Notes: generated by a model from the letters alone, not told the origin. Shown: positions 1 through 59,247, counted from the whole stretch's first letter. The stretch: DNA of 59,247 bases, filler included, from 5 parts of 5 records of this genome joined end to end with filler, not necessarily neighbours in it; one strand, 5' to 3'. Made by a program: numbers and translations.

Positions 1-229
1 ATAGCAACAGTTAATTATACGCTACCAAATAATGAAATATAGGATATTTTCTAATTTTATTATTTCGAAAATCCGAAAAAATAAACAAGTCAGTAAAGAT
101 TCACTTGAACGCCCAATTGGTTTGAACAGTTTTAAATAAATGGAACGAAATAAAATGGCTCTGTCGTTGCTTGCTAAGTAATATTAGCTAACAAGTTGAA
201 TTCATATAACTTTGAAAGGAAAAATCAGT

Positions 230-1753
230 ATGGAAAGGGAAAATTCGTCGCGAAGAAAATTCGTAAAGATGGGACTAGCAACCACTGCAGGGATTATTGT
301 TTCCGGGATTGGCAGGACAGGCTATGCTGCCAAAAGTTCACAATCGAAAGCAGAAATAAATGAAAACAATATACTTGATTTCGGCGCTGTAGGAGATGGC
401 AAAACATTGAATACCCTGGCCATTCAGAAAGCAATCGACACATGTACGGAAAATGGTGGTGGTAGAGTGATCGTTCCAAAAGGTACTTTTTTAACGGGTG
501 GATTTTCACTAAAAAGCAATGTTGATTTTCACTTGCAAGAAGGTGCTGTTATTTTGGGTAGTCCTTATATGAAAGATTATCAAAAAAGAGAGCTAATAAA
601 CCAGGCCCGCTACGAAAAATACCTGCGTTATGCCCTCGTTTTTGCACAAGGAGCAGAAAATATCACCGTATCAGGAACAGGTACCCTGAATGGCAACGCA
701 CAGTTGGGGGAAAGCCTTAAAGAGTTTAATAAAAATGGTGAATTCAGGCGTCCCTGCCTTTTATGGTTCGATGAATGTGAGAATATACTTGTTAAAGATA
801 TAACGTATAAAAATTCAGCCATGTGGACAGAGACTTACTCCCAGTGCAAAAATGTGCATGTAGATAATATTACGGTAACAGAAAATTATTTTTTCAATGC
901 CGATGGCTGCAACATGCTCGACTGTGAAGATTTTATTATAGAAAACTGTGATATAAATACCATGGACGACGGTATTTGCCTAAAAGGCTATACCAACAAG
1001 GGTTGTAAAAGGGGGCTTATCCGGAATAACAAGGTACGAAGCATTTGTAATGGTATAAAGATGGGCACAGATTCTTCCGGTGGGTTTCGGGATATTGTAA
1101 TTGAAAACAATGAAATTTGGCAGACCGGTATATCAGGGTTGGCATTGGAAATCACCGATGGGGGTACAATGGAAAATGTTACGGTCAGGAATATAAAGAT
1201 GGATGTAGTTGCCACACCTATTTTTATCATGCTAAGCAATCGAGACCGGAAAGTCAGAGGAGACCTCATTGTTCCAAGAGGAATTATCCGGAATATACAT
1301 ATCAAAGATATTGAGGCAGTGGTTGATAAATATGAAACATACAATGAGCTGGAACGCAGGTATTTTGACTTTATCCCTTATGCCTCTTCAATAACTGGCT
1401 TTCCCGGGCAATATGTGGAAGATGTCGTGATTGAAGATATTAATGTGACTATAAAAGGCGGGTTCCCCAAACGTACTGCTGACGACGCTCTTCGTGAAAT
1501 CCCTGAAGCCGGACGTAAATATCCTGAAAACAGGATGTTTGGGACCCTGCCTGCTTTTGGTTTTTTTGTCCGCCATGCAAGAGGATTAAATATGAAAAAT
1601 ATTAATCTTTCAATTGAACAGGAGGATGGGCGCCCTGCATTTTTGCTTGATGATGTGGCTGATTCCGAATTTGATGATGTCACTGTAAATAATAATACCA
1701 ATACTCCTGCTTTTTCGATTAATAAGAATTGTTCAGGCATCCAATTGGATTAA
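230..1753 (+). CDS. Glycoside hydrolase family 28 (polygalacturonase-like beta-helix) with Tat signal peptide
   Basis: N-terminal ILDFGAVGDGKTLNTLAIQKAID, GGGRVIVPKG and catalytic-region NADG / DDGICLK / GIKMGT motifs. SRRKFVK twin-arginine leader. ATG at 230 is preferred over TTG 212 because GAAAGGA lies just upstream. Confidence 0.88.
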   Translation: MERENSSRRKFVKMGLATTAGIIVSGIGRTGYAAKSSQSKAEINENNILDFGAVGDGKTLNTLAIQKAIDTCTENGGGRVIVPKGTFLTGGFSLKSNVDFHLQEGAVILGSPYMKDYQKRELINQARYEKYLRYALVFAQGAENITVSGTGTLNGNAQLGESLKEFNKNGEFRRPCLLWFDECENILVKDITYKNSAMWTETYSQCKNVHVDNITVTENYFFNADGCNMLDCEDFIIENCDINTMDDGICLKGYTNKGCKRGLIRNNKVRSICNGIKMGTDSSGGFRDIVIENNEIWQTGISGLALEITDGGTMENVTVRNIKMDVVATPIFIMLSNRDRKVRGDLIVPRGIIRNIHIKDIEAVVDKYETYNELERRYFDFIPYASSITGFPGQYVEDVVIEDINVTIKGGFPKRTADDALREIPEAGRKYPENRMFGTLPAFGFFVRHARGLNMKNINLSIEQEDGRPAFLLDDVADSEFDDVTVNNNTNTPAFSINKNCSGIQLD

Positions 1754-2004
1754 TAATAAAAGGCTTATTATCTAAAATGTATGATAATAAACCAAAAGTT
1801 CAAATTTATCAACAATTGCGCCTTTGTAATGAGCAGGGTTTGATTTTATTTATATTCTTAACCTGATGACAGAATCCTTAACGAAGGTGAATCTTGACGA
1901 TAGCAAAAGTGTTTAGCAGGTTTAAAAAAATGTTTTGTAAATTATAACTCGTTTTTTATTTAAACGTTTGTTAATATAATAATGGATTTCGGAGATGTGT
2001 AAAT

Positions 2005-3024
2005 ATGAATTTAGGGAAAAGTATCGTATTTTTTACCGTTGTTTTTCTTTTAATTAATAGCGTAAAGTTGTTACCTGTTTTGTTGCATTCTAAAGAAGAC
2101 ACGGCGGGTAAAATAATTCAGTCCATTTCAATGAGCAATGGAACCTTTTCCGGAGTTCTGCATAATAATGAGTCCAACAGGAAAAGACAGGGAGCCGGTT
2201 TTAATCCATTGATCCATTCTCTCTACCCCGGACAGAATATCTTTGGCGATGGCGGGGTGGGATTAAATTTCGAACATATCATGAATGGCGCTGCAGCCGA
2301 TGCAGATATCTGCATGTTCACACCCCGTAAAGATATTTGTTCTGTTTTTCGACATTCCGACTTTTCTGCGTCAGTTATTCATAAAGCGCAAAATTCAACC
2401 TGGAATATGGATAGTGAAATGAAATATACCTTTTCCGGAGAGCACTATATAGACCTGGAATTCAAAGTAACATGCCGGGAAAATCGATTTCCTCTGGGCT
2501 ATGTTGCTTTTATGTGGGCCAGTTATATGAATCGGACATTTTCACGGCAGATACATTTTTGGGGACGTGAAAACGGAGAAGAAAAATGGGTGACTTTTGG
2601 TGAAGACACAGAAAAGGGCTTTGAGACAGGTACCATTTCCTGTTACGATGTCGAAAATCTGCCCTATGAGGAGGGGACAAAAACACTTAATATTATCGAA
2701 CATCCTGACAAAAAGTTTATCTTGCCATTCTATTATGGATTTGTGCATGGATCGGGAAATGTTAATTGCCAGGCAGATACAATGGTGTACATCATGATGT
2801 TTGACAAGAAGGAATCCATCCGGTTTGCCATGTGGAATTTTCAGAGGAATTCTGAAGGGAAACCGGATACTTTTAGTCCTGCATGGGACTGGCAATTTGT
2901 TATACAGGAACCTCAACTTGACAGGGAATACAGTTATAAAGCAAGGGTGGTATACAAACCTTTTGCTGGCAGGGAAAATGTAAGGCAGGAATATGAAAAC
3001 TGGATTACTGGATTGAAAAATTAA
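2005..3024 (+). CDS. Hypothetical exported protein, possibly galactose-mutarotase-like beta-sandwich
   Basis: 339-aa ORF, GGAG RBS, hydrophobic N-terminus, aromatic-rich beta-type sequence (GLNFEHIMNG, PAWDWQFVI). The fold call is inference. Confidence 0.55.
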   Translation: MNLGKSIVFFTVVFLLINSVKLLPVLLHSKEDTAGKIIQSISMSNGTFSGVLHNNESNRKRQGAGFNPLIHSLYPGQNIFGDGGVGLNFEHIMNGAAADADICMFTPRKDICSVFRHSDFSASVIHKAQNSTWNMDSEMKYTFSGEHYIDLEFKVTCRENRFPLGYVAFMWASYMNRTFSRQIHFWGRENGEEKWVTFGEDTEKGFETGTISCYDVENLPYEEGTKTLNIIEHPDKKFILPFYYGFVHGSGNVNCQADTMVYIMMFDKKESIRFAMWNFQRNSEGKPDTFSPAWDWQFVIQEPQLDREYSYKARVVYKPFAGRENVRQEYENWITGLKN

Positions 3025-3134
3025 AGTCATGCTCTTATTTATTTACTCTTAATTCGATAAATCTTTATACGGTCTTTTGTTTTACCAGGTTGGCCTTTAA
3101 AGAAAATCGGTAAATCCTGAAAGGAGTGTTTTGT

Positions 3135-3977
3135 ATGAATATTGGAGTTTTCCTGTTAATTGAGCCCTTTGCCAGTGTGGAAACACAGCTTCAACGAGCA
3201 AAGGAGATGGGATTTAATCATGCTGATATTACAGATACCAATGCGGGTGGTAGTATGCTTGGATCAGCCGGGTTTTCACCGACTGTGAGTCTTGATGAAA
3301 ATCCCTTTGATGTGTTGCGATTGTTTCAAAAGTATGATATGACGCCTTCTACTGTCTGTGCTCATGCCGCCTTGCTGGAACCAAGCAATCCCGGAGTTTA
3401 TGGCACAGCTGAAATCATGAAGGCCATCCAGTTTGCTGCGGCTATTGGTGTCAAAGAAGTGATCACCACAGATACGGATCCGCGTTCAGAATGGGCAGAA
3501 AATCTGAGCTATGAACAAAAGGTGTTTATTGTTGCTGAAAAATTATATGCGCCGGTGAAAATGGCGGAGGATTATGGCGTGCATATTCTGCTTGAGCCCC
3601 ATGGACCGGTAACAGATTCCATAAAGGGATTACAGGATATATTCGATATGCTTGGTCATCCAAAAGCATTGGGCGTGAATCTGGATACTGGTAATTCCTG
3701 GCTTGGGGGTACGGATCCCGTAGAAATGGCCAGAGTATTCAAAGACAAAATCCATCATGTACACTGGAAAGACCTGGGTGAGGAATGGGTACCGAAACGA
3801 GGAACGCTGTTTGGATGTGGTTTCTCCACCATTGCACTGGGTGATGGTGTAATAGATCTCAAAGGTGTTTGTGAAGTTTTGAAAGATACGGATATCGACA
3901 GTTCTACGCTGGAAATTGTCGGATCCGAGGATATTCTGAAAAAGAGTGTGACATTTCTCAGAAGTAATGGTCTTTAA
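3135..3977 (+). CDS. Sugar phosphate isomerase/epimerase (xylose-isomerase-like TIM barrel, AP_endonuc_2)
   Basis: Metal-binding motifs LLEPHG, NLDTGN, HVHWKD, LGDGVID and TLE. AAGGAG RBS at 3121-3126 fits ATG 3135. Confidence 0.85.
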   Translation: MNIGVFLLIEPFASVETQLQRAKEMGFNHADITDTNAGGSMLGSAGFSPTVSLDENPFDVLRLFQKYDMTPSTVCAHAALLEPSNPGVYGTAEIMKAIQFAAAIGVKEVITTDTDPRSEWAENLSYEQKVFIVAEKLYAPVKMAEDYGVHILLEPHGPVTDSIKGLQDIFDMLGHPKALGVNLDTGNSWLGGTDPVEMARVFKDKIHHVHWKDLGEEWVPKRGTLFGCGFSTIALGDGVIDLKGVCEVLKDTDIDSSTLEIVGSEDILKKSVTFLRSNGL

Positions 3978-4046
3978 ATGATTTTCTAAAAAAAATGATT
4001 TTGCAAGAATACCTGGGAGCACTATCAGAAATGGCATGTCGTATTG

Positions 4047-4083
4047 CTCATTCCCGGTCCTGAGAAACGGGACCGGGAGTGAG
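4047..4083. terminator. GC-rich hairpin, probable terminator
   Basis: CTCATTCCCGGTCC / GGACCGGGAGTGAG form a 14-bp stem (one G-U) with a 9-nt loop, downstream of the isomerase gene. Confidence 0.6.
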
Positions 4084-4164
4084 AATTAATTTAAACACTC
4101 ATGTCGACAACTGTTTTCTTTCCTGTTTTTTACAAAAAATAAAAGATATGAGAAAGGGGATAAT

Positions 4165-5160
4165 ATGAACAAGATTATTGTTCCACTGTTAATTGTTCTT
4201 TTTTTATTTTCCTGTGACCGACAAAAGAATCCCTTGTCTTCTACATTTGATCTTGTTGCCAGTTTTCCTACTGAACCAGGCCCCAATTCCATTGTAATAG
4301 ATAAAGACAGCCGCTTTCTTTACGTTTCAAATTCTTATTCCGCCGCAAATGATGGGAATCGAAAAATTCAAAAGTTCAATTTAAAAGGAGAACTTTTAAA
4401 AACAATCGTAGATTTTACCTCCTTTGACAATGGAAACTATCAACGATATGAGCCCATTGATATGACTTTTGATGATTTTCAAAATCTGCATGTTTTAGTC
4501 AAACCTTATAGAAAATATTCTGCAGAATCGTGGCATTCATTGGAAGGATTCTGCATATTACAATACGATTCTGAACATAAATTTCAAAAAGAATTTGATT
4601 TTGCACATTTTACTCAGGAATGGTTTCCTGCTGCCATCGCTTGTTTTGATAAATATATTTTTGTAACAAATGGTCAAATTCTGAAAAAAGTTTCAATAGA
4701 TGACGAACAGGTTTTGGATATAGAACTTCCGATCAGCGACGATAATATTAACACCTGGCCGGATATTCATACGACAGATATGGCTATTAATTCCAAAGGA
4801 ATTATTTATCTGGTGGGACAAGCCGCTTTTGACAACAAATCCGTTGGTTGTCATCTAACTATAATCGACACGAAAAATAATAAACGTAGTACTGTCTATT
4901 CAAAAGTAAGAACAGAATCATTTGCCGCTATGTTAAATAATCCGGGGCTAACAATAGGTCGCGATGGTTTTATTTATTTAACAACATTTTATTGCAAGAG
5001 TCTGGATGTATTTAATGAAAATGGGGATGTTATAAAACAACTGGATTTAACATCAAAGAATAATCGAGAGATTCTGCCGATTGATGTTGCTGTCGATAAT
5101 AATTCTATTTATATAGTTGATAGTTTTAATAATTGTGTTAACGTCTATAAAAAAATCTAG
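4165..5160 (+). CDS. NHL-repeat/6-bladed beta-propeller lipoprotein
   Basis: Lipobox LFSC. Repeated P-x-x-I-A-V-D ... IYV/IYIVD blades (PNSIVIDKDSRFLYVSN, PIDVAVDNNSIYIVDSFN). Confidence 0.7.
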   Translation: MNKIIVPLLIVLFLFSCDRQKNPLSSTFDLVASFPTEPGPNSIVIDKDSRFLYVSNSYSAANDGNRKIQKFNLKGELLKTIVDFTSFDNGNYQRYEPIDMTFDDFQNLHVLVKPYRKYSAESWHSLEGFCILQYDSEHKFQKEFDFAHFTQEWFPAAIACFDKYIFVTNGQILKKVSIDDEQVLDIELPISDDNINTWPDIHTTDMAINSKGIIYLVGQAAFDNKSVGCHLTIIDTKNNKRSTVYSKVRTESFAAMLNNPGLTIGRDGFIYLTTFYCKSLDVFNENGDVIKQLDLTSKNNREILPIDVAVDNNSIYIVDSFNNCVNVYKKI

Positions 5161-5440
5161 TCAGACTCGTGAATCCTGATTATGATGGGGGCCAGGCGTG
5201 ATTCCAATTGAAATAACAAATATATGTAATATAATGATATTTTAATGTTGTCCGATTCCGTATAAAGGCAATCTATTCATTGAAAATATGAAATTTATTG
5301 TGTATAATAATGTATAACTTGAAATAGTTATGATTTTTTAAATTGTACAACAAGTCCTGTTTTTTGTCTGAATACCAGGAGACGAGGTTTCAACAGAACC
5401 GAAAAATATTCTACACACTGATTGAACGTAAGGAAAAACG

Positions 5441-5818
5441 ATGGCAAAATTACCCGATATTGTAAGCGATGCATGGCAAACCCGAAAGGGACCCGTTATA
5501 TTGACAACTGTTTCTGAAGATGGTGTGCCTAATTCTATTTATGCGACTTGTGTCTCGAAATTTGATGATAATACTCTCGTTGTTGCTGATAACTATTTTG
5601 ATAAAACCCAAAAAAATATTCTTGGCGGAAGTAACGGGACTATCCTTTTTATGTCTGAAGAAGGTAAAGCTTTTCAGGTAAAAGGTTCCCTTGAATATCA
5701 CAAAGACGGGGCATTGTTTAAGGATATGAAAACATGGAATCCTTCAGAACATCCGGGTCATGCAGCAGCCGTACTAAAAATAAAAGAAGTATATTCGGGA
5801 GCTGAAAAGCTTTTATAG
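5441..5818 (+). CDS. Pyridoxamine 5'-phosphate oxidase-family FMN-binding protein
   Basis: VILTTVSEDGVPN, VVADNYFDKTQKNI and AFQVKG motifs. AAGGA RBS. Confidence 0.8.
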   Translation: MAKLPDIVSDAWQTRKGPVILTTVSEDGVPNSIYATCVSKFDDNTLVVADNYFDKTQKNILGGSNGTILFMSEEGKAFQVKGSLEYHKDGALFKDMKTWNPSEHPGHAAAVLKIKEVYSGAEKLL

Positions 5819-6023
5819 GCTCACCAAAAGTGGTATGCGCTAAAGGTTGATACGTAACCCGTTAACCGGAATTGGAAAAATTATATCGATGTAAAATTTT
5901 CCGATGACTCTAATGTTTATATGCATGAAAACGGCGTTTCTTATAATTCAATAACTTTTTAATCACAAAACCACGATTGCAAAATATAGATTTATTTTAT
6001 TTCAAACGGATCAGGAGCTACTG

Positions 6024-7640
6024 ATGAGAAAACATGTTCAAGGACACGAAAAATTAAAGCTTACTTTTTTATTATTTGGATTCCTGCTTTTTGTAAACAT
6101 TTCATGCCTATTTTCACAGATTGAGTATCCTAATAGCGTACAAGTAAACACCACTGTGGCAGGAGATCAGGATAGCCCTGAAATCGCTGTAAATGGTGCG
6201 GGTACTGTGTTAGCTGTTTTCGAATCTGAAGCAAACGGTCCTGACGAAACCATATTTGCTGTCAGCTATGACAGGAAAAATTTTCGGGAATTCTATACGA
6301 CCGGTCCCACTACTGATACGGCCAGCCTGGAAGCATTTCCGGATAACGAGTCTTTTGTGGTTACCTGGGCACAAAACGGGGAACTTTATTTTGCCATTGT
6401 CTCCTGCAAAGATGGACAGGAAAATTTTATCGTGGAGCCCTCGCCGGTTCGGGAAGGTATTAAAAGTTTTGGCGGACGACCGGATGTTGCCATCTCTCAA
6501 GATGGCAGCCTGTTTGTTATAGGTTGGCATATTAATGATATCGTGATGCAATTTTATGATAACAGCGGATATCCGTTAGGTGATTTGGTTTATGTCGCAG
6601 GTTTTTTGCCATATAAACAGGAGCAACTTTCCCTGAAATTCTGGCCGGATTCTTCTCTTGTAGCAACATGGCATTCTGAAACCGCTGGTGTATTTGAAAC
6701 AAAATCAAGAGATGAGGACATCTGGTTCCAGCTTTTTGATTGTAAACCTGTCTGGAGTGATAATGTGCCGGAACCTTTTTTTGAAACACCGAAAAGGGCG
6801 AATGGAGATTTATCTTCAACAGATCCTGTGTGGTATAATCAGGAATATCCGGAAGTGGATGTGTTTAATGATGGTCGTTTTGTCATTATGTGGCAGGATT
6901 TCCCCTATTCCAGTGCCGGCGGAGGAAGTGACGGCAATGGTAAAGGTGCCTATTTTCGCATTTTTAATCACGATGGGTCGCCGCAAACCGAAAATATTCA
7001 AATGTCAGAACATACGACCAGTTTTCAAAAGGATGCGGATATACGGATTCGTCAAAGTGATAAAACAATTCATTTTATATACGAGGACGCTTATGAAGCT
7101 CCTGCGGATAAAGCCTGGCTGGCTTATCCTTCCTATCGTGTGTTTGATGATGTGGGTAATGCACTGGATGCTTCTATAGAGTTGAGCGATAAAAGTTATG
7201 GCACAGATTGCCGCCTGGCAATCACGGAAGCGGACGCAGAAAATCCCAATCTTGTTCTCTTTATCTGGGAGACCAAGGATATTGAAAATGTCGATGGAGC
7301 CGGTCGTTCGGTTATTTTCAGGGAGTGGTCGACTGAAACTTTTGTAAATCATACAACCCGTGATTTCTCTTTGCCGGAACAGTTCCAGCTATTCCAGAAC
7401 TATCCTAATCCCTTTAATTCTGAAACGAGGATTAGCTATGTTTTACATAAAGATTCACATGTTCAATTAGACCTGTTTAATTCTTTGGGACAAAAAGTGT
7501 TAGCCCTCGTGGATAGGGAACAGCAAGCAGGTCAATACTCTGTTCATTTGGATGCCAGTGAACTCGTTAGTGGTATTTATATTGCCAGGTTGACTTTTGA
7601 ATCTCAAACAAGATCTATCAAATTGATGTACCTGAAATAA
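6024..7640 (+). CDS. Secreted repeat protein with T9SS type-A-like C-terminal sorting domain
   Basis: Signal peptide. Internal repeats QVNTTVAGDQDSPEIAV / NQEYPEVDV / TTSFQKDADI. C-terminal FQLFQNYPNPFN...SGIYIARL...KLMYLK. Confidence 0.8.
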   Translation: MRKHVQGHEKLKLTFLLFGFLLFVNISCLFSQIEYPNSVQVNTTVAGDQDSPEIAVNGAGTVLAVFESEANGPDETIFAVSYDRKNFREFYTTGPTTDTASLEAFPDNESFVVTWAQNGELYFAIVSCKDGQENFIVEPSPVREGIKSFGGRPDVAISQDGSLFVIGWHINDIVMQFYDNSGYPLGDLVYVAGFLPYKQEQLSLKFWPDSSLVATWHSETAGVFETKSRDEDIWFQLFDCKPVWSDNVPEPFFETPKRANGDLSSTDPVWYNQEYPEVDVFNDGRFVIMWQDFPYSSAGGGSDGNGKGAYFRIFNHDGSPQTENIQMSEHTTSFQKDADIRIRQSDKTIHFIYEDAYEAPADKAWLAYPSYRVFDDVGNALDASIELSDKSYGTDCRLAITEADAENPNLVLFIWETKDIENVDGAGRSVIFREWSTETFVNHTTRDFSLPEQFQLFQNYPNPFNSETRISYVLHKDSHVQLDLFNSLGQKVLALVDREQQAGQYSVHLDASELVSGIYIARLTFESQTRSIKLMYLK

Positions 7641-7910
7641 ATTTTAACCTGGACTGGAAATTCCGTATCCCGGTGGGTATTAGTCCCATTGGGTGATAAT
7701 TATTCATGTAAGAGTATGGTTCTTTTTTTCATAATACAATTGCAATTTTCCGGTTAGTTACTTATAATATAGTTTATCAAAAAATGTTCAGTCAGAATCA
7801 ATATTGATAAACATTACGAGTAAGTTTATCTTATACGAATGGATTTTAATGGCATGTCGAAATCTGATCGTATAAAATAAGGACAGGATGAATTAGAACA
7901 GGAGAGTCAC

Positions 7911-9080
7911 ATGCAGTTAGATTTAAAATATGGGTGTAATCCCCACCAAAAAAACGCGCGTTTAAAAATAAATCAGGATCCTTCACCTTTTCAAATTCTT
8001 AATGGTTTTCCCAGTTATATTAATATTCTGGATGCATTTGGAGCATGGCAACTGGTAAAGGAACTGAAACAGGCTACAGGCAAAGCCAGTGCCGCATCCT
8101 TTAAACATGTCAGTCCTGCCGGGGCTGCCATCGCAAAGCCTCTCTCTGAAACATTTCTACGGTCACAATATTTACCGGATGATGATTACTCTCCGGTAGC
8201 CACAGCCTATGCTCGAGCTAGAGGAGGGGATCGGATGAGTTCCTTTGGTGATGTTGTGGCTGTCAGTGATACTGTGGATGTATCCCTGGCCAAAATGCTT
8301 CGGCGTGAAGTTTCTGACCTGATTATCGCCCCGGATTACGAACCAGAGGCTCTGGATATCCTGAAGCAAAAGAAAAAGGGCGGCTATCACGTATTTAAAA
8401 TTGATCCGGCTTATAATCCACCGGAGATGGAACACCGGGATGTTTTTGGCTTTACGCTTGAGCAGGATCGTAATAAAGCACAGATCACAAAAGACCTGTT
8501 TGAAAAGGTATCACAATCTCAGGGTGATGTTTCTGATGAGATCCTTGAGACCCTTGTTGTTGCCACCATTGCGTTGAAATATACGCAGTCAAATTCGGTA
8601 TGCGTCGCCTATGATGGTCAGGTTATTGGCATGGGAGCCGGGCAACAATCGCGTATTCATTGCACCCGCCTTGCATGCGATAAAGCAGAAAAATGGTTGC
8701 TGCAACAGCATCCACGTATGCTTGATCTGGCATTTAAACAGGGATTGAAACGTCCCGAGAAAGCAAATATTGTCGATCAATTTCTTTTGTGGGATCAATT
8801 GGATGAGAGTGAACAGGCGGCGCTTACTGCTCAGCTTGACACTCCTGCAGAACCATTACAAAAGCAGGAACGAGCTGACTGGATTAAACAGGTAGATGGG
8901 ATCTGTCTGAGCTCAGATGCCTTTTTCCCGTTTCGGGACAATATTGACCGAGCTAACCGCAGTCATGTGCAATTTATCGCCCAACCCGGACAATCCGTGC
9001 GTGATGACGAGGTCATCGCTGCTGTGGAACAACATGGAATGACCATGTTTTTTACTGGTCTACGCTGTTTTCTTCACTAG
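7911..9080 (+). CDS. purH: AICAR transformylase (PurH C-terminal domain only, no IMP cyclohydrolase domain)
   Basis: Starts directly at LKYGCNPHQ. Contains [43 protein letters not shown] and [18 protein letters not shown]. Confidence 0.9.
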
Positions 9081-9140
9081 CCGGAACAGAAAATCTCATG
9101 TTTTGATTTTTTTGTATATTAATAGATAGTTAGTTGTGAT

Positions 9141-9172
9141 CGCCTGGGGAATCTCTTCCCCGGGCGCATTTT
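9141..9172 (+). terminator. Rho-independent terminator
   Basis: CGCCTGGGGAA-TCTC-TTCCCCGGGCG 11-bp stem followed by CATTTT, after purH. Confidence 0.6.
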
Positions 9173-9332
9173 AAATTCGGGCTTTAGCCCCAATGACCGC
9201 TCCACAATCTCCTATTACCTGCCACATTCATACCGGACGCATAAATAAAGAATATAAATTTTCAATTTTTTGTTCCTATTACGAGTCTACAAATAAAACT
9301 CTTTAATACATTAACTTTATTAAACATGCAAA

Positions 9333-9755
9333 GTGAAAAACGAACTTGTTGGCAAAACTAAAGATGCCGGATTCCAGATAGGTGCCAGGCGTACATTTCC
9401 CATTCATTATAAAGATGCCTGGCGTCTTTTAACCTCCCATGAGGGTATAGGGATTTGGTTGGATTCAAATGTTAATCTGAATTGGACCAAAGGCGAAGAA
9501 TATCAATTGCCAGATGCCACAGTTGGTCAGGTCAGGGTTTTCAAGCCAAATTCTCACCTGCGGTTATCCTGGCATCTCAAAGGATGGGAGAGAGCATCAA
9601 CAATTCAGATTCGGGTGATTCCCAAAAAAGATAAAACGGTAATCGCCTTCCATCAGGAATATCTACCCGGACCGGAAACACGAGAGGAACGTCGCATCTT
9701 TTTCTCAAAAGTACTGGATAAATTGGAACAATTAATAAGGTCTGGGGAGCAGTGA
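9333..9755 (+). CDS. SRPBCC/Aha1-like domain protein
   Basis: VGKTKDAGFQIGARRT, AWRLLTSHEGIGIWL, HLRLSW and TVIAFHQE are typical of this small family. Confidence 0.75.
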   Translation: MKNELVGKTKDAGFQIGARRTFPIHYKDAWRLLTSHEGIGIWLDSNVNLNWTKGEEYQLPDATVGQVRVFKPNSHLRLSWHLKGWERASTIQIRVIPKKDKTVIAFHQEYLPGPETREERRIFFSKVLDKLEQLIRSGEQ

Positions 9756-9939
9756 TAGAATACGGCTAACTTTATGCAGCCACAAATCAATCATTCCACT
9801 GGAAACCAGAGACGTGCAGGTTCTTTAGCAATAATTCAATCCGATTACTATTATCGGGCTATCTATGTTTCTTAACATTATGTCTGGTATTGTTGATCTT
9901 TATGCATTAACTGCCTTTATATTGTAAAAAGGGAATTAT

Positions 9940-10956
9940 ATGACACGTCGCAAGTCAACTCGTTGCTTAAATTGTGGTTTTAATACCAGGGATGCCAATT
10001 ATTGTCCTAAATGTGGTCAGATAAACACGCACAAACGTATCTCAATCAGACAAATTCTAAAAGAGTTTTTAGGTGATTATTTTACATTTGATTCAAAGGT
10101 ATTTCGCAGTCTTTTTCCACTTGTTTTTAAACCAGGATATCTTACCAGAGAGTATACCTCAGGTCGTCGGGTTAGTTATATTTTGCCTCTCAGATTATAT
10201 ATATTTATTACGTTTATTTTCTTTTTTGTGCTCACGTTAAACAGCAAGATTGATCAAAAAAGCATGGATAATCCGGTAGCAATCCAGGATAATAATAATG
10301 CTGTTAAAGATTCCTTAACTATTGTTTTAAATAAATATAGTTATTTAATTTCAAATGAAATCAGGGATGAAATTATTACAAAATATGATTCAGCTTATGC
10401 TATTAGTAAAAGAAATGGGCAAAATCATAATAGATTATTTATTGGTTCTGATGATAGTACATCATCAGAGCGTAAAGTGACCATAAATTTTAGTTCTGAG
10501 GATTCTACATCCGTTCATAACAAGTTGATGACATATCTTGAAAACAAGGTAAAATATCTTTCGAGTAAAGGGAGCGAAGGTGAGAAGCTGTTTGGAAAAG
10601 AGATGATTAATCAAATTCCAAAGGTATTATTTATACTTTTGCCGGTATTTGCTTTGATTTTAAAACTATTATTTATCCGGCATAAAATCTATTACCTCGA
10701 ACACATGGTATTTTCTCTGCATTTTCATACGTTCATTTTTTTGTTTTTAAATTTAGCTGTCCTGTTTCCGTATTGGTATATAATATATCCAACACTTTTG
10801 GGTGCCATGCTTTATTTGTTTACAGCAATTCGTAAGTTTTATCAACAAACTTTTTGGAAGACAGTTGTTAAAATAAATATCTTAATGATACTGTATATGA
10901 TGTGCCTGATCCCTGCATTTATTGGCCTGGTTTTTTTGGCTGTAATAAGTGTTTGA
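9940..10956 (+). CDS. DUF3667 membrane protein with N-terminal zinc ribbon
   Basis: CLNCG...YCPKCGQ, DSKVFRSLFPLVFKPGYLTREYTSGRRVSYILPLRLY, YYLEHMVFSLH and several TM helices. Confidence 0.85.
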   Translation: MTRRKSTRCLNCGFNTRDANYCPKCGQINTHKRISIRQILKEFLGDYFTFDSKVFRSLFPLVFKPGYLTREYTSGRRVSYILPLRLYIFITFIFFFVLTLNSKIDQKSMDNPVAIQDNNNAVKDSLTIVLNKYSYLISNEIRDEIITKYDSAYAISKRNGQNHNRLFIGSDDSTSSERKVTINFSSEDSTSVHNKLMTYLENKVKYLSSKGSEGEKLFGKEMINQIPKVLFILLPVFALILKLLFIRHKIYYLEHMVFSLHFHTFIFLFLNLAVLFPYWYIIYPTLLGAMLYLFTAIRKFYQQTFWKTVVKINILMILYMMCLIPAFIGLVFLAVISV

Positions 10957-11028
10957 GATATAGTGGCATTGAAACAAGTAAATTTATACTAACAGCACAA
11001 TTATTTTAAGCGGAGAGGAGACAAGTGC

Positions 11029-11517
11029 TTGAAGAAAATTGTCTGGTATTTGTCAAGTTTTTTAATGTTAGCGAATTCTGCTCTATCTCATGAGTTTCAG
11101 GATGAATTGAATTCAAAAAATGGTATTGGATTTGTTGCAGGGATTCCATTTACAATAGCCCTCACTTATGACCGATCAATCAGTTCACATCTTTCTATTC
11201 AAACTCATATTGGAAGCGTGATTAAGATGAGTTCCATTGGGCTTAGAATGAAATGGGCGTATGGAACCTGTGGTTTATCATCTTATTTATTTTTTGGTGA
11301 CGTCTTGATTGATATGGTGGCCGAAGATTATGGTGATCCGGATGGTATTACTCATTACTTTTGGTTTGGTCCGGGTTTGGTTTTATCAAATCAACGATTT
11401 CAGGCTTTTGTGGAAGTGTGTGGATTAGCAGGAGGGAATGAAAATAAAGGTATAGGTGCTGATTGGATATTTCCTTTTGATCCAGCCATTGGTGGAGGTT
11501 TGATTTTTCGATTTTAA
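11029..11517 (+). CDS. Hypothetical exported small beta-barrel protein
   Basis: GAGGAG RBS, signal peptide, Gly/aromatic alternating strands, C-terminal GGGLIFRF ending in Phe. Confidence 0.55.
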   Translation: MKKIVWYLSSFLMLANSALSHEFQDELNSKNGIGFVAGIPFTIALTYDRSISSHLSIQTHIGSVIKMSSIGLRMKWAYGTCGLSSYLFFGDVLIDMVAEDYGDPDGITHYFWFGPGLVLSNQRFQAFVEVCGLAGGNENKGIGADWIFPFDPAIGGGLIFRF

Positions 11518-11612
11518 AAAATTACAGCATAGGCAATTATATCCCACACACAAGCATTCTGAAATAATGATTTGTAACACGTAAATTTATTAGTGTTTTC
11601 TGAACAACTTTA

Positions 11613-12083
11613 GTGGATAAATCTTTTAATATGAAACAGATAGTAAAATTTATTCTGGATGAGAATTACAGTAAAGATTTATGGGCGGAATCCAGAACGT
11701 GCCATGTCTGGATAGTGGAATCAGAAAATAACACACCTAAAATTAAAGATGTCTGGGAAAGAGACGATGATTATTCACAGTTAAAAGGTGTCACTTCAAT
11801 CGCCAATATAAAAGACAAAGTGGAAACGTTTTATGAATATTTGGGTACGATTGATATACATCATGATGGCGATTACCCTGATATTGAAGAATGGAAAATA
11901 ATAAAAGTAATGGGCCTGGAAATAGAGGTGGTCGATAAAGATCGAATAGAAAACGAATTAGAAACCAGGGTGAACATCAGAAAAACAAACGACGGTTTTT
12001 GGATCATCAAAGTGTTTAAAAAGTATAAACCGGAATGGCTAGCAAAAATTCATTATAGCACATTGTCGGATGAGTTATTCTAA
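11613..12083 (+). CDS. Hypothetical protein
   Basis: Acidic 156-aa ORF on the same strand as its neighbours. No family recognised. Start may be ATG 11631. Confidence 0.5.
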   Translation: MDKSFNMKQIVKFILDENYSKDLWAESRTCHVWIVESENNTPKIKDVWERDDDYSQLKGVTSIANIKDKVETFYEYLGTIDIHHDGDYPDIEEWKIIKVMGLEIEVVDKDRIENELETRVNIRKTNDGFWIIKVFKKYKPEWLAKIHYSTLSDELF

Positions 12084-12328
12084 ACTTATTTGGGTGCATG
12101 ACCAATTATTAATACAAGCAGGATGGATATCCCAATTAGTCAAACTAATTTTGGGATGATAAATGGATTTATCAAGTTATCCGGGGTAATTCGTTTTTTA
12201 TTGAGATGCTTTTATCATTGTAAGTTCACTCTTCATCTAAACTATAAAAAAATATTAACAGGAATAGCGCAATGCAAATTAATTGTTTTGATTAAAATTA
12301 GAGAAATTCCACAAAAGGAGCGATTTAT

Positions 12329-13174
12329 ATGAAAATTGCTGTCACTTCAGCCAGTGGAAATTTGGGAGCTGCCATTATAAAGCAGCTCTTGTATTATCAG
12401 GATCACAATGATGTTATTGCCATAGCACGAACGCCGGAAAAAGCAAAATTTTTAGGTGTTACAGCACGAAAAGGGGATTATAATAACAAAGGGGATTTTG
12501 AAACGGCACTGCAGGATGTAGATACTCTTTTACTTGTTTCTGGCATGGATGCGCCGGATAAACGCGTTTTGCAGCATAGAAATGTTATAAATGCGGCACA
12601 GGAAGCAGGTGTCCAAAAAATTGTTTATACAAGTATTATAGGAGAGGAAAGCGGTCATGCCTTTTCACCCATTATTTCCAGCAACAGACAAACAGAAAAC
12701 GATATTCAAAATAGTGGGTTGGATTGGGTCATCGGCAGGAATGGATTGTATATTGAACCGGATATCGACTATCTTGACCATTATATCAAAGATGGTAAAA
12801 TTACCAATTGCGCGGTTGATGGTAAATGCGCTTATACAACCAGAGATGAATTGGCCTACGCTTACTGTAAAATGCTTATGGAAGATAAGAATAATGGACA
12901 GATATACATCCTGGCAGGAGAACCTATCACGCAGCAACAATTAGTAGATTATATAAATGAGGCTATGGGTACACATCTTTTCTATGAATCCATGAGTGTT
13001 GAAGATTATAAAGCCAGTCGCTCTGCTGAACTGGGAGAGTTTATGGGGACCATCATTAGCGGTATTTACGAGAGTATTCGATCCGGTGGAATGGATGTGA
13101 ATTCTGATTTTTTAAAAGCTGCAGGCAGAGAGCATATCTCCTGGGATGAGTATTTTAGAGAGTTGAAAAAGTAA
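12329..13174 (+). CDS. NmrA-like/atypical SDR NAD(P)H-binding oxidoreductase (QorB/YtfG-like)
   Basis: MKIAVTSASGNLG, RTPEKA, GDYN, QHRNVINAAQEAGVQKIVYTS and RNGLY. AAGGAG RBS. Confidence 0.85.
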   Translation: MKIAVTSASGNLGAAIIKQLLYYQDHNDVIAIARTPEKAKFLGVTARKGDYNNKGDFETALQDVDTLLLVSGMDAPDKRVLQHRNVINAAQEAGVQKIVYTSIIGEESGHAFSPIISSNRQTENDIQNSGLDWVIGRNGLYIEPDIDYLDHYIKDGKITNCAVDGKCAYTTRDELAYAYCKMLMEDKNNGQIYILAGEPITQQQLVDYINEAMGTHLFYESMSVEDYKASRSAELGEFMGTIISGIYESIRSGGMDVNSDFLKAAGREHISWDEYFRELKK

Positions 13175-13277
13175 ATTTTATCTAATAATGTTTTAATACT
13201 AACGTTATCCAATTTAACAGAATCCGCAGGTGAAATACTTTTTATGGTGATTTAGAATATTCCACTCGGTTTATTTT

Positions 13278-14023
13278 ATGGTGCAAGTGACAAACATATC
13301 AAAACGTTTTCAAGAAGAGCAGGTCCTGCATAATTTTAATCTACGGATAGAATCCGGCCAGTTAACAGTCCTGATTGGTCCCAGTGGGTGTGGCAAGTCT
13401 ACGGTGTTAAAAATTATTATGGGATTGGTACAGCAGGATGACGGAACCGTTTCACTGGATCATAAAAAAGTTGTGCCAGCATCCATACAACAAATTCGCC
13501 TCAAAATGGGATATGTCATTCAGGAAGGGGATTATTTCCACATCTTACCGGTCGAAAAAATGTGACCCTTGTTGCTCACTATTTAGGTTGGTCTGAGTTA
13601 GATATCACAGATCGATTGGAATATCTGTGTGATCTTGTTCAGTTACCCATAGATATGCTGGAAAAGTATCCAAATCAGCTGTCCGGTGGTCAACGTCAGC
13701 GGATCAGCCTGATGAGAGCCTTAATGCTAGATCCGGATGTGCTATTGCTGGACGAACCGTTGGGTGCACTGGATCCATTGATTCGTTCTGATTTGCAGCA
13801 GGATTTAAAGGTCATCTTTCAAAAACTTGGCAAAACCGTTCTGTTGGTTACTCACGACATGGGAGAAGCCGCCTATTTTGGCGATCACATCGTGTTGATG
13901 CGACATGGTGAAATCGTGCAACAAGGTAAACTCGAAGAGCTAGTTCACAAGCCCCTGGATCCGTTTGTGACCCGTTTTATCAAAGCCCAAAAAAGTCCTC
14001 TTGATACTTTAACAGGGATCTGA
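13278..14023 (+). CDS. ABC transporter ATP-binding subunit, OpuA/ProV/EgtV-like (split by a 1-nt frameshift)
   Basis: Walker A GPSGCGKS in ORF 13278-13565. LSGGQRQR, LLLDEP and VTHD in ORF 13562-14023. Adding one G to GGGG at 13527-13530 restores QEGGLFPHLTGRKNVTL. Confidence 0.88.
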
Positions 14024-15522
14024 TGATGCGTCGACTATTCACAACAGTTCTGCTAATTCTTTTTTTATCGATTCAGTCTGCCTTTACTGCAGATTCCTCC
14101 CTATCCATAAAAATAGGTTCGAAAAAATTTACTGAAAACATCATTCTTGGCGATATTGTCACGCTTATCTCTGAAAATCTTGGCTATCAGACAACTCATC
14201 GCCGGCAACTGGGTGGAACCAGAGTTCTGTGGAATGCACTTATTAAAGGTGAAATTGATATTTATCCGGAATACAGTGGCACAATCCAAAGGGAAATCCT
14301 GCAATCAAGAGAACTTTTTAATGATGTAGAAATGACCCGAATTCTGTCGGATTATGGGATTTCCATTAGCCCACCTTTGGGATTTAATAACACCTATGCC
14401 ATTGGCGTTAAACATCGTCTTGCGGAACAACTGGGTCTTGAAAAAATATCTGATTTGCGCGATCATGCAGAACTGGTTTTTGGGTTTACAAACGAGTTTG
14501 TGGATCGACAAGATGGCTGGCCCGGATTAAAACAGCTCTATCAATTGCCGCAACAACATGTGCGAGGTCTGGATCATGATTTGGCGTATCGTGGTATAGA
14601 GAGTGGTGCTATTCATGTTATCGATATGTATTCAACGGATGCAGAAATCAAATACTATAACCTGAAGGAATTACAGGACGATCTTGGCTATTTCCCGGAT
14701 TATGATGCTGTCTATTTATATCGCACAGAATTAACAGAGCAGGCACCTGATCTTGTTGAGCAATTAAAAATACTATCCGCGCGGATTTCAGAAGGGGATA
14801 TGATTGAAATGAATGCCCGGGCTAAATTGGACAAAGTGCCTGAAAAGCGTATTGCCGCTGAGTTTTTAAAAAATCATTTTTCCCTGAACGTTCAGTCAAA
14901 ACGACCCGGGATCTGGCAGCGATTGTGGTTTAACACAAAAGCTCATTTGTTCCTGGTATTCGTGTCATTGTCTGCAGCGATTTTTATTGCCATTCCACTG
15001 GGAATTACAGCTGCCAGGTTTTCACGACTCGAAAAGATTATTTTAGGTCTTGTCGGTGTCATTCAAACGATTCCTTCTCTGGCTTTGTTGGTGTTCATGA
15101 TTCCTCTTCTTGGCATTGGTGGACCTCCTGCTATTGTGGCGCTTTTTCTTTACAGTTTGTTGCCCATAGTACGCAATACCTACACCGGAATTCACGATAT
15201 TGCTCAACCCATTCAGGAATCAGCTATGGCTCTGGGACTGCCGGCATGGACACGATTGAAATGGATTGAATTACCTTTGGCATCCCGTTCCATACTTGCC
15301 GGGATAAAAACGTCAGCCGTAATAAATGTGGGAACAGCCACTCTTGGTGCCTTGATCGGTGCCGGTGGATATGGCCAACCCATATTAACGGGAATCCGTC
15401 TGGATGATACAAGTCTCATATTACAGGGAGCCGTACCGGCAGCGCTGCTGGCATTATTTGTACAATGGTTTTTTGATTTAACCGAATTTCTTTTCGTTCC
15501 AAAAGGTTTACGCGTTGCCTGA
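14023..15522 (+). CDS. Fused substrate-binding + permease subunit of a betaine-type ABC importer (OpuC/OsmF/EgtU-like)
   Basis: IGSKKFTENIILG, DIYPEYSGT, GFNNTYA, EFVDRQDG and YFPDYDA in the N-terminal binding domain. QTIPSLAL, LLPIVRNTYTG and an EAA-like ESAMALG loop in the C-terminal permease. Confidence 0.9.
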   Translation: MMRRLFTTVLLILFLSIQSAFTADSSLSIKIGSKKFTENIILGDIVTLISENLGYQTTHRRQLGGTRVLWNALIKGEIDIYPEYSGTIQREILQSRELFNDVEMTRILSDYGISISPPLGFNNTYAIGVKHRLAEQLGLEKISDLRDHAELVFGFTNEFVDRQDGWPGLKQLYQLPQQHVRGLDHDLAYRGIESGAIHVIDMYSTDAEIKYYNLKELQDDLGYFPDYDAVYLYRTELTEQAPDLVEQLKILSARISEGDMIEMNARAKLDKVPEKRIAAEFLKNHFSLNVQSKRPGIWQRLWFNTKAHLFLVFVSLSAAIFIAIPLGITAARFSRLEKIILGLVGVIQTIPSLALLVFMIPLLGIGGPPAIVALFLYSLLPIVRNTYTGIHDIAQPIQESAMALGLPAWTRLKWIELPLASRSILAGIKTSAVINVGTATLGALIGAGGYGQPILTGIRLDDTSLILQGAVPAALLALFVQWFFDLTEFLFVPKGLRVA

Positions 15523-15565
15523 ACGGTAACAAAAAAAGGATATTAAAAATAGTCAGGATGACTTT

Positions 15566-16573
15566 ATGCTTGATAAAACAGGTTTAGAAATCCAGAGCAA
15601 AACTAATACTCTGATCGAAAATATTCATTCGGATTTTGCAGACGATATAATCAAGGGATTAGGTGCCACTGAAAAGAGTATTCCCAGTGTTTATTTTTAT
15701 GATGAGGTTGGTTCACAGTTGTTTGAAGAGATTTGTCAGCTACCCGAGTATTATCTGACACGATCAGAAACAGAAATTCTGAAAAAGCACTCAGCCGAGA
15801 TTGCTACACTTGCTTCTCAGGAATCAACTCTGGTTGAACTGGGTAGCGGTAGTTCCATTAAAACCCGGTATTTAATTAAAGCTTTTCTTAATCAATATGA
15901 ACATGTGGAATATGTACCCATAGATGTTTCGGAATCCATACTTGAAGAAAGCGCACATGTATTAAAAAGATTGTATCCCGATCTGTCTGTCAAACCTGTT
16001 GTTGCCCGTTATGAGGATGGTTTGGCACAAACTGAGTGCCTGGAAAATCCAAGATTGATTATCTGGCTCGGGTCAAGTATCGGAAACCTGCCTAAAAAAG
16101 AAGCGGCCAGGTTTTTGAGGGACATCTCATATTCGCTTTCCTCTTCCGATCAGATACTGATTGGAATTGACCTGCTTAAAGATAAAAAAACATTGGAAAG
16201 AGCCTATAACGATGCGGCAGGTGTTACAGCAGAATTTAACCTGAATCTCTTGTCGCGAATCAATAATGAACTAGGCGGTCAGTTCGATCTCAAAAAATTC
16301 AGACATATAGCTATTTTAAATGAGGATAAAGGTTGTATTGAAATGTATCTGCAAAGCACGTGTTCGCAAACTGTGCCCATAACTGATCTGGATCTTGATA
16401 TCTCATTTACCAAAAATGAACTGGTTCATACGGAGAATTCACATAAATACACCCTGAATGAAATCGAAAATCTAGCAAAATGTGCTGGAATGATTCTGAA
16501 AAAACAATGGTTCGATTCAAAGAGGTGGTTTGCTTTGAACCTGTTTGTTTTTAATAATAACGGCAAGGAATAA
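15566..16573 (+). CDS. egtD: L-histidine N-alpha-trimethyltransferase (hercynine synthase)
   Basis: YFYDEVGSQLFEEICQLPEYYLTRSE, LVELGSGSSIKT, GSSIGNL, AYNDAAGVTAEFNLNLL and HTENSHKY are diagnostic Methyltransf_33/EgtD motifs. Confidence 0.92.
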   Translation: MLDKTGLEIQSKTNTLIENIHSDFADDIIKGLGATEKSIPSVYFYDEVGSQLFEEICQLPEYYLTRSETEILKKHSAEIATLASQESTLVELGSGSSIKTRYLIKAFLNQYEHVEYVPIDVSESILEESAHVLKRLYPDLSVKPVVARYEDGLAQTECLENPRLIIWLGSSIGNLPKKEAARFLRDISYSLSSSDQILIGIDLLKDKKTLERAYNDAAGVTAEFNLNLLSRINNELGGQFDLKKFRHIAILNEDKGCIEMYLQSTCSQTVPITDLDLDISFTKNELVHTENSHKYTLNEIENLAKCAGMILKKQWFDSKRWFALNLFVFNNNGKE

Positions 16574-16655
16574 TTTTTTAGAATTGTTATGAATACGTCA
16601 GAGTACTGAAATTAGCATTAGGTCGATAATGATAAACATAAAGTCGAGGTGAGTT

Positions 16656-17297
16656 TTGTTAGCAGCGAATGAAAAAAAAGCCATATGTGGAATTTGTCCC
16701 GCAGGTTGCTGGGTCATTGTTGATTATGATAACAAGGGGAAACTGAATCATGTTCGTCCTGATGATACGTCTGATTTGGGTATGATCTGTACTTTGGGCG
16801 AACATTCAGCAGATATCGTCTATTCCAAAGACCGGTTACAATACCCCATGCGCCGCAAAGGGAGCAAAGGAACATATGATTTTGAGCGGATTTCATGGGA
16901 AAACGCCTATGATATTATTGTACAACAATTAAATAAAATTAAAAAGGAATCGGGACCAGAGGCGACAGGTATTTACACGGGCCGGGGAAGTTTCGAATTA
17001 GCCATGTGTGATATCTATCAGCCAAAAGGTGTGGCGGTCTCATCTGCATCCAGTGTGCTTTTTCCGTTTGGTTCCCCTAATACATTTGGTGTTGGCGCAC
17101 TTTGTTATGTTTCTTTTGCCATGATCGCGCCACACGTCACTATGGGCGGGATGCTGATCAATATGTTTTCCAACATCGAGAATGCCGAACTGGTCGTTGT
17201 ATGGGGCGCAAATCCGGCTACTGACTGTCCTCCTTTGGATTATCAGCGTATTCTTAGAGCCAGGGACAAGGGTGCCGAGGTTGTGGTGATCGACCCC
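16656..17297 (+). CDS. Mo/W-bisPGD oxidoreductase, N-terminal part (candidate metallopterin-dependent ergothioneine synthase), truncated by contig end
   Basis: [4Fe-4S] motif CGICPAGC...ICTLG, DRLQYPMRR, FERISWENAYD, GALCY, VVWGANPAT and VVIDP. GAGGTGA RBS. Lies directly after egtD. Confidence 0.8.
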
Positions 17298-17397
17298 NNN
17301 NNNNNNNNNNNNNNNNNNNNNNNNNNNNNNNNNNNNNNNNNTTAATTAATTAANNNNNNNNNNNNNNNNNNNNNNNNNNNNNNNNNNNNNNNNNNNN
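17298..17397. other. Artificial contig spacer
   Basis: 44 N + TTAATTAATTAA (stops in all six frames) + 44 N. Confidence 0.98.
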
Positions 17398-17571
17398 TCT
17401 CCAGCTAAAAATCTCTTCATTGAAAACACTTGGGTCTTCAGATTTTCCACCGACCATCAAAATAAATCCAATAATAATGATGACAAATCCAATAACAAGT
17501 AACTTGTAATTTTCTTTGCCGATTGCAAAGTCTGGTTGTTGTTGCACTTTTTGAGTCTTTTCTTTATTCAT
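17398..17571 (-). CDS. DUF3098 small membrane protein (partial)
   Basis: FAIGKENYKLLVIGFVIIIIGFILMVGG...FNEEIFSWR. Usual position downstream of Bacteroidota ftsX. Confidence 0.82.
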
Positions 17572-17575
17572 TATA

Positions 17576-18454
17576 TTAAATGTATAAGTTGTCTTTTTTA
17601 ATATTTAGATATTTATTTACAGCAAAATAGGTAGAAATAAATGTAATTAATATTCCCAACAACAATATTCCGGCAAATAAGATTAGGACTAACTGTAGTC
17701 CTTCCAGAATAAATATTTCACTGTATTCTTTTCTTGATATGTATAACAATCCGGTTATCAATAAAATTGAGATGAGTGCTCCGTAAGAACCATGAAGAAA
17801 ACTTTTTAATAAAAATGGTTTTCTAATAAAATTTCGTGATGCACCAACCAACTGCATTGTCCTAATTAAAAATCTTTTTGAATAGATAGATAATCGGATT
17901 GTATTATTGATTAAAACAATAGAAACAAAGAACAATAAGCTACTAAATATTAAAATTATAAAGCTAATTTTTCGAATATTCTCATTTACCGCATGAACCA
18001 ATGATTCTTGGTAGGTAACTTCTTTTATTATTGAATAGTTTTTAAAATCTGCCTCAATTTTTTGTATACTATCGTTATTGGCATATTGGGCATATAATTT
18101 AACATCAATGGAAACGGGCAGTGGATTATACCCTAGAAACTCCACAAAATCTTCACCCAGGGCTTCTTTATATTCCCTAGCCGCTTCTTCTTTTGTTACG
18201 TACTTTGTAGATTTTACGTATTCTTTTGCATCCAACAGCTTTTGCAGGCGGATAGTCTCTACCTCGTTAACTTCTTCTTTAACAATTATTGAGAAACCTA
18301 TATTTTCTTTTACGTAATCAGAAATCTTTTTTGCATTAAGAACAAGCAACCCCACCATGCCTACAAGAAAAAGCACCAAAGAAATACTTATGATAGAAGT
18401 AGCATAAGAACTTCTGAGCCTGCTTTTTGAGATTTTTGATTCTTGTCCCTTCAT
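17576..18454 (-). CDS. ftsX: Cell division permease FtsX
   Basis: ISISLVLFLVG, FLGYNPLP and LINNTIRLSIYSKRFLIRTMQLVGA...FIRKPF. Confidence 0.92.
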   Translation of the reverse strand: MKGQESKISKSRLRSSYATSIISISLVLFLVGMVGLLVLNAKKISDYVKENIGFSIIVKEEVNEVETIRLQKLLDAKEYVKSTKYVTKEEAAREYKEALGEDFVEFLGYNPLPVSIDVKLYAQYANNDSIQKIEADFKNYSIIKEVTYQESLVHAVNENIRKISFIILIFSSLLFFVSIVLINNTIRLSIYSKRFLIRTMQLVGASRNFIRKPFLLKSFLHGSYGALISILLITGLLYISRKEYSEIFILEGLQLVLILFAGILLLGILITFISTYFAVNKYLNIKKDNLYI

Positions 18455-18510
18455 ATTGCCATGATTTCAAGCTGCGAAGATAAATATTTTAATGGAATTT
18501 ACGCTCTGCG

Positions 18511-20309
18511 CTAAGCTTTTGCCTGACGTTTCCTGTCGTTCTCATCCAATAGAATTTTACGTAACCGGATGGACTGAGGTGTTACTTCAACATATTCATC
18601 TTCTTGTATATATTCCAACGCTTCTTCAAGGCTAAATTTTATTGCTGGAGCCAGTTTTGCTTTTTCATCAGAGCCGGCAGCACGTACGTTGGTTAATTTT
18701 TTCGATTTTGTAACATTTAATCCCAAATCTCCCGGACGGGTATTTTCTCCAACAACCTGTCCGGCATATATTTCTTCTTGTGGATTAATAAAAAACTTAC
18801 CTCTATCCTGGAATTTATCCAATGCATAGGCAAAAGCAGTTCCTTTTTCAATGGCTATTAGCGAACCATTTTGTCTTTTTTCGATAGGCCCTTTAAATGG
18901 CTCAAAATCTTTAAATCGGTGTGCCATTATTGCTTCACCAGCTGTAGCTGTTAAAATTTGGTTTCGTAAACCAATAATACCACGAGATGGAATAGTAAAT
19001 TCAAGCTGAACTCTTTCACCTTTTTTTTCCATGGATTGTAGCTCACCTTTTCTTTTGTTACAAGTTCAATGGCTTTTCCCGAAATATCGTCAGGAACATC
19101 AATGGTTAGATTCTCTACAGGTTCGTGTTTTTGCCCATCAATTTCTTTAATGATTACCCTGGGTTGGCCAACTTGTAGCTCATATCCTTCACGTCTCATG
19201 GTTTCAATTAAAACAGACAAGTGCAAAACACCCCTTCCATAAACATTAAAAGAATCTGCAGAATCTGTTTCTTCAACGCGAAGTGCCAGGTTTTTCTCAA
19301 GTTCTCGTTCCAGTCGCTCAAGAATATGGCGAGAAGTAACATATTTCCCTTCTTTACCGAAAAATGGAGAATCATTTACGGTAAATAGCATGCTCATTGT
19401 TGGTTCATCAATAGCAATTGTTGGAAGTGCTTCCGGGTTTTCAATATCTGCAACGGTGTCTCCAATATCGAAAGAGTCTAAACCAACCAAGGCACATATA
19501 TCTCCCGATTCTGCTTTTTCAACTTTTTTCTTACTAAGTCCTTCGAAAAGGAATAATTCTTTTATTTGGGTTTTAACTACACTTTTATCTCGTTTAACCA
19601 AACCTATTCGTTGTCCTTCTTTTAATTCCCCTCTATGAAGACGGCCAATGGCAATCCTGCCTACATAAGAAGAATATTCAAGCGAAGTAATCAACATTTG
19701 TGGAGTACCTTCTTTTTCAGGGGCGGGTATTGTTTCAATTATTGTATCCAGCAAAAAGCTAATATCGTCTGTAGGATTTTTCCAATCTTCTCCCATCCAA
19801 CCATTTTTTGCCGATCCATAAGCAGCTGGAAATTCAAGTTGATCTTCATTCGCATCCAATTCAAACATTAAATCGAAAACTGATTCATGAACTTCGTCAG
19901 GACGGCAATTTGGCTTATCAACTTTATTAATAACAACTACTGGTTTTAAGCCAATTTCTATTGCTTTTTTTAGTACAAACCGTGTTTGCGGCATGGGGCC
20001 TTCAAATGCATCAACCAAAAGCAGGGCACCATCTGCCATATTTAATACACGTTCTACTTCTCCTCCAAAATCGGCGTGACCAGGAGTATCTATAATGTTT
20101 ATTTTTATCCCTTTGTAAGTAACAGAAACATTTTTAGATAAAATTGTTATCCCCCTCTCTCTTTCTAAATCATTGCTATCCATAATAAGATCACCAGGAT
20201 TTTCATTGTCTCTAAATAATTTGCATTGATGCAAAATTTTATCAACAAGTGTTGTCTTTCCATGATCTACGTGCGCAATAATCGCTACATTCCTAATATC
20301 TTGTTCCAT
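18511..20309 (-). CDS. typA: Translational GTPase TypA/BipA (1-nt frameshift near 19053-19056)
   Basis: [28 protein letters not shown] and GRGVLHL. The C-terminal part in ORF 18511-19032 has [19 protein letters not shown]. One added A restores [11 protein letters not shown]. Confidence 0.93.
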
Positions 20310-20329
20310 TCTTTTAAAAATTGAGCCTG

Positions 20330-20337
20330 CAAAAGTA
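20330..20337 (-). promoter_or_regulatory. Bacteroidota sigma-A -7 element for typA
   Basis: TACTTTTG(C) on the minus strand matches TAnnTTTG about 20 nt upstream of the typA ATG. Confidence 0.7.
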
Positions 20338-20551
20338 ATTTTATATTCTTAATTATGAAGCAGATGTTGTATTAATTAATTATGAATAAAGAAGTACTTC
20401 AAGTTCCTGAAGTTCTGATTGCCTAAAGTTTAAGGGATTGACAGATATTAACTTTAAATACGTAATTATTTTAGTTACTTTAGTCACTTCTTAATTCCTT
20501 GCAAACGAATAAAATGGGCAAAAGATATTTTTTTAGTTTCAGATAAATTTA

Positions 20552-20559
20552 TACTTTTG
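20552..20559 (+). promoter_or_regulatory. Bacteroidota sigma-A -7 element for the yceD-rpmF-plsX-fabH operon
   Basis: TACTTTTG(C) matches TAnnTTTG about 20 nt upstream of the GTG start at 20580. Confidence 0.7.
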
Positions 20560-20579
20560 CAGCGCTAAAATTTTAGGCT

Positions 20580-21107
20580 GTGAGTAAGGATTATGATTAT
20601 ATCGTCCAATTCAAGGGCTTAAGCGAAGGTTCGCATGAGTTTAAATTTGAAATAAAGGACGATTTTTTTGTTGGGCTTGATTACTCTGAAATAAAAAAAG
20701 GAGATTTAAAGACTGATATATTGCTTATTAAACATCCTACTTTTTTAGAATTAGAGGTTAATATAAACGGAATGGTTACTGTTCCTTGCGATTTATGCCT
20801 CGATGAATTTGAACAGGATATTAAATATAACGGAAAACTTTTCGTGAAGTTTGGCGACGAACTCTCAGAAGAAGAAGATGTTATGATTATACCTGTTGAA
20901 GAACATGAAATTGATTTGTCTCATTATATTTATGAAAGCATAAATTTGAGTCTTCCTTATAAAAAAGTTCATCCAAAAGATGAAGATGGAAACTCAACTT
21001 GTAACAAAGAGATGCTTGATAAATTAGAGAAACTTTCAATTTCAGAAAAGAAAGATAACAATGATCCCAGATGGGACAAGTTGAAAGATTTTTTATCGAA
21101 TAATTAA
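20580..21107 (+). CDS. yceD: DUF177/YceD ribosome accumulation protein
   Basis: VPCDLCLD, IDLSHYIYESINLSLP and DPRWDKLK. Directly upstream of rpmF. Confidence 0.9.
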   Translation: MSKDYDYIVQFKGLSEGSHEFKFEIKDDFFVGLDYSEIKKGDLKTDILLIKHPTFLELEVNINGMVTVPCDLCLDEFEQDIKYNGKLFVKFGDELSEEEDVMIIPVEEHEIDLSHYIYESINLSLPYKKVHPKDEDGNSTCNKEMLDKLEKLSISEKKDNNDPRWDKLKDFLSNN

Positions 21108-21118
21108 AAGATTTTAAA

Positions 21119-21304
21119 ATGGCACATCCAAAGCGTAAGACATCAAAACAAAGAAGAGACAAACGTAGGACTCATTATAAAGCTACAGCTCCAACGTTGA
21201 TGAAATGCCAGAATTGTAATACAACAATTCTATATCACAGGGTATGTCCTGAGTGTGGTCACTATAAAGGAAAATTAGCTGTTGAGAAAGAGGTAATGGC
21301 TTAA
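21119..21304 (+). CDS. rpmF: 50S ribosomal protein L32 (Zn-ribbon type)
   Basis: MAHPKRKTSKQRRDKRRTH...CQNC...HRVCPECGHYKG. Confidence 0.97.
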   Translation: MAHPKRKTSKQRRDKRRTHYKATAPTLMKCQNCNTTILYHRVCPECGHYKGKLAVEKEVMA

Positions 21305-21326
21305 TTGGTAACCTATCTAAGGTTTT

Positions 21327-22265
21327 ATGAAGATAGGCATCGACGTTCATGGTGGCGACTATGCTCCTGATGTAACTGTAAAAGGTTCAATCGAAGCCAC
21401 AAAATATTTAAGTGCTGATGATAAATTAGTGCTTATTGGTAATACTGCTGACATTGAAAGAATTTCAAAAGAAAATGATTTCGATCCAGCTGTGTTTGAA
21501 ATTATCCATACCGAAGAATCTATTGGTATGGGTGATCATCCGGCAAAAGCATTTACAAAAAAACCAAATGCAAGTATTGTTTTGGGATTTGGCTTATTAT
21601 CTCAAGGCAAAATTGATGCATTTGCGAGCGCAGGAAACACTGGCGCTATGCTTGTAGGTGCAATGCAGGTTGTAAAATCCATCCCTGGTGTAATACGCCC
21701 CAGTATTACTGCTGCGGTACCTAGAATATCTGATAAACCAACATTGCTACTTGATGTTGGAATTAATCCCGATTGCAAACCCGATGTATTATATCAATAT
21801 GCAATTCTGGGATCTTTGTATGCAGAGCATGTATTGAATATTGATAATCCGAAAATCGGGTTGTTAAATATTGGATCAGAGGAAGAAAAAGGTAATCTGC
21901 TGACAAAGACTACATATCAGGCAATGAAAGATACTTCTGAGTTTAATTTTATTGGAAATGTAGAAGGCAACGACTTTTTTACTGATAAAGTTGACGTTGT
22001 TGTTTGCGATGGTTTTGTCGGGAATGTTGTATTAAAAACTGCAGAAAATGTTTATCGGTTAATAAAACAAAGAAATATTAACGATGATTTTTTCGAAAAG
22101 TTTAATTTTGAAAATTATGGTGGAACACCAATACTGGGAATTAATAAACCTGTTGTTATTGGTCATGGGGTTTCCAACGAAAAGGCAATTAAAAACATGA
22201 TTCTTCACACAAGAGAGGTTGTACAATCTAACCTTCTTGAAAAAATAAAAACGGCTTTTAAATAA
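21327..22265 (+). CDS. plsX: Phosphate acyltransferase PlsX
   Basis: [54 protein letters not shown] and GHG. Confidence 0.95.
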
Positions 22266-23254
22266 TGGGTAAATATAGAGCAGCAATTACAGGATTAGAT
22301 GCATTTTTGCCAGAATACAGACTGACAAATGATGAATTAAGCAAAATGGTAGATACATCCGATGAATGGATAATGCAACGTATTGGCATTAAGGAACGTC
22401 GGATTTTGAAAGAAGAAGGGAAGGCAACCTCTGATATGGGTGCAGAAGCTGTAAAAAAACTTCTAAAAAAGAAAGATTTAAATCCTGATGAAATTGATGT
22501 CGTAATTTGTACTACTGTTACAGCTGACATGCATTTCCCATCAACAGCAAATTTAATATCGCATAAAGCGGGCATTAAAAATGCATTCAGTTTTGATTTA
22601 AGTGCTGCATGCTCCGGATTTTTATTTGGTCTTGAAACTGCTACCGGATTTATCGAATCAGGAAAATATAAAAAAGTACTTGTTGTTGCTGCGGATATGA
22701 TGTCTAGCATTACCAATTATACAGACAGGACAACATGTCCATTATTCGGCGATGCAGCTGTTGCCGTGCTCGTTGAACCAACAGAAGAAGAAGTTGGTGT
22801 AATGGACAGCATTCTGCGTGTTGATGGTTCAGGAGGTAAATTTTTACATATGAAGGCTGGTGGTTCGCTTAGACCAGCTTCTCATGAAACTGTTGATGCA
22901 AAAGAACATTACGTATACCAGGAGGGTCAAACGGTATTTAAATTTGCTGTATCCAACATGGCAGATGTTTCTGTTGAGATGATGGAGAAGCACAATTTAA
23001 CGGCAGATGATCTTGCTTACCTGGTTCCCCATCAGGCCAACATGCGAATAATTGAAGCTACGGCCAGACGCATGGGACTTGAGAAAGAAAAGGTGATGAT
23101 TAATATTGAAAAGTATGGTAATACGACTGCTGCTACTATCCCACTTTGTTTGTGGGAATGGGAGAACAAACTTAAGAAAGGGGATAATTTAATTTTATCA
23201 GCTTTTGGTGGTGGTTTTACCTGGGGTACCATATATTTGAAATGGGCGTACTAA
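22265..23254 (+). CDS. fabH: 3-oxoacyl-ACP synthase III
   Basis: Catalytic [15 protein letters not shown] and [11 protein letters not shown]-terminal FGGGFTWG. Confidence 0.95.
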
Positions 23255-23410
23255 GCAAAGCTTGAGAATCTTATTTTTTCTTTCTGAAAAAAATAGCTAA
23301 TTTTCATCCTTAATAAGTACCGATAGTTTTTTTCATACCGTTATTTTAATATCACGAAAAAAATTCCGTACGTTTGTAAAAACTTAATTTAGAATTAATA
23401 AAAAGACACT

Positions 23411-23496
23411 ATGGCAAGAGGCACTGAAAATACTCCTATTGAACATGCTAACCTCATTAATAATGGAACAACAATAAATGGTGATATTGTTTCAAA
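23411..23496 (+). CDS. Bactofilin (polymer-forming cytoskeletal protein), N-terminal fragment
   Basis: Not in the ORF track. Reads MARGTENTPIEHANLINNGTTINGDIVS up to the contig end, matching the bactofilin I..GT.I.GDI start. TACGTTTG promoter element at 23369-23376. Confidence 0.7.
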
Positions 23497-23596
23497 NNNN
23501 NNNNNNNNNNNNNNNNNNNNNNNNNNNNNNNNNNNNNNNNTTAATTAATTAANNNNNNNNNNNNNNNNNNNNNNNNNNNNNNNNNNNNNNNNNNNN
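23497..23596. other. Artificial contig spacer
   Basis: 44 N + TTAATTAATTAA + 44 N. Confidence 0.98.
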
Positions 23597-24494
23597 TTGA
23601 GTTGATTAGCCAGGATGATAATATAGTGGTCAAAACTACAAAACAGACAATAACGTCTATTCCAAAAAATGGTGTGAGTCAAAACACATCATTTATGATT
23701 CGGTGCCGCAATGCAAGTATGGATCATGGCAAAATAAAAGTGCTTGTAACTGCTAATAGCAAAACTGAAACGTTCCTCATTGATATTCCTTTTTACACTC
23801 CTGATTCTGAACTTACAAAATATAAAATCAGCGATGGTTTAAGCTTTAAACAGGAGGTTGAAGGATTAACCGTATTTGGAGAGGGGGATAAAAATGGGAT
23901 TGTTGATCCTGGAGAAAAATTCAGTATTTTAACCAATTCTGAATTTACAATCATTAATTATTTTGGCTTAAGATTATATACAGACGACCCTTATGTTGAC
24001 CAAAGCAAAACTACTTTGAAACATTCGGCAAGAAATGATTGGTCTGGTGGGATGCGTACAACAAGCGAACTTTATGTGAAACCAGATTGTCCGGTCGGAC
24101 ATGTTATCCAATTATATGGCATTTATGATTATCCTTTGCCAGGCAATATCTCAAGAGACCAACAAGCTGCTCAATCATTTATACACGAGATTAAAAGAGT
24201 TTCATTAGAAGTTACTGTTGGGGGAAATACCACAAAAGTAGATGAAACCTATTTGGAGAATAACGATTCTATGGTTTTTCCAATGCCAAACCATGGAAGT
24301 TTCTATATCAATACAGGATCTTCTGATTGTAATATTGTGCGAATCTTTGACCTTGATGGCAAAGAATTATTCACTCAGCCTATTAATCCGGACCAGTCCA
24401 TTGTATCACTTACAACTAACCTGAAACCTGGATTATACGTACTGGCTTTAAATAACACCTCGCATACGATAACAAAAAAATTGTGGTTAACTAA
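23597..24494 (+). CDS. T9SS type-A sorting domain protein, C-terminal fragment
   Basis: 5'-truncated. VFPMPNHGSF, IFDLDGK and LKPGLYVLAL. One extra A in the A-run at 24474-24480 gives the canonical ending ITKKIVVN* (TAA 24492-24494) instead of the aberrant tail to 24591. Confidence 0.7.
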
Positions 24495-24679
24495 AATACA
24501 TTTTGAAGTGTTTGAACTTCGGACAGGTTTATGGAATAAAGAACATCGTAATTCCATTCAGGTATTTTATGTAATTAATCCAAATTATTAATTGGCTCAT
24601 TATAGAAGATTTCCTATAATTACTAGAAAATAAACTAATGGAGAAAGGATGAATATTGAATTAAATAACCAAGATTTCA

Positions 24680-25630
24680 ATGGATAATAAAATATATGAT
24701 GTAATCGTTGTTGGAGAATTGAATGTTGACTTAATTTTGGACGAGATTCAAAAATTCCCGGAGATTGGTAAGGAAGTAATTGCTGATAAGATGACCCTTA
24801 CATTAGGTAGTTCATCGGCTATTTTTGCTAGTAATATTTCAAGTTTAGGAGCAAGTGTTGCATTTATTGGGAAAATTGGTGCAGACATATTTGGTGATTT
24901 GGTGCTTAATAGTCTTAAGGCAAAGAAAGTAGATATCTCCATGATCAAAATTGATCCAAAAATCGGAACGGGAGCAACTGTGGCTCTAAATGTTGATGAA
25001 GACAGAGCAAATACAACTTATCCCGGTGCTATGAATCATCTAACAATGAAAGACATATCAGACAGTGATCTGAGAAAGGGAAAGCACCTTCATTTCTCAT
25101 CTTATTATCTACAACCGGGAATGTGGGGTAGCCTGGGGACGTTATTCAGAAAAGCAAAAAGCATGGGATTAACAACTTCATTCGATATGCAATGGGATCC
25201 GCAAGAGACCTGGGCGCTGGACATGGAAGATGTGTTACCATACGTTGATGTCTTTCTGCCAAACGAAACAGAACTAATGTTATTAACAAAACAAAACAAT
25301 TTGGAAGATGCGATCAACTCTGCTAAAGAGTATACCAATATGCTGGTTGTTAAAAGGGGAAATAAGGGATCATTAGTTTATTTTCAAGGAGAAACAAGGG
25401 CATTACCACCATTTTTAAATGAAAATGTTGTAGATGCAATTGGTGCTGGAGACAGTTTTAATGCCGGTTTCATTTATAGGTTTATCAATGGGGAAAATGT
25501 TGAAGAATGTCAGAAGTTTGGTAACCTTACTGGAGCTATATCAACAACTGCTTCTGGAGGGACTGCTGCCTTTGAAGATTATGAAAAATTCAGAATTAAC
25601 GCAAAAGATAAATTTGGGATTAATGTTTAA
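24680..25630 (+). CDS. PfkB-family carbohydrate kinase
   Basis: VVGELNVDLI, GSSSAIFA, FIGKIGADIFG, FLPNETE, VVKRGNKG and DAIGAGDSFNAGF. Confidence 0.92.
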   Translation: MDNKIYDVIVVGELNVDLILDEIQKFPEIGKEVIADKMTLTLGSSSAIFASNISSLGASVAFIGKIGADIFGDLVLNSLKAKKVDISMIKIDPKIGTGATVALNVDEDRANTTYPGAMNHLTMKDISDSDLRKGKHLHFSSYYLQPGMWGSLGTLFRKAKSMGLTTSFDMQWDPQETWALDMEDVLPYVDVFLPNETELMLLTKQNNLEDAINSAKEYTNMLVVKRGNKGSLVYFQGETRALPPFLNENVVDAIGAGDSFNAGFIYRFINGENVEECQKFGNLTGAISTTASGGTAAFEDYEKFRINAKDKFGINV

Positions 25631-25822
25631 GCTTCTTTAGAAATTAATTTTTATATTGTTTCCGTTTATTTTACGTAAGTTTGCAAAAATCTCTCGAATT
25701 AAATGGTTTGAAAGCTAATTTTTCAATAACCGCACATATATTCTTTTATTATGATAATTTTTTTAAAAAATTAAATTAACACATCAAGATCGATACAATA
25801 TATCCACTGCATACATTTTAAT

Positions 25823-26608
25823 ATGAATAGAACCGAAAATAAATCTACTGTCTCAAGAAGGGCTAAATTGCTTAAAATTCTTGATTTAAAAGGACAAGTA
25901 AGCGTAAGTGAATTAAGCAAAGAGTTTAGCATAAGTGAGGTTACTATCCGAAATGATCTCGCTCACTTGGAGAAACAGAATATGTTGATTCGTGCCCGGG
26001 GTGGGGCAATTAAAATTAGTCCTAACCGGATAGAAGGTGACCACTCAATTTTGAATAAACACAATGAGAATCTTAAAGAAAAACAAAAGATAGCAAAGGC
26101 CGCAGTCAAATTAATTGAAGAAGGCGATACTATTGCAATTGATTCTGGTTCAACAACTACAGAGGTTGCAAAACTTCTGGGGAATTTTGACAGCCTTACA
26201 ATTATTACAAATGCACTTAATATTGCTGGAATTCTGTCTGCTTACGATGGGATTAATATATTTATGCCTGGCGGAATTTTACGCAAAAAATCGCTTTCCT
26301 TAGTTGGAGTGCTTGCTGATGAGAGTTTTGGTCAATTTTATTGCGATAAACTTTTTTTAGGTGCAGATGGACTTGATACTACCTACGGACTTTCAACTCC
26401 AAATTCTGATGAAGCTCATTTAAATCAAATTATGATAAAAATTGCCAGTAAGGTAATTCTTGTTGCTGATTCCAGAAAATTCAAAAGAAGACGTTTTGCG
26501 TTTATTGCCCCTATCTCCGATGTAGATGTGGTTGTAACAGACTCAGGAATTGAAGAAGAAGACAGAATGCGATTGGAGAAAAGCGGAGTAGAAGTTATTA
26601 TTGTATAA
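25823..26608 (+). CDS. DeoR/GlpR-family transcriptional regulator (AgaR-like)
   Basis: HTH SEVTIRNDLAHLE, RARGGA, IDSGSTT, IITNALNIA and DKLFLGADG. TAAGTTTG promoter element at 25676-25683. Confidence 0.9.
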   Translation: MNRTENKSTVSRRAKLLKILDLKGQVSVSELSKEFSISEVTIRNDLAHLEKQNMLIRARGGAIKISPNRIEGDHSILNKHNENLKEKQKIAKAAVKLIEEGDTIAIDSGSTTTEVAKLLGNFDSLTIITNALNIAGILSAYDGINIFMPGGILRKKSLSLVGVLADESFGQFYCDKLFLGADGLDTTYGLSTPNSDEAHLNQIMIKIASKVILVADSRKFKRRRFAFIAPISDVDVVVTDSGIEEEDRMRLEKSGVEVIIV

Positions 26609-27290
26609 ATTATTGAGATAAGCTATACTCTACTTAATAAAACAGCAGGTTGCTGGATTCTACAAAGCATCTACTCTCCTATTCCTCTTAATTAAGATTA
26701 TTTTTTTGATATTGGATAAAATGAAGTACTCAGATTGAGTGCTTCATTCGAGATGTTTAGCTTCTCCCGACCCCTAACATCTTATTCTTGAATCTTTGCA
26801 CCAAGCAGATAATTCACTTAAAATTAAAGGTATCATGGAGGATTATTAACAATTTAATAATTACTGTGAGCCAGTTAATTATAATTTTATTCCTCTTATG
26901 CCAGTTTAAAAACTCTTTATCAATAGATGTGACCACCGATAACATATAGCCCTAAGAATTCGTTCTTTTATCTAAACGTAATATTCTTCTTCAGACCCGA
27001 AAAAAGCAAGAAGGCTTAATACTTGAAATAAAAAAAGAGGTTAATCGCATTTTTATTTTGTTTTTTAAGCTTAAGAAAAAAAATATTAGAAGAAATAAAA
27101 GATGAAAAATAATAAAACGAAATATTAAAAATAATTTTATATTTGCATCGAAACTATATGAAACTTTTTCGTGTAATTTCAAATTAGATACAAACCAACA
27201 GCGAATAATACTTGATGTATTGCAATTTTACCCAACAATAGGTCTTTTCGCTGGGGGAAATATTAGTCTATAATTTGTTTATTGAAATCC

Positions 27291-29272
27291 ATGACAGATA
27301 AATTCGATAAAAACAAGTCCATCTTTGGACTTGAAAATTTATTTAAAATTGCAAACGTAAGCAATCCTGCAATATCCCCAGACGGCAGCAATATTGCCTG
27401 TGTGGTATCACGTGTAAATGAGTCTGAAAACAACAGGGAAAGCAATATCGTATTAATATCGGCAGAGGATAAAAAAACTCAGGTTATAGCTCGGGGAGAA
27501 ACTCCTGTCTGGTCGCCCGATGGATTATACATTGCCTTTGAGGGCGAAACAGAAGGTAAATCTGGAATATGTATCTACGATGTAACAAATGGCAACGAAC
27601 GGTTTTTGGTAGAGACCTTTCAATCTTCCTATTTTATTAACCACTTGGAAGATAAAAATTATTGTTGGTCGCCGGATGGCAGGCATATTGCTTATGTGAG
27701 TACTGCCCCATTTAAACCATTGGAAAATGAAGATGTGAGAATTTTCGACAGGCTTCTGTATAAAAGTAAGGGCGGAAGAGGCCGTTCTTATTTTGCCGAC
27801 GACCATTTGTTTCACATCTGGATAGTTCCGACAAATGGTGGTGAACCCAAACTTATTACTGATAGTGATTATAATGAACATTCTATATCCTGGTCTCCCA
27901 ATGGAAAAGAGATTTCTTTTGTAAGTAACCGTTCTGAATTTCTGGACAACAACCAGCTTTGTGATTTGTGGAAAATAAATTTAGAAACGAAAAAGACAAC
28001 CAGGCTTACTTGTAACTTTGGAACTGTCTTTCAGCCCAAATGGTCTCCCAATGGAGAAACCATTGCTTTTCTCGGGACAACAAGTGTAATTAACACAAAT
28101 GATAGCATGTCGGATGACACCCATCTATACCTGATCCCGGAATCAGAAGGTGTACCGCAATGTTTAACAAAAAAGTTGGATCGTCGCGTTGAAAATATTG
28201 CCTGGCACCCGAATAGTAATTCAATATATTTTACGGCAGGAGACAAAGGTACAACTCCGTTATGTAAGGTGTCCGTAGAATCAGGAGAGATCGAAGCAAT
28301 TATACATGGCAAATCACATATAATGGAGTATTCGCTGGATAGTGAAGGCCGGAACATTGCATACCTCGAAACAGATATCACGCACCCCCCAGAGATTTTT
28401 CTTACTCAAGGAGGTCAACAAAAAGTTATTGGGATCACCAATGAGAATAAAGAGTTGTTAGATTCATGCCAGTTTCAGGATGCTGAAGAATTTTGGGTTA
28501 AAAGTTTTGATGACACAATGGTTCAGGGATGGATTATTCGCCCGGCCGTATTTAATCAGGCAAAAACTTATCCATTAATTCTTGTTATTCACGGTGGCCC
28601 ACACAACATGTTTGGATATGAGTTTGAAGAGCGTTGTCAGGTTTTAGCTGCGCATGGGTATGGTGTTCTGTTTATTAATCCTCGAGGAAGTCACGGATAT
28701 GGGCAGTTATTCTCAAACGGAAACCTACTGAACTGGGGAGGTGGCGATTATAAAGATTTGATGGCTGGTGTTGACCATGTCGTTGACAAATATGAATGGA
28801 TTGACAAAGAACGTTTAGGAGTTACAGGACAAAGCTATGGTGGGTACATGGCAAACTGGATTATTACGCAAACGAACCGCTTCAAGGCTGCTGTTGTTGA
28901 TGGAGGAATCAGCAACCTGATTAGTTTTGCAGGCATTTCTATTTATCATTCACTTATCGAATCTGAGTTTAACGGGAGTACTTACGATAACTTTGAACTT
29001 CTTTGGCAGTGGTCCCCCTTAAAAATGTGAAAAATGTTACTACCCCCACCTTATTTCTTCATGGAGAGATTGATAATGAAGTGCCACTTCAGCAGGCAGA
29101 AGAAATGTATGTAGCATTAAAAAAACTTGGGGTTAAATCATCATTTGTGCAGTATGTTGGAGAGGGGCACGGGTGGCGTCCCGATCTTAAACCTAAAAAC
29201 AGGTATGATTTGTATTATCGAATGATTTCTTGGTTCGATGAACATTTGAGTAGTGATATATTAAGCATCTAA
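27291..29272 (+). CDS. S9C prolyl oligopeptidase/acylaminoacyl peptidase family (1-nt frameshift at 29021-29025)
   Basis: WSPDG/WSPNG propeller repeats, IHGGPH and nucleophile GQSYGG. Asp (HGEIDNEVP) and His (EGHG) lie in ORF 29003-29272. One added A restores SPLKNVKNVTTP. TATATTTG promoter element at 27138-27145. Confidence 0.9.
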
Positions 29273-29309
29273 ATAGTTGTTAAACACATAAAATATAGAA
29301 CATTATAAT

Positions 29310-29788
29310 ATGGAAACATCAAAAAATTGGATCAAATTCGTGGTAATCCATGTCGCTTTTTTAGGAGCCTGGGGTTCATTGGTCGAAATTCCCGAAAAGT
29401 TTGGTTTCCCAGCCACACTTGGTTATGTAGTCTGGGCTTTAACGATGATCCCTGCTGCAATTCTGGCCTTAAAAATAAACAAATGGAAAATTGATTATAA
29501 CAAGACTTCGATTATTTATGGGAGTCTTGTTGGTATCCTTGGTGCAGCTGGTCAACTGGCACTTTTTTTCATATTACGCATAGCTCCTGCTTACCTGGTT
29601 TTTCCTTTACTTTCTCTCACACCCGTTGTTACCATCCTGCTAGCAGTGATATTTTTAAAAGAGAATACCGGAAAAATCGGCTGGGTTGGTATTGGTGTTG
29701 CCCTTATTGCAATTTTACTTCTTTCTTATCAGGCACCAGATAATGAGGATGTCCGCGGCTATTGGTGGATGGTTTTAACTGCCATCCC
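29310..29788 (+). CDS. EamA/DMT family transporter (partial)
   Basis: Multiple TM helices, GAAGQLALF, APAYLVFPLLSLTPVVTILLAVIFLKE. Truncated by the contig end. Confidence 0.85.
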
Positions 29789-29888
29789 NNNNNNNNNNNN
29801 NNNNNNNNNNNNNNNNNNNNNNNNNNNNNNNNTTAATTAATTAANNNNNNNNNNNNNNNNNNNNNNNNNNNNNNNNNNNNNNNNNNNN
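29789..29888. other. Artificial contig spacer
   Basis: 44 N + TTAATTAATTAA + 44 N. Confidence 0.98.
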
Positions 29889-30689
29889 TTTTGCCCGTTC
29901 ATACTCACTTTTCGCGCGTTGATAGGCCATTCGCCGCTCTGTCCAGGAAAAATCACTGCTTAACGATGGACTCAAAACAGCTAATACATCTCCTTTTTTT
30001 ACAGAGCTGCCAGGTACAACCATATTTTGATTATGCTGCACATTTAAAAGACCTTCCACAGGTGATACGATTTCAGCATAACCGTGCTGATGTGGAATAA
30101 CTTCGCCAACTGCTGTGATGGATGATTTGATTGTCCTGTACTGCACCGGAGATGTTTGAAACTCCGTTTTCCATTGCTGCTCTTTGAGGAAACTTATGCC
30201 CTCTTCCTCATGATGCTCTTCAGCATGTTCATTCTCCTGAACATCCTCCTCCGAGTTGTAGGCAATGATATGGCCGATATCAAAACTGTCATTAATAACA
30301 TCATTCTCATATTTTAAAAAAAATAAATAGGTCCCATTCTGAGGTAGCTGGACTGTCGGGGTAAAAATGCCTTCTCGCAATAACTCGTCAGTTCTAACAT
30401 CTACTGTTTTCCCGTTCTCATGACGAAAATGAAGCGACACAGCACCAGTGGTTACCGGTTTAAAATCAGCCAAAGTTGTGAGGTGAATGATAAATTTCGT
30501 TTTTTCTGAGACCACTGGCGTTTGGAATTCCATAAACAACTCCATCGTATCCGTCCACTGCGTAACAGAGATAGTGTGTTGATCCTCAGAACGTTCATGA
30601 TGACTATTTTCATTTAGAGCCTCATTATTCCCACATCCTGAGAATATCATTGATATAGAAATAAATAAAAAACAGGCAAGCTTTTTCAT
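29889..30689 (-). CDS. RND efflux periplasmic adaptor (CzcB/CusB-like lipoprotein), partial
   Basis: Lipobox FSGC, His/acidic tracts (HHERSEDQH, EHAEEHHEE), TQWTDTMELFMEF, ISFLKEQQWK, lipoyl-like EIVSPVEG...GSSVKKGDVLA. Confidence 0.82.
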
Positions 30690-30772
30690 CGTTTTATCCT
30701 TTAAATCTGGTTTCATAAAATGTAATTTTCCTGATATAGAATAATGTTAAATACTAAAATGATTACCCGGAA

Positions 30773-32011
30773 TTATAGTGACAAAAGATCCTGAGCCACC
30801 AGCACCTCCAGTTGAAAAATGGTACTGTAATAATGTGAAAGTTGTTCATAATAAGATTCGATACTCTCAGCATATATCTGTATCCCATCCAGGAGATCAC
30901 CCAATGTGATCCAGCCTTCACGGTAGGAAAAAGTCAGATTCTCCACAACCTTATCCACATTTTTTAACTGTTGTTCGTTTTCCTCAAAAAAGCGGGTATA
31001 TTCTTCTATTGTCTGTAATTTAGCATCTAAAAGCCCAAGGACTCGTTTCTTATACATATCCGATTCAGCATTTAAGAGAGCTAATTCAATTTGCTCTTTT
31101 TGAATTTGCGAACCATTTTTGTTTAATAATGGTAGCGGCAAGGACAACCCAAGAACAAACCCTTTATAATCTGTATTGACCTGCTTATAGCCACCAAACA
31201 CACGCATGTCGGGCAACAGGTTTGCCCGCGCCATCTGAATTCGTTTTTTCATCGCTTTTTGCAGATATTCCCTGCGTTTATACTCAATGGATGTAGTAAA
31301 CATCTCAATATAATCGTCAACCTTTCCGGCATTAAAAGGTTTAAATTCAAACGGAGTCATCAATTGAATGCCCTGCCCTTCTTCTATACCAAGGCTTGTC
31401 TTCCATTCACTTAATAGCTCACGTCTATCCTGCCCAATTTTCAAAATATGGCTCTTGAGATTAAACATTGACATTTGAATGAGTTGTTGTTCCAAACCGG
31501 AAATGGCACCCTCGGCTAATCGATCCCGGGCAATGCCAGAGGCTGTCTCGACAACCTGTTCGAAATTTATCAATCGTTGAGTTTGGCTTTCATATAATTT
31601 TATTCTCACATATCCTGATTTGATCGTTGCCAGGACATGTAAAAAATCGGATTCCTTTTTCAGCTTTGCGGCTTTTAGTTGTTCCTTCCAGCTCGACCGG
31701 TGTAAAGCTTTTACCCAGGGCATTGAAAAAGTTTTTTCCAGAGTCACAGCATATTCTTTCTCTTCGTCCCAGTCACTTTTTACTTTTTCATGCTCAAACT
31801 CTATTTCAGGATTTGACCACTGTAAATCAATTTTACTTTCAACTTTGGTCAAATCATATTGACCATTAAACAATTTTATTTCCGGACTTTGTTGTCGAAC
31901 AAAATCCCGCAATTTCTCAAATGGAATTGTTACTATATCTGTTTGAGTAAAGCCAGGACATATTAAGACACTTAATACCATTATTACCAACATGTTGATT
32001 CTTAATATCAT
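30773..32011 (-). CDS. TolC/CzcC-family outer membrane efflux protein
   Basis: Signal peptide, WSNPEIEFE, GAISGLE, LLPDMRVFGG, GLSLPLPLLNKN and YREGWITLGDLLD. Adjacent to the adaptor. Confidence 0.85.
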   Translation of the reverse strand: MILRINMLVIMVLSVLICPGFTQTDIVTIPFEKLRDFVRQQSPEIKLFNGQYDLTKVESKIDLQWSNPEIEFEHEKVKSDWDEEKEYAVTLEKTFSMPWVKALHRSSWKEQLKAAKLKKESDFLHVLATIKSGYVRIKLYESQTQRLINFEQVVETASGIARDRLAEGAISGLEQQLIQMSMFNLKSHILKIGQDRRELLSEWKTSLGIEEGQGIQLMTPFEFKPFNAGKVDDYIEMFTTSIEYKRREYLQKAMKKRIQMARANLLPDMRVFGGYKQVNTDYKGFVLGLSLPLPLLNKNGSQIQKEQIELALLNAESDMYKKRVLGLLDAKLQTIEEYTRFFEENEQQLKNVDKVVENLTFSYREGWITLGDLLDGIQIYAESIESYYEQLSHYYSTIFQLEVLVAQDLLSL

Positions 32012-32182
32012 TTATGATCTCCATGAATTCATTTATATCCGAAAGTACCACTCCAGAATAATCCTGATAAATTTTTCTCCGGTTTTTTCTTTTACAACAA
32101 GATATACGCTGTCTGTATCGATTGTATAATATCGGGATAAGGTTATAACTTTTATTCAAATATTGTAATAGTAGGGGGATTA

Positions 32183-32581
32183 TCAGGAAAGATGAGGAGG
32201 ACCTCTGGTAACAATCTTGTAATTAACAAATTGCTGCCTGAAAAGGGGTGAGTCATTTTCGATGAGTAAAAATTTTTGTAATAAAGGATTTAAATCCTTA
32301 AAGACAAGAACAAAAGAATGTGTTATAAAAACGGTATTTATTTGTTTATTTTGAGGAGCATGATTCCAATCGCCAACAAAATGCTCGTGTTCATGATCAT
32401 GATCTTCTACACCCCGATGCGAGAACGGGCACGTATGAGTCGGATGAAATCGAATTTCAAGCCACGCATCCTTTTCCGCCTGATGTACATGTACATGAGC
32501 GTAAGGATACACTTGCCCGATAAGTACATAGAGTAAAAAAAGACTATATACGATTATCTTATTTTGAAAAATCTTTTTCAT
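32183..32581 (-). CDS. His-rich small protein with C-terminal RGPP motif (candidate regulatory leader)
   Basis: N-terminal hydrophobic segment, HVHVH, HPTHTC, DHDHEHEH and terminal RGPPHLS*. Sits immediately upstream of tolC. Confidence 0.7.
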   Translation of the reverse strand: MKKIFQNKIIVYSLFLLYVLIGQVYPYAHVHVHQAEKDAWLEIRFHPTHTCPFSHRGVEDHDHEHEHFVGDWNHAPQNKQINTVFITHSFVLVFKDLNPLLQKFLLIENDSPLFRQQFVNYKIVTRGPPHLS

Positions 32582-32677
32582 GAACTAACCGTAACAACAC
32601 TGTTTTTAAAGGGAACATCATGCCAGCATTATAATTACACAACAAACTAAACTTGAAGATATTTAATATACAAAAAT

Positions 32678-35600
32678 TTACCGTTCTTTTTCTATCTCAA
32701 TTCCACATAAAAGCGGTTTACTGCCAGATACTGCGGCAGAAGTCTTACTTTTTACAACTAATTTATCACTAATTTGAATACGCTGAAAAGTTTTTGTAAT
32801 GTGTCTGACAGGCCCACCTGCTTCTTTGGCAATATCAAAATCACGTAAAACTATTTTATCCTGCAGGAATACATCAAAGACACGCTCACCTGTACTCTTA
32901 TTTCCCAACTCGGCAAAGTGTAAGCGAACCGTATAATAAGCATTTTCCATTGTTTTTTCAGACAAGGTAATTTCTATTTCCATATCCGCAGAAATGCCGG
33001 ACGCTGCGACCCAGTTTTCCTCTCCTGGATGAAGAGATAATGAATGAAGACGATAATATTCCGGTTTCTCAGCTTTAAAATGGACCGGAATGTCCGGGGA
33101 TTTGCCGCCAATGCTTGGATAATCAAGCCACAATATACCCTTTTTGTCGATACGGTCTCCAGGGGCATTCAAATTGAGACCGATTCGGCTTATCGCCTCT
33201 CCATCCCATTCATAGTCATTATTCGTCCAATATTCCAATTCCGGCATGTGAACAAAAGCAAGGGATGTCTGATTCTGATATGAGCACTGGCAGGTACGTG
33301 TATATTCCGGAGCATTTAAAACGCCATTGGCCACAACGAGATTAGATGTACAGCCTGATTTGAATCCACCAAAATTTCCTGTCCCTCCATCATTGGCCAA
33401 ATCATAGAATCCAGCTGCTGCAGATCGAAAGGACAAAAGATGTTCACTGGCTATATTATAATTACATCCATAAGTACGTGTATAAGTCCAGGGAATCTCT
33501 TTTTCTGTGCTTGGATCTTGCCTGTAAATCCGCTCACCTGATAACAGATGAATGGCTAATTTATCCGTGATAATGTGATCATGATGCAGGATGGGAGGAT
33601 TATTATAAGAGAGTTTTTGATCCCATAAAATGGTGCCATCAGATGCCTTATAAGCGATCATTCGATCACCCTTTTCACCGGAAAGCATATCCCGGGAAGG
33701 ACGGGTGGCCTGAAGAAGAACATCAAATTCATTGGAATAACTTAACCAGCTGCCAAAAATATCTGTATTTTTCTCCCACAATATCTTGCCTGTTTCCGCA
33801 TCAAATGCCAGCAGGCGGTAATCATCAGGAACGGTCAAACCGCGTCGCTGCATTTTGTTTTCAATAAAAGCTGGGAGTTTATCGAGACAATAAATCTTTC
33901 CATTAGCAGCTGTAATCGCATTATGGATAAAACCGTATCGAGCCGGAAACTGCCACTTTACCGTGCCTGTAAACCGATCCATTACCACAAGCATCTTACT
34001 CGCTGTGATATCATAATTTTCATAGTCTCTCACCCTCCGCTGCTTTTTTGGGGACAAGCTGGCAAGATTTTTCCGTCTACTTGGATCAGGTGGTAATAGA
34101 CTGGAATATCGAACAAACTCTGAACCGCCAATAAGGTAATCATCAGACACTCCAATATAGCCCCATTCATGTTTATTGCTATCACTGAGAATGGGGATTT
34201 GTATGGTATTAACCGGCTGTCCGTTCGTTATGTCAAGTACCAGGCACGTATTTCCCTGAACAATATAAACATAATCCTGAGTTGCGACGTAATTTGTGCC
34301 ACGAGCATTCGCTCCAGGCATATGCTCCTGATTATATGTTGGGATCAGAGGCGTATTTTTATAAGTTTCATTATAAAAAATACCATAGGTATCCACACTA
34401 TCCAGAACTGTCTTCCATAATACACGTCCTGTGTAAACATCCCTGGAACTAATGCAATCCATGCCTTCAATAATCAATCGGCCGCCAACGACCTGCTCTG
34501 GTGGACCGTGGCCGTGCCGTGGTAACACATCCAGATTTGAATTGCCGCCAAACCAGAGTAGTCCCAGTGGCATTTTTACGAGTTGATCATCTGATTTAAT
34601 GGTATTGGCAATGTTGCCATATTGGTGATTCCAATCAGAGGCTCCGGGAAGAGGGCCATCACGTGAAACCATAACACTCTCATTAAAAGATTGAACGCTT
34701 GATGAAGCAAGATTTAACTCATCCAGCAAGGTAACAATCTTACTTTGATCCTTCTTTTCAATGGGGAGCCATAGTTTTCCACCATATGGGCGCATAGAAC
34801 GATAAAATTTTTGCAATGTTGGTGCCTCATAGTAGGACGTGCCTAAATTTTCATCACCAACAACCGTTAAAGATGCAATATACGGGGGAAGCGGTATCGC
34901 TGAAGATGTATCGGCGAATAGGCTAATCCGTTCACCATACAGCCCAAGGCTATCAAACCACGGCCGTAGCTTTTCTATTTTTTTTACATCCGGGTCTATT
35001 GCAATAATATGCAGCTTTGAAAAAAGCGCTAATGCTGCAAGCATTTCACCATTTCCCACACCATGGTAAAAAGCATAGCCCTCATTAATGCCCGTTTTTT
35101 GGAGAAGAGATGTGGCTTTATCAGCTATTTTTTTTGAAGGTTTCCAGGATGTTGCCTGTGTTTTCAGATATTTCGTCTCTTTATTTTTTTTGCCAAATGC
35201 TAAAATTCGCCCATCTAATGTAACAGCAAAAAGTTTATTATCCGCCGCTATTAAACGTTCAAATTTCCCCGGAATATCTTTTGTCCAAACATTTTTTGGT
35301 GTATCTCCATTACCGTTTAATTGTATTGCGGTAATGTGATTTTCACGCGCCGCATACAAACGGGAACCGGCCTGAATTAAATCCCCTGAGGCATTTATAT
35401 CCAGCTCCCATGACATATCATCCGGAAATTTTGCGTCCCTGGCAGTTATGGATTCACCTGAAAAATAAAAAACATCCTGGGCAAGCACAGGATACGTGCC
35501 AATTTTATGAATGAGCCGGTTTCCTTTTTTCATATCATACAAGCTGGTGACACGATCTCTAAAATGATTGAAAAAGAATTGATCGTTGGCACACACAAAG

Positions 35601-36430
35601 GCTCCACCATTTTTATTATATTCGGCGAAATGATAATATAAAAAATCACCGGTTTTAAGATCAAAACAGGCTGGAACAGAACGGCCACCCGGGACAAGCA
35701 AACGATCGCCACCAATTACGAGTGCGCCTTGTGGAGCGATACTGGCAAAAGCGGGCGAATTGTGAGGTTGTTTGATGTATTGAGCACCTGTTTTTTCATT
35801 TCTCCAGACGATCTCTCCTGTTTCGGCATCCAAAGCATAAATAAAAATCCCCATAAATGGCCAAATGCTGGCTCCAAAATACACAACATCATCTTTAACA
35901 ACGACACCACCACGAGCAGGCCATGAGGAAATCAGCCGTTTATTACCCAATATCTTCCGATCCGCAGGAGCACCACGAAATTTCCATAACAACTCACCAG
36001 TACGTGCTTTCACACAATAAAGATAACCATCATCACTGGTAAAATAAATTTTCCCTTTCGAGCCTGCTAATGGCAATCGAACAGGCCCATCCACATAAAA
36101 GCTCCATTTTTCTTCACCGGTTTCTGTATCCAGAGCGACAACTTTATCGCAGTCATTAAATCCGATGTACATATAGTGGCCCAGTACTATGGGTTCGAAA
36201 ACACGGTCATATGGCATCATATCCTGATTTAAAGGATCATCCCACACATCATCGCGAGGGCTGTACTCTCTAGTCCACAGCAACTCCATATCCTCAGGTA
36301 GCTCAAGCGGGCTGCAGGCTGTCCGGCCCGCATCATATCGCCACATGGGCCAATCCTGGGCGAACCCCGTCGGATTGACGCTAAAAAAGTATAAAAAACA
36401 TATAAATATAATTTTTCCACATCTATTCAT
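32678..36430 (-). CDS. Large exported PQQ-like beta-propeller protein with internal SAM-methyltransferase-like and C-terminal malectin-like domains
   Basis: Signal peptide then DWPMWRYDAGRT. Blades ALDTETGEEKW, CVKARTGELLW and ALDAETGEIVW. MTase-like GYAFYHGVGNG...IIAIDPD...MRPYGG. Second propeller from DWNHQYGN. Malectin-like YTVRLHFAE...RVFDVFLQ...FDIAKEAGG. Confidence 0.8.
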   Translation of the reverse strand: MNRCGKIIFICFLYFFSVNPTGFAQDWPMWRYDAGRTACSPLELPEDMELLWTREYSPRDDVWDDPLNQDMMPYDRVFEPIVLGHYMYIGFNDCDKVVALDTETGEEKWSFYVDGPVRLPLAGSKGKIYFTSDDGYLYCVKARTGELLWKFRGAPADRKILGNKRLISSWPARGGVVVKDDVVYFGASIWPFMGIFIYALDAETGEIVWRNEKTGAQYIKQPHNSPAFASIAPQGALVIGGDRLLVPGGRSVPACFDLKTGDFLYYHFAEYNKNGGAFVCANDQFFFNHFRDRVTSLYDMKKGNRLIHKIGTYPVLAQDVFYFSGESITARDAKFPDDMSWELDINASGDLIQAGSRLYAARENHITAIQLNGNGDTPKNVWTKDIPGKFERLIAADNKLFAVTLDGRILAFGKKNKETKYLKTQATSWKPSKKIADKATSLLQKTGINEGYAFYHGVGNGEMLAALALFSKLHIIAIDPDVKKIEKLRPWFDSLGLYGERISLFADTSSAIPLPPYIASLTVVGDENLGTSYYEAPTLQKFYRSMRPYGGKLWLPIEKKDQSKIVTLLDELNLASSSVQSFNESVMVSRDGPLPGASDWNHQYGNIANTIKSDDQLVKMPLGLLWFGGNSNLDVLPRHGHGPPEQVVGGRLIIEGMDCISSRDVYTGRVLWKTVLDSVDTYGIFYNETYKNTPLIPTYNQEHMPGANARGTNYVATQDYVYIVQGNTCLVLDITNGQPVNTIQIPILSDSNKHEWGYIGVSDDYLIGGSEFVRYSSLLPPDPSRRKNLASLSPKKQRRVRDYENYDITASKMLVVMDRFTGTVKWQFPARYGFIHNAITAANGKIYCLDKLPAFIENKMQRRGLTVPDDYRLLAFDAETGKILWEKNTDIFGSWLSYSNEFDVLLQATRPSRDMLSGEKGDRMIAYKASDGTILWDQKLSYNNPPILHHDHIITDKLAIHLLSGERIYRQDPSTEKEIPWTYTRTYGCNYNIASEHLLSFRSAAAGFYDLANDGGTGNFGGFKSGCTSNLVVANGVLNAPEYTRTCQCSYQNQTSLAFVHMPELEYWTNNDYEWDGEAISRIGLNLNAPGDRIDKKGILWLDYPSIGGKSPDIPVHFKAEKPEYYRLHSLSLHPGEENWVAASGISADMEIEITLSEKTMENAYYTVRLHFAELGNKSTGERVFDVFLQDKIVLRDFDIAKEAGGPVRHITKTFQRIQISDKLVVKSKTSAAVSGSKPLLCGIEIEKER

Positions 36431-37097
36431 GCAATGTACCTTTTATTTCAAATACGCCATTTTCCAGATAAAGTATTCTATCAGCCCTCTTTGCAGCATC
36501 CTGATCGTGTGTCACTAACAGGACAGCTCCTTTTGCCTGGGTATATTCTTCAAGACAATCCAATACAATGTTCGAATTCGCTTGATCCAGATTGCCGGTA
36601 ATTTCATCGGCGAATAATATTTTGGGATTAAAAAGGAGCGCTCTGGCCAGGGCTGTTCGTTGCTTTTCTCCCGCGCTCAATTCGGCAGGAGTATGATACA
36701 ATCTCTTCTTCAATCCAAAATTCTCCAGGAGTTCCTGAGCCCGATCTTTTAATCCAGCATCAGGTGCTGCCAAACCGGGCATGAGAACATTCTCTAACAC
36801 CGTCAAATATGGAATCAAATGATACTGTTGAAAAACAAAACCTATATTCTTTGATCGAAATAGTGCCCGCTCATCAGGACTTTTTTCATACACATCCTGA
36901 CTTTCAAAAAGAATCTCGCCCTCATCCGGTCTTAAAAGTCCACCGGCAGACAGAAGCAGTGTGGTTTTTCCACTTCCACTGGCACCCACGATAGCCACAA
37001 ATTCACCCGGTTGTACAGAACAACTAACACCATCCAGGGCTTTTACAATATTATTCTGTTTTGAGTAGTATTTGCTTACGTTATTCAATTTTAACAT
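36423..37097 (-). CDS. ABC transporter ATP-binding protein (LolD/MacB-like)
   Basis: GASGSGKT, IGFVFQQYHL, LSAGEKQR, ADEITGNLD and VTHD. Confidence 0.92.
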   Translation of the reverse strand: MLKLNNVSKYYSKQNNIVKALDGVSCSVQPGEFVAIVGASGSGKTTLLLSAGGLLRPDEGEILFESQDVYEKSPDERALFRSKNIGFVFQQYHLIPYLTVLENVLMPGLAAPDAGLKDRAQELLENFGLKKRLYHTPAELSAGEKQRTALARALLFNPKILFADEITGNLDQANSNIVLDCLEEYTQAKGAVLLVTHDQDAAKRADRILYLENGVFEIKGTLHE

Positions 37098-37103
37098 GGT
37101 CTC

Positions 37104-38368
37104 TTATTCCTCCCTCAAAACAGCTGCCGGATCCTGTTGCGATGCCAGAAGAGCAGGAATCCAGCTGGCGATTACTGCGAGAAGTGGAGCCAACACTATG
37201 GCCAAAACAAAAACTCTATAATCAAATATGGACTGCCTCCATGTAAAGTGCTCCCACATTGAACCCAGCAATAAACCACTACCGAATCCCAGGAGTGCAC
37301 CAATAAGGCCCATAAAAACAGCTTTTAATAAAAAAAGCAACAGTATCTGTTTTGAACGAACACCAACAGCTCGCAATATTCCTATTTCACTCTTGCGATC
37401 ACGCACATTTGCAAAAAAGAGCAAGGCTATCCAGATAGCACAAGCCATCAGGATAAGTGGAACCAGAATGGCAGCAAACTTTTCCTGTTCCTGACGCAGC
37501 TGTGCCCGATTTTGCTTTTCAGCCTCGATAGCATCCTGAGCCTCCTGTGCCGCACGATCACGCGCTTCAGCACGGGTGAGCACTTTTCCTCCCTGTTCAA
37601 TCACATGAGTACCTGGTAATATAGCACCAACTTCCGACCGTATTTTTGAAATATCATTACCAGCGCAATGACATTTTAGGGCAAGAATCGCGTTGATCTT
37701 GTCTTTCTTATTAAGCATTGTTTGAGCTTCTTCCAGATCCACCCAGATTGTAATATCATCCTTATTACCCCGTTCTTCGTTTGTTTTCGAAATCGTAAAC
37801 GTCCGTCCCATCAAAAGAACACTGTCACCAACCTTTAAATTTAAACTGGAATGAAGCTCATAGCCAATAACCATACTACCTTTTGGCACAGCCACGAGAA
37901 TAGGTTCCTTTGGGTTTTTGTGAAGAAAGGGAACCTCACCCGAGTACCGATAAGAATGGCTGTTCTCTGTTTTTCCGGCCATCGAATTCTTTGCTGTAAA
38001 CTCGGTAGCAAATGGCGAATCGTCATGAGAGGAGCTGCCGCAAGCTCTTTCACATATTTTTCAGGCATGTATTTCGAGGCAAAATCATCTGCATACAAAT
38101 CACCCAGGTTTTGATCTTTGGGTAAGATCAGAAGATTAAAACCCAACTTTTTCATAATCTTGCGATAATCATCCTGAAGAGCGGCCACTCGCTCAATTGT
38201 TTCCGCTTCTTTTTTGGCAATAATCTCCAGAGTATGAATATCATGCACTCGCAGCATCGTTAAAGAGCCTACCAGGGCCATTACCGCCAGTACAACGGAT
38301 ATCAATCCAAGACCAAAATTAAGCTTGCGACGATTCATTTCCTTGAATACAAGCTGCCAAATGTTCAT
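37104..38368 (-). CDS. FtsX/MacB-type ABC permease (1-nt frameshift at 37939-37941)
   Basis: ATG 38368 overlaps the upstream stop (ATGA). Has an N-terminal TM, a periplasmic domain with LKCHCAG, and NVRDRKSEIGILRAVG...QDPAAVLREE. One added G restores IGTRGEVPF. Confidence 0.85.
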
Positions 38369-39561
38369 ACTCTTTTTTTCCCTTTTCGTGTAAACCATAT
38401 CGAAGCAAAAACGATTGTAAATAATCCCAAACCTATGACAAAAAAAAGATTCCGTTCCAAAAGTGGCGACGAACTTTTATCAAAATTGTTTTTTTCAGTG
38501 ATCTGTGTTTCTGACAACAATGTATCTAAAACATTATATTTCAAAGATGGCTGCTGACCTGAATCAGGAAGAACAATATCATCAGCCGCTTCCTTTGTAT
38601 CCGTTTCTGGTAAAAATCCTGACAAACCAGTCAGTGGTGGCATTTCTTCCTGTGGAATCTGCGATATATTGATATATTTAGACCACTCTGCTGAAAACAA
38701 CAAATCATTACCTGGATTCTGAGCCTTGATCTCGCAGGAACACCACCCATTTATCGACCGACAAGCATTGTCTATCATATTTTCATTAATACCGGCACCA
38801 ATCAGGGAATATAGTGATCGTCCTCGTCCGAAAATGGGAAAAGCCATGGGGTCAGCATATTCACTCAAATCCGCCTCAGTGGCTAGCAACATATTAACAA
38901 AAATAGCCTCTCTGGGATCATTCCGCGACACTCGCACCATCGATATTTTTATATCCACATCCTGAAATTCATCAGTATCAACAGGATTACCATCTATATC
39001 AAAACCGGTCTCTGGCACTTTAAGGTCTCTTGAAAGTGTCACCAGATAATTTTCTAACAAACGGGCCGCTTTATCATTTTCCAGCGAATCAGCTCCCTCA
39101 AGAAACAACCAGACAGCCATCTCTCCATGTAATAATCGCTCAGCTATTAAAGATCGACTCGGAGAGTTTAATAAATATTCCACATTTTGTTTTGATAAAG
39201 GACCAGCCCAGATAACATAGTCCTCTCCTTTTGTATCAGGCGGTTTTAAAATCATCAAAGGTAATCGAGATGTTGATTGATCCATCTCTAATAAAACCTT
39301 CTCATTTCCATCTATTTTTATGGTATGGACATATATATTGGCAGTTGAATCCTGAGAAAAAGAAACTCTTTTAAGTTGATTTATAGCATCTTTTTGTTCA
39401 GAGTCCAATTCACCAGTATAATAAATCTGTACCTGATAAGGATCTGCACTCCATCGTTCCAAAGCATAACGAAACACCGGAACATTACAGGCAAAGACTA
39501 TATTGCCAAAGAATAAAAAGTAACAGATAATTAAAACTGATAATATCTGCCCGATATTCAT
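38365..39561 (-). CDS. Conserved hypothetical exported protein with C-terminal membrane anchor
   Basis: Signal peptide ending VFA|CNVPVFRYALERW, FPIFGRGR, GWCSCEIKAQNPGNDLL, and a C-terminal TM followed by a basic tail (WFTRKGKKRV). Start ATG 39561 or TTG 39582. Confidence 0.75.
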   Translation of the reverse strand: MNIGQILSVLIICYFLFFGNIVFACNVPVFRYALERWSADPYQVQIYYTGELDSEQKDAINQLKRVSFSQDSTANIYVHTIKIDGNEKVLLEMDQSTSRLPLMILKPPDTKGEDYVIWAGPLSKQNVEYLLNSPSRSLIAERLLHGEMAVWLFLEGADSLENDKAARLLENYLVTLSRDLKVPETGFDIDGNPVDTDEFQDVDIKISMVRVSRNDPREAIFVNMLLATEADLSEYADPMAFPIFGRGRSLYSLIGAGINENMIDNACRSINGWCSCEIKAQNPGNDLLFSAEWSKYINISQIPQEEMPPLTGLSGFLPETDTKEAADDIVLPDSGQQPSLKYNVLDTLLSETQITEKNNFDKSSSPLLERNLFFVIGLGLFTIVFASIWFTRKGKKRV

Positions 39562-39897
39562 TTTTTTGTTACTACTTTTCAAAAGGTCTTGCTACCTGTT
39601 TATTAAATTATCAATGGAATCCTCGAACATGAAAAGCTGAACGACAATAAATATTTAATATTATTTATTTTACGACTCACAAACAAAACATGACAAACAA
39701 ACAAAAAAGCACGTGCCGTATTTTTAAGTGCCCATTTTATAGAATTAGAATATTATGCGTTTAATACACATTTCAATAAAGTTTAAATAACACTCTTTTT
39801 TTCAATTTACTTAAGACTTGGATTGATTTATCTCATTTAACGTCATAAACAATTGTGTCAAAAAAATAATGAATAGAGAATCACATAAATCCATTTC

Positions 39898-42138
39898 TTA
39901 AAAAGTTTGGGATAATCCAAATGTGATCCTTCTGCCGTAATCAGGATATCCTACTACAGTTGAATATTTTTCATCTGTCACGTTTTTCATTTCAAAATAA
40001 ATTCTCGTTGGATACATTCCCTGAAAAGTGCGACCGAAAACAAAATCTACTGTAAAAAAATCGCCAAGAGGCTGAGGTATTGCAGGATTTGTTTTAGAAC
40101 TTGCAACAAAACGAATACTTTCAAAGGAAGAAACATATTTACATAATGCATTAAAATCATAACCGGACCATTTTTTATATACGCCCGCATTTAGGATAAA
40201 GCTGGGAATCTCTTCATTTCGTACCTTGCCACTTCCCTGATCCGCTCTGGAGTACATCAAAGTCGAATTTAAAAACAATTCCATATTGCCTAAAATATTA
40301 AATGTTCGAAACTCTATCTCCAGGCCATATTGATCCTGATCACGATTCATATACAATTCCATTATTCGATCATTACTGTCATATGTCTGACCACTTAAAA
40401 CAATGGCATCTTTTTGTTGGGTAAAGAAACCGACAACTGATGCCTGACCAAATCCTTCCCATCTACCACAAAGTCCTAAATCTAATTTAACCTGATTTTC
40501 ATTTTCAGGTTCCGCAAATGTCGTATCAAGTGTACCGCTTGTCGGTTTTATGGATCCACTGGCCAGATTGGAATGCAACGAGTAATTTTGCGTTAAATAG
40601 TAGGCCAGACCAAAACTTCCGGTAAATGTTGATGGTTGCCACTCATCAGTGATGGGTGCGACCTTTGAAAATCCTTTTGCACTTCCATCAATGCCAAAAG
40701 CGCCATATTCGTTCAGATGAGTTTTTTCCCAGCGCACTCCTGCATCCAAACTCAACTTGCCAAAATGGTGTTCATCCACGATCACACCGGAAAAAATTTC
40801 TGTATCATTGGGTCTGCCATAATAAAAACGTTTACCATTGGGAGCAACCCAACGATTATATAAAGCCCCGATACACAAAAAATTATCATTGAACAACGAG
40901 ATGGACTCTATCAAATTGATATTCCACTCATGATCCGCTTCCTTATTCCGAACAATTTCATGAGTCTCAGGATCTTCAATTTCAAAAACCGGTTTTCGAT
41001 CTGCGTATGAAAAACGAAACTCTGTTGAGGTTTTTGAGCTAGTCTGATAAAATCCTTTAAAATTAAAAATGGTTGTGAAAACAGGATCATATTGCTGTAA
41101 AAATGTCTGAAATTTAAGTGCTGCAGGTGGTTCAGCCTGTGCCAGTTCTCTTTGACCATTCAAGTGATAAAGACTGGCTTTTACAGACAATTTTTCGGTC
41201 GGTTTGTAGGATAAATTTCCAAAAAAATTGGTCATACTCTCTGATGCATGGATACCGTTTGGTCCATCAGAATGCTGTATACCCAATCCAGTGCTATATG
41301 ACAAGGCACCAATTTTGGAACCATGAGATAAATGAGCACGATACGTATCAAAGGAGCCGTATTCGATCTCACTCAATGTCTCTGACTTTTCATACTCTCT
41401 GGGCACAATATCAATAACACCAGCCATTCCGGTCACGCCTGTCAATAATGCCGCGCTCGATCTTATAACCTTGATACTTTGAATATCAGCGGCTGAGAAA
41501 AAATAAGTTGTTTCGTGAAATTCTTTCTGCCAAATTCCATCTATAGCATAGGTAGGATAGGGGTAACGTTGTCCCCTAACGGAATAAAATTGTTTAACCT
41601 TCCTGCCTCGCGTTTCAATTAATGCTCCCGGTACATATTTCATTGCGTCGATAAGAGTTTTGGCTCCCAATTTTTTTATTTCAACTCTAGGTATAATACT
41701 GGTTGACAGATCTAATCCGGGAGATTCCAATGCGGGATCAGTGACAATATTTCTCTCATGTTTATCAATAACATAAACAGATTGCATTTTCAAAACAGTA
41801 GGTAATAATTCCACATTTATCGTTAAAACAGAGTCGGGAACGATTTTTATCGATTTTTCAGAATCATTGTATCCCATCATAGATATTTCTAATTTGTAAT
41901 CTCCAGGCAACAGGCCCATTATCTGGAATTGACCACCTGTATCACTTGAGGCACCATGAGTCGTATTTTTAACGACAATATTGGCTCCTGTCAAACATTT
42001 TTGACTTCCCTCTTCCTTTACAAGTCCCTTGACTCCTTGAACAGCATTTGAGGTCACGGAAAATATAAATAAAAATAGAAATAATAATCCAAAAACAGAT
42101 GTCTTACATTTACCTCGTGTAGAAAGCAACGGATACAC
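39898..42138 (-). CDS. TonB-dependent receptor with N-terminal carboxypeptidase-regulatory-like domain
   Basis: GANIVVKNTTHGASSDTGGQF, plug LIDAMKYVPG...SVRG...IDG...IKVIRSSAALLTG...AGVIDI, and C-terminal NVTDEKY...GRRITFGLSQTF. GGAGGA RBS. Confidence 0.9.
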   Translation of the reverse strand: MYPLLSTRGKCKTSVFGLLFLFLFIFSVTSNAVQGVKGLVKEEGSQKCLTGANIVVKNTTHGASSDTGGQFQIMGLLPGDYKLEISMMGYNDSEKSIKIVPDSVLTINVELLPTVLKMQSVYVIDKHERNIVTDPALESPGLDLSTSIIPRVEIKKLGAKTLIDAMKYVPGALIETRGRKVKQFYSVRGQRYPYPTYAIDGIWQKEFHETTYFFSAADIQSIKVIRSSAALLTGVTGMAGVIDIVPREYEKSETLSEIEYGSFDTYRAHLSHGSKIGALSYSTGLGIQHSDGPNGIHASESMTNFFGNLSYKPTEKLSVKASLYHLNGQRELAQAEPPAALKFQTFLQQYDPVFTTIFNFKGFYQTSSKTSTEFRFSYADRKPVFEIEDPETHEIVRNKEADHEWNINLIESISLFNDNFLCIGALYNRWVAPNGKRFYYGRPNDTEIFSGVIVDEHHFGKLSLDAGVRWEKTHLNEYGAFGIDGSAKGFSKVAPITDEWQPSTFTGSFGLAYYLTQNYSLHSNLASGSIKPTSGTLDTTFAEPENENQVKLDLGLCGRWEGFGQASVVGFFTQQKDAIVLSGQTYDSNDRIMELYMNRDQDQYGLEIEFRTFNILGNMELFLNSTLMYSRADQGSGKVRNEEIPSFILNAGVYKKWSGYDFNALCKYVSSFESIRFVASSKTNPAIPQPLGDFFTVDFVFGRTFQGMYPTRIYFEMKNVTDEKYSTVVGYPDYGRRITFGLSQTF

Positions 42139-42293
42139 TGATATAGTCCTCCATTATGTTGGTTTTAATATTATTTAAGGGGAATCTAGATTACCATTAA
42201 ACTATGATTGGGAATATCGTAAAATACGCGGAACATTAATAATAACAAAAATTAAAACGAATTGCAAGTGAAATATTCTAGGAAGGAATCATG

Positions 42294-42330
42294 TTTCATC
42301 CGGGAATAAAAAGTATAATCCCGGATGAAA
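42294..42330 (-). terminator. Terminator hairpin
   Basis: TTTCATCCGGGA / TCCCGGATGAAA perfect 12-bp inverted repeat just after the stop at 42338. Confidence 0.7.
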
Positions 42331-42337
42331 ACACAAC

Positions 42338-43057
42338 TTAGAAGGAAACAGATACGCCAATATGAACCGTTACAAGATCAGTCGTGGATTTATTAACATC
42401 GTATGAGACTTTTCCATCATAACGACTTATGGAGCCTTCTTTCAGATACTCGGCATCTCCACTTTTTATGTAGCGTATACCCAGGTCAACAAAAACAGAA
42501 ATTTGCCCCACTTCTTCTAAATTATTATCCTCATAAACACGAAACATCAGACCGGCACCACCACCATAACTAAAAGTGAAATCGTCAAAATTCGTAGAAC
42601 TAGCTATTTCATCCAATTCATCATAATCATGTTCACTTTGGATTTTGGTATCTGTTGATAAATAGTTGAATCCAAACAAACCATCCAAATAAGGCCGGAA
42701 TATACCTTGTTGAGGTTGAACTCGCAGCATGAGATGAGTTAATAGAATACTGTTGGTTGTCGTGACATCGACAGTCACATCAGGGATTGTTGTGCTAAAT
42801 GGTTCTTTACGTGATTCACTGCCATAAACCATGTACGAAGCGGAGAGACCTGCAATAAATGGAGATCCCCCAAAATTATAGCCAAAAAAGCCAGTTCCAC
42901 CAAATCCGGTGTTATCAATGTTTTCTTTAAATTCATCTTGTGGTAATCCCACTGTAAAATTTAATCCCGCTTGAAAATCAGTGTCCTCTGCCAAACCTTT
43001 CGACACAAAAGTGACACATATGAGGCCTGCGATAAGAATTTTGAATGTTATTTTCAT
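42338..43057 (-). CDS. Outer membrane beta-barrel protein (OmpA/PorT-like)
   Basis: Signal peptide, RPYLDGLFGFNY, FSYGGGAGLMF and terminal IGVSVSF. Confidence 0.75.
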   Translation of the reverse strand: MKITFKILIAGLICVTFVSKGLAEDTDFQAGLNFTVGLPQDEFKENIDNTGFGGTGFFGYNFGGSPFIAGLSASYMVYGSESRKEPFSTTIPDVTVDVTTTNSILLTHLMLRVQPQQGIFRPYLDGLFGFNYLSTDTKIQSEHDYDELDEIASSTNFDDFTFSYGGGAGLMFRVYEDNNLEEVGQISVFVDLGIRYIKSGDAEYLKEGSISRYDGKVSYDVNKSTTDLVTVHIGVSVSF

Positions 43058-43256
43058 GATGTCCTTTCTTCTGTTTTATTCCACACTCATTTTGGAGAGA
43101 CAATCATATCCTGGAATCTCTATTCATACAAAACATTTTTGGCGCCAAAATATTAATCTTATACGAAAGAACCAAACAAAAGTTAACATTTTTTTAAAAA
43201 ATCGTGCCAATATATTTTTTATTACACAAATCAGATTGTCTTACGAAATAAGGGGA

Positions 43257-43757
43257 TTACGGAAAATCAACCTTTACTAAAACAAAGGCTTCATTATCGG
43301 GTGAGATAGATTTATAATGAACTTTCGTGCCAGGAATATCACCTTGAATAGTGCCAAAATCCGGTTTTTTAATATCTTTTCGCCACTGTATAATATAGGC
43401 AATCCACCGACTGGCATCTATATAGGCAGCACGTTCAGCAGCCTGGCGGGCGATAAGCACACTTTTAGCTGTTTCAGGTGGTTTACCAAAACCGGCAGCA
43501 TAAATTTCTCTATTATCTTTATCAACACAACTCTTTAAATATTTTTCCCGGATGGTTATATCTGAAGGTGAAAGACGAATTTCATTCTGAATGGTGAGAA
43601 TCTCAGTCATTTTTTGTTCGGATTGTTGTTTTTGCATCACATTGTTAGTATTGCGGTCAGGGAGCTCTCTTTCTTCCTCTTTTTCAGAACAGCGTACAGT
43701 TAACCCCAAAAAAAACAAAAATAGAAAACCGAGGTATAATGTATACCTCGGCCACAT
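43257..43757 (-). CDS. Hypothetical lipoprotein (LPP20-like)
   Basis: Hydrophobic leader ending TVRC. IYAAGFG...ARQAAERAAYIDASR resembles LPP20-type domains (inference). Confidence 0.55.
   Translation of the reverse strand: MWPRYTLYLGFLFLFFLGLTVRCSEKEEERELPDRNTNNVMQKQQSEQKMTEILTIQNEIRLSPSDITIREKYLKSCVDKDNREIYAAGFGKPPETAKSVLIARQAAERAAYIDASRWIAYIIQWRKDIKKPDFGTIQGDIPGTKVHYKSISPDNEAFVLVKVDFP
43708..43751 (-). terminator. Rho-independent terminator after ahcY
   Basis: CCGAGGTATA-cat-TATACCTCGG 10-bp stem (43729-43751) followed on the minus strand by TTTTCTATTTTTGTTTTTTT. Confidence 0.7.
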
Positions 43758-43772
43758 TTTTTCTGCTTTGTC

Positions 43773-45032
<1,260 letters not shown>

Positions 45033-45110
45033 TTATCCTCCTGATATTTATAACAAATTTATTGTCAACTTATTTAGACTGATTAAAACCTTCATTAAAA
45101 AGAGTTTTTG

Positions 45111-46247
45111 TTAACCTCTTTTTAACTCCTCAGCCTTGTCTGTTTTTTCCCATGGAAATTCAGCATCATTACGTCCAAAGTGGCCGTATGAAGCTGTAGC
45201 CTGATAAATAGGTCTTCTCAAATCGAGCATCTTTATGATACCGATTGGAGTAAGATCAAAATGTTTACGGATCAGTTCAACGATTTTTTCTTCGGGCATA
45301 ACTCCGGTCCCATACGTGTCTACATATATCGAAACCGGATCTGCAACTCCAATGGCGTAAGCAACTTCAATTTCACATTTTTTTGCCAATCCTGCTGCAA
45401 CGATATTTTTAGCGATGTAACGAGCTGCATAAGTAGCTGAGCGATCAACCTTCGTCGGATCTTTGCCGGAAAATGCGCCACCACCATGTCGGGCAAATCC
45501 ACCATATGTATCCACAATAATTTTACGCCCAGTCAAGCCAGCGTCACCTTGTGGTCCTCCAACAACAAAACGACCTGTTGGATTAACATGTATTTTGGGT
45601 CCATTCTGAATCAGCAGATCAGCAGGTAGAATTGGATTGATCACTTTCTCTATGATATCCGCATGAATCTGTTTATTAGTAACATCCGGCTCGTGTTGAG
45701 TGGAAATGACCACCGTATCCACTGCGACAGGTTTACCATCAACATATTTAATTGTGACTTGGGACTTTCCATCCGGACGCAAATAAGGTATTAATCCCTG
45801 TTTACGAACCACAGACAATCGCTGTGTTAATTTGTGTGCCAAAACAATTGGCAAAGGCATTAATTCGGGCGTTTCATCTATGGCAAATCCAAACATCATA
45901 CCCTGGTCACCTGCACCTAATTTATCAACACCCATTGCGATATCTGGAGATTGTTGATCAATAGTTGTTATAACAGCACACGTAGAATAATCAAATCCAA
46001 AACGCGCATCAGTGTATCCGATCTCTTTTATCGTTTGACGTGCAACCTGAGGGATATCGACATAAGTATCCGTCGTTATTTCACCTCCAACAAGAGTTAA
46101 TCCTGTCGTTACAAATGTCTCACATGCCACTCGCCCGTTCGGATCATCTTTCATAACGGCATCGAGTACAGCATCAGATATCTGATCTGCAATTTTATCC
46201 GGATGACCTTCCGTAACCGACTCTGAAGTGAAAAGCATTTCTGCCAT
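45111..46247 (-). CDS. metK: Methionine adenosyltransferase
   Basis: [41 protein letters not shown] and [16 protein letters not shown]. Confidence 0.97.
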
Positions 46248-46552
46248 ATATCTAATCTCCTTATTAGTAGAGTTTTATTAAATATTAATTAAATTTTAAT
46301 CAAATATATTCCAATGATGTCTGTCATTCAAGATACCAATCCTGAAAACATACCATCTTTTCAGGAAGGATGCGTAATATTTATTAGAGTCCTGACACAA
46401 TTAGCGTGAATCTTTCAGCATTTTTCCAGAAAAATTCACCCTTTTCTCAAACACACAGCATGATTGCCGAAAAAGTATCCTTGATTGAAGTAACGAGAAA
46501 AGATAGCCGGTATACCAACTAAGAAAACCACATCGGAGCTCTAGCAGGTACT

Positions 46553-48355
46553 CTAACCAAAGTTCGAGGCAGTAGATTTCGAATATCCAAATGCGAAATC
46601 TTTAAATTTTGCTTTGTAGACACTTTTCAAATAATTTTCGACTTGTTCAGTTGTACTGTAACTCAGCACCCTTTCAGCCATATTTTCACATTCTGAATAC
46701 TCCACTCTTCGAATAATCTCCTTAATATGTAACAAAGATACCGGGCTGACACTAAATTCATCAAGCCCAAGTCCAATAAGTAACATCGTCGCAAGTGGAT
46801 CACTCGCCATTTCTCCACACATTCCAACCCAAACACTCTGTTCATGTCCTTTTTTAACGATATCGTGAATCAACCGGAGAATGGATGGATTATAAGGTTT
46901 ATATAAATAAGCCACATTTTCGTTACCTCGGTCAACAGCCAGCGAGTACTGGATTAAATCATTCGTACCAATGCTTAAAAAATCACATTCACGTGCAATG
47001 AGATCAGCCACCACAGCTGCCGATGGCACCTCTATCATGGCACCAATGGGTATATCCCGTGAAAATTCTTTTCCCTCTAATTCCAGCTCACCTCGTATGG
47101 ATTGTAAAAAATTCTGACAAAACCGCATTTCAGAAACACATGAAATCATGGGGAACATGATGCGCACCTGACCGAAAACACTGGCTCGAAGAATAGCACG
47201 AAGCTGAGTTTTGAATAATTCTGTATATTTTCTATAAATGCGGATAGCACGAAGCCCCAGGAATGGATTAGCCTCCACAGGAAATTTAAAAGAATCCGGG
47301 AATTTGTCACCACCTAAATCAAAGGTTCTTATAATGATCGGCTGATTACCCAAAGAAGTTAATATTTGTACATATTCCTCATACTGCTCTTCTTCAGAGG
47401 GTAAATGATGTTTGGTAAAATACAAATACTCTGTTCGGTACAATCCGATTCCCTGTGCACCTTGATTTCGAATATTCCTGGCTTCATGCGGAAATTCGAT
47501 ATTAGCAGATAAATCGATATCCTTCCCGTCTTTTGTTCGTGGTGGTAACTCTTTGGTACGTTTTAATGAAAGTTCGAAATTATGATAATCTCTTGTTAAT
47601 TTTTTGTATTTTTTTATAATGTCTGAGCTTGGATTTAAATAGACAATGCCATCATTTGCATCCAGTACTATTTTATCTCCGGTCTTTAATTCTTCAAAGC
47701 CAGAAACCAATCCAACAACAGAGGGAACTTTTAAAGCTCTCGCCATTATGGCACCGTGAGAAGTTCGGCCCCCAAAATCAGTAACAAAACCCAACACCTT
47801 TGATTTATCAAGAGTTATTGTTTCAGAAGGAGTCAATTCTTTTGCGACGATGATGGATGGAACCTTTAAATCCGACAAAGCTCCTTGCGTTTCTCCCTGG
47901 ATATTAAAAACGACGCGACGTTGAACATCACGCAGGTCTGCAGATTTTTCTCTCAAATACTCGTTATCAAGATTTTTCAGAGATAATTCCATATTTTCAA
48001 TAATATTAGAAAAAATATAATCTGCATTCTTTTTTTCAGTTTTTATGCGTTGTATAGTCTTACCGACTATTAATTCATCTTCAAGGATGAGTATATGCGA
48101 GTCGAAAATCCGGGCACTTTCTTCATCTATCAAATGTGCCGTTTGATCTCGCAGGACTTGCAACTCATCTTTGGCCTTATTCACGGCACTTTGAAATTTT
48201 TCGATTTCAGTTTTTACATTTTTCTCTGAAAGTTTTTGAGGTATTATCTTTTTGACACCGGTTCCCATTACATAGACAGATCCGATAGCAATACCTGGTG
48301 AAGCAGGTGTCCCCTTTAACAAAATGTTAATATGTCCCTCATTAAACTTTTTCAC
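46553..48355 (-). CDS. ptsI: PTS enzyme I (phosphoenolpyruvate-protein phosphotransferase)
   Basis: ASPGIAIG, phospho-His TSHGAIMAR, GIGLYRTE, EANPFLGLRAIR, MIEVPSA, SIGTNDLIQY and GMCGEMA. Confidence 0.95.
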   Translation of the reverse strand: MKKFNEGHINILLKGTPASPGIAIGSVYVMGTGVKKIIPQKLSEKNVKTEIEKFQSAVNKAKDELQVLRDQTAHLIDEESARIFDSHILILEDELIVGKTIQRIKTEKKNADYIFSNIIENMELSLKNLDNEYLREKSADLRDVQRRVVFNIQGETQGALSDLKVPSIIVAKELTPSETITLDKSKVLGFVTDFGGRTSHGAIMARALKVPSVVGLVSGFEELKTGDKIVLDANDGIVYLNPSSDIIKKYKKLTRDYHNFELSLKRTKELPPRTKDGKDIDLSANIEFPHEARNIRNQGAQGIGLYRTEYLYFTKHHLPSEEEQYEEYVQILTSLGNQPIIIRTFDLGGDKFPDSFKFPVEANPFLGLRAIRIYRKYTELFKTQLRAILRASVFGQVRIMFPMISCVSEMRFCQNFLQSIRGELELEGKEFSRDIPIGAMIEVPSAAVVADLIARECDFLSIGTNDLIQYSLAVDRGNENVAYLYKPYNPSILRLIHDIVKKGHEQSVWVGMCGEMASDPLATMLLIGLGLDEFSVSPVSLLHIKEIIRRVEYSECENMAERVLSYSTTEQVENYLKSVYKAKFKDFAFGYSKSTASNFG

Positions 48356-48408
48356 TTTATTCCATTCAATTGTGTGAATGTTGGCCTGAACTCCTGGCCT
48401 TCAAATAG

Positions 48409-48678
48409 TTACTCTTCATCAAATTGCCGGTCTACAATTAACTCTTTCAGGGCTTCCATTGCTGAAAATTCGTCCTCGCCTTCAATACGTACAGTTATCT
48501 CACTACCGTAACCTGCCTCTAACATCAATACGCCCATAATACTCTTACCATTGACTTCGTTTCCGTTTTTGGAGAGATAAATTGCGGATTTGAATCGCGA
48601 TGCTGTTTTTACGAACTGACTCGCTGGTCGCGCGTGAATTCCCAATTTGTTGTTTATTGTGAATGATTTTTTGACCAT
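48409..48678 (-). CDS. ptsH: Phosphocarrier protein HPr
   Basis: GIHARPAS (His15) and NGKSIMGV (Ser46). Confidence 0.95.
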   Translation of the reverse strand: MVKKSFTINNKLGIHARPASQFVKTASRFKSAIYLSKNGNEVNGKSIMGVLMLEAGYGSEITVRIEGEDEFSAMEALKELIVDRQFDEE

Positions 48679-48717
48679 ATAATTTTCCAACCTTTATATA
48701 TAAACTTGATAATAATT

Positions 48718-49467
48718 TTACAAATTAACGATTATTGCCAGGATAATATTTATGAAGGATGCGACTATCAATGCCAAATTTACAGACTTGTTTAACCTGC
48801 TAAAAACAAAAGACAATAATACCGAAATCAGAAAGAAAACAAGATATAAAAATCCTTCATGAAACTGTAAAACCATAACTGTTCCCAGGCATAGCCCCGC
48901 AGTCACTATGCCAACTATTGACACAAATTTCATCCAATCCTTAAAATGTCTTTCAGATATATCTGAAACAATATCAAATCCTTTAGCATAACCCTTAAAC
49001 AAGCCTTTAGCCCTGATATAAATATGCGGTATATTATAGACTAGTAAAAAAACTGGAATTGCCATCCATCCTATCAAGAGTGCGAGCCACACTCCTATAC
49101 CAGCGCTTGCCGGTTTTATATTTGTCCAAAAAAGACGGTCACCCAGGGCTCCAAGTGGGCCGACTAATCGTTCCTTAAACACATCAATGGGTCTATGGTC
49201 AGCCCATCCCTTTCTTTCGTATTCCTCCTCCAATTTGGCGACAGCGCCCAGGCACCAGCTGGCAAAATAGGGATGTGAATTAAAGAAATAAATATGTCGT
49301 TTTAAAAATTTTTCTCTATCATCGTCCGATTTGTACAACCGTTTCATGATCGGAATAGAACAATAACAAAATCCCAATCCTATCATGGATTGAAAGTTCC
49401 AGGATCCCTGCACCAAAAAACATCTAAAAAATATTTTGTAAAGGTCAATACGTTTAATAAAAGGCAC
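48718..49467 (-). CDS. PTS mannose/fructose/sorbose family IID component
   Basis: QGSWNFQSMIGLGF, RHIYFFNSHPY and GPLGALGDRLFW. Likely start GTG 49467 with AGGA upstream, rather than 49587. Confidence 0.88.
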   Translation of the reverse strand: MPFIKRIDLYKIFFRCFLVQGSWNFQSMIGLGFCYCSIPIMKRLYKSDDDREKFLKRHIYFFNSHPYFASWCLGAVAKLEEEYERKGWADHRPIDVFKERLVGPLGALGDRLFWTNIKPASAGIGVWLALLIGWMAIPVFLLVYNIPHIYIRAKGLFKGYAKGFDIVSDISERHFKDWMKFVSIVGIVTAGLCLGTVMVLQFHEGFLYLVFFLISVLLSFVFSRLNKSVNLALIVASFINIILAIIVNL

Positions 49468-49529
49468 TCTTTTTGATCCTAATATGATTTTCCAACTCTT
49501 GAAACTTTCAATTTTGCTATCAAAAAAAT

Positions 49530-50231
49530 CTAAATAAAAGCCGCGAATCCAATCCCGCCTAAAACACCCATAATCAAAAGCCACCACTTCTCGCGTTTAT
49601 AAAACATGTACAATAGTACTCCGCATCCAACTCCAAAAAACGAAACACTTACTGGCTCTAAAATTTTATCCCAGGAACCTGGAATATTATACAATGCTTT
49701 AGGTAGCAGGAAATAAGCAAACAAAAATACACTTGCAGCTGTTAATAAAAAACCGTTAGTAAATAACAAAAAAATACCAAACAGATGAGTTTGACGAATC
49801 CTCCTGTCTGTGAGGTTTTTGCAATTTATTAACTTGCTATAAAGTTTGCTATTGACATGCCGCATAAAAATAACAACATGCCCTCCAATTATGCTCATAA
49901 ATACGCCAACTATTAAAGCCAATGCCAGAGATGGACTTTGCCGGCCAGTTTGTTCAAATAATAAAACGGCCGTAGCAGCAGCTACTGTTGCTCCAATATT
50001 CCCCTCGGAAAATGGCGCCGCTCCCACTGGCAGTTCATTTAACCACACCAGTTCTAAAATTATCCCTACAGCAAAACCAAGCGGAAAATTTCCGAGCAAA
50101 AAACCGACGACAGCACATGATACCAATGGTTGCGATATCATGACTTGAAGCGCAGCTGTTGTATCAGAAGCAACCAGCCCACCCCACAAACTCACAGTCA
50201 GGATATCAAGCCATAAACCAGATTCTATCAT
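49530..50231 (-). CDS. PTS mannose/fructose/sorbose family IIC component
   Basis: QVMISQPLVSCAVVG and ILELVWLNELPVGA. Multi-TM and adjacent to IID. Confidence 0.85.
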   Translation of the reverse strand: MIESGLWLDILTVSLWGGLVASDTTAALQVMISQPLVSCAVVGFLLGNFPLGFAVGIILELVWLNELPVGAAPFSEGNIGATVAAATAVLLFEQTGRQSPSLALALIVGVFMSIIGGHVVIFMRHVNSKLYSKLINCKNLTDRRIRQTHLFGIFLLFTNGFLLTAASVFLFAYFLLPKALYNIPGSWDKILEPVSVSFFGVGCGVLLYMFYKREKWWLLIMGVLGGIGFAAFI

Positions 50232-50696
50232 AAAACTGCCTTGTATATTGATTGCCAGGTTATTGCTTGTGTTAGTAACAACTCGATTTGTACGTAAATA
50301 CGTCCCTCATACAGTTTCATATTTATTCATTTTATAACGGATTCCTAGGATTCTAATTATAACCAATTTAGTAATAATAATCAATAAAAAAACAGGACTT
50401 GCTATTTCTCATGTCAAATAGCAATGTTTTAAAAGATATTCACGGAACTGTCAAATATCAAAAATGGCGCTATTACAATGACAAAGAACTGTGTTTAACA
50501 TTGAGAACACATTTACAATCGCTTAAACCGCCTGATGATAAATCGTAACATTATAAAAACATCTCGGCTTAAACGTCTTTTAGTATGAAAAAGGGCTTGA
50601 TTTTTATTTAAGCTGATGTTATATTTTTTAGCTATGGATTGAAGATTCGAAAAATATATTATTACATAACTCTTCACTTACTAAAAGAGGTTTTTT

Positions 50697-52499
50697 ATGG
50701 CTGTCATGAATAGAATGCGTCAGAACACCAAAGTAATTTTGATGATATTGGTCGTCGCATTCATGTTAACAATCATCATCGATTGGGGAATGGGAGGCTT
50801 TAAGGGTAATAGACCACAAGGCGTTATTGCTTCCATCGAAGACCAGGACTTGTCTTATGAACAATTCCGCGAAATGTATCAGAATGAAATTGCAGCCTAT
50901 AGAGAACAAAGAGGATCAGAACCAGAGGGCCGCGAATTACAGATGATTGAAAACAAAGTTTTTGAAAACATCGTTCAACAAATGCTGCTGTCCAATGTAG
51001 TCAAAGAGATGAACCTGGACGTAACAAATGATGAAATCAAAGATGAAATTTTTAATAATCCGCCTGCATTCCTGCGAAACGAGCAGGTTTTTAAAGATTC
51101 ATCTGGCATTTTTGATATGAAAAAATACCAGGCTGCGTTGGATAATCCACAGGCAGGACAATTTTGGCTCGGTGTAGAACAATATCTGCGTTCTTCCATA
51201 CCTATGCAAAAACTCGGTAATTTAATCAATTCAACAGCGCTTGTTACAGATGACGAAGCAAAATTGGAATTTATAAGATCAAATGTAAAAGCTAAAATCG
51301 ATTATATTTATTACACTTCTGCAAAATTTGGTGCTTCAGCACCTGAGCCAACTGATGAGGAAATATCAGCTTACTATAAAGATAATAAAGATGATTTTAA
51401 CGAAGTAGAAAAACGTAATCTGGATTATGTCCTGTTTGAACTTAAAGCAACAAAAGCGGATACACAAGCTATATTTAACCAGGCGAGTGATCTTTTAAAT
51501 GATGCGAAAAGTGGAAAAAACTTTGCAGAATTAGCCTCAATTTATTCAGAGGATGTAGGATCTGCTGAAAAAGGCGGGGATCTCGGATATTTCGGCAAAG
51601 GCGCCATGGTGAAACCCTTTGAAGAAGCTGCTTTTGCAGCGAAAAAAGGAGACATTGTAGGTCCGATCCAATCTCAGTTTGGTCTTCATATCATCAAAGT
51701 TGAAGACAAGAAAAAAGAAAAAGGGGAATGGAAAATTAAAGCCAGCCATATTCTGCTCAAATTCGATGTTTCTCCCTCTACCAGAGATGCTCTACGTGAA
51801 GAAGCAGAATATATTGCTGAGTATGCCAAGGAATCAGACCTAAAGACCGTCGCAACAGCTGAAGGCGTAAATCTTCAACAAACGCAACCTTTTGTTGAAG
51901 GAAATTTCATTCCCGGCCTTGGCATGGAAACAAAGATCAGTCGGTTCACTTTTAGAAGTAAATTAAATGCCGTGAGCGATGTCATGCAGACATCTCGTGG
52001 TTTTGTAGTTGCCTCTGTTACCGAGATCATTCCGGAACATATCAAGCCATTAGAGGAAGCAAAACCTATTATCATTTCTAAACTAAACACTGAAAAACGA
52101 CTGGAGCAAACCAGAATAAAATGCCAGGCAGCCTATGATAAACTGGTGGCTGGAACATTATTTGATGACGTAGCAGCGGAAGATAGCCTTAGTATCAAGC
52201 AATCGGATGAATTCGACTTGTCCGGTTACGTGCCAGGCATTGGACGCGAAGCTAATTTGATTGGTACTGTCACTAAACTCAACGTGGGTGAATATGCACC
52301 ACCAATAAAAGCTGCCCAGGGCTATTATTTGATTCAACTAACGGACAAGTCAAATTTTAATGAAGAAGAATTCGCAAAGCAAAAAGAATCGATTAAAAAG
52401 CAGCTTGTTCAAAACAAACAGCAGGCTATTTTTAGAAATTGGTACACCTCACTACGCGAAAGTGCTGATATAAAAGATTATCGCAGAGATTATCTCTAA
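50697..52499 (+). CDS. Membrane-anchored parvulin PPIase (PpiD/SurA_N domain protein)
   Basis: N-terminal TM, SurA_N-like helical region, and rotamase [24 protein letters not shown]...[10 protein letters not shown]...[10 protein letters not shown]. Confidence 0.88.
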
Positions 52500-52513
52500 G
52501 TTTTTTTATGACA

Positions 52514-52543
52514 AAAAAGGCGAATCATATGATTCGCCTTTTT
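52514..52543. terminator. Bidirectional rho-independent terminator
   Basis: Perfect 30-nt palindrome AAAAAGGCGAATCATATGATTCGCCTTTTT after the PPIase stop. Confidence 0.85.
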
Positions 52544-52643
52544 NNNNNNNNNNNNNNNNNNNNNNNNNNNNNNNNNNNNNNNNNNNNTTAATTAATTAAN
52601 NNNNNNNNNNNNNNNNNNNNNNNNNNNNNNNNNNNNNNNNNNN
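52544..52643. other. Artificial contig spacer
   Basis: 44 N + TTAATTAATTAA + 44 N. Confidence 0.98.
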
Positions 52644-52667
52644 TTTTATATTTCAGGAACGCAAAGA

Positions 52668-53837
52668 TTATTTTATTATAACTCTCGCCATTATGACACC
52701 ATCTATATCCTGAATCTTTTTTAGAGTTGCTTCAGGAATATCATTATCACTATCGATAATATTGTAAGAGATACCACCTTTATTTCTGTTTAACATATGC
52801 GCAATATTGATATGTTCCTCAGCAAGAATACCCGTAATTTGCACAACCATTTTTGGAATATTTTGATTAATGATTATAAGACGGGATTTATCCACAAAAG
52901 GCATTTCACAACTGGGCAAATTGACCGAGTTTACGATATTGCCATTCTCAAGAAAATCGCGTACCTGATTTGCAGCCATCATGGCACAATTTTCTTCCGA
53001 TTCTTTTGTAGAGGCACCAAGATGTGGAACGCCAATCACCTTGTCCATTTTAAGAACCTCTTCATCCGGAAAATCGGTTACATAGCATCCGACAATCCCA
53101 TCATCGATGGCTTTTTTGAGATCTTTATTATTCACCAGACCACCACGGGCAAAATTGAGCAGGCAGACTCCCTTTTTCATAAGGGCAAATTTTTCACTGT
53201 TTATCATACCCCGGGTCTCATCTGTAAGAGGAACATGGATACTGATATAATCGGAATTTTTAAAAATACTCTCAAGACCAGCGCCTTTTTTAACTGTTCG
53301 TGAAAGGCCCCAGGCGTGTTCAACGGATATGAATGGATCAAAGCCGGTAACCTGCATACCCAAAGCCTCGGCATCATTTGCAACCATAACGCCAATGGCT
53401 CCAAGGCCGATAACACCCAGTTTTTTACCTTTAATTTCAGAGCCGGCAAATTGAGATTTCCCCTTTTCAACTAGTTTGGGAACCTCATCACCTTTGCCAA
53501 TCAGTGTTTTGGCCCAATTAATACCTTCGTTAATCCGACGGGAAGACATAAAGAGACTCGTTAATACAAGTTCTTTAACGCCATTCGCATTCGCACCAGG
53601 CGTGTTAAAAACAACAATACCCTTTTCGGAGCAATTATCAACAGGAACATTATTATAACCAGCTCCTGCTCTGGCAACAGCTTTCAGGTTGGAAGCTAAT
53701 TCCATATCAAGCATATTAAAACTTCTGAGGATAATCGCATCAGGATTCATGATTTCAGAGGCGATTTCATAATCATCACGTGGCAAAAGATCTAATCCGG
53801 TAGTAGAAATTTTATTGAGTGTGCGAACTTTAAACAT
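52668..53837 (-). CDS. serA: D-3-phosphoglycerate dehydrogenase with C-terminal ACT domain
   Basis: ARAGAGYNN, NTPGANANGVKE, GVIGLGAIG, NFARG and PHLGASTKESE. Adjacent to serC. Confidence 0.92.
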   Translation of the reverse strand: MFKVRTLNKISTTGLDLLPRDDYEIASEIMNPDAIILRSFNMLDMELASNLKAVARAGAGYNNVPVDNCSEKGIVVFNTPGANANGVKELVLTSLFMSSRRINEGINWAKTLIGKGDEVPKLVEKGKSQFAGSEIKGKKLGVIGLGAIGVMVANDAEALGMQVTGFDPFISVEHAWGLSRTVKKGAGLESIFKNSDYISIHVPLTDETRGMINSEKFALMKKGVCLLNFARGGLVNNKDLKKAIDDGIVGCYVTDFPDEEVLKMDKVIGVPHLGASTKESEENCAMMAANQVRDFLENGNIVNSVNLPSCEMPFVDKSRLIIINQNIPKMVVQITGILAEEHINIAHMLNRNKGGISYNIIDSDNDIPEATLKKIQDIDGVIMARVIIK

Positions 53838-53850
53838 GTTTCATTCCTTT

Positions 53851-54933
53851 TTAGCTATTTTCTGATTCAAATTTCTTCATAAATTCGACGAGTTTTTCAA
53901 TTCCTTCGACAGGCATGGCATTATAAATACTGGCACGCATTCCACCAACGGACCGGTGTCCTTTTAGTGTCACCAGATCAATCTCAGCAGCTTCTTTAAT
54001 AAATTTGGCATTTAGGTCGTCTGAGGGCAGCACAAACGGCACATTCATGATCGAACGATCTTCGGGTACAGCCGTACCATTGAACAAATTTGACTGATCA
54101 ATATAATCATACAATAAAGCGGCTTTTTTTCGATTCATCTTTTCAATTTCAGCCACGCCACCTTTTTCCTTGATCAATTCAAAAACTAATTTTGCCATAT
54201 AAATGCTATAACATGGCGGTGTATTAAAAAGGGATTTGGCATCAACATGGGTTTGAAAATTAAACATCGTTGGCGTGATGTCCTGTGCCTTGCCAACCAG
54301 ATCATCCCGGATAATAACAATCGTCACACCGGCAGGTCCGATATTTTTCTGTGCTCCGGCAAAAATAACACCAAACTTTGACACATCGTATTCCTGGGAG
54401 AGAATATTCGAAGACATATCAGCGATGAGAGGAACGTCGCCGGTATCAGGTAACTCATTATAGAGCGTTCCATATATTGTATTATTGCTGACAATGTAAG
54501 CATAATCGGCATCAGGATTGAACATGCTTTTATTTAACTTGGGAATATAGTTAAATGTCGCATCTTCGGAAGAAGCCACAACATTTACGTCACCATATTT
54601 TTTGGCTTCAGCGATTGCTTTTTTGGACCAGGCACCAGTATTCACATAATCTGCTTTACCACTCTTGTTTAACAAGTTGAGCGGAATCATTGCAAACAGA
54701 CTTGATGCGCCACCTTGTAAAAATAACACATGATAATTATCCGGCACATTCATTAATTCACGTAAAGTCGCTTCGGCACCAGAGATGATATCCACAAAGG
54801 CTTTGGAACGATGACTCATCTCCATCACAGACATACCAGTACCCTGGTAATCCAACATTTCATCGGCAGCTTTTTTCAAAACAACCTCAGGTAATATTGC
54901 CGGGCCTGCTGAAAAATTATAAACTCTGGCCAT
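53851..54933 (-). CDS. serC: Phosphoserine aminotransferase
   Basis: YNFSAGPA, EMSHRS, LQGGAS, DMSS, AGAQKNIGPAG, NTPP and GHRSVGGMRASIYNA. Confidence 0.96.
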   Translation of the reverse strand: MARVYNFSAGPAILPEVVLKKAADEMLDYQGTGMSVMEMSHRSKAFVDIISGAEATLRELMNVPDNYHVLFLQGGASSLFAMIPLNLLNKSGKADYVNTGAWSKKAIAEAKKYGDVNVVASSEDATFNYIPKLNKSMFNPDADYAYIVSNNTIYGTLYNELPDTGDVPLIADMSSNILSQEYDVSKFGVIFAGAQKNIGPAGVTIVIIRDDLVGKAQDITPTMFNFQTHVDAKSLFNTPPCYSIYMAKLVFELIKEKGGVAEIEKMNRKKAALLYDYIDQSNLFNGTAVPEDRSIMNVPFVLPSDDLNAKFIKEAAEIDLVTLKGHRSVGGMRASIYNAMPVEGIEKLVEFMKKFESENS

Positions 54934-54975
54934 TTCCTTCTCCTTCCATAGTTCTTTTTGAGTGGTAAATTATGT

Positions 54976-55609
54976 TTAATGATTATTTTTATTTAGCGTA
55001 ATTAAAGCGGACAGCACATCAAGTTCCCCCCATGTCCACGTTACGAATATACACATCAGAGGTTGTTTTTAAGACGACTGTGGTAAAATTAACGATTCCC
55101 TTTATTCCACCTTCCAGGAGTCTGTTTGCCACCTCTTGTGCCGCATGTGGAGGAACAGTCAAAACCGCCAATTCAATACCATCTCTTTTGACAATATTTA
55201 TTATATCGTAGGATGGATAGACAGAAATTGTCGTTTTCATTGTTTCTAATCTGTTCACATTTGAATCAAAACCAGCGACAATACGGTAGCCACTTGCTAA
55301 AAACCGTTCATTATTCATGATGGACGTGCCAAGCCGTCCCAGCCCAACAACACACACCTTTCTTTTTTCAAACAATCCCAATCGCTCTGCAATATGAGAT
55401 TTGAGTTTTTTCACATCATAACCTGAGCCCGAATCCCCGATTTCACCAAGATAGCTGATATCCTTACGTATATTATGCGAATTGATAGCCAATCGCTCTG
55501 CAATTTTGGCTGAAGATATTCTTTCAACACCCTTTTGCTGACATTCTTCCAGAATTCGGTTAATTCTGCATAATCTGGATATGGACGGTTTTGGGATTGT
55601 TAATAAAAT
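54976..55609 (-). CDS. rex: Redox-sensing transcriptional repressor Rex (start uncertain; 1-nt frameshift near C-terminus)
   Basis: IPKPSISRL, ISSAKIA, IRKDISYLGEIG..GSGY, VVGLGRLG, AVLTVP and GIVNF. Removing one G from the G6 run (55026-55031) extends NVDM to GELDVLSALITL...* (TAA 54976), giving a normal Rex C-terminal helix. Confidence 0.88.
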
Positions 55610-55638
55610 TATGTGACCCTGTAATTTTATGCGAAAAG

Positions 55639-55656
55639 CTGTGATTTTTTTCACAG
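55639..55656. promoter_or_regulatory. Rex operator (proximal)
   Basis: CTGTGATTTTTTTCACAG vs consensus TTGTGAANNNNTTCACAA, about 30 nt upstream of the likely rex start. Confidence 0.78.
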
Positions 55657-55792
55657 CAAATATAAAGATACCAGATTTGAGAGTCAATGACTTTTTTATA
55701 AAATAATACAATAAATATTGTAATGGAGTTTATCTTTTTATCTTCATTATATTAATATTGATTATTAAAGAAAACGCAATCCAATGTTACAC

Positions 55793-55810
55793 CTGTGATT
55801 TTTTTCACAA
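55793..55810. promoter_or_regulatory. Rex operator (distal)
   Basis: CTGTGATTTTTTTCACAA, 17/18 identical to the proximal box, in the rex/M48 divergent region. Confidence 0.8.
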
Positions 55811-55950
55811 CACATAACAAAAACGTGCCAATTCCTTTTTTGATTATTTCTTTCACTTGAATTATTGAAATATTTTTATTATATTTATAAATTATAATAT
55901 GTTGCTCTCGGTTTAACAAGATCTCGTCAAATTGAAAAAACAGGTTTTCT

Positions 55951-57183
55951 ATGAATATATATGCCATTATTATTCTCACAACAATTGTTGTGGATTTCAT
56001 ACTCAATCTCGTCAGCGAAATTTTGAATTTGAAAAATCTGTCCGGTAAATTACCTGACGAATTTAATAACGTTTATGACGCTGATAACTATAGCAAATCC
56101 CAGGAATATACACGCGTAAAAACACATTTTGGATTTGTTGTTACCATAGTGAGTCTGATTTTAACGCTGGTATTTTGGTTTGCCGGCGGATTTAATTTTC
56201 TTGATAACATTGTCCGTGGCTGGGATCTACACCCGATCTGGACAGGACTGGCTTATATTGGATTACTTGTTATACTCAAATCATTCGTCTCTCTGCCTTT
56301 TAGCATCTATTCCACTTTTGTCATTGAAGAGCGGTTCGGATTTAATAAAACAACACCGTTGACCTTTATTACTGACATTCTTAAAGGCCTGGCACTTTCC
56401 ATATTAATTGGTGGGCCATTGTTAGCCGGGATACTGGCCTTTTTTCAGTATGCAGGCTCGTATGCCTGGCTTTATTGCTGGATTGTAACCACCCTTTTCA
56501 CGTTGATCCTCCAGTTCATAGCTCCGACCTGGATTATGCCATTGTTTAATAAATTTAAACCCTTACCGGATGGAGAGCTTAAAGAGGGTATTTTGACATA
56601 CGCTCAAAAAGTAAAGTACCCTTTGGCAGGTGTTTTTGAAATAGATGGCTCCAAACGTTCCACCAAATCCAACGCATTCTTTACCGGTTTTGGTAAAAAC
56701 AAGCGCATTGCCTTGTTTGATACATTGATTGAAAAGCATACTGTTAGCGAATTAGTGGCTGTTCTGGCTCATGAGATTGGTCATTTTAAAAAGAAACATA
56801 TCATTACTGGAATGATCATCAGCATTTTACATATGGGTGTCATGTTTTTCCTGCTTTCTCTTTTCCTGAGTCATGAAGGACTGTTTAAAGCTTTTTATAT
56901 GGAACATATATCCATTTATGCAGGACTTTTATTCTTTAGCATGCTCTATTCACCCATTGAGATGGTTTTATCCATATTTTTGAACATATTTTCACGTAAA
57001 AATGAATACCAGGCAGATCGTTTTGCTGCCGAAACAATTGAGAACTCTGAAGACATGGTTAATGCACTGAAAAAATTATCTGTCCACAACTTGTCAAACC
57101 TGAGACCTCACCCATTTTATGTGTTTTTGAATTATTCGCATCCACCAGTACTTCAGAGAATTGAGGCTATACGATCCATATAG
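55951..57183 (+). CDS. M48 family (Ste24/CAAX-like) membrane zinc metallopeptidase
   Basis: FVIEERFGFNK, DGSKRSTKSNAFFTG, VLAHEIGH (HExxH), EYQADRFA and YSHPP. Confidence 0.93.
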   Translation: MNIYAIIILTTIVVDFILNLVSEILNLKNLSGKLPDEFNNVYDADNYSKSQEYTRVKTHFGFVVTIVSLILTLVFWFAGGFNFLDNIVRGWDLHPIWTGLAYIGLLVILKSFVSLPFSIYSTFVIEERFGFNKTTPLTFITDILKGLALSILIGGPLLAGILAFFQYAGSYAWLYCWIVTTLFTLILQFIAPTWIMPLFNKFKPLPDGELKEGILTYAQKVKYPLAGVFEIDGSKRSTKSNAFFTGFGKNKRIALFDTLIEKHTVSELVAVLAHEIGHFKKKHIITGMIISILHMGVMFFLLSLFLSHEGLFKAFYMEHISIYAGLLFFSMLYSPIEMVLSIFLNIFSRKNEYQADRFAAETIENSEDMVNALKKLSVHNLSNLRPHPFYVFLNYSHPPVLQRIEAIRSI

Positions 57184-57440
57184 CTTCTTTTTTCCCTCAG
57201 CCTAACTCAACTGCGAAAATGACAATAGCATCGTTTACACCGGTTCAATTTGCTTTTCATTGCGGGCCTGAAACAAACAATAGGACTGCTAATTTAATGA
57301 AATTGAATTGTTAAACAAAATCACGATAATTGCGAATGGATCGGATTTATCCGTTTTCCATTTCAAAAATAAAACAATAAAAATAAAGTTTAAAAAATTA
57401 ACAGTTAACATTATTTAAAATTAGAAAGAAATTATATTCC

Positions 57441-59247
57441 ATGCGTAAAGATAACATTCGAAATATAGCTATAATTGCCCACGTTGACCATGGTAAAACA
57501 ACCCTGGTGGACGCAATGTTGAAACAAAGCGGGATATTCCGGGAAAACCAGCATGTTGAAGAACGAATTATGGATTCTATGGACCTGGAAAAGGAACGTG
57601 GCATTACGATTATGGCCAAAAATACAGCTGTATGGTATGATGATATTAAAATTAATATTGTTGATACACCTGGCCACGCCGATTTCGGTGGTGAAGTGGA
57701 ACGAAGTTTAAATTTAGTGGATGGCGCTCTGTTGCTTGTCGATGCCAGCGAAGGGCCTTTGCCGCAAACCAGGTTTGTTGTAAAAAAAGCACTGGCTAAA
57801 AAACTGCCGATTATTCTGGTCATCAATAAAATTGATCGTACGGACTCTCGGATTAGTGAAGTCATCAACGAAGTGTATGATTTGTTTATCGACCTCGATG
57901 CAAATGACAAACAGATTGATTTCCCTATATTATATACCAATGCCAAGTTGGGCGTTTCACACAAGGACTTGCAGGACGGATCTGAAGACCTTCGCAGTCT
58001 GTTTGATACAATTATTTCCGTCATTCCCGGCCCTGAAGCTGATGATGAGATAACACCCCAATTTCTCGTCACCAATCTGGATTATGATTCCTATGTCGGA
58101 CAAGTTGCCATTGGACGTTTGTCAAATGGTGTTCTGGAAATGAATAAAAATTACACGTTATGTGGTGAGTTTGAAAAGACAGACCACGTCAAATTTTCAG
58201 CGCTTTATTCGTTTAGCGGATTAAAAAGAATACAAGTCGATAAGGTGTATGCCGGAGATATCATAGCAGTTGCTGGTGTTGAGAACGTGAGAATTGGTGA
58301 TACCATTTCTTCCTTTGAAGACCCGAAACCGTTACCCCGCATCCATGTTGATGAACCCACTGTTTCCATGATTTTTTATGTCAATAATAGTCCTTTTGCC
58401 GGCAAAGAAGGTAAATATTTAACATCCCGTCACCTGCGCGAACGTCTGGATAAAGAAACCCTTGGTAATGTGGCCATCCAGGTAAAACCTCTTGATCGGG
58501 CGGACGCTTTTGAAGTGTGCGGCCGCGGGGAATTACAGATGGCTGTGTTAATTGAGACCATGCGGCGGGAAGGTTACGAATTTATGGTATCAAAACCGCG
58601 TGTCATCACCAAAGAAAAAGATGGCCAGATATTTGAACCAATGGAACATATCTTTATTGATGTACCGGAACAACATGTTGGCATCGTAACAGAAAAATTA
58701 TCCTTGCGAAAAGGACGCATGACCAATTTAACCAATACCGGTAGTGGTCGTGTTAATATTGAATTTGTTATACCATCCCGTGGACTCATTGGCTTTCGCA
58801 GTCACTTTTTAACAGATACAAAAGGGGCTGGAGTGATGAATACCTTGTTTGAGGGATTTGAACCCTGGTTTGGTGTGATTCCGCAACGATCTACCGGAGC
58901 GCTGGTTACTGACAGAGCCGGACGCGTCACAACATACGCCAGCCTGGCCATGGTTGACAGAGGAGAATTATTCGTACAGGTGGGTACCCAGGTTTACGCG
59001 GGAATGATTATCGGTGAACGAAATCGTAATGGTGATCTGGATGTCAACATTACCAAAGAAAAAAGGTTACAAATATGAGGAGTTCCACATCCGAAGCCAC
59101 TGTGACGCTTCGACCACCCCGCCCATTATCCCTGGATCAGGCAATTGAATTTATTGCAGAGGACGAACTTGTTGAAGTGACACCTCTTGGTGAACGGCTG
59201 CGTAAAATGGAGCTGGATGGAAATAAGCGGGCGGCGATACGAAAAAA
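57441..59247 (+). CDS. typA: Translational GTPase TypA/BipA (second copy; frameshift near 59059-59070; runs off window)
   Basis: [28 protein letters not shown] and GRGELQ. After the shift it continues [38 protein letters not shown]. Confidence 0.93.

Follow-up and report, generated by a model that had tools for sequence, protein, structure and literature searches.

A conserved, unnamed bacterial envelope module combining a predicted type VII ABC pair, a thioredoxin-like hub protein and a giant propeller protein with invariant Cys motifs

To our knowledge, a role has been established for very few type VII ABC systems, which serve in cell division, the sorting of lipoproteins, efflux, or the hydrolysis of lipids. 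The described systems that come closest to the locus analyzed here (FtsEX-EnvC-amidases, LolCDE-LolA, MacAB-TolC, and YbbAP-TesA) resemble it in that their FtsX-type permease has four helices, in that the ATPase, of LolD/FtsE type, is a separate protein, and in that the gene of a partner is translationally coupled to that of the permease; the large periplasmic domain that separates TM1 from TM2 in these systems is also suggested by the topology of the present permease. The present module differs from them in that the periplasmic domain of its permease matches no solved one by sequence and contains an invariant CxC, in that the partner is a predicted tail-anchored thioredoxin-fold protein where the described systems have a coiled-coil/LytM protein, LolA, a MacA adaptor, or a lipase, and in that its third part is a 1250-aa double propeller.

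The window, i.e., the whole stretch of DNA that was analyzed (59,247 nucleotides, filler included, joined from five parts of five records), contains on its minus strand five co-oriented genes, which encode a TonB receptor, a protein referred to below as the hub, the permease, the ATPase, and the giant propeller protein (Table 1). The hub gene lies 315 nt downstream of the TonB receptor gene and is joined to the permease gene by an ATGA overlap (38365-38368); a gap of 6 nt (37098-37103) separates the permease gene from the ATPase gene downstream of it, and the latter overlaps the propeller gene by 8 nt (36423-36430), which bears out the tight coupling described in the first-pass annotation of this DNA. 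The same annotation had placed the operon between a TonB receptor and a metal efflux operon; the receptor is indeed encoded upstream, whereas a metal efflux operon is only plausible from the downstream ORFs, which encode a His-rich 132-aa product, an OEP-family protein, and a His-rich 291-aa product. The 291-aa ORF extends into a masked N run. The OEP gene of the window is not kept beside the module in the loci of relatives. The TonB receptor consists of a CarboxypepD_reg-like N-domain, a plug, and a barrel, and its orthologs (37-53% identity) adjoin the module in 6 of 80 loci (L001, L002, L003, L024, L073, and L079), with an exported SAM-methyltransferase domain replacing the N-domain in L003, L073, and L079.

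Table 1. Features of the module in the window (positions counted from the first letter of the window).
Feature	Position	Strand	Remarks
TonB-dependent receptor, 746 aa	39898..42138	-	Pfam PF13715, PF07715, PF00593
Hub protein "A405", 405 aa	38365..39582	-	Start TTG 39582; ATG at 39561
Hub Cys32, first residue past predicted signal-peptidase I site	39487..39489	-	Invariant 81/81
Hub Cys281-Ser-Cys283	38734..38742	-	Both Cys invariant 81/81
FtsX/MacB-type permease	37104..38368	-	PF02687, 66.1 bits vs cut-off 25.5
Permease Cys-His-Cys, periplasmic domain	37665..37673	-	Both Cys invariant 65/65
ABC ATPase, 224 aa	36423..37097	-	PF00005, 115 bits
Giant exported protein, 1250 aa	32678..36430	-	PF13360, PF11721
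Second-propeller Cys cluster C989, C1027, C1047-x-C1049	33284..33466	-	Four Cys invariant 29/29

The hub protein yields no match in Pfam or NCBIfam and has 2593 relatives and 3691 representative clusters. Behind the signal peptide, Cys32 is followed by two thioredoxin-like folds and a conserved FGRGR...CxC segment, and a variable linker leads from there to the membrane helix, beyond which the protein ends in a basic tail. Its hydropathy profile displays a signal-like stretch at the N-terminus (residues 7-37) and a membrane helix near the C-terminus (374-399); once processed, the protein is predicted to begin with ACNVPVFRYALERW, and its CxC motif is GWCSCEIK, all of which agrees with the exported, C-terminally anchored protein with a mature N-terminal Cys that had been annotated. 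The three residues that precede Cys32 are most commonly IWA, SQA, ARA, LWA, AWA, or AFA and do not form a lipobox, position -2 being occupied by W, Q, R, K, or F. In the AF2 model, the core reaches a pLDDT of 70-95 and the CxC segment stays below 50. Foldseek matched this model to Eps1p (2.7e-4) and to single thioredoxins (probability 1.0, TMt 0.55-0.66), with the paired folds resembling PDI-family a-b pairs and archaeal PDO; in VIA, it gave a Z of 8.5 to thioredoxins with an rmsd of 2.7 across 82 residues, and thioredoxins or thioredoxin-fold proteins made up nearly all of the best 50 matches. As modeled, the hub core is thus a thioredoxin fold, and it is one without CxxC: across 20 aligned sequences, no Cys occurs at residues 45-252 and Cys is found only at 32, 274, 281, and 283, while alignment and model range alike place neither CxxC nor CxxS at the canonical thioredoxin active site at the start of helix 1.

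The permease and the ATPase are, judged by the FtsX-type TM2-4 domain of the former and the intact cognate ATPase, a type VII (MacB/FtsX-class) pair. The ATPase has a Walker A motif (GASGSGKT), a signature (LSAGEKQ), a Walker B motif (ILFADE), and an H-loop, and its top NCBIfam match is LolD (TIGR02211, 213.3 bits), as the earlier description of a LolD-like ATPase implies, though it lies under the cut-off of 307.75. When the permease profile was searched against the PDB, MacB (5gko, 3.4e-16) came first, followed by LolF, LolE, and LolC; in these matches only TM2-4 align, and no solved periplasmic domain was matched. The topology of the permease would suit a domain of the MacB periplasmic-core type between TM1 and TM2; the MacB_PCD model gives 18.2 bits on it, the cut-off being 27. 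A Lol-, Mac-, or Dev-like exporter could be considered, whose ABC pair would pull out or expel a lipoprotein, a peptide, or a lipid, the neighboring proteins being substrates or bystanders, and the LolD and LolC/E models as top NCBIfam matches, the Cys that comes first after the hub signal peptide, and the OEP-family gene downstream in the window all fit such a role. However, no curated cut-off of LolD, LolC/E, MacB, DevA/C, or FtsE/X is reached by the pair (lolCE TIGR02212, 55.5 vs 362.45; LolE and LolC exception models, 28-38 bits vs 439-540; MacB, 40.6 vs 966; DevC, 15.7 vs 290), so that a characterized lipoprotein-sorting or peptide-export system, which the first-pass annotation had named as the outcome that would refute it, was not recovered. 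Cys32 moreover lacks a lipobox in a protein that is also anchored C-terminally, and neither a membrane-fusion adaptor nor an outer-membrane factor is among the recurrent neighbor clusters of the 80 loci, and we therefore regard an exporter of this kind as very unlikely.

The annotated FtsX-type permease with its periplasmic LKCHCAG motif was recovered as well, except that its two parts occupy different frames in the record, a frameshift that had been missed. The N part (38368-37841) covers TM1 (its residues 14-44) and extends halfway into the periplasmic domain, whose remainder is encoded in another frame by the C part (37982-37104), together with the stalk and TM2-4; the record lacks one base between 37940 and 37941, so that the permease is not a single ORF. 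An S9 peptidase gene 9 kb away (27282-29272) is split in the same way. If the frameshift were real, the operon could be decaying and the module dead in this organism, as the split reading frame in the window would have it. Against this, a near-identical public contig that possibly stems from the source sample (X1, depth 35.9) has an extra base behind 37940 and is otherwise identical over 37000-38500, a contig from a separate study (X2, ~94% alike) likewise has one extra base there, the split S9 peptidase gene is what indel errors in the record would produce, and the remaining module genes are all open and conserved. The reading frame is also uninterrupted in all five permease relatives compared. 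A dead module is therefore highly improbable, and since both contigs carry the extra base, the frame break is probably an error of the record and the gene of the organism whole.

The giant protein, confirmed as a 1250-aa propeller protein with the motifs YGCN, SGCTS, and RTCQCSY, consists of a signal peptide, a PQQ-like propeller (~25-420), a degenerate methyltransferase-like domain (~440-600), a second propeller with 8 blades (~600-1100), and a malectin domain (~1143-1246). The middle domain is matched by Methyltransf_25 with an E of 0.02 and 16 bits vs a cut-off of 27, and at its GxGxG position the window has GVGNG, of which 29 homologs conserve no Gly but the first. The model of residues 585-1140 (pLDDT 78.5, pTM 0.83) was matched best by Foldseek to tetrathionate hydrolase, BamB, and PQQ dehydrogenases, the first ranking highest (1.2e-15, TMt 0.60) and BamB almost level with it (TMt 0.69), at an identity of ~12% to these propellers. 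Both propellers have the eight-bladed PQQ-like fold of tetrathionate hydrolase, BamB, and quinoprotein alcohol dehydrogenases, whereas the giant protein is set apart from them by its C...C...CxC cluster, its malectin domain, and its pseudo-methyltransferase insert, none of which they possess. The curated models are missed by far (TIGR03075, 47.7 vs 480; BamB TIGR03300, 52.8 vs 285), and the giant protein shares only repeat and fold with PQQ dehydrogenases and BamB. Its Cys cluster is invariant in homologs down to 25% identity, and the CxC loop has a pLDDT below 50; in the models of both hub and propeller, the CxC segments are thus probably flexible, the models being otherwise ordered.

The first-pass annotation had proposed synteny and Cys conservation as checks, and both turned out in its favor. 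In 67 loci the sequence extends 3.2 kb or more past the hub; FtsX comes after it in 58 of the 67, across at least 7 phyla, and the ATPase in 50 of the 67. Where both flanks are long enough to judge (41 loci), 28 have a propeller homolog no more than 10 kb away and 13 do not. Propeller orthologs number ~1 per genome in all five genomes compared, so that the pairing with the hub is about one-to-one. The Cys motifs are invariant in relatives that share no more than 25-45% identity, which makes them more than chance. Selenocysteine (UGA), which had been raised for the homologs, was not encountered: stop codons are absent from the Cys columns of 81 hub, 65 FtsX, and 29 propeller sequences, and all columns are Cys. 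The module is common in Planctomycetota, with the hub in 44 of 301 sampled genomes, and is also present in Verrucomicrobiota, Acidobacteriota, Bacteroidota, KSB1, Kiritimatiellia, and Glassbacteria, with Puteibacter caeruleilacunae, Thalassoglobus neptunius, and Gimesia as cultured carriers. The window therefore holds one copy of a conserved, old, unnamed envelope module. Its linking part is the hub, which adjoins the permease in most genomes, pairs with the propeller, and occurs in fusions: P0121 joins it to a tandem binding protein (see below) and P0122 to the propeller. P0122 is without hub C32 and CxC, and the fusion P0123 without C32 and one Cys, and the hub fold can therefore be retained when these Cys are lost.

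The pathways of DsbB, VKOR, and MauE regularly involve partners with a thioredoxin fold, and flexible-loop Cys pairs are common to these proteins and the module. For MauE, the published account reports that a CxC in a disordered periplasm-facing loop is an experimentally required redox site. Since the hub has a thioredoxin fold and such a site is on record for MauE, thiol chemistry in the module is, by analogy, a reasonable expectation. The module differs from DsbB, VKOR, and MauE in that it has no quinone-binding membrane core, has an ATPase attached, and carries its Cys on an ABC permease periplasmic domain, a tail-anchored protein, and a propeller. A pure thiol-disulfide relay could nevertheless be envisaged, in which a PDI-like tethered hub would swap disulfides with the CxC of FtsX and propeller while no solute is carried, and the hub CxC and Cys32 would fold, isomerize, or switch the propeller on or off. 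The resemblance of the two hub folds to PDI a-b pairs and archaeal PDO, the Z to thioredoxins, the MauE precedent, the low-confidence CxC loops in the hub and propeller models, and the roughly one-to-one occurrence of hub and propeller, together with their fusion in P0122, all speak for it. On the other hand, the canonical thioredoxin active-site position has no Cys, no DsbB-, DsbD-, VKOR-, or MauE-like electron source or sink is found among the conserved neighbors in 80 loci, and the TonB receptor and the ModA-like importer described below are left unexplained; we also know of no disulfide relay that needs an ATPase. A relay of this type is accordingly judged possible but unlikely.

FtsEX-EnvC-amidase and YbbAP-TesA are established examples of type VII ABCs in which an enzyme is controlled through a dedicated periplasmic partner. 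By this precedent, the ABC pair might act as a mechanical switch that reshapes the hub, which in turn would activate or position the propeller as an enzyme or glycan-binding scaffold, the invariant Cys being structural, as intramolecular disulfides or a zinc site. An FtsX periplasmic domain unlike any solved one is what a private partner would lead one to expect, the malectin domain hints at a binding role, as do the BamB-like propellers, and fusion variants without the hub Cys exist. This explanation has to contend with three invariant hub Cys, an odd number for disulfides because C274 is kept in only 50 of 81 sequences, with the poor suitability of a lone CxC as a structural disulfide in the case of FtsX, and with the importer link, which it does not explain; we consider it rather unlikely.

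The next commonest neighbors of the module are a tandem ModA-like binding protein and a permease, which occur in 15 and 10 of the 80 loci, respectively. The 15 loci with the tandem protein carry Planctomycetota or Verrucomicrobiota labels, except L006 (uncultured bacterium) and L071 (Akkermansia), and in L071 the gene lies directly 3' of that of the hub. The importer (binding protein, permease, and ATPase) matches the Mo_ABC_porter and WtpC models as well as modA, whose cut-off of 62.5 is exceeded at 104 bits, and is in this respect like ModABC molybdate/tungstate importers; against ModA in the PDB, the tandem protein gives a weak match (8e-7). It differs from ModA in being a membrane-anchored tandem of two ModA-like units, of which the second has invariant GCG and ACD motifs, with Cys where the anion ligands of ModA are of the Ser/Ala type. 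Among the 301 Planctomycetota genomes sampled, many of them incomplete, the full tandem protein is present in 27 of 44 with the hub vs 5 of 257 without it (odds ratio 80, p 4e-22, both of which ignore shared ancestry). This co-occurrence of the hub with a Cys-lined tandem ModA-like importer in Planctomycetota is new here. No match to the tandem protein came from the window (tblastn) or from the genomes G003 (KSB1), G002 (Bacteroidota), and G005 (Bryobacterales), and the link to a solute therefore rests on other phyla. The first-pass annotation had proposed a thiol relay that would load a metal or cofactor onto the propeller protein or mature it, a proposal that is partly supported in that thiol chemistry is reasonable, while the loading or maturation step stays hypothetical. 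Together, the ModA-like importer and the TonB receptor point to solute trafficking at least as much as to propeller maturation.

The best reading of the module, which we put forward tentatively and short of calling it probable, is that of a cysteine relay in the periplasm that would be driven by a type VII ABC pair and carry a thiophilic cargo. ATP binding and hydrolysis would, as in other type VII systems, shift the FtsX periplasmic domains by mechanotransmission, and this movement would drive thiol-bound cargo between flexible Cys loops of FtsX, hub, and propeller. The cargo is taken to be a thiophilic solute, i.e., a soft metal or a thiol-reactive oxyanion species, which would enter via the TonB receptor in this lineage and which, in relatives from Planctomycetota and Verrucomicrobiota, the ModA-like importer might receive or hand over. 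Membrane-tethered metal chaperones with a thioredoxin fold and copper carriers with a CxC motif are represented by Sco/SenC, by Cox11 with its CFCF motif, and by CCS with its CXC tail, with which the hub has in common a membrane anchor plus a periplasm-facing thioredoxin-like fold and a potential three-thiolate set, one Cys and a Cys-x-Cys, in flexible segments. Unlike them, it is anchored C-terminally, has two folds and no CxxxC plus His, is without sequence relation to them, and is coupled to an ABC motor. Points against the cysteine relay for thiophilic cargo are that the TonB receptor, across aligned orthologs, has no invariant Cys, His, or Met apart from M628 and is adjacent in 6 of 80 loci only, that hub fusions lacking invariant Cys and loci with no propeller within 10 kb exist, and that the permease is frameshifted in the record.

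The hub family, with its thousands of relatives, is without a family name, and the combination of invariant periplasmic Cys in three proteins with an ATPase and, in part, a molybdate-type importer makes for a concrete, testable hypothesis; as cultured carriers exist, the question of function is open to bench work. The module could perform a new kind of envelope chemistry, be it metal or oxyanion trafficking or ATP-gated disulfide exchange. In a more specific proposal, to which we assign a low likelihood, it would be a novel trace-element or thio-anion acquisition machine, in which the receptor admits a thiophilic species, the propeller processes it, and the ABC motor drives it past three Cys-x-Cys stations onto the thioredoxin-fold carrier, which in PVC bacteria would feed the Cys-lined ModA-like importer. 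If true, this would be the first ABC "mechanotransmitter" to power covalent or coordinate cargo transfer in the periplasm.

The core of the module is formed by an ABC ATPase, an FtsX-type permease, a tail-anchored protein referred to here as the hub and a giant propeller protein, with a TonB-dependent receptor upstream, and the tight coupling of the genes described in the first-pass annotation (an ATGA overlap at 38365-38368, a 6-nt gap and an 8-nt overlap) was borne out. The hub has zero matches in Pfam or NCBIfam, and the best named match of the ATPase, LolD at 213 bits, lies below the NCBIfam cut-off of 307.75. The permease profile could be aligned with those of MacB and LolF/E/C over TM2-4 only, and its periplasmic domain appears, from these alignments, to be private to its family. 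A Lol/Mac-like role in export is highly unlikely for the module, because every curated cut-off is missed and neither a lipobox nor an adaptor is conserved. A PDB sequence search with the giant protein returned generic propeller repeats only, the clusters from an Atlas search were all unnamed ("hypothetical protein", at 0.96), and the open-access full texts searched contain no account of this set of genes. Neither the window nor L001, L002, L003 and L024, which are loci of relatives in other genomes, has an Rfam match at the gathering threshold; the window DNA is AT-rich, and a promoter and terminator scan gave no usable signal there.

Coordinates of the module, of nearby features in the window and of features in related loci (L numbers)
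Feature	Position	Strand	Evidence
TonB-dependent receptor	39898-42138	-	CarboxypepD_reg, Plug, barrel domains (Pfam/NCBIfam)
Hub, 405-aa ORF	38365-39582	-	signal-like stretch and C-terminal helix (hydropathy)
FtsX-type permease	37104-38368	-	C part matches FtsX, 66 bits; four helices (hydropathy)
ABC ATPase	36423-37097	-	ABC_tran, 115 bits
Giant protein, 1250-aa ORF	32678-36430	-	PQQ_2 and Malectin matches
Three ORFs downstream of module	29841-32581	-	
S-adenosylhomocysteine hydrolase	43773-45032	-	
S9 prolyl-oligopeptidase, two overlapping ORFs	27282-29272	+	Peptidase_S9 profile positions 2-135 (ORF 27282-29030) and 134-211 (ORF 29003-29272)
Methyltransferase-bearing TonB receptor, L003	6931-9489		
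Methyltransferase-bearing TonB receptor, L073	1428-4085		
Methyltransferase-bearing TonB receptor, L079	7122-9854		
Glycoside hydrolase surroundings, L001	228-7591, 17171-19552		
Glycoside hydrolase surroundings, L002	1082-3430, 16948-19350		

The hub is widespread. A 90% cluster database contains 2,593 relatives at E <= 0.001, and among the matches listed all 120 of 120 lack a Pfam domain and are named "hypothetical protein" if at all, while HMMER, run in full against 1.84 billion representatives, gave 3,691 hub clusters (3,228 at 1e-10). At least 568 of the 601 pattern matches listed from one-genome-per-species contigs encode a hub relative, and the best 80 loci among these, labeled KSB1, Planctomycetota, Verrucomicrobiota, Acidobacteriota, Bacteroidota, Kiritimatiellia and Glassbacteria, were compared for synteny by tblastn with the proteins of the window. 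Of these loci, 67 extend for 3.2 kb or more downstream of the hub, and in them the hub is followed by FtsX in 58 cases and by the ATPase in 50. Where both flanks are long enough (41 loci), 28 have a homolog of the giant protein no more than 10 kb from the hub: 15 downstream and 5 upstream on the strand of the hub, 7 upstream in divergent orientation and 1 convergent. The other 13 have none within that distance; in L023 and L039 it directly follows the hub without the ABC pair. Unsupervised clustering of 929 ORFs, whose ranking agrees with tblastn, placed the hub in 69 loci, the permease in 55, the ATPase in 47 and the giant protein in 39. The giant protein has approximately one ortholog per genome in all five genomes checked, with zero to two distant paralogs. 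Carriers of the module in culture include Puteibacter caeruleilacunae JC036, Thalassoglobus neptunius KOR42 and Gimesia.

The three periplasmic components share strictly conserved cysteines. All 81 hub sequences compared have C32, C281 and C283, and 50 of them also have C274. The two Cys of the CxC in the periplasmic domain of the permease are kept in all 65 sequences, and C989, C1027, C1047 and C1049 of the giant protein in all 29, among which are paralog-like proteins with 25-33% identity. No stop codon occurs at these columns in the hub, permease or giant-protein sequences, and therefore no selenocysteine variant was seen. In a set of 256 proteins, C-x-C-x-[IV]-K is present in 245 and the N-terminal pattern with Cys in 229. 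The residues preceding C32 (IWA, SQA, ARA, LWA and others) fit a signal-peptidase I site, so that the mature hub should, judging from these residues, begin with a free Cys; a lipoprotein reading of Cys32 was rejected, as the preceding residues are not a lipobox.

A 20-row alignment gave an AF2 model of the hub with a mean pLDDT of 61, in which residues 46-252 are modelled confidently; residues 25-45 and 253-374 are modelled poorly, and these are exactly the most conserved, Cys-bearing segments. Its ordered core is predicted to comprise two thioredoxin-like folds: Foldseek matched double-thioredoxin proteins (Eps1p at 2.7e-4, archaeal PDO, the AhpF N-domain) as well as single thioredoxins at probability 1.0, and a second, independent aligner gave a Z of 8.5 with an rmsd of 2.7 over 82 residues, nearly all of its top 50 rows being thioredoxins or thioredoxin-fold proteins. 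The hub has no Cys at the canonical thioredoxin active-site position. The thioredoxin fold speaks for a pure disulfide relay, and so does the CxC published as the redox site of MauE, but no electron partner is present among the neighbours, and we regard such a relay as doubtful.

Residues 585-1140 of the giant protein were modelled from 29 rows (pLDDT 78.5, pTM 0.83) as an 8-blade PQQ-like propeller, in which the CxC loop has a pLDDT below 50. Its top matches, each at approximately 12% identity, are tetrathionate hydrolase (1.2e-15, TMt 0.60), BamB (TMt 0.69) and quinoprotein dehydrogenases; tetrathionate hydrolase as a clue to sulfur chemistry was rejected as specific evidence, because BamB and the PQQ enzymes tie with it. 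In the methyltransferase-like middle domain, the first Gly of GxGxG alone is kept across homologs, which makes it a pseudo-methyltransferase.

It has to be noted that the first-pass annotation overlooked that, in the record, the permease gene is split over two frames, the N part running from 38368 to 37841 and the C part from 37982 to 37104, with the switch located between 37940 and 37941; the same spot is read through as one protein in the five relatives compared. Contigs from public sequencing runs (X1-X4) were compared over 37000-38500. The X1 contig (depth 35.9) has one extra base behind 37940 and shares 99% of the words sampled from the stretch searched, 36400-39600; X1 may come from the source sample and is therefore not independent. 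The X2 contig (19,988 bases), from another study and with 95 differences from the window in approximately 1,495 letters, has an additional base in the same position, and either insertion restores a single frame; X3 and X4 cover short parts only, with the frameshift site outside them. The S9 prolyl-oligopeptidase gene, 9 kb from the permease, shows a second apparent one-base frame break. Because of the extra base in X1 and X2 and the similar split of the peptidase, the permease break is attributed to a record error or a rare variant, and a dead permease gene in this organism is extremely improbable.

After the four core genes, the commonest neighbour, in 15 of the 80 loci, is an N-anchored protein of approximately 546 aa with two ModA-like units; GCG and ACD are invariant in the second unit, and the protein precedes a permease (in 10 loci) and an ATPase. 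These importer genes match the modA (104 bits, cut-off 62.5), Mo_ABC_porter and WtpC models, and in L071 the tandem protein directly follows the hub without FtsX. Among 301 evenly sampled Planctomycetota genomes, the hub is present in 44 and, by our reading of the match positions, the full-length tandem protein in 32, the others of the 51 genomes that matched the tandem query at 1e-40 having single ModA-like units. The two occur together in 27 genomes (odds ratio 80, Fisher p 4e-22, with kinship and genome incompleteness ignored), and their genes adjoin in several of them. The tandem protein is absent from the window, and a search did not find it in the KSB1, Bacteroidota and Bryobacterales genomes that contain L001, L030 and L053; the extra part that recurs in these lineages is the TonB receptor, and receptor orthologs (37-53% identity) adjoin the module in 6 of the 80 loci.

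A search for fusions among the longer hub relatives yielded three. P0121 joins the hub, two membrane helices and the tandem ModA-like protein; P0122 joins the giant protein to a hub without C32 and CxC; and P0123 (744 aa) joins a hub-like protein without C32 and one CxC Cys to a ParA/MinD-type ATPase, a cytoplasmic P-loop ATPase of the ParA/MinD/NBP35 type that follows the membrane helix (AAA_31, 167 bits).

The N-terminal domain of the receptor in the window is CarboxypepD_reg-like, as in other receptors of the family. In the L003, L073 and L079 receptors, its place is taken by an exported methyltransferase whose DLGGGPG loop is intact, and the signal peptide ahead of the SAM-methyltransferase domain indicates that the fold would be periplasmic. 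Three genes upstream of the receptor, and in the same orientation, is an S-adenosylhomocysteine hydrolase gene, probably with a housekeeping role. In the KSB1-like loci L001 and L002, the closest two, genes for glycoside hydrolases (GH123, GH20, GH92, melibiase-like) and for a calcineurin-like phosphoesterase surround the module, an arrangement that may be connected with the malectin domain carried by the giant protein or be due to chance. The three ORFs downstream of the module encode a His-rich 132-aa protein (HVHVH, HDHEHEH), an OEP-family outer-membrane factor and a lipoprotein-like 291-aa protein (HHERSEDQH, EHAEEHHEEE); as a group they resemble part of a metal efflux set and, in relatives, are not conserved beside the module. 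Pairs of N-runs (44 bases each, 12 bases between) are present at 17298-17397, 23497-23596, 29789-29888 and 52544-52643, and the third cuts an EamA-like ORF (29310-29840, +) and the His-rich 291-aa ORF (29841-30716, -).

The observed basis for a mechanism is a type VII ABC pair with a private, tail-anchored thioredoxin-fold partner and a one-to-one giant exported client, together with the sets of invariant Cys that each of the three periplasmic parts carries and the genomic and fusion links to solute-uptake parts. In the mechanism we propose, ATP would drive movement of the FtsX periplasmic domains, which would power the hand-over of thiol-held cargo among FtsX, the hub and the giant protein. 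The cargo may be a thiophilic solute, a suggestion that we favour tentatively since no other reading covers both the receptor and the ModA-like importer with its lining of Cys. An FtsEX-EnvC-like switch that works by mechanics alone, in which the cysteines would be structural, is unlikely. The module is filed as a type VII ABC system with a dedicated periplasmic partner.
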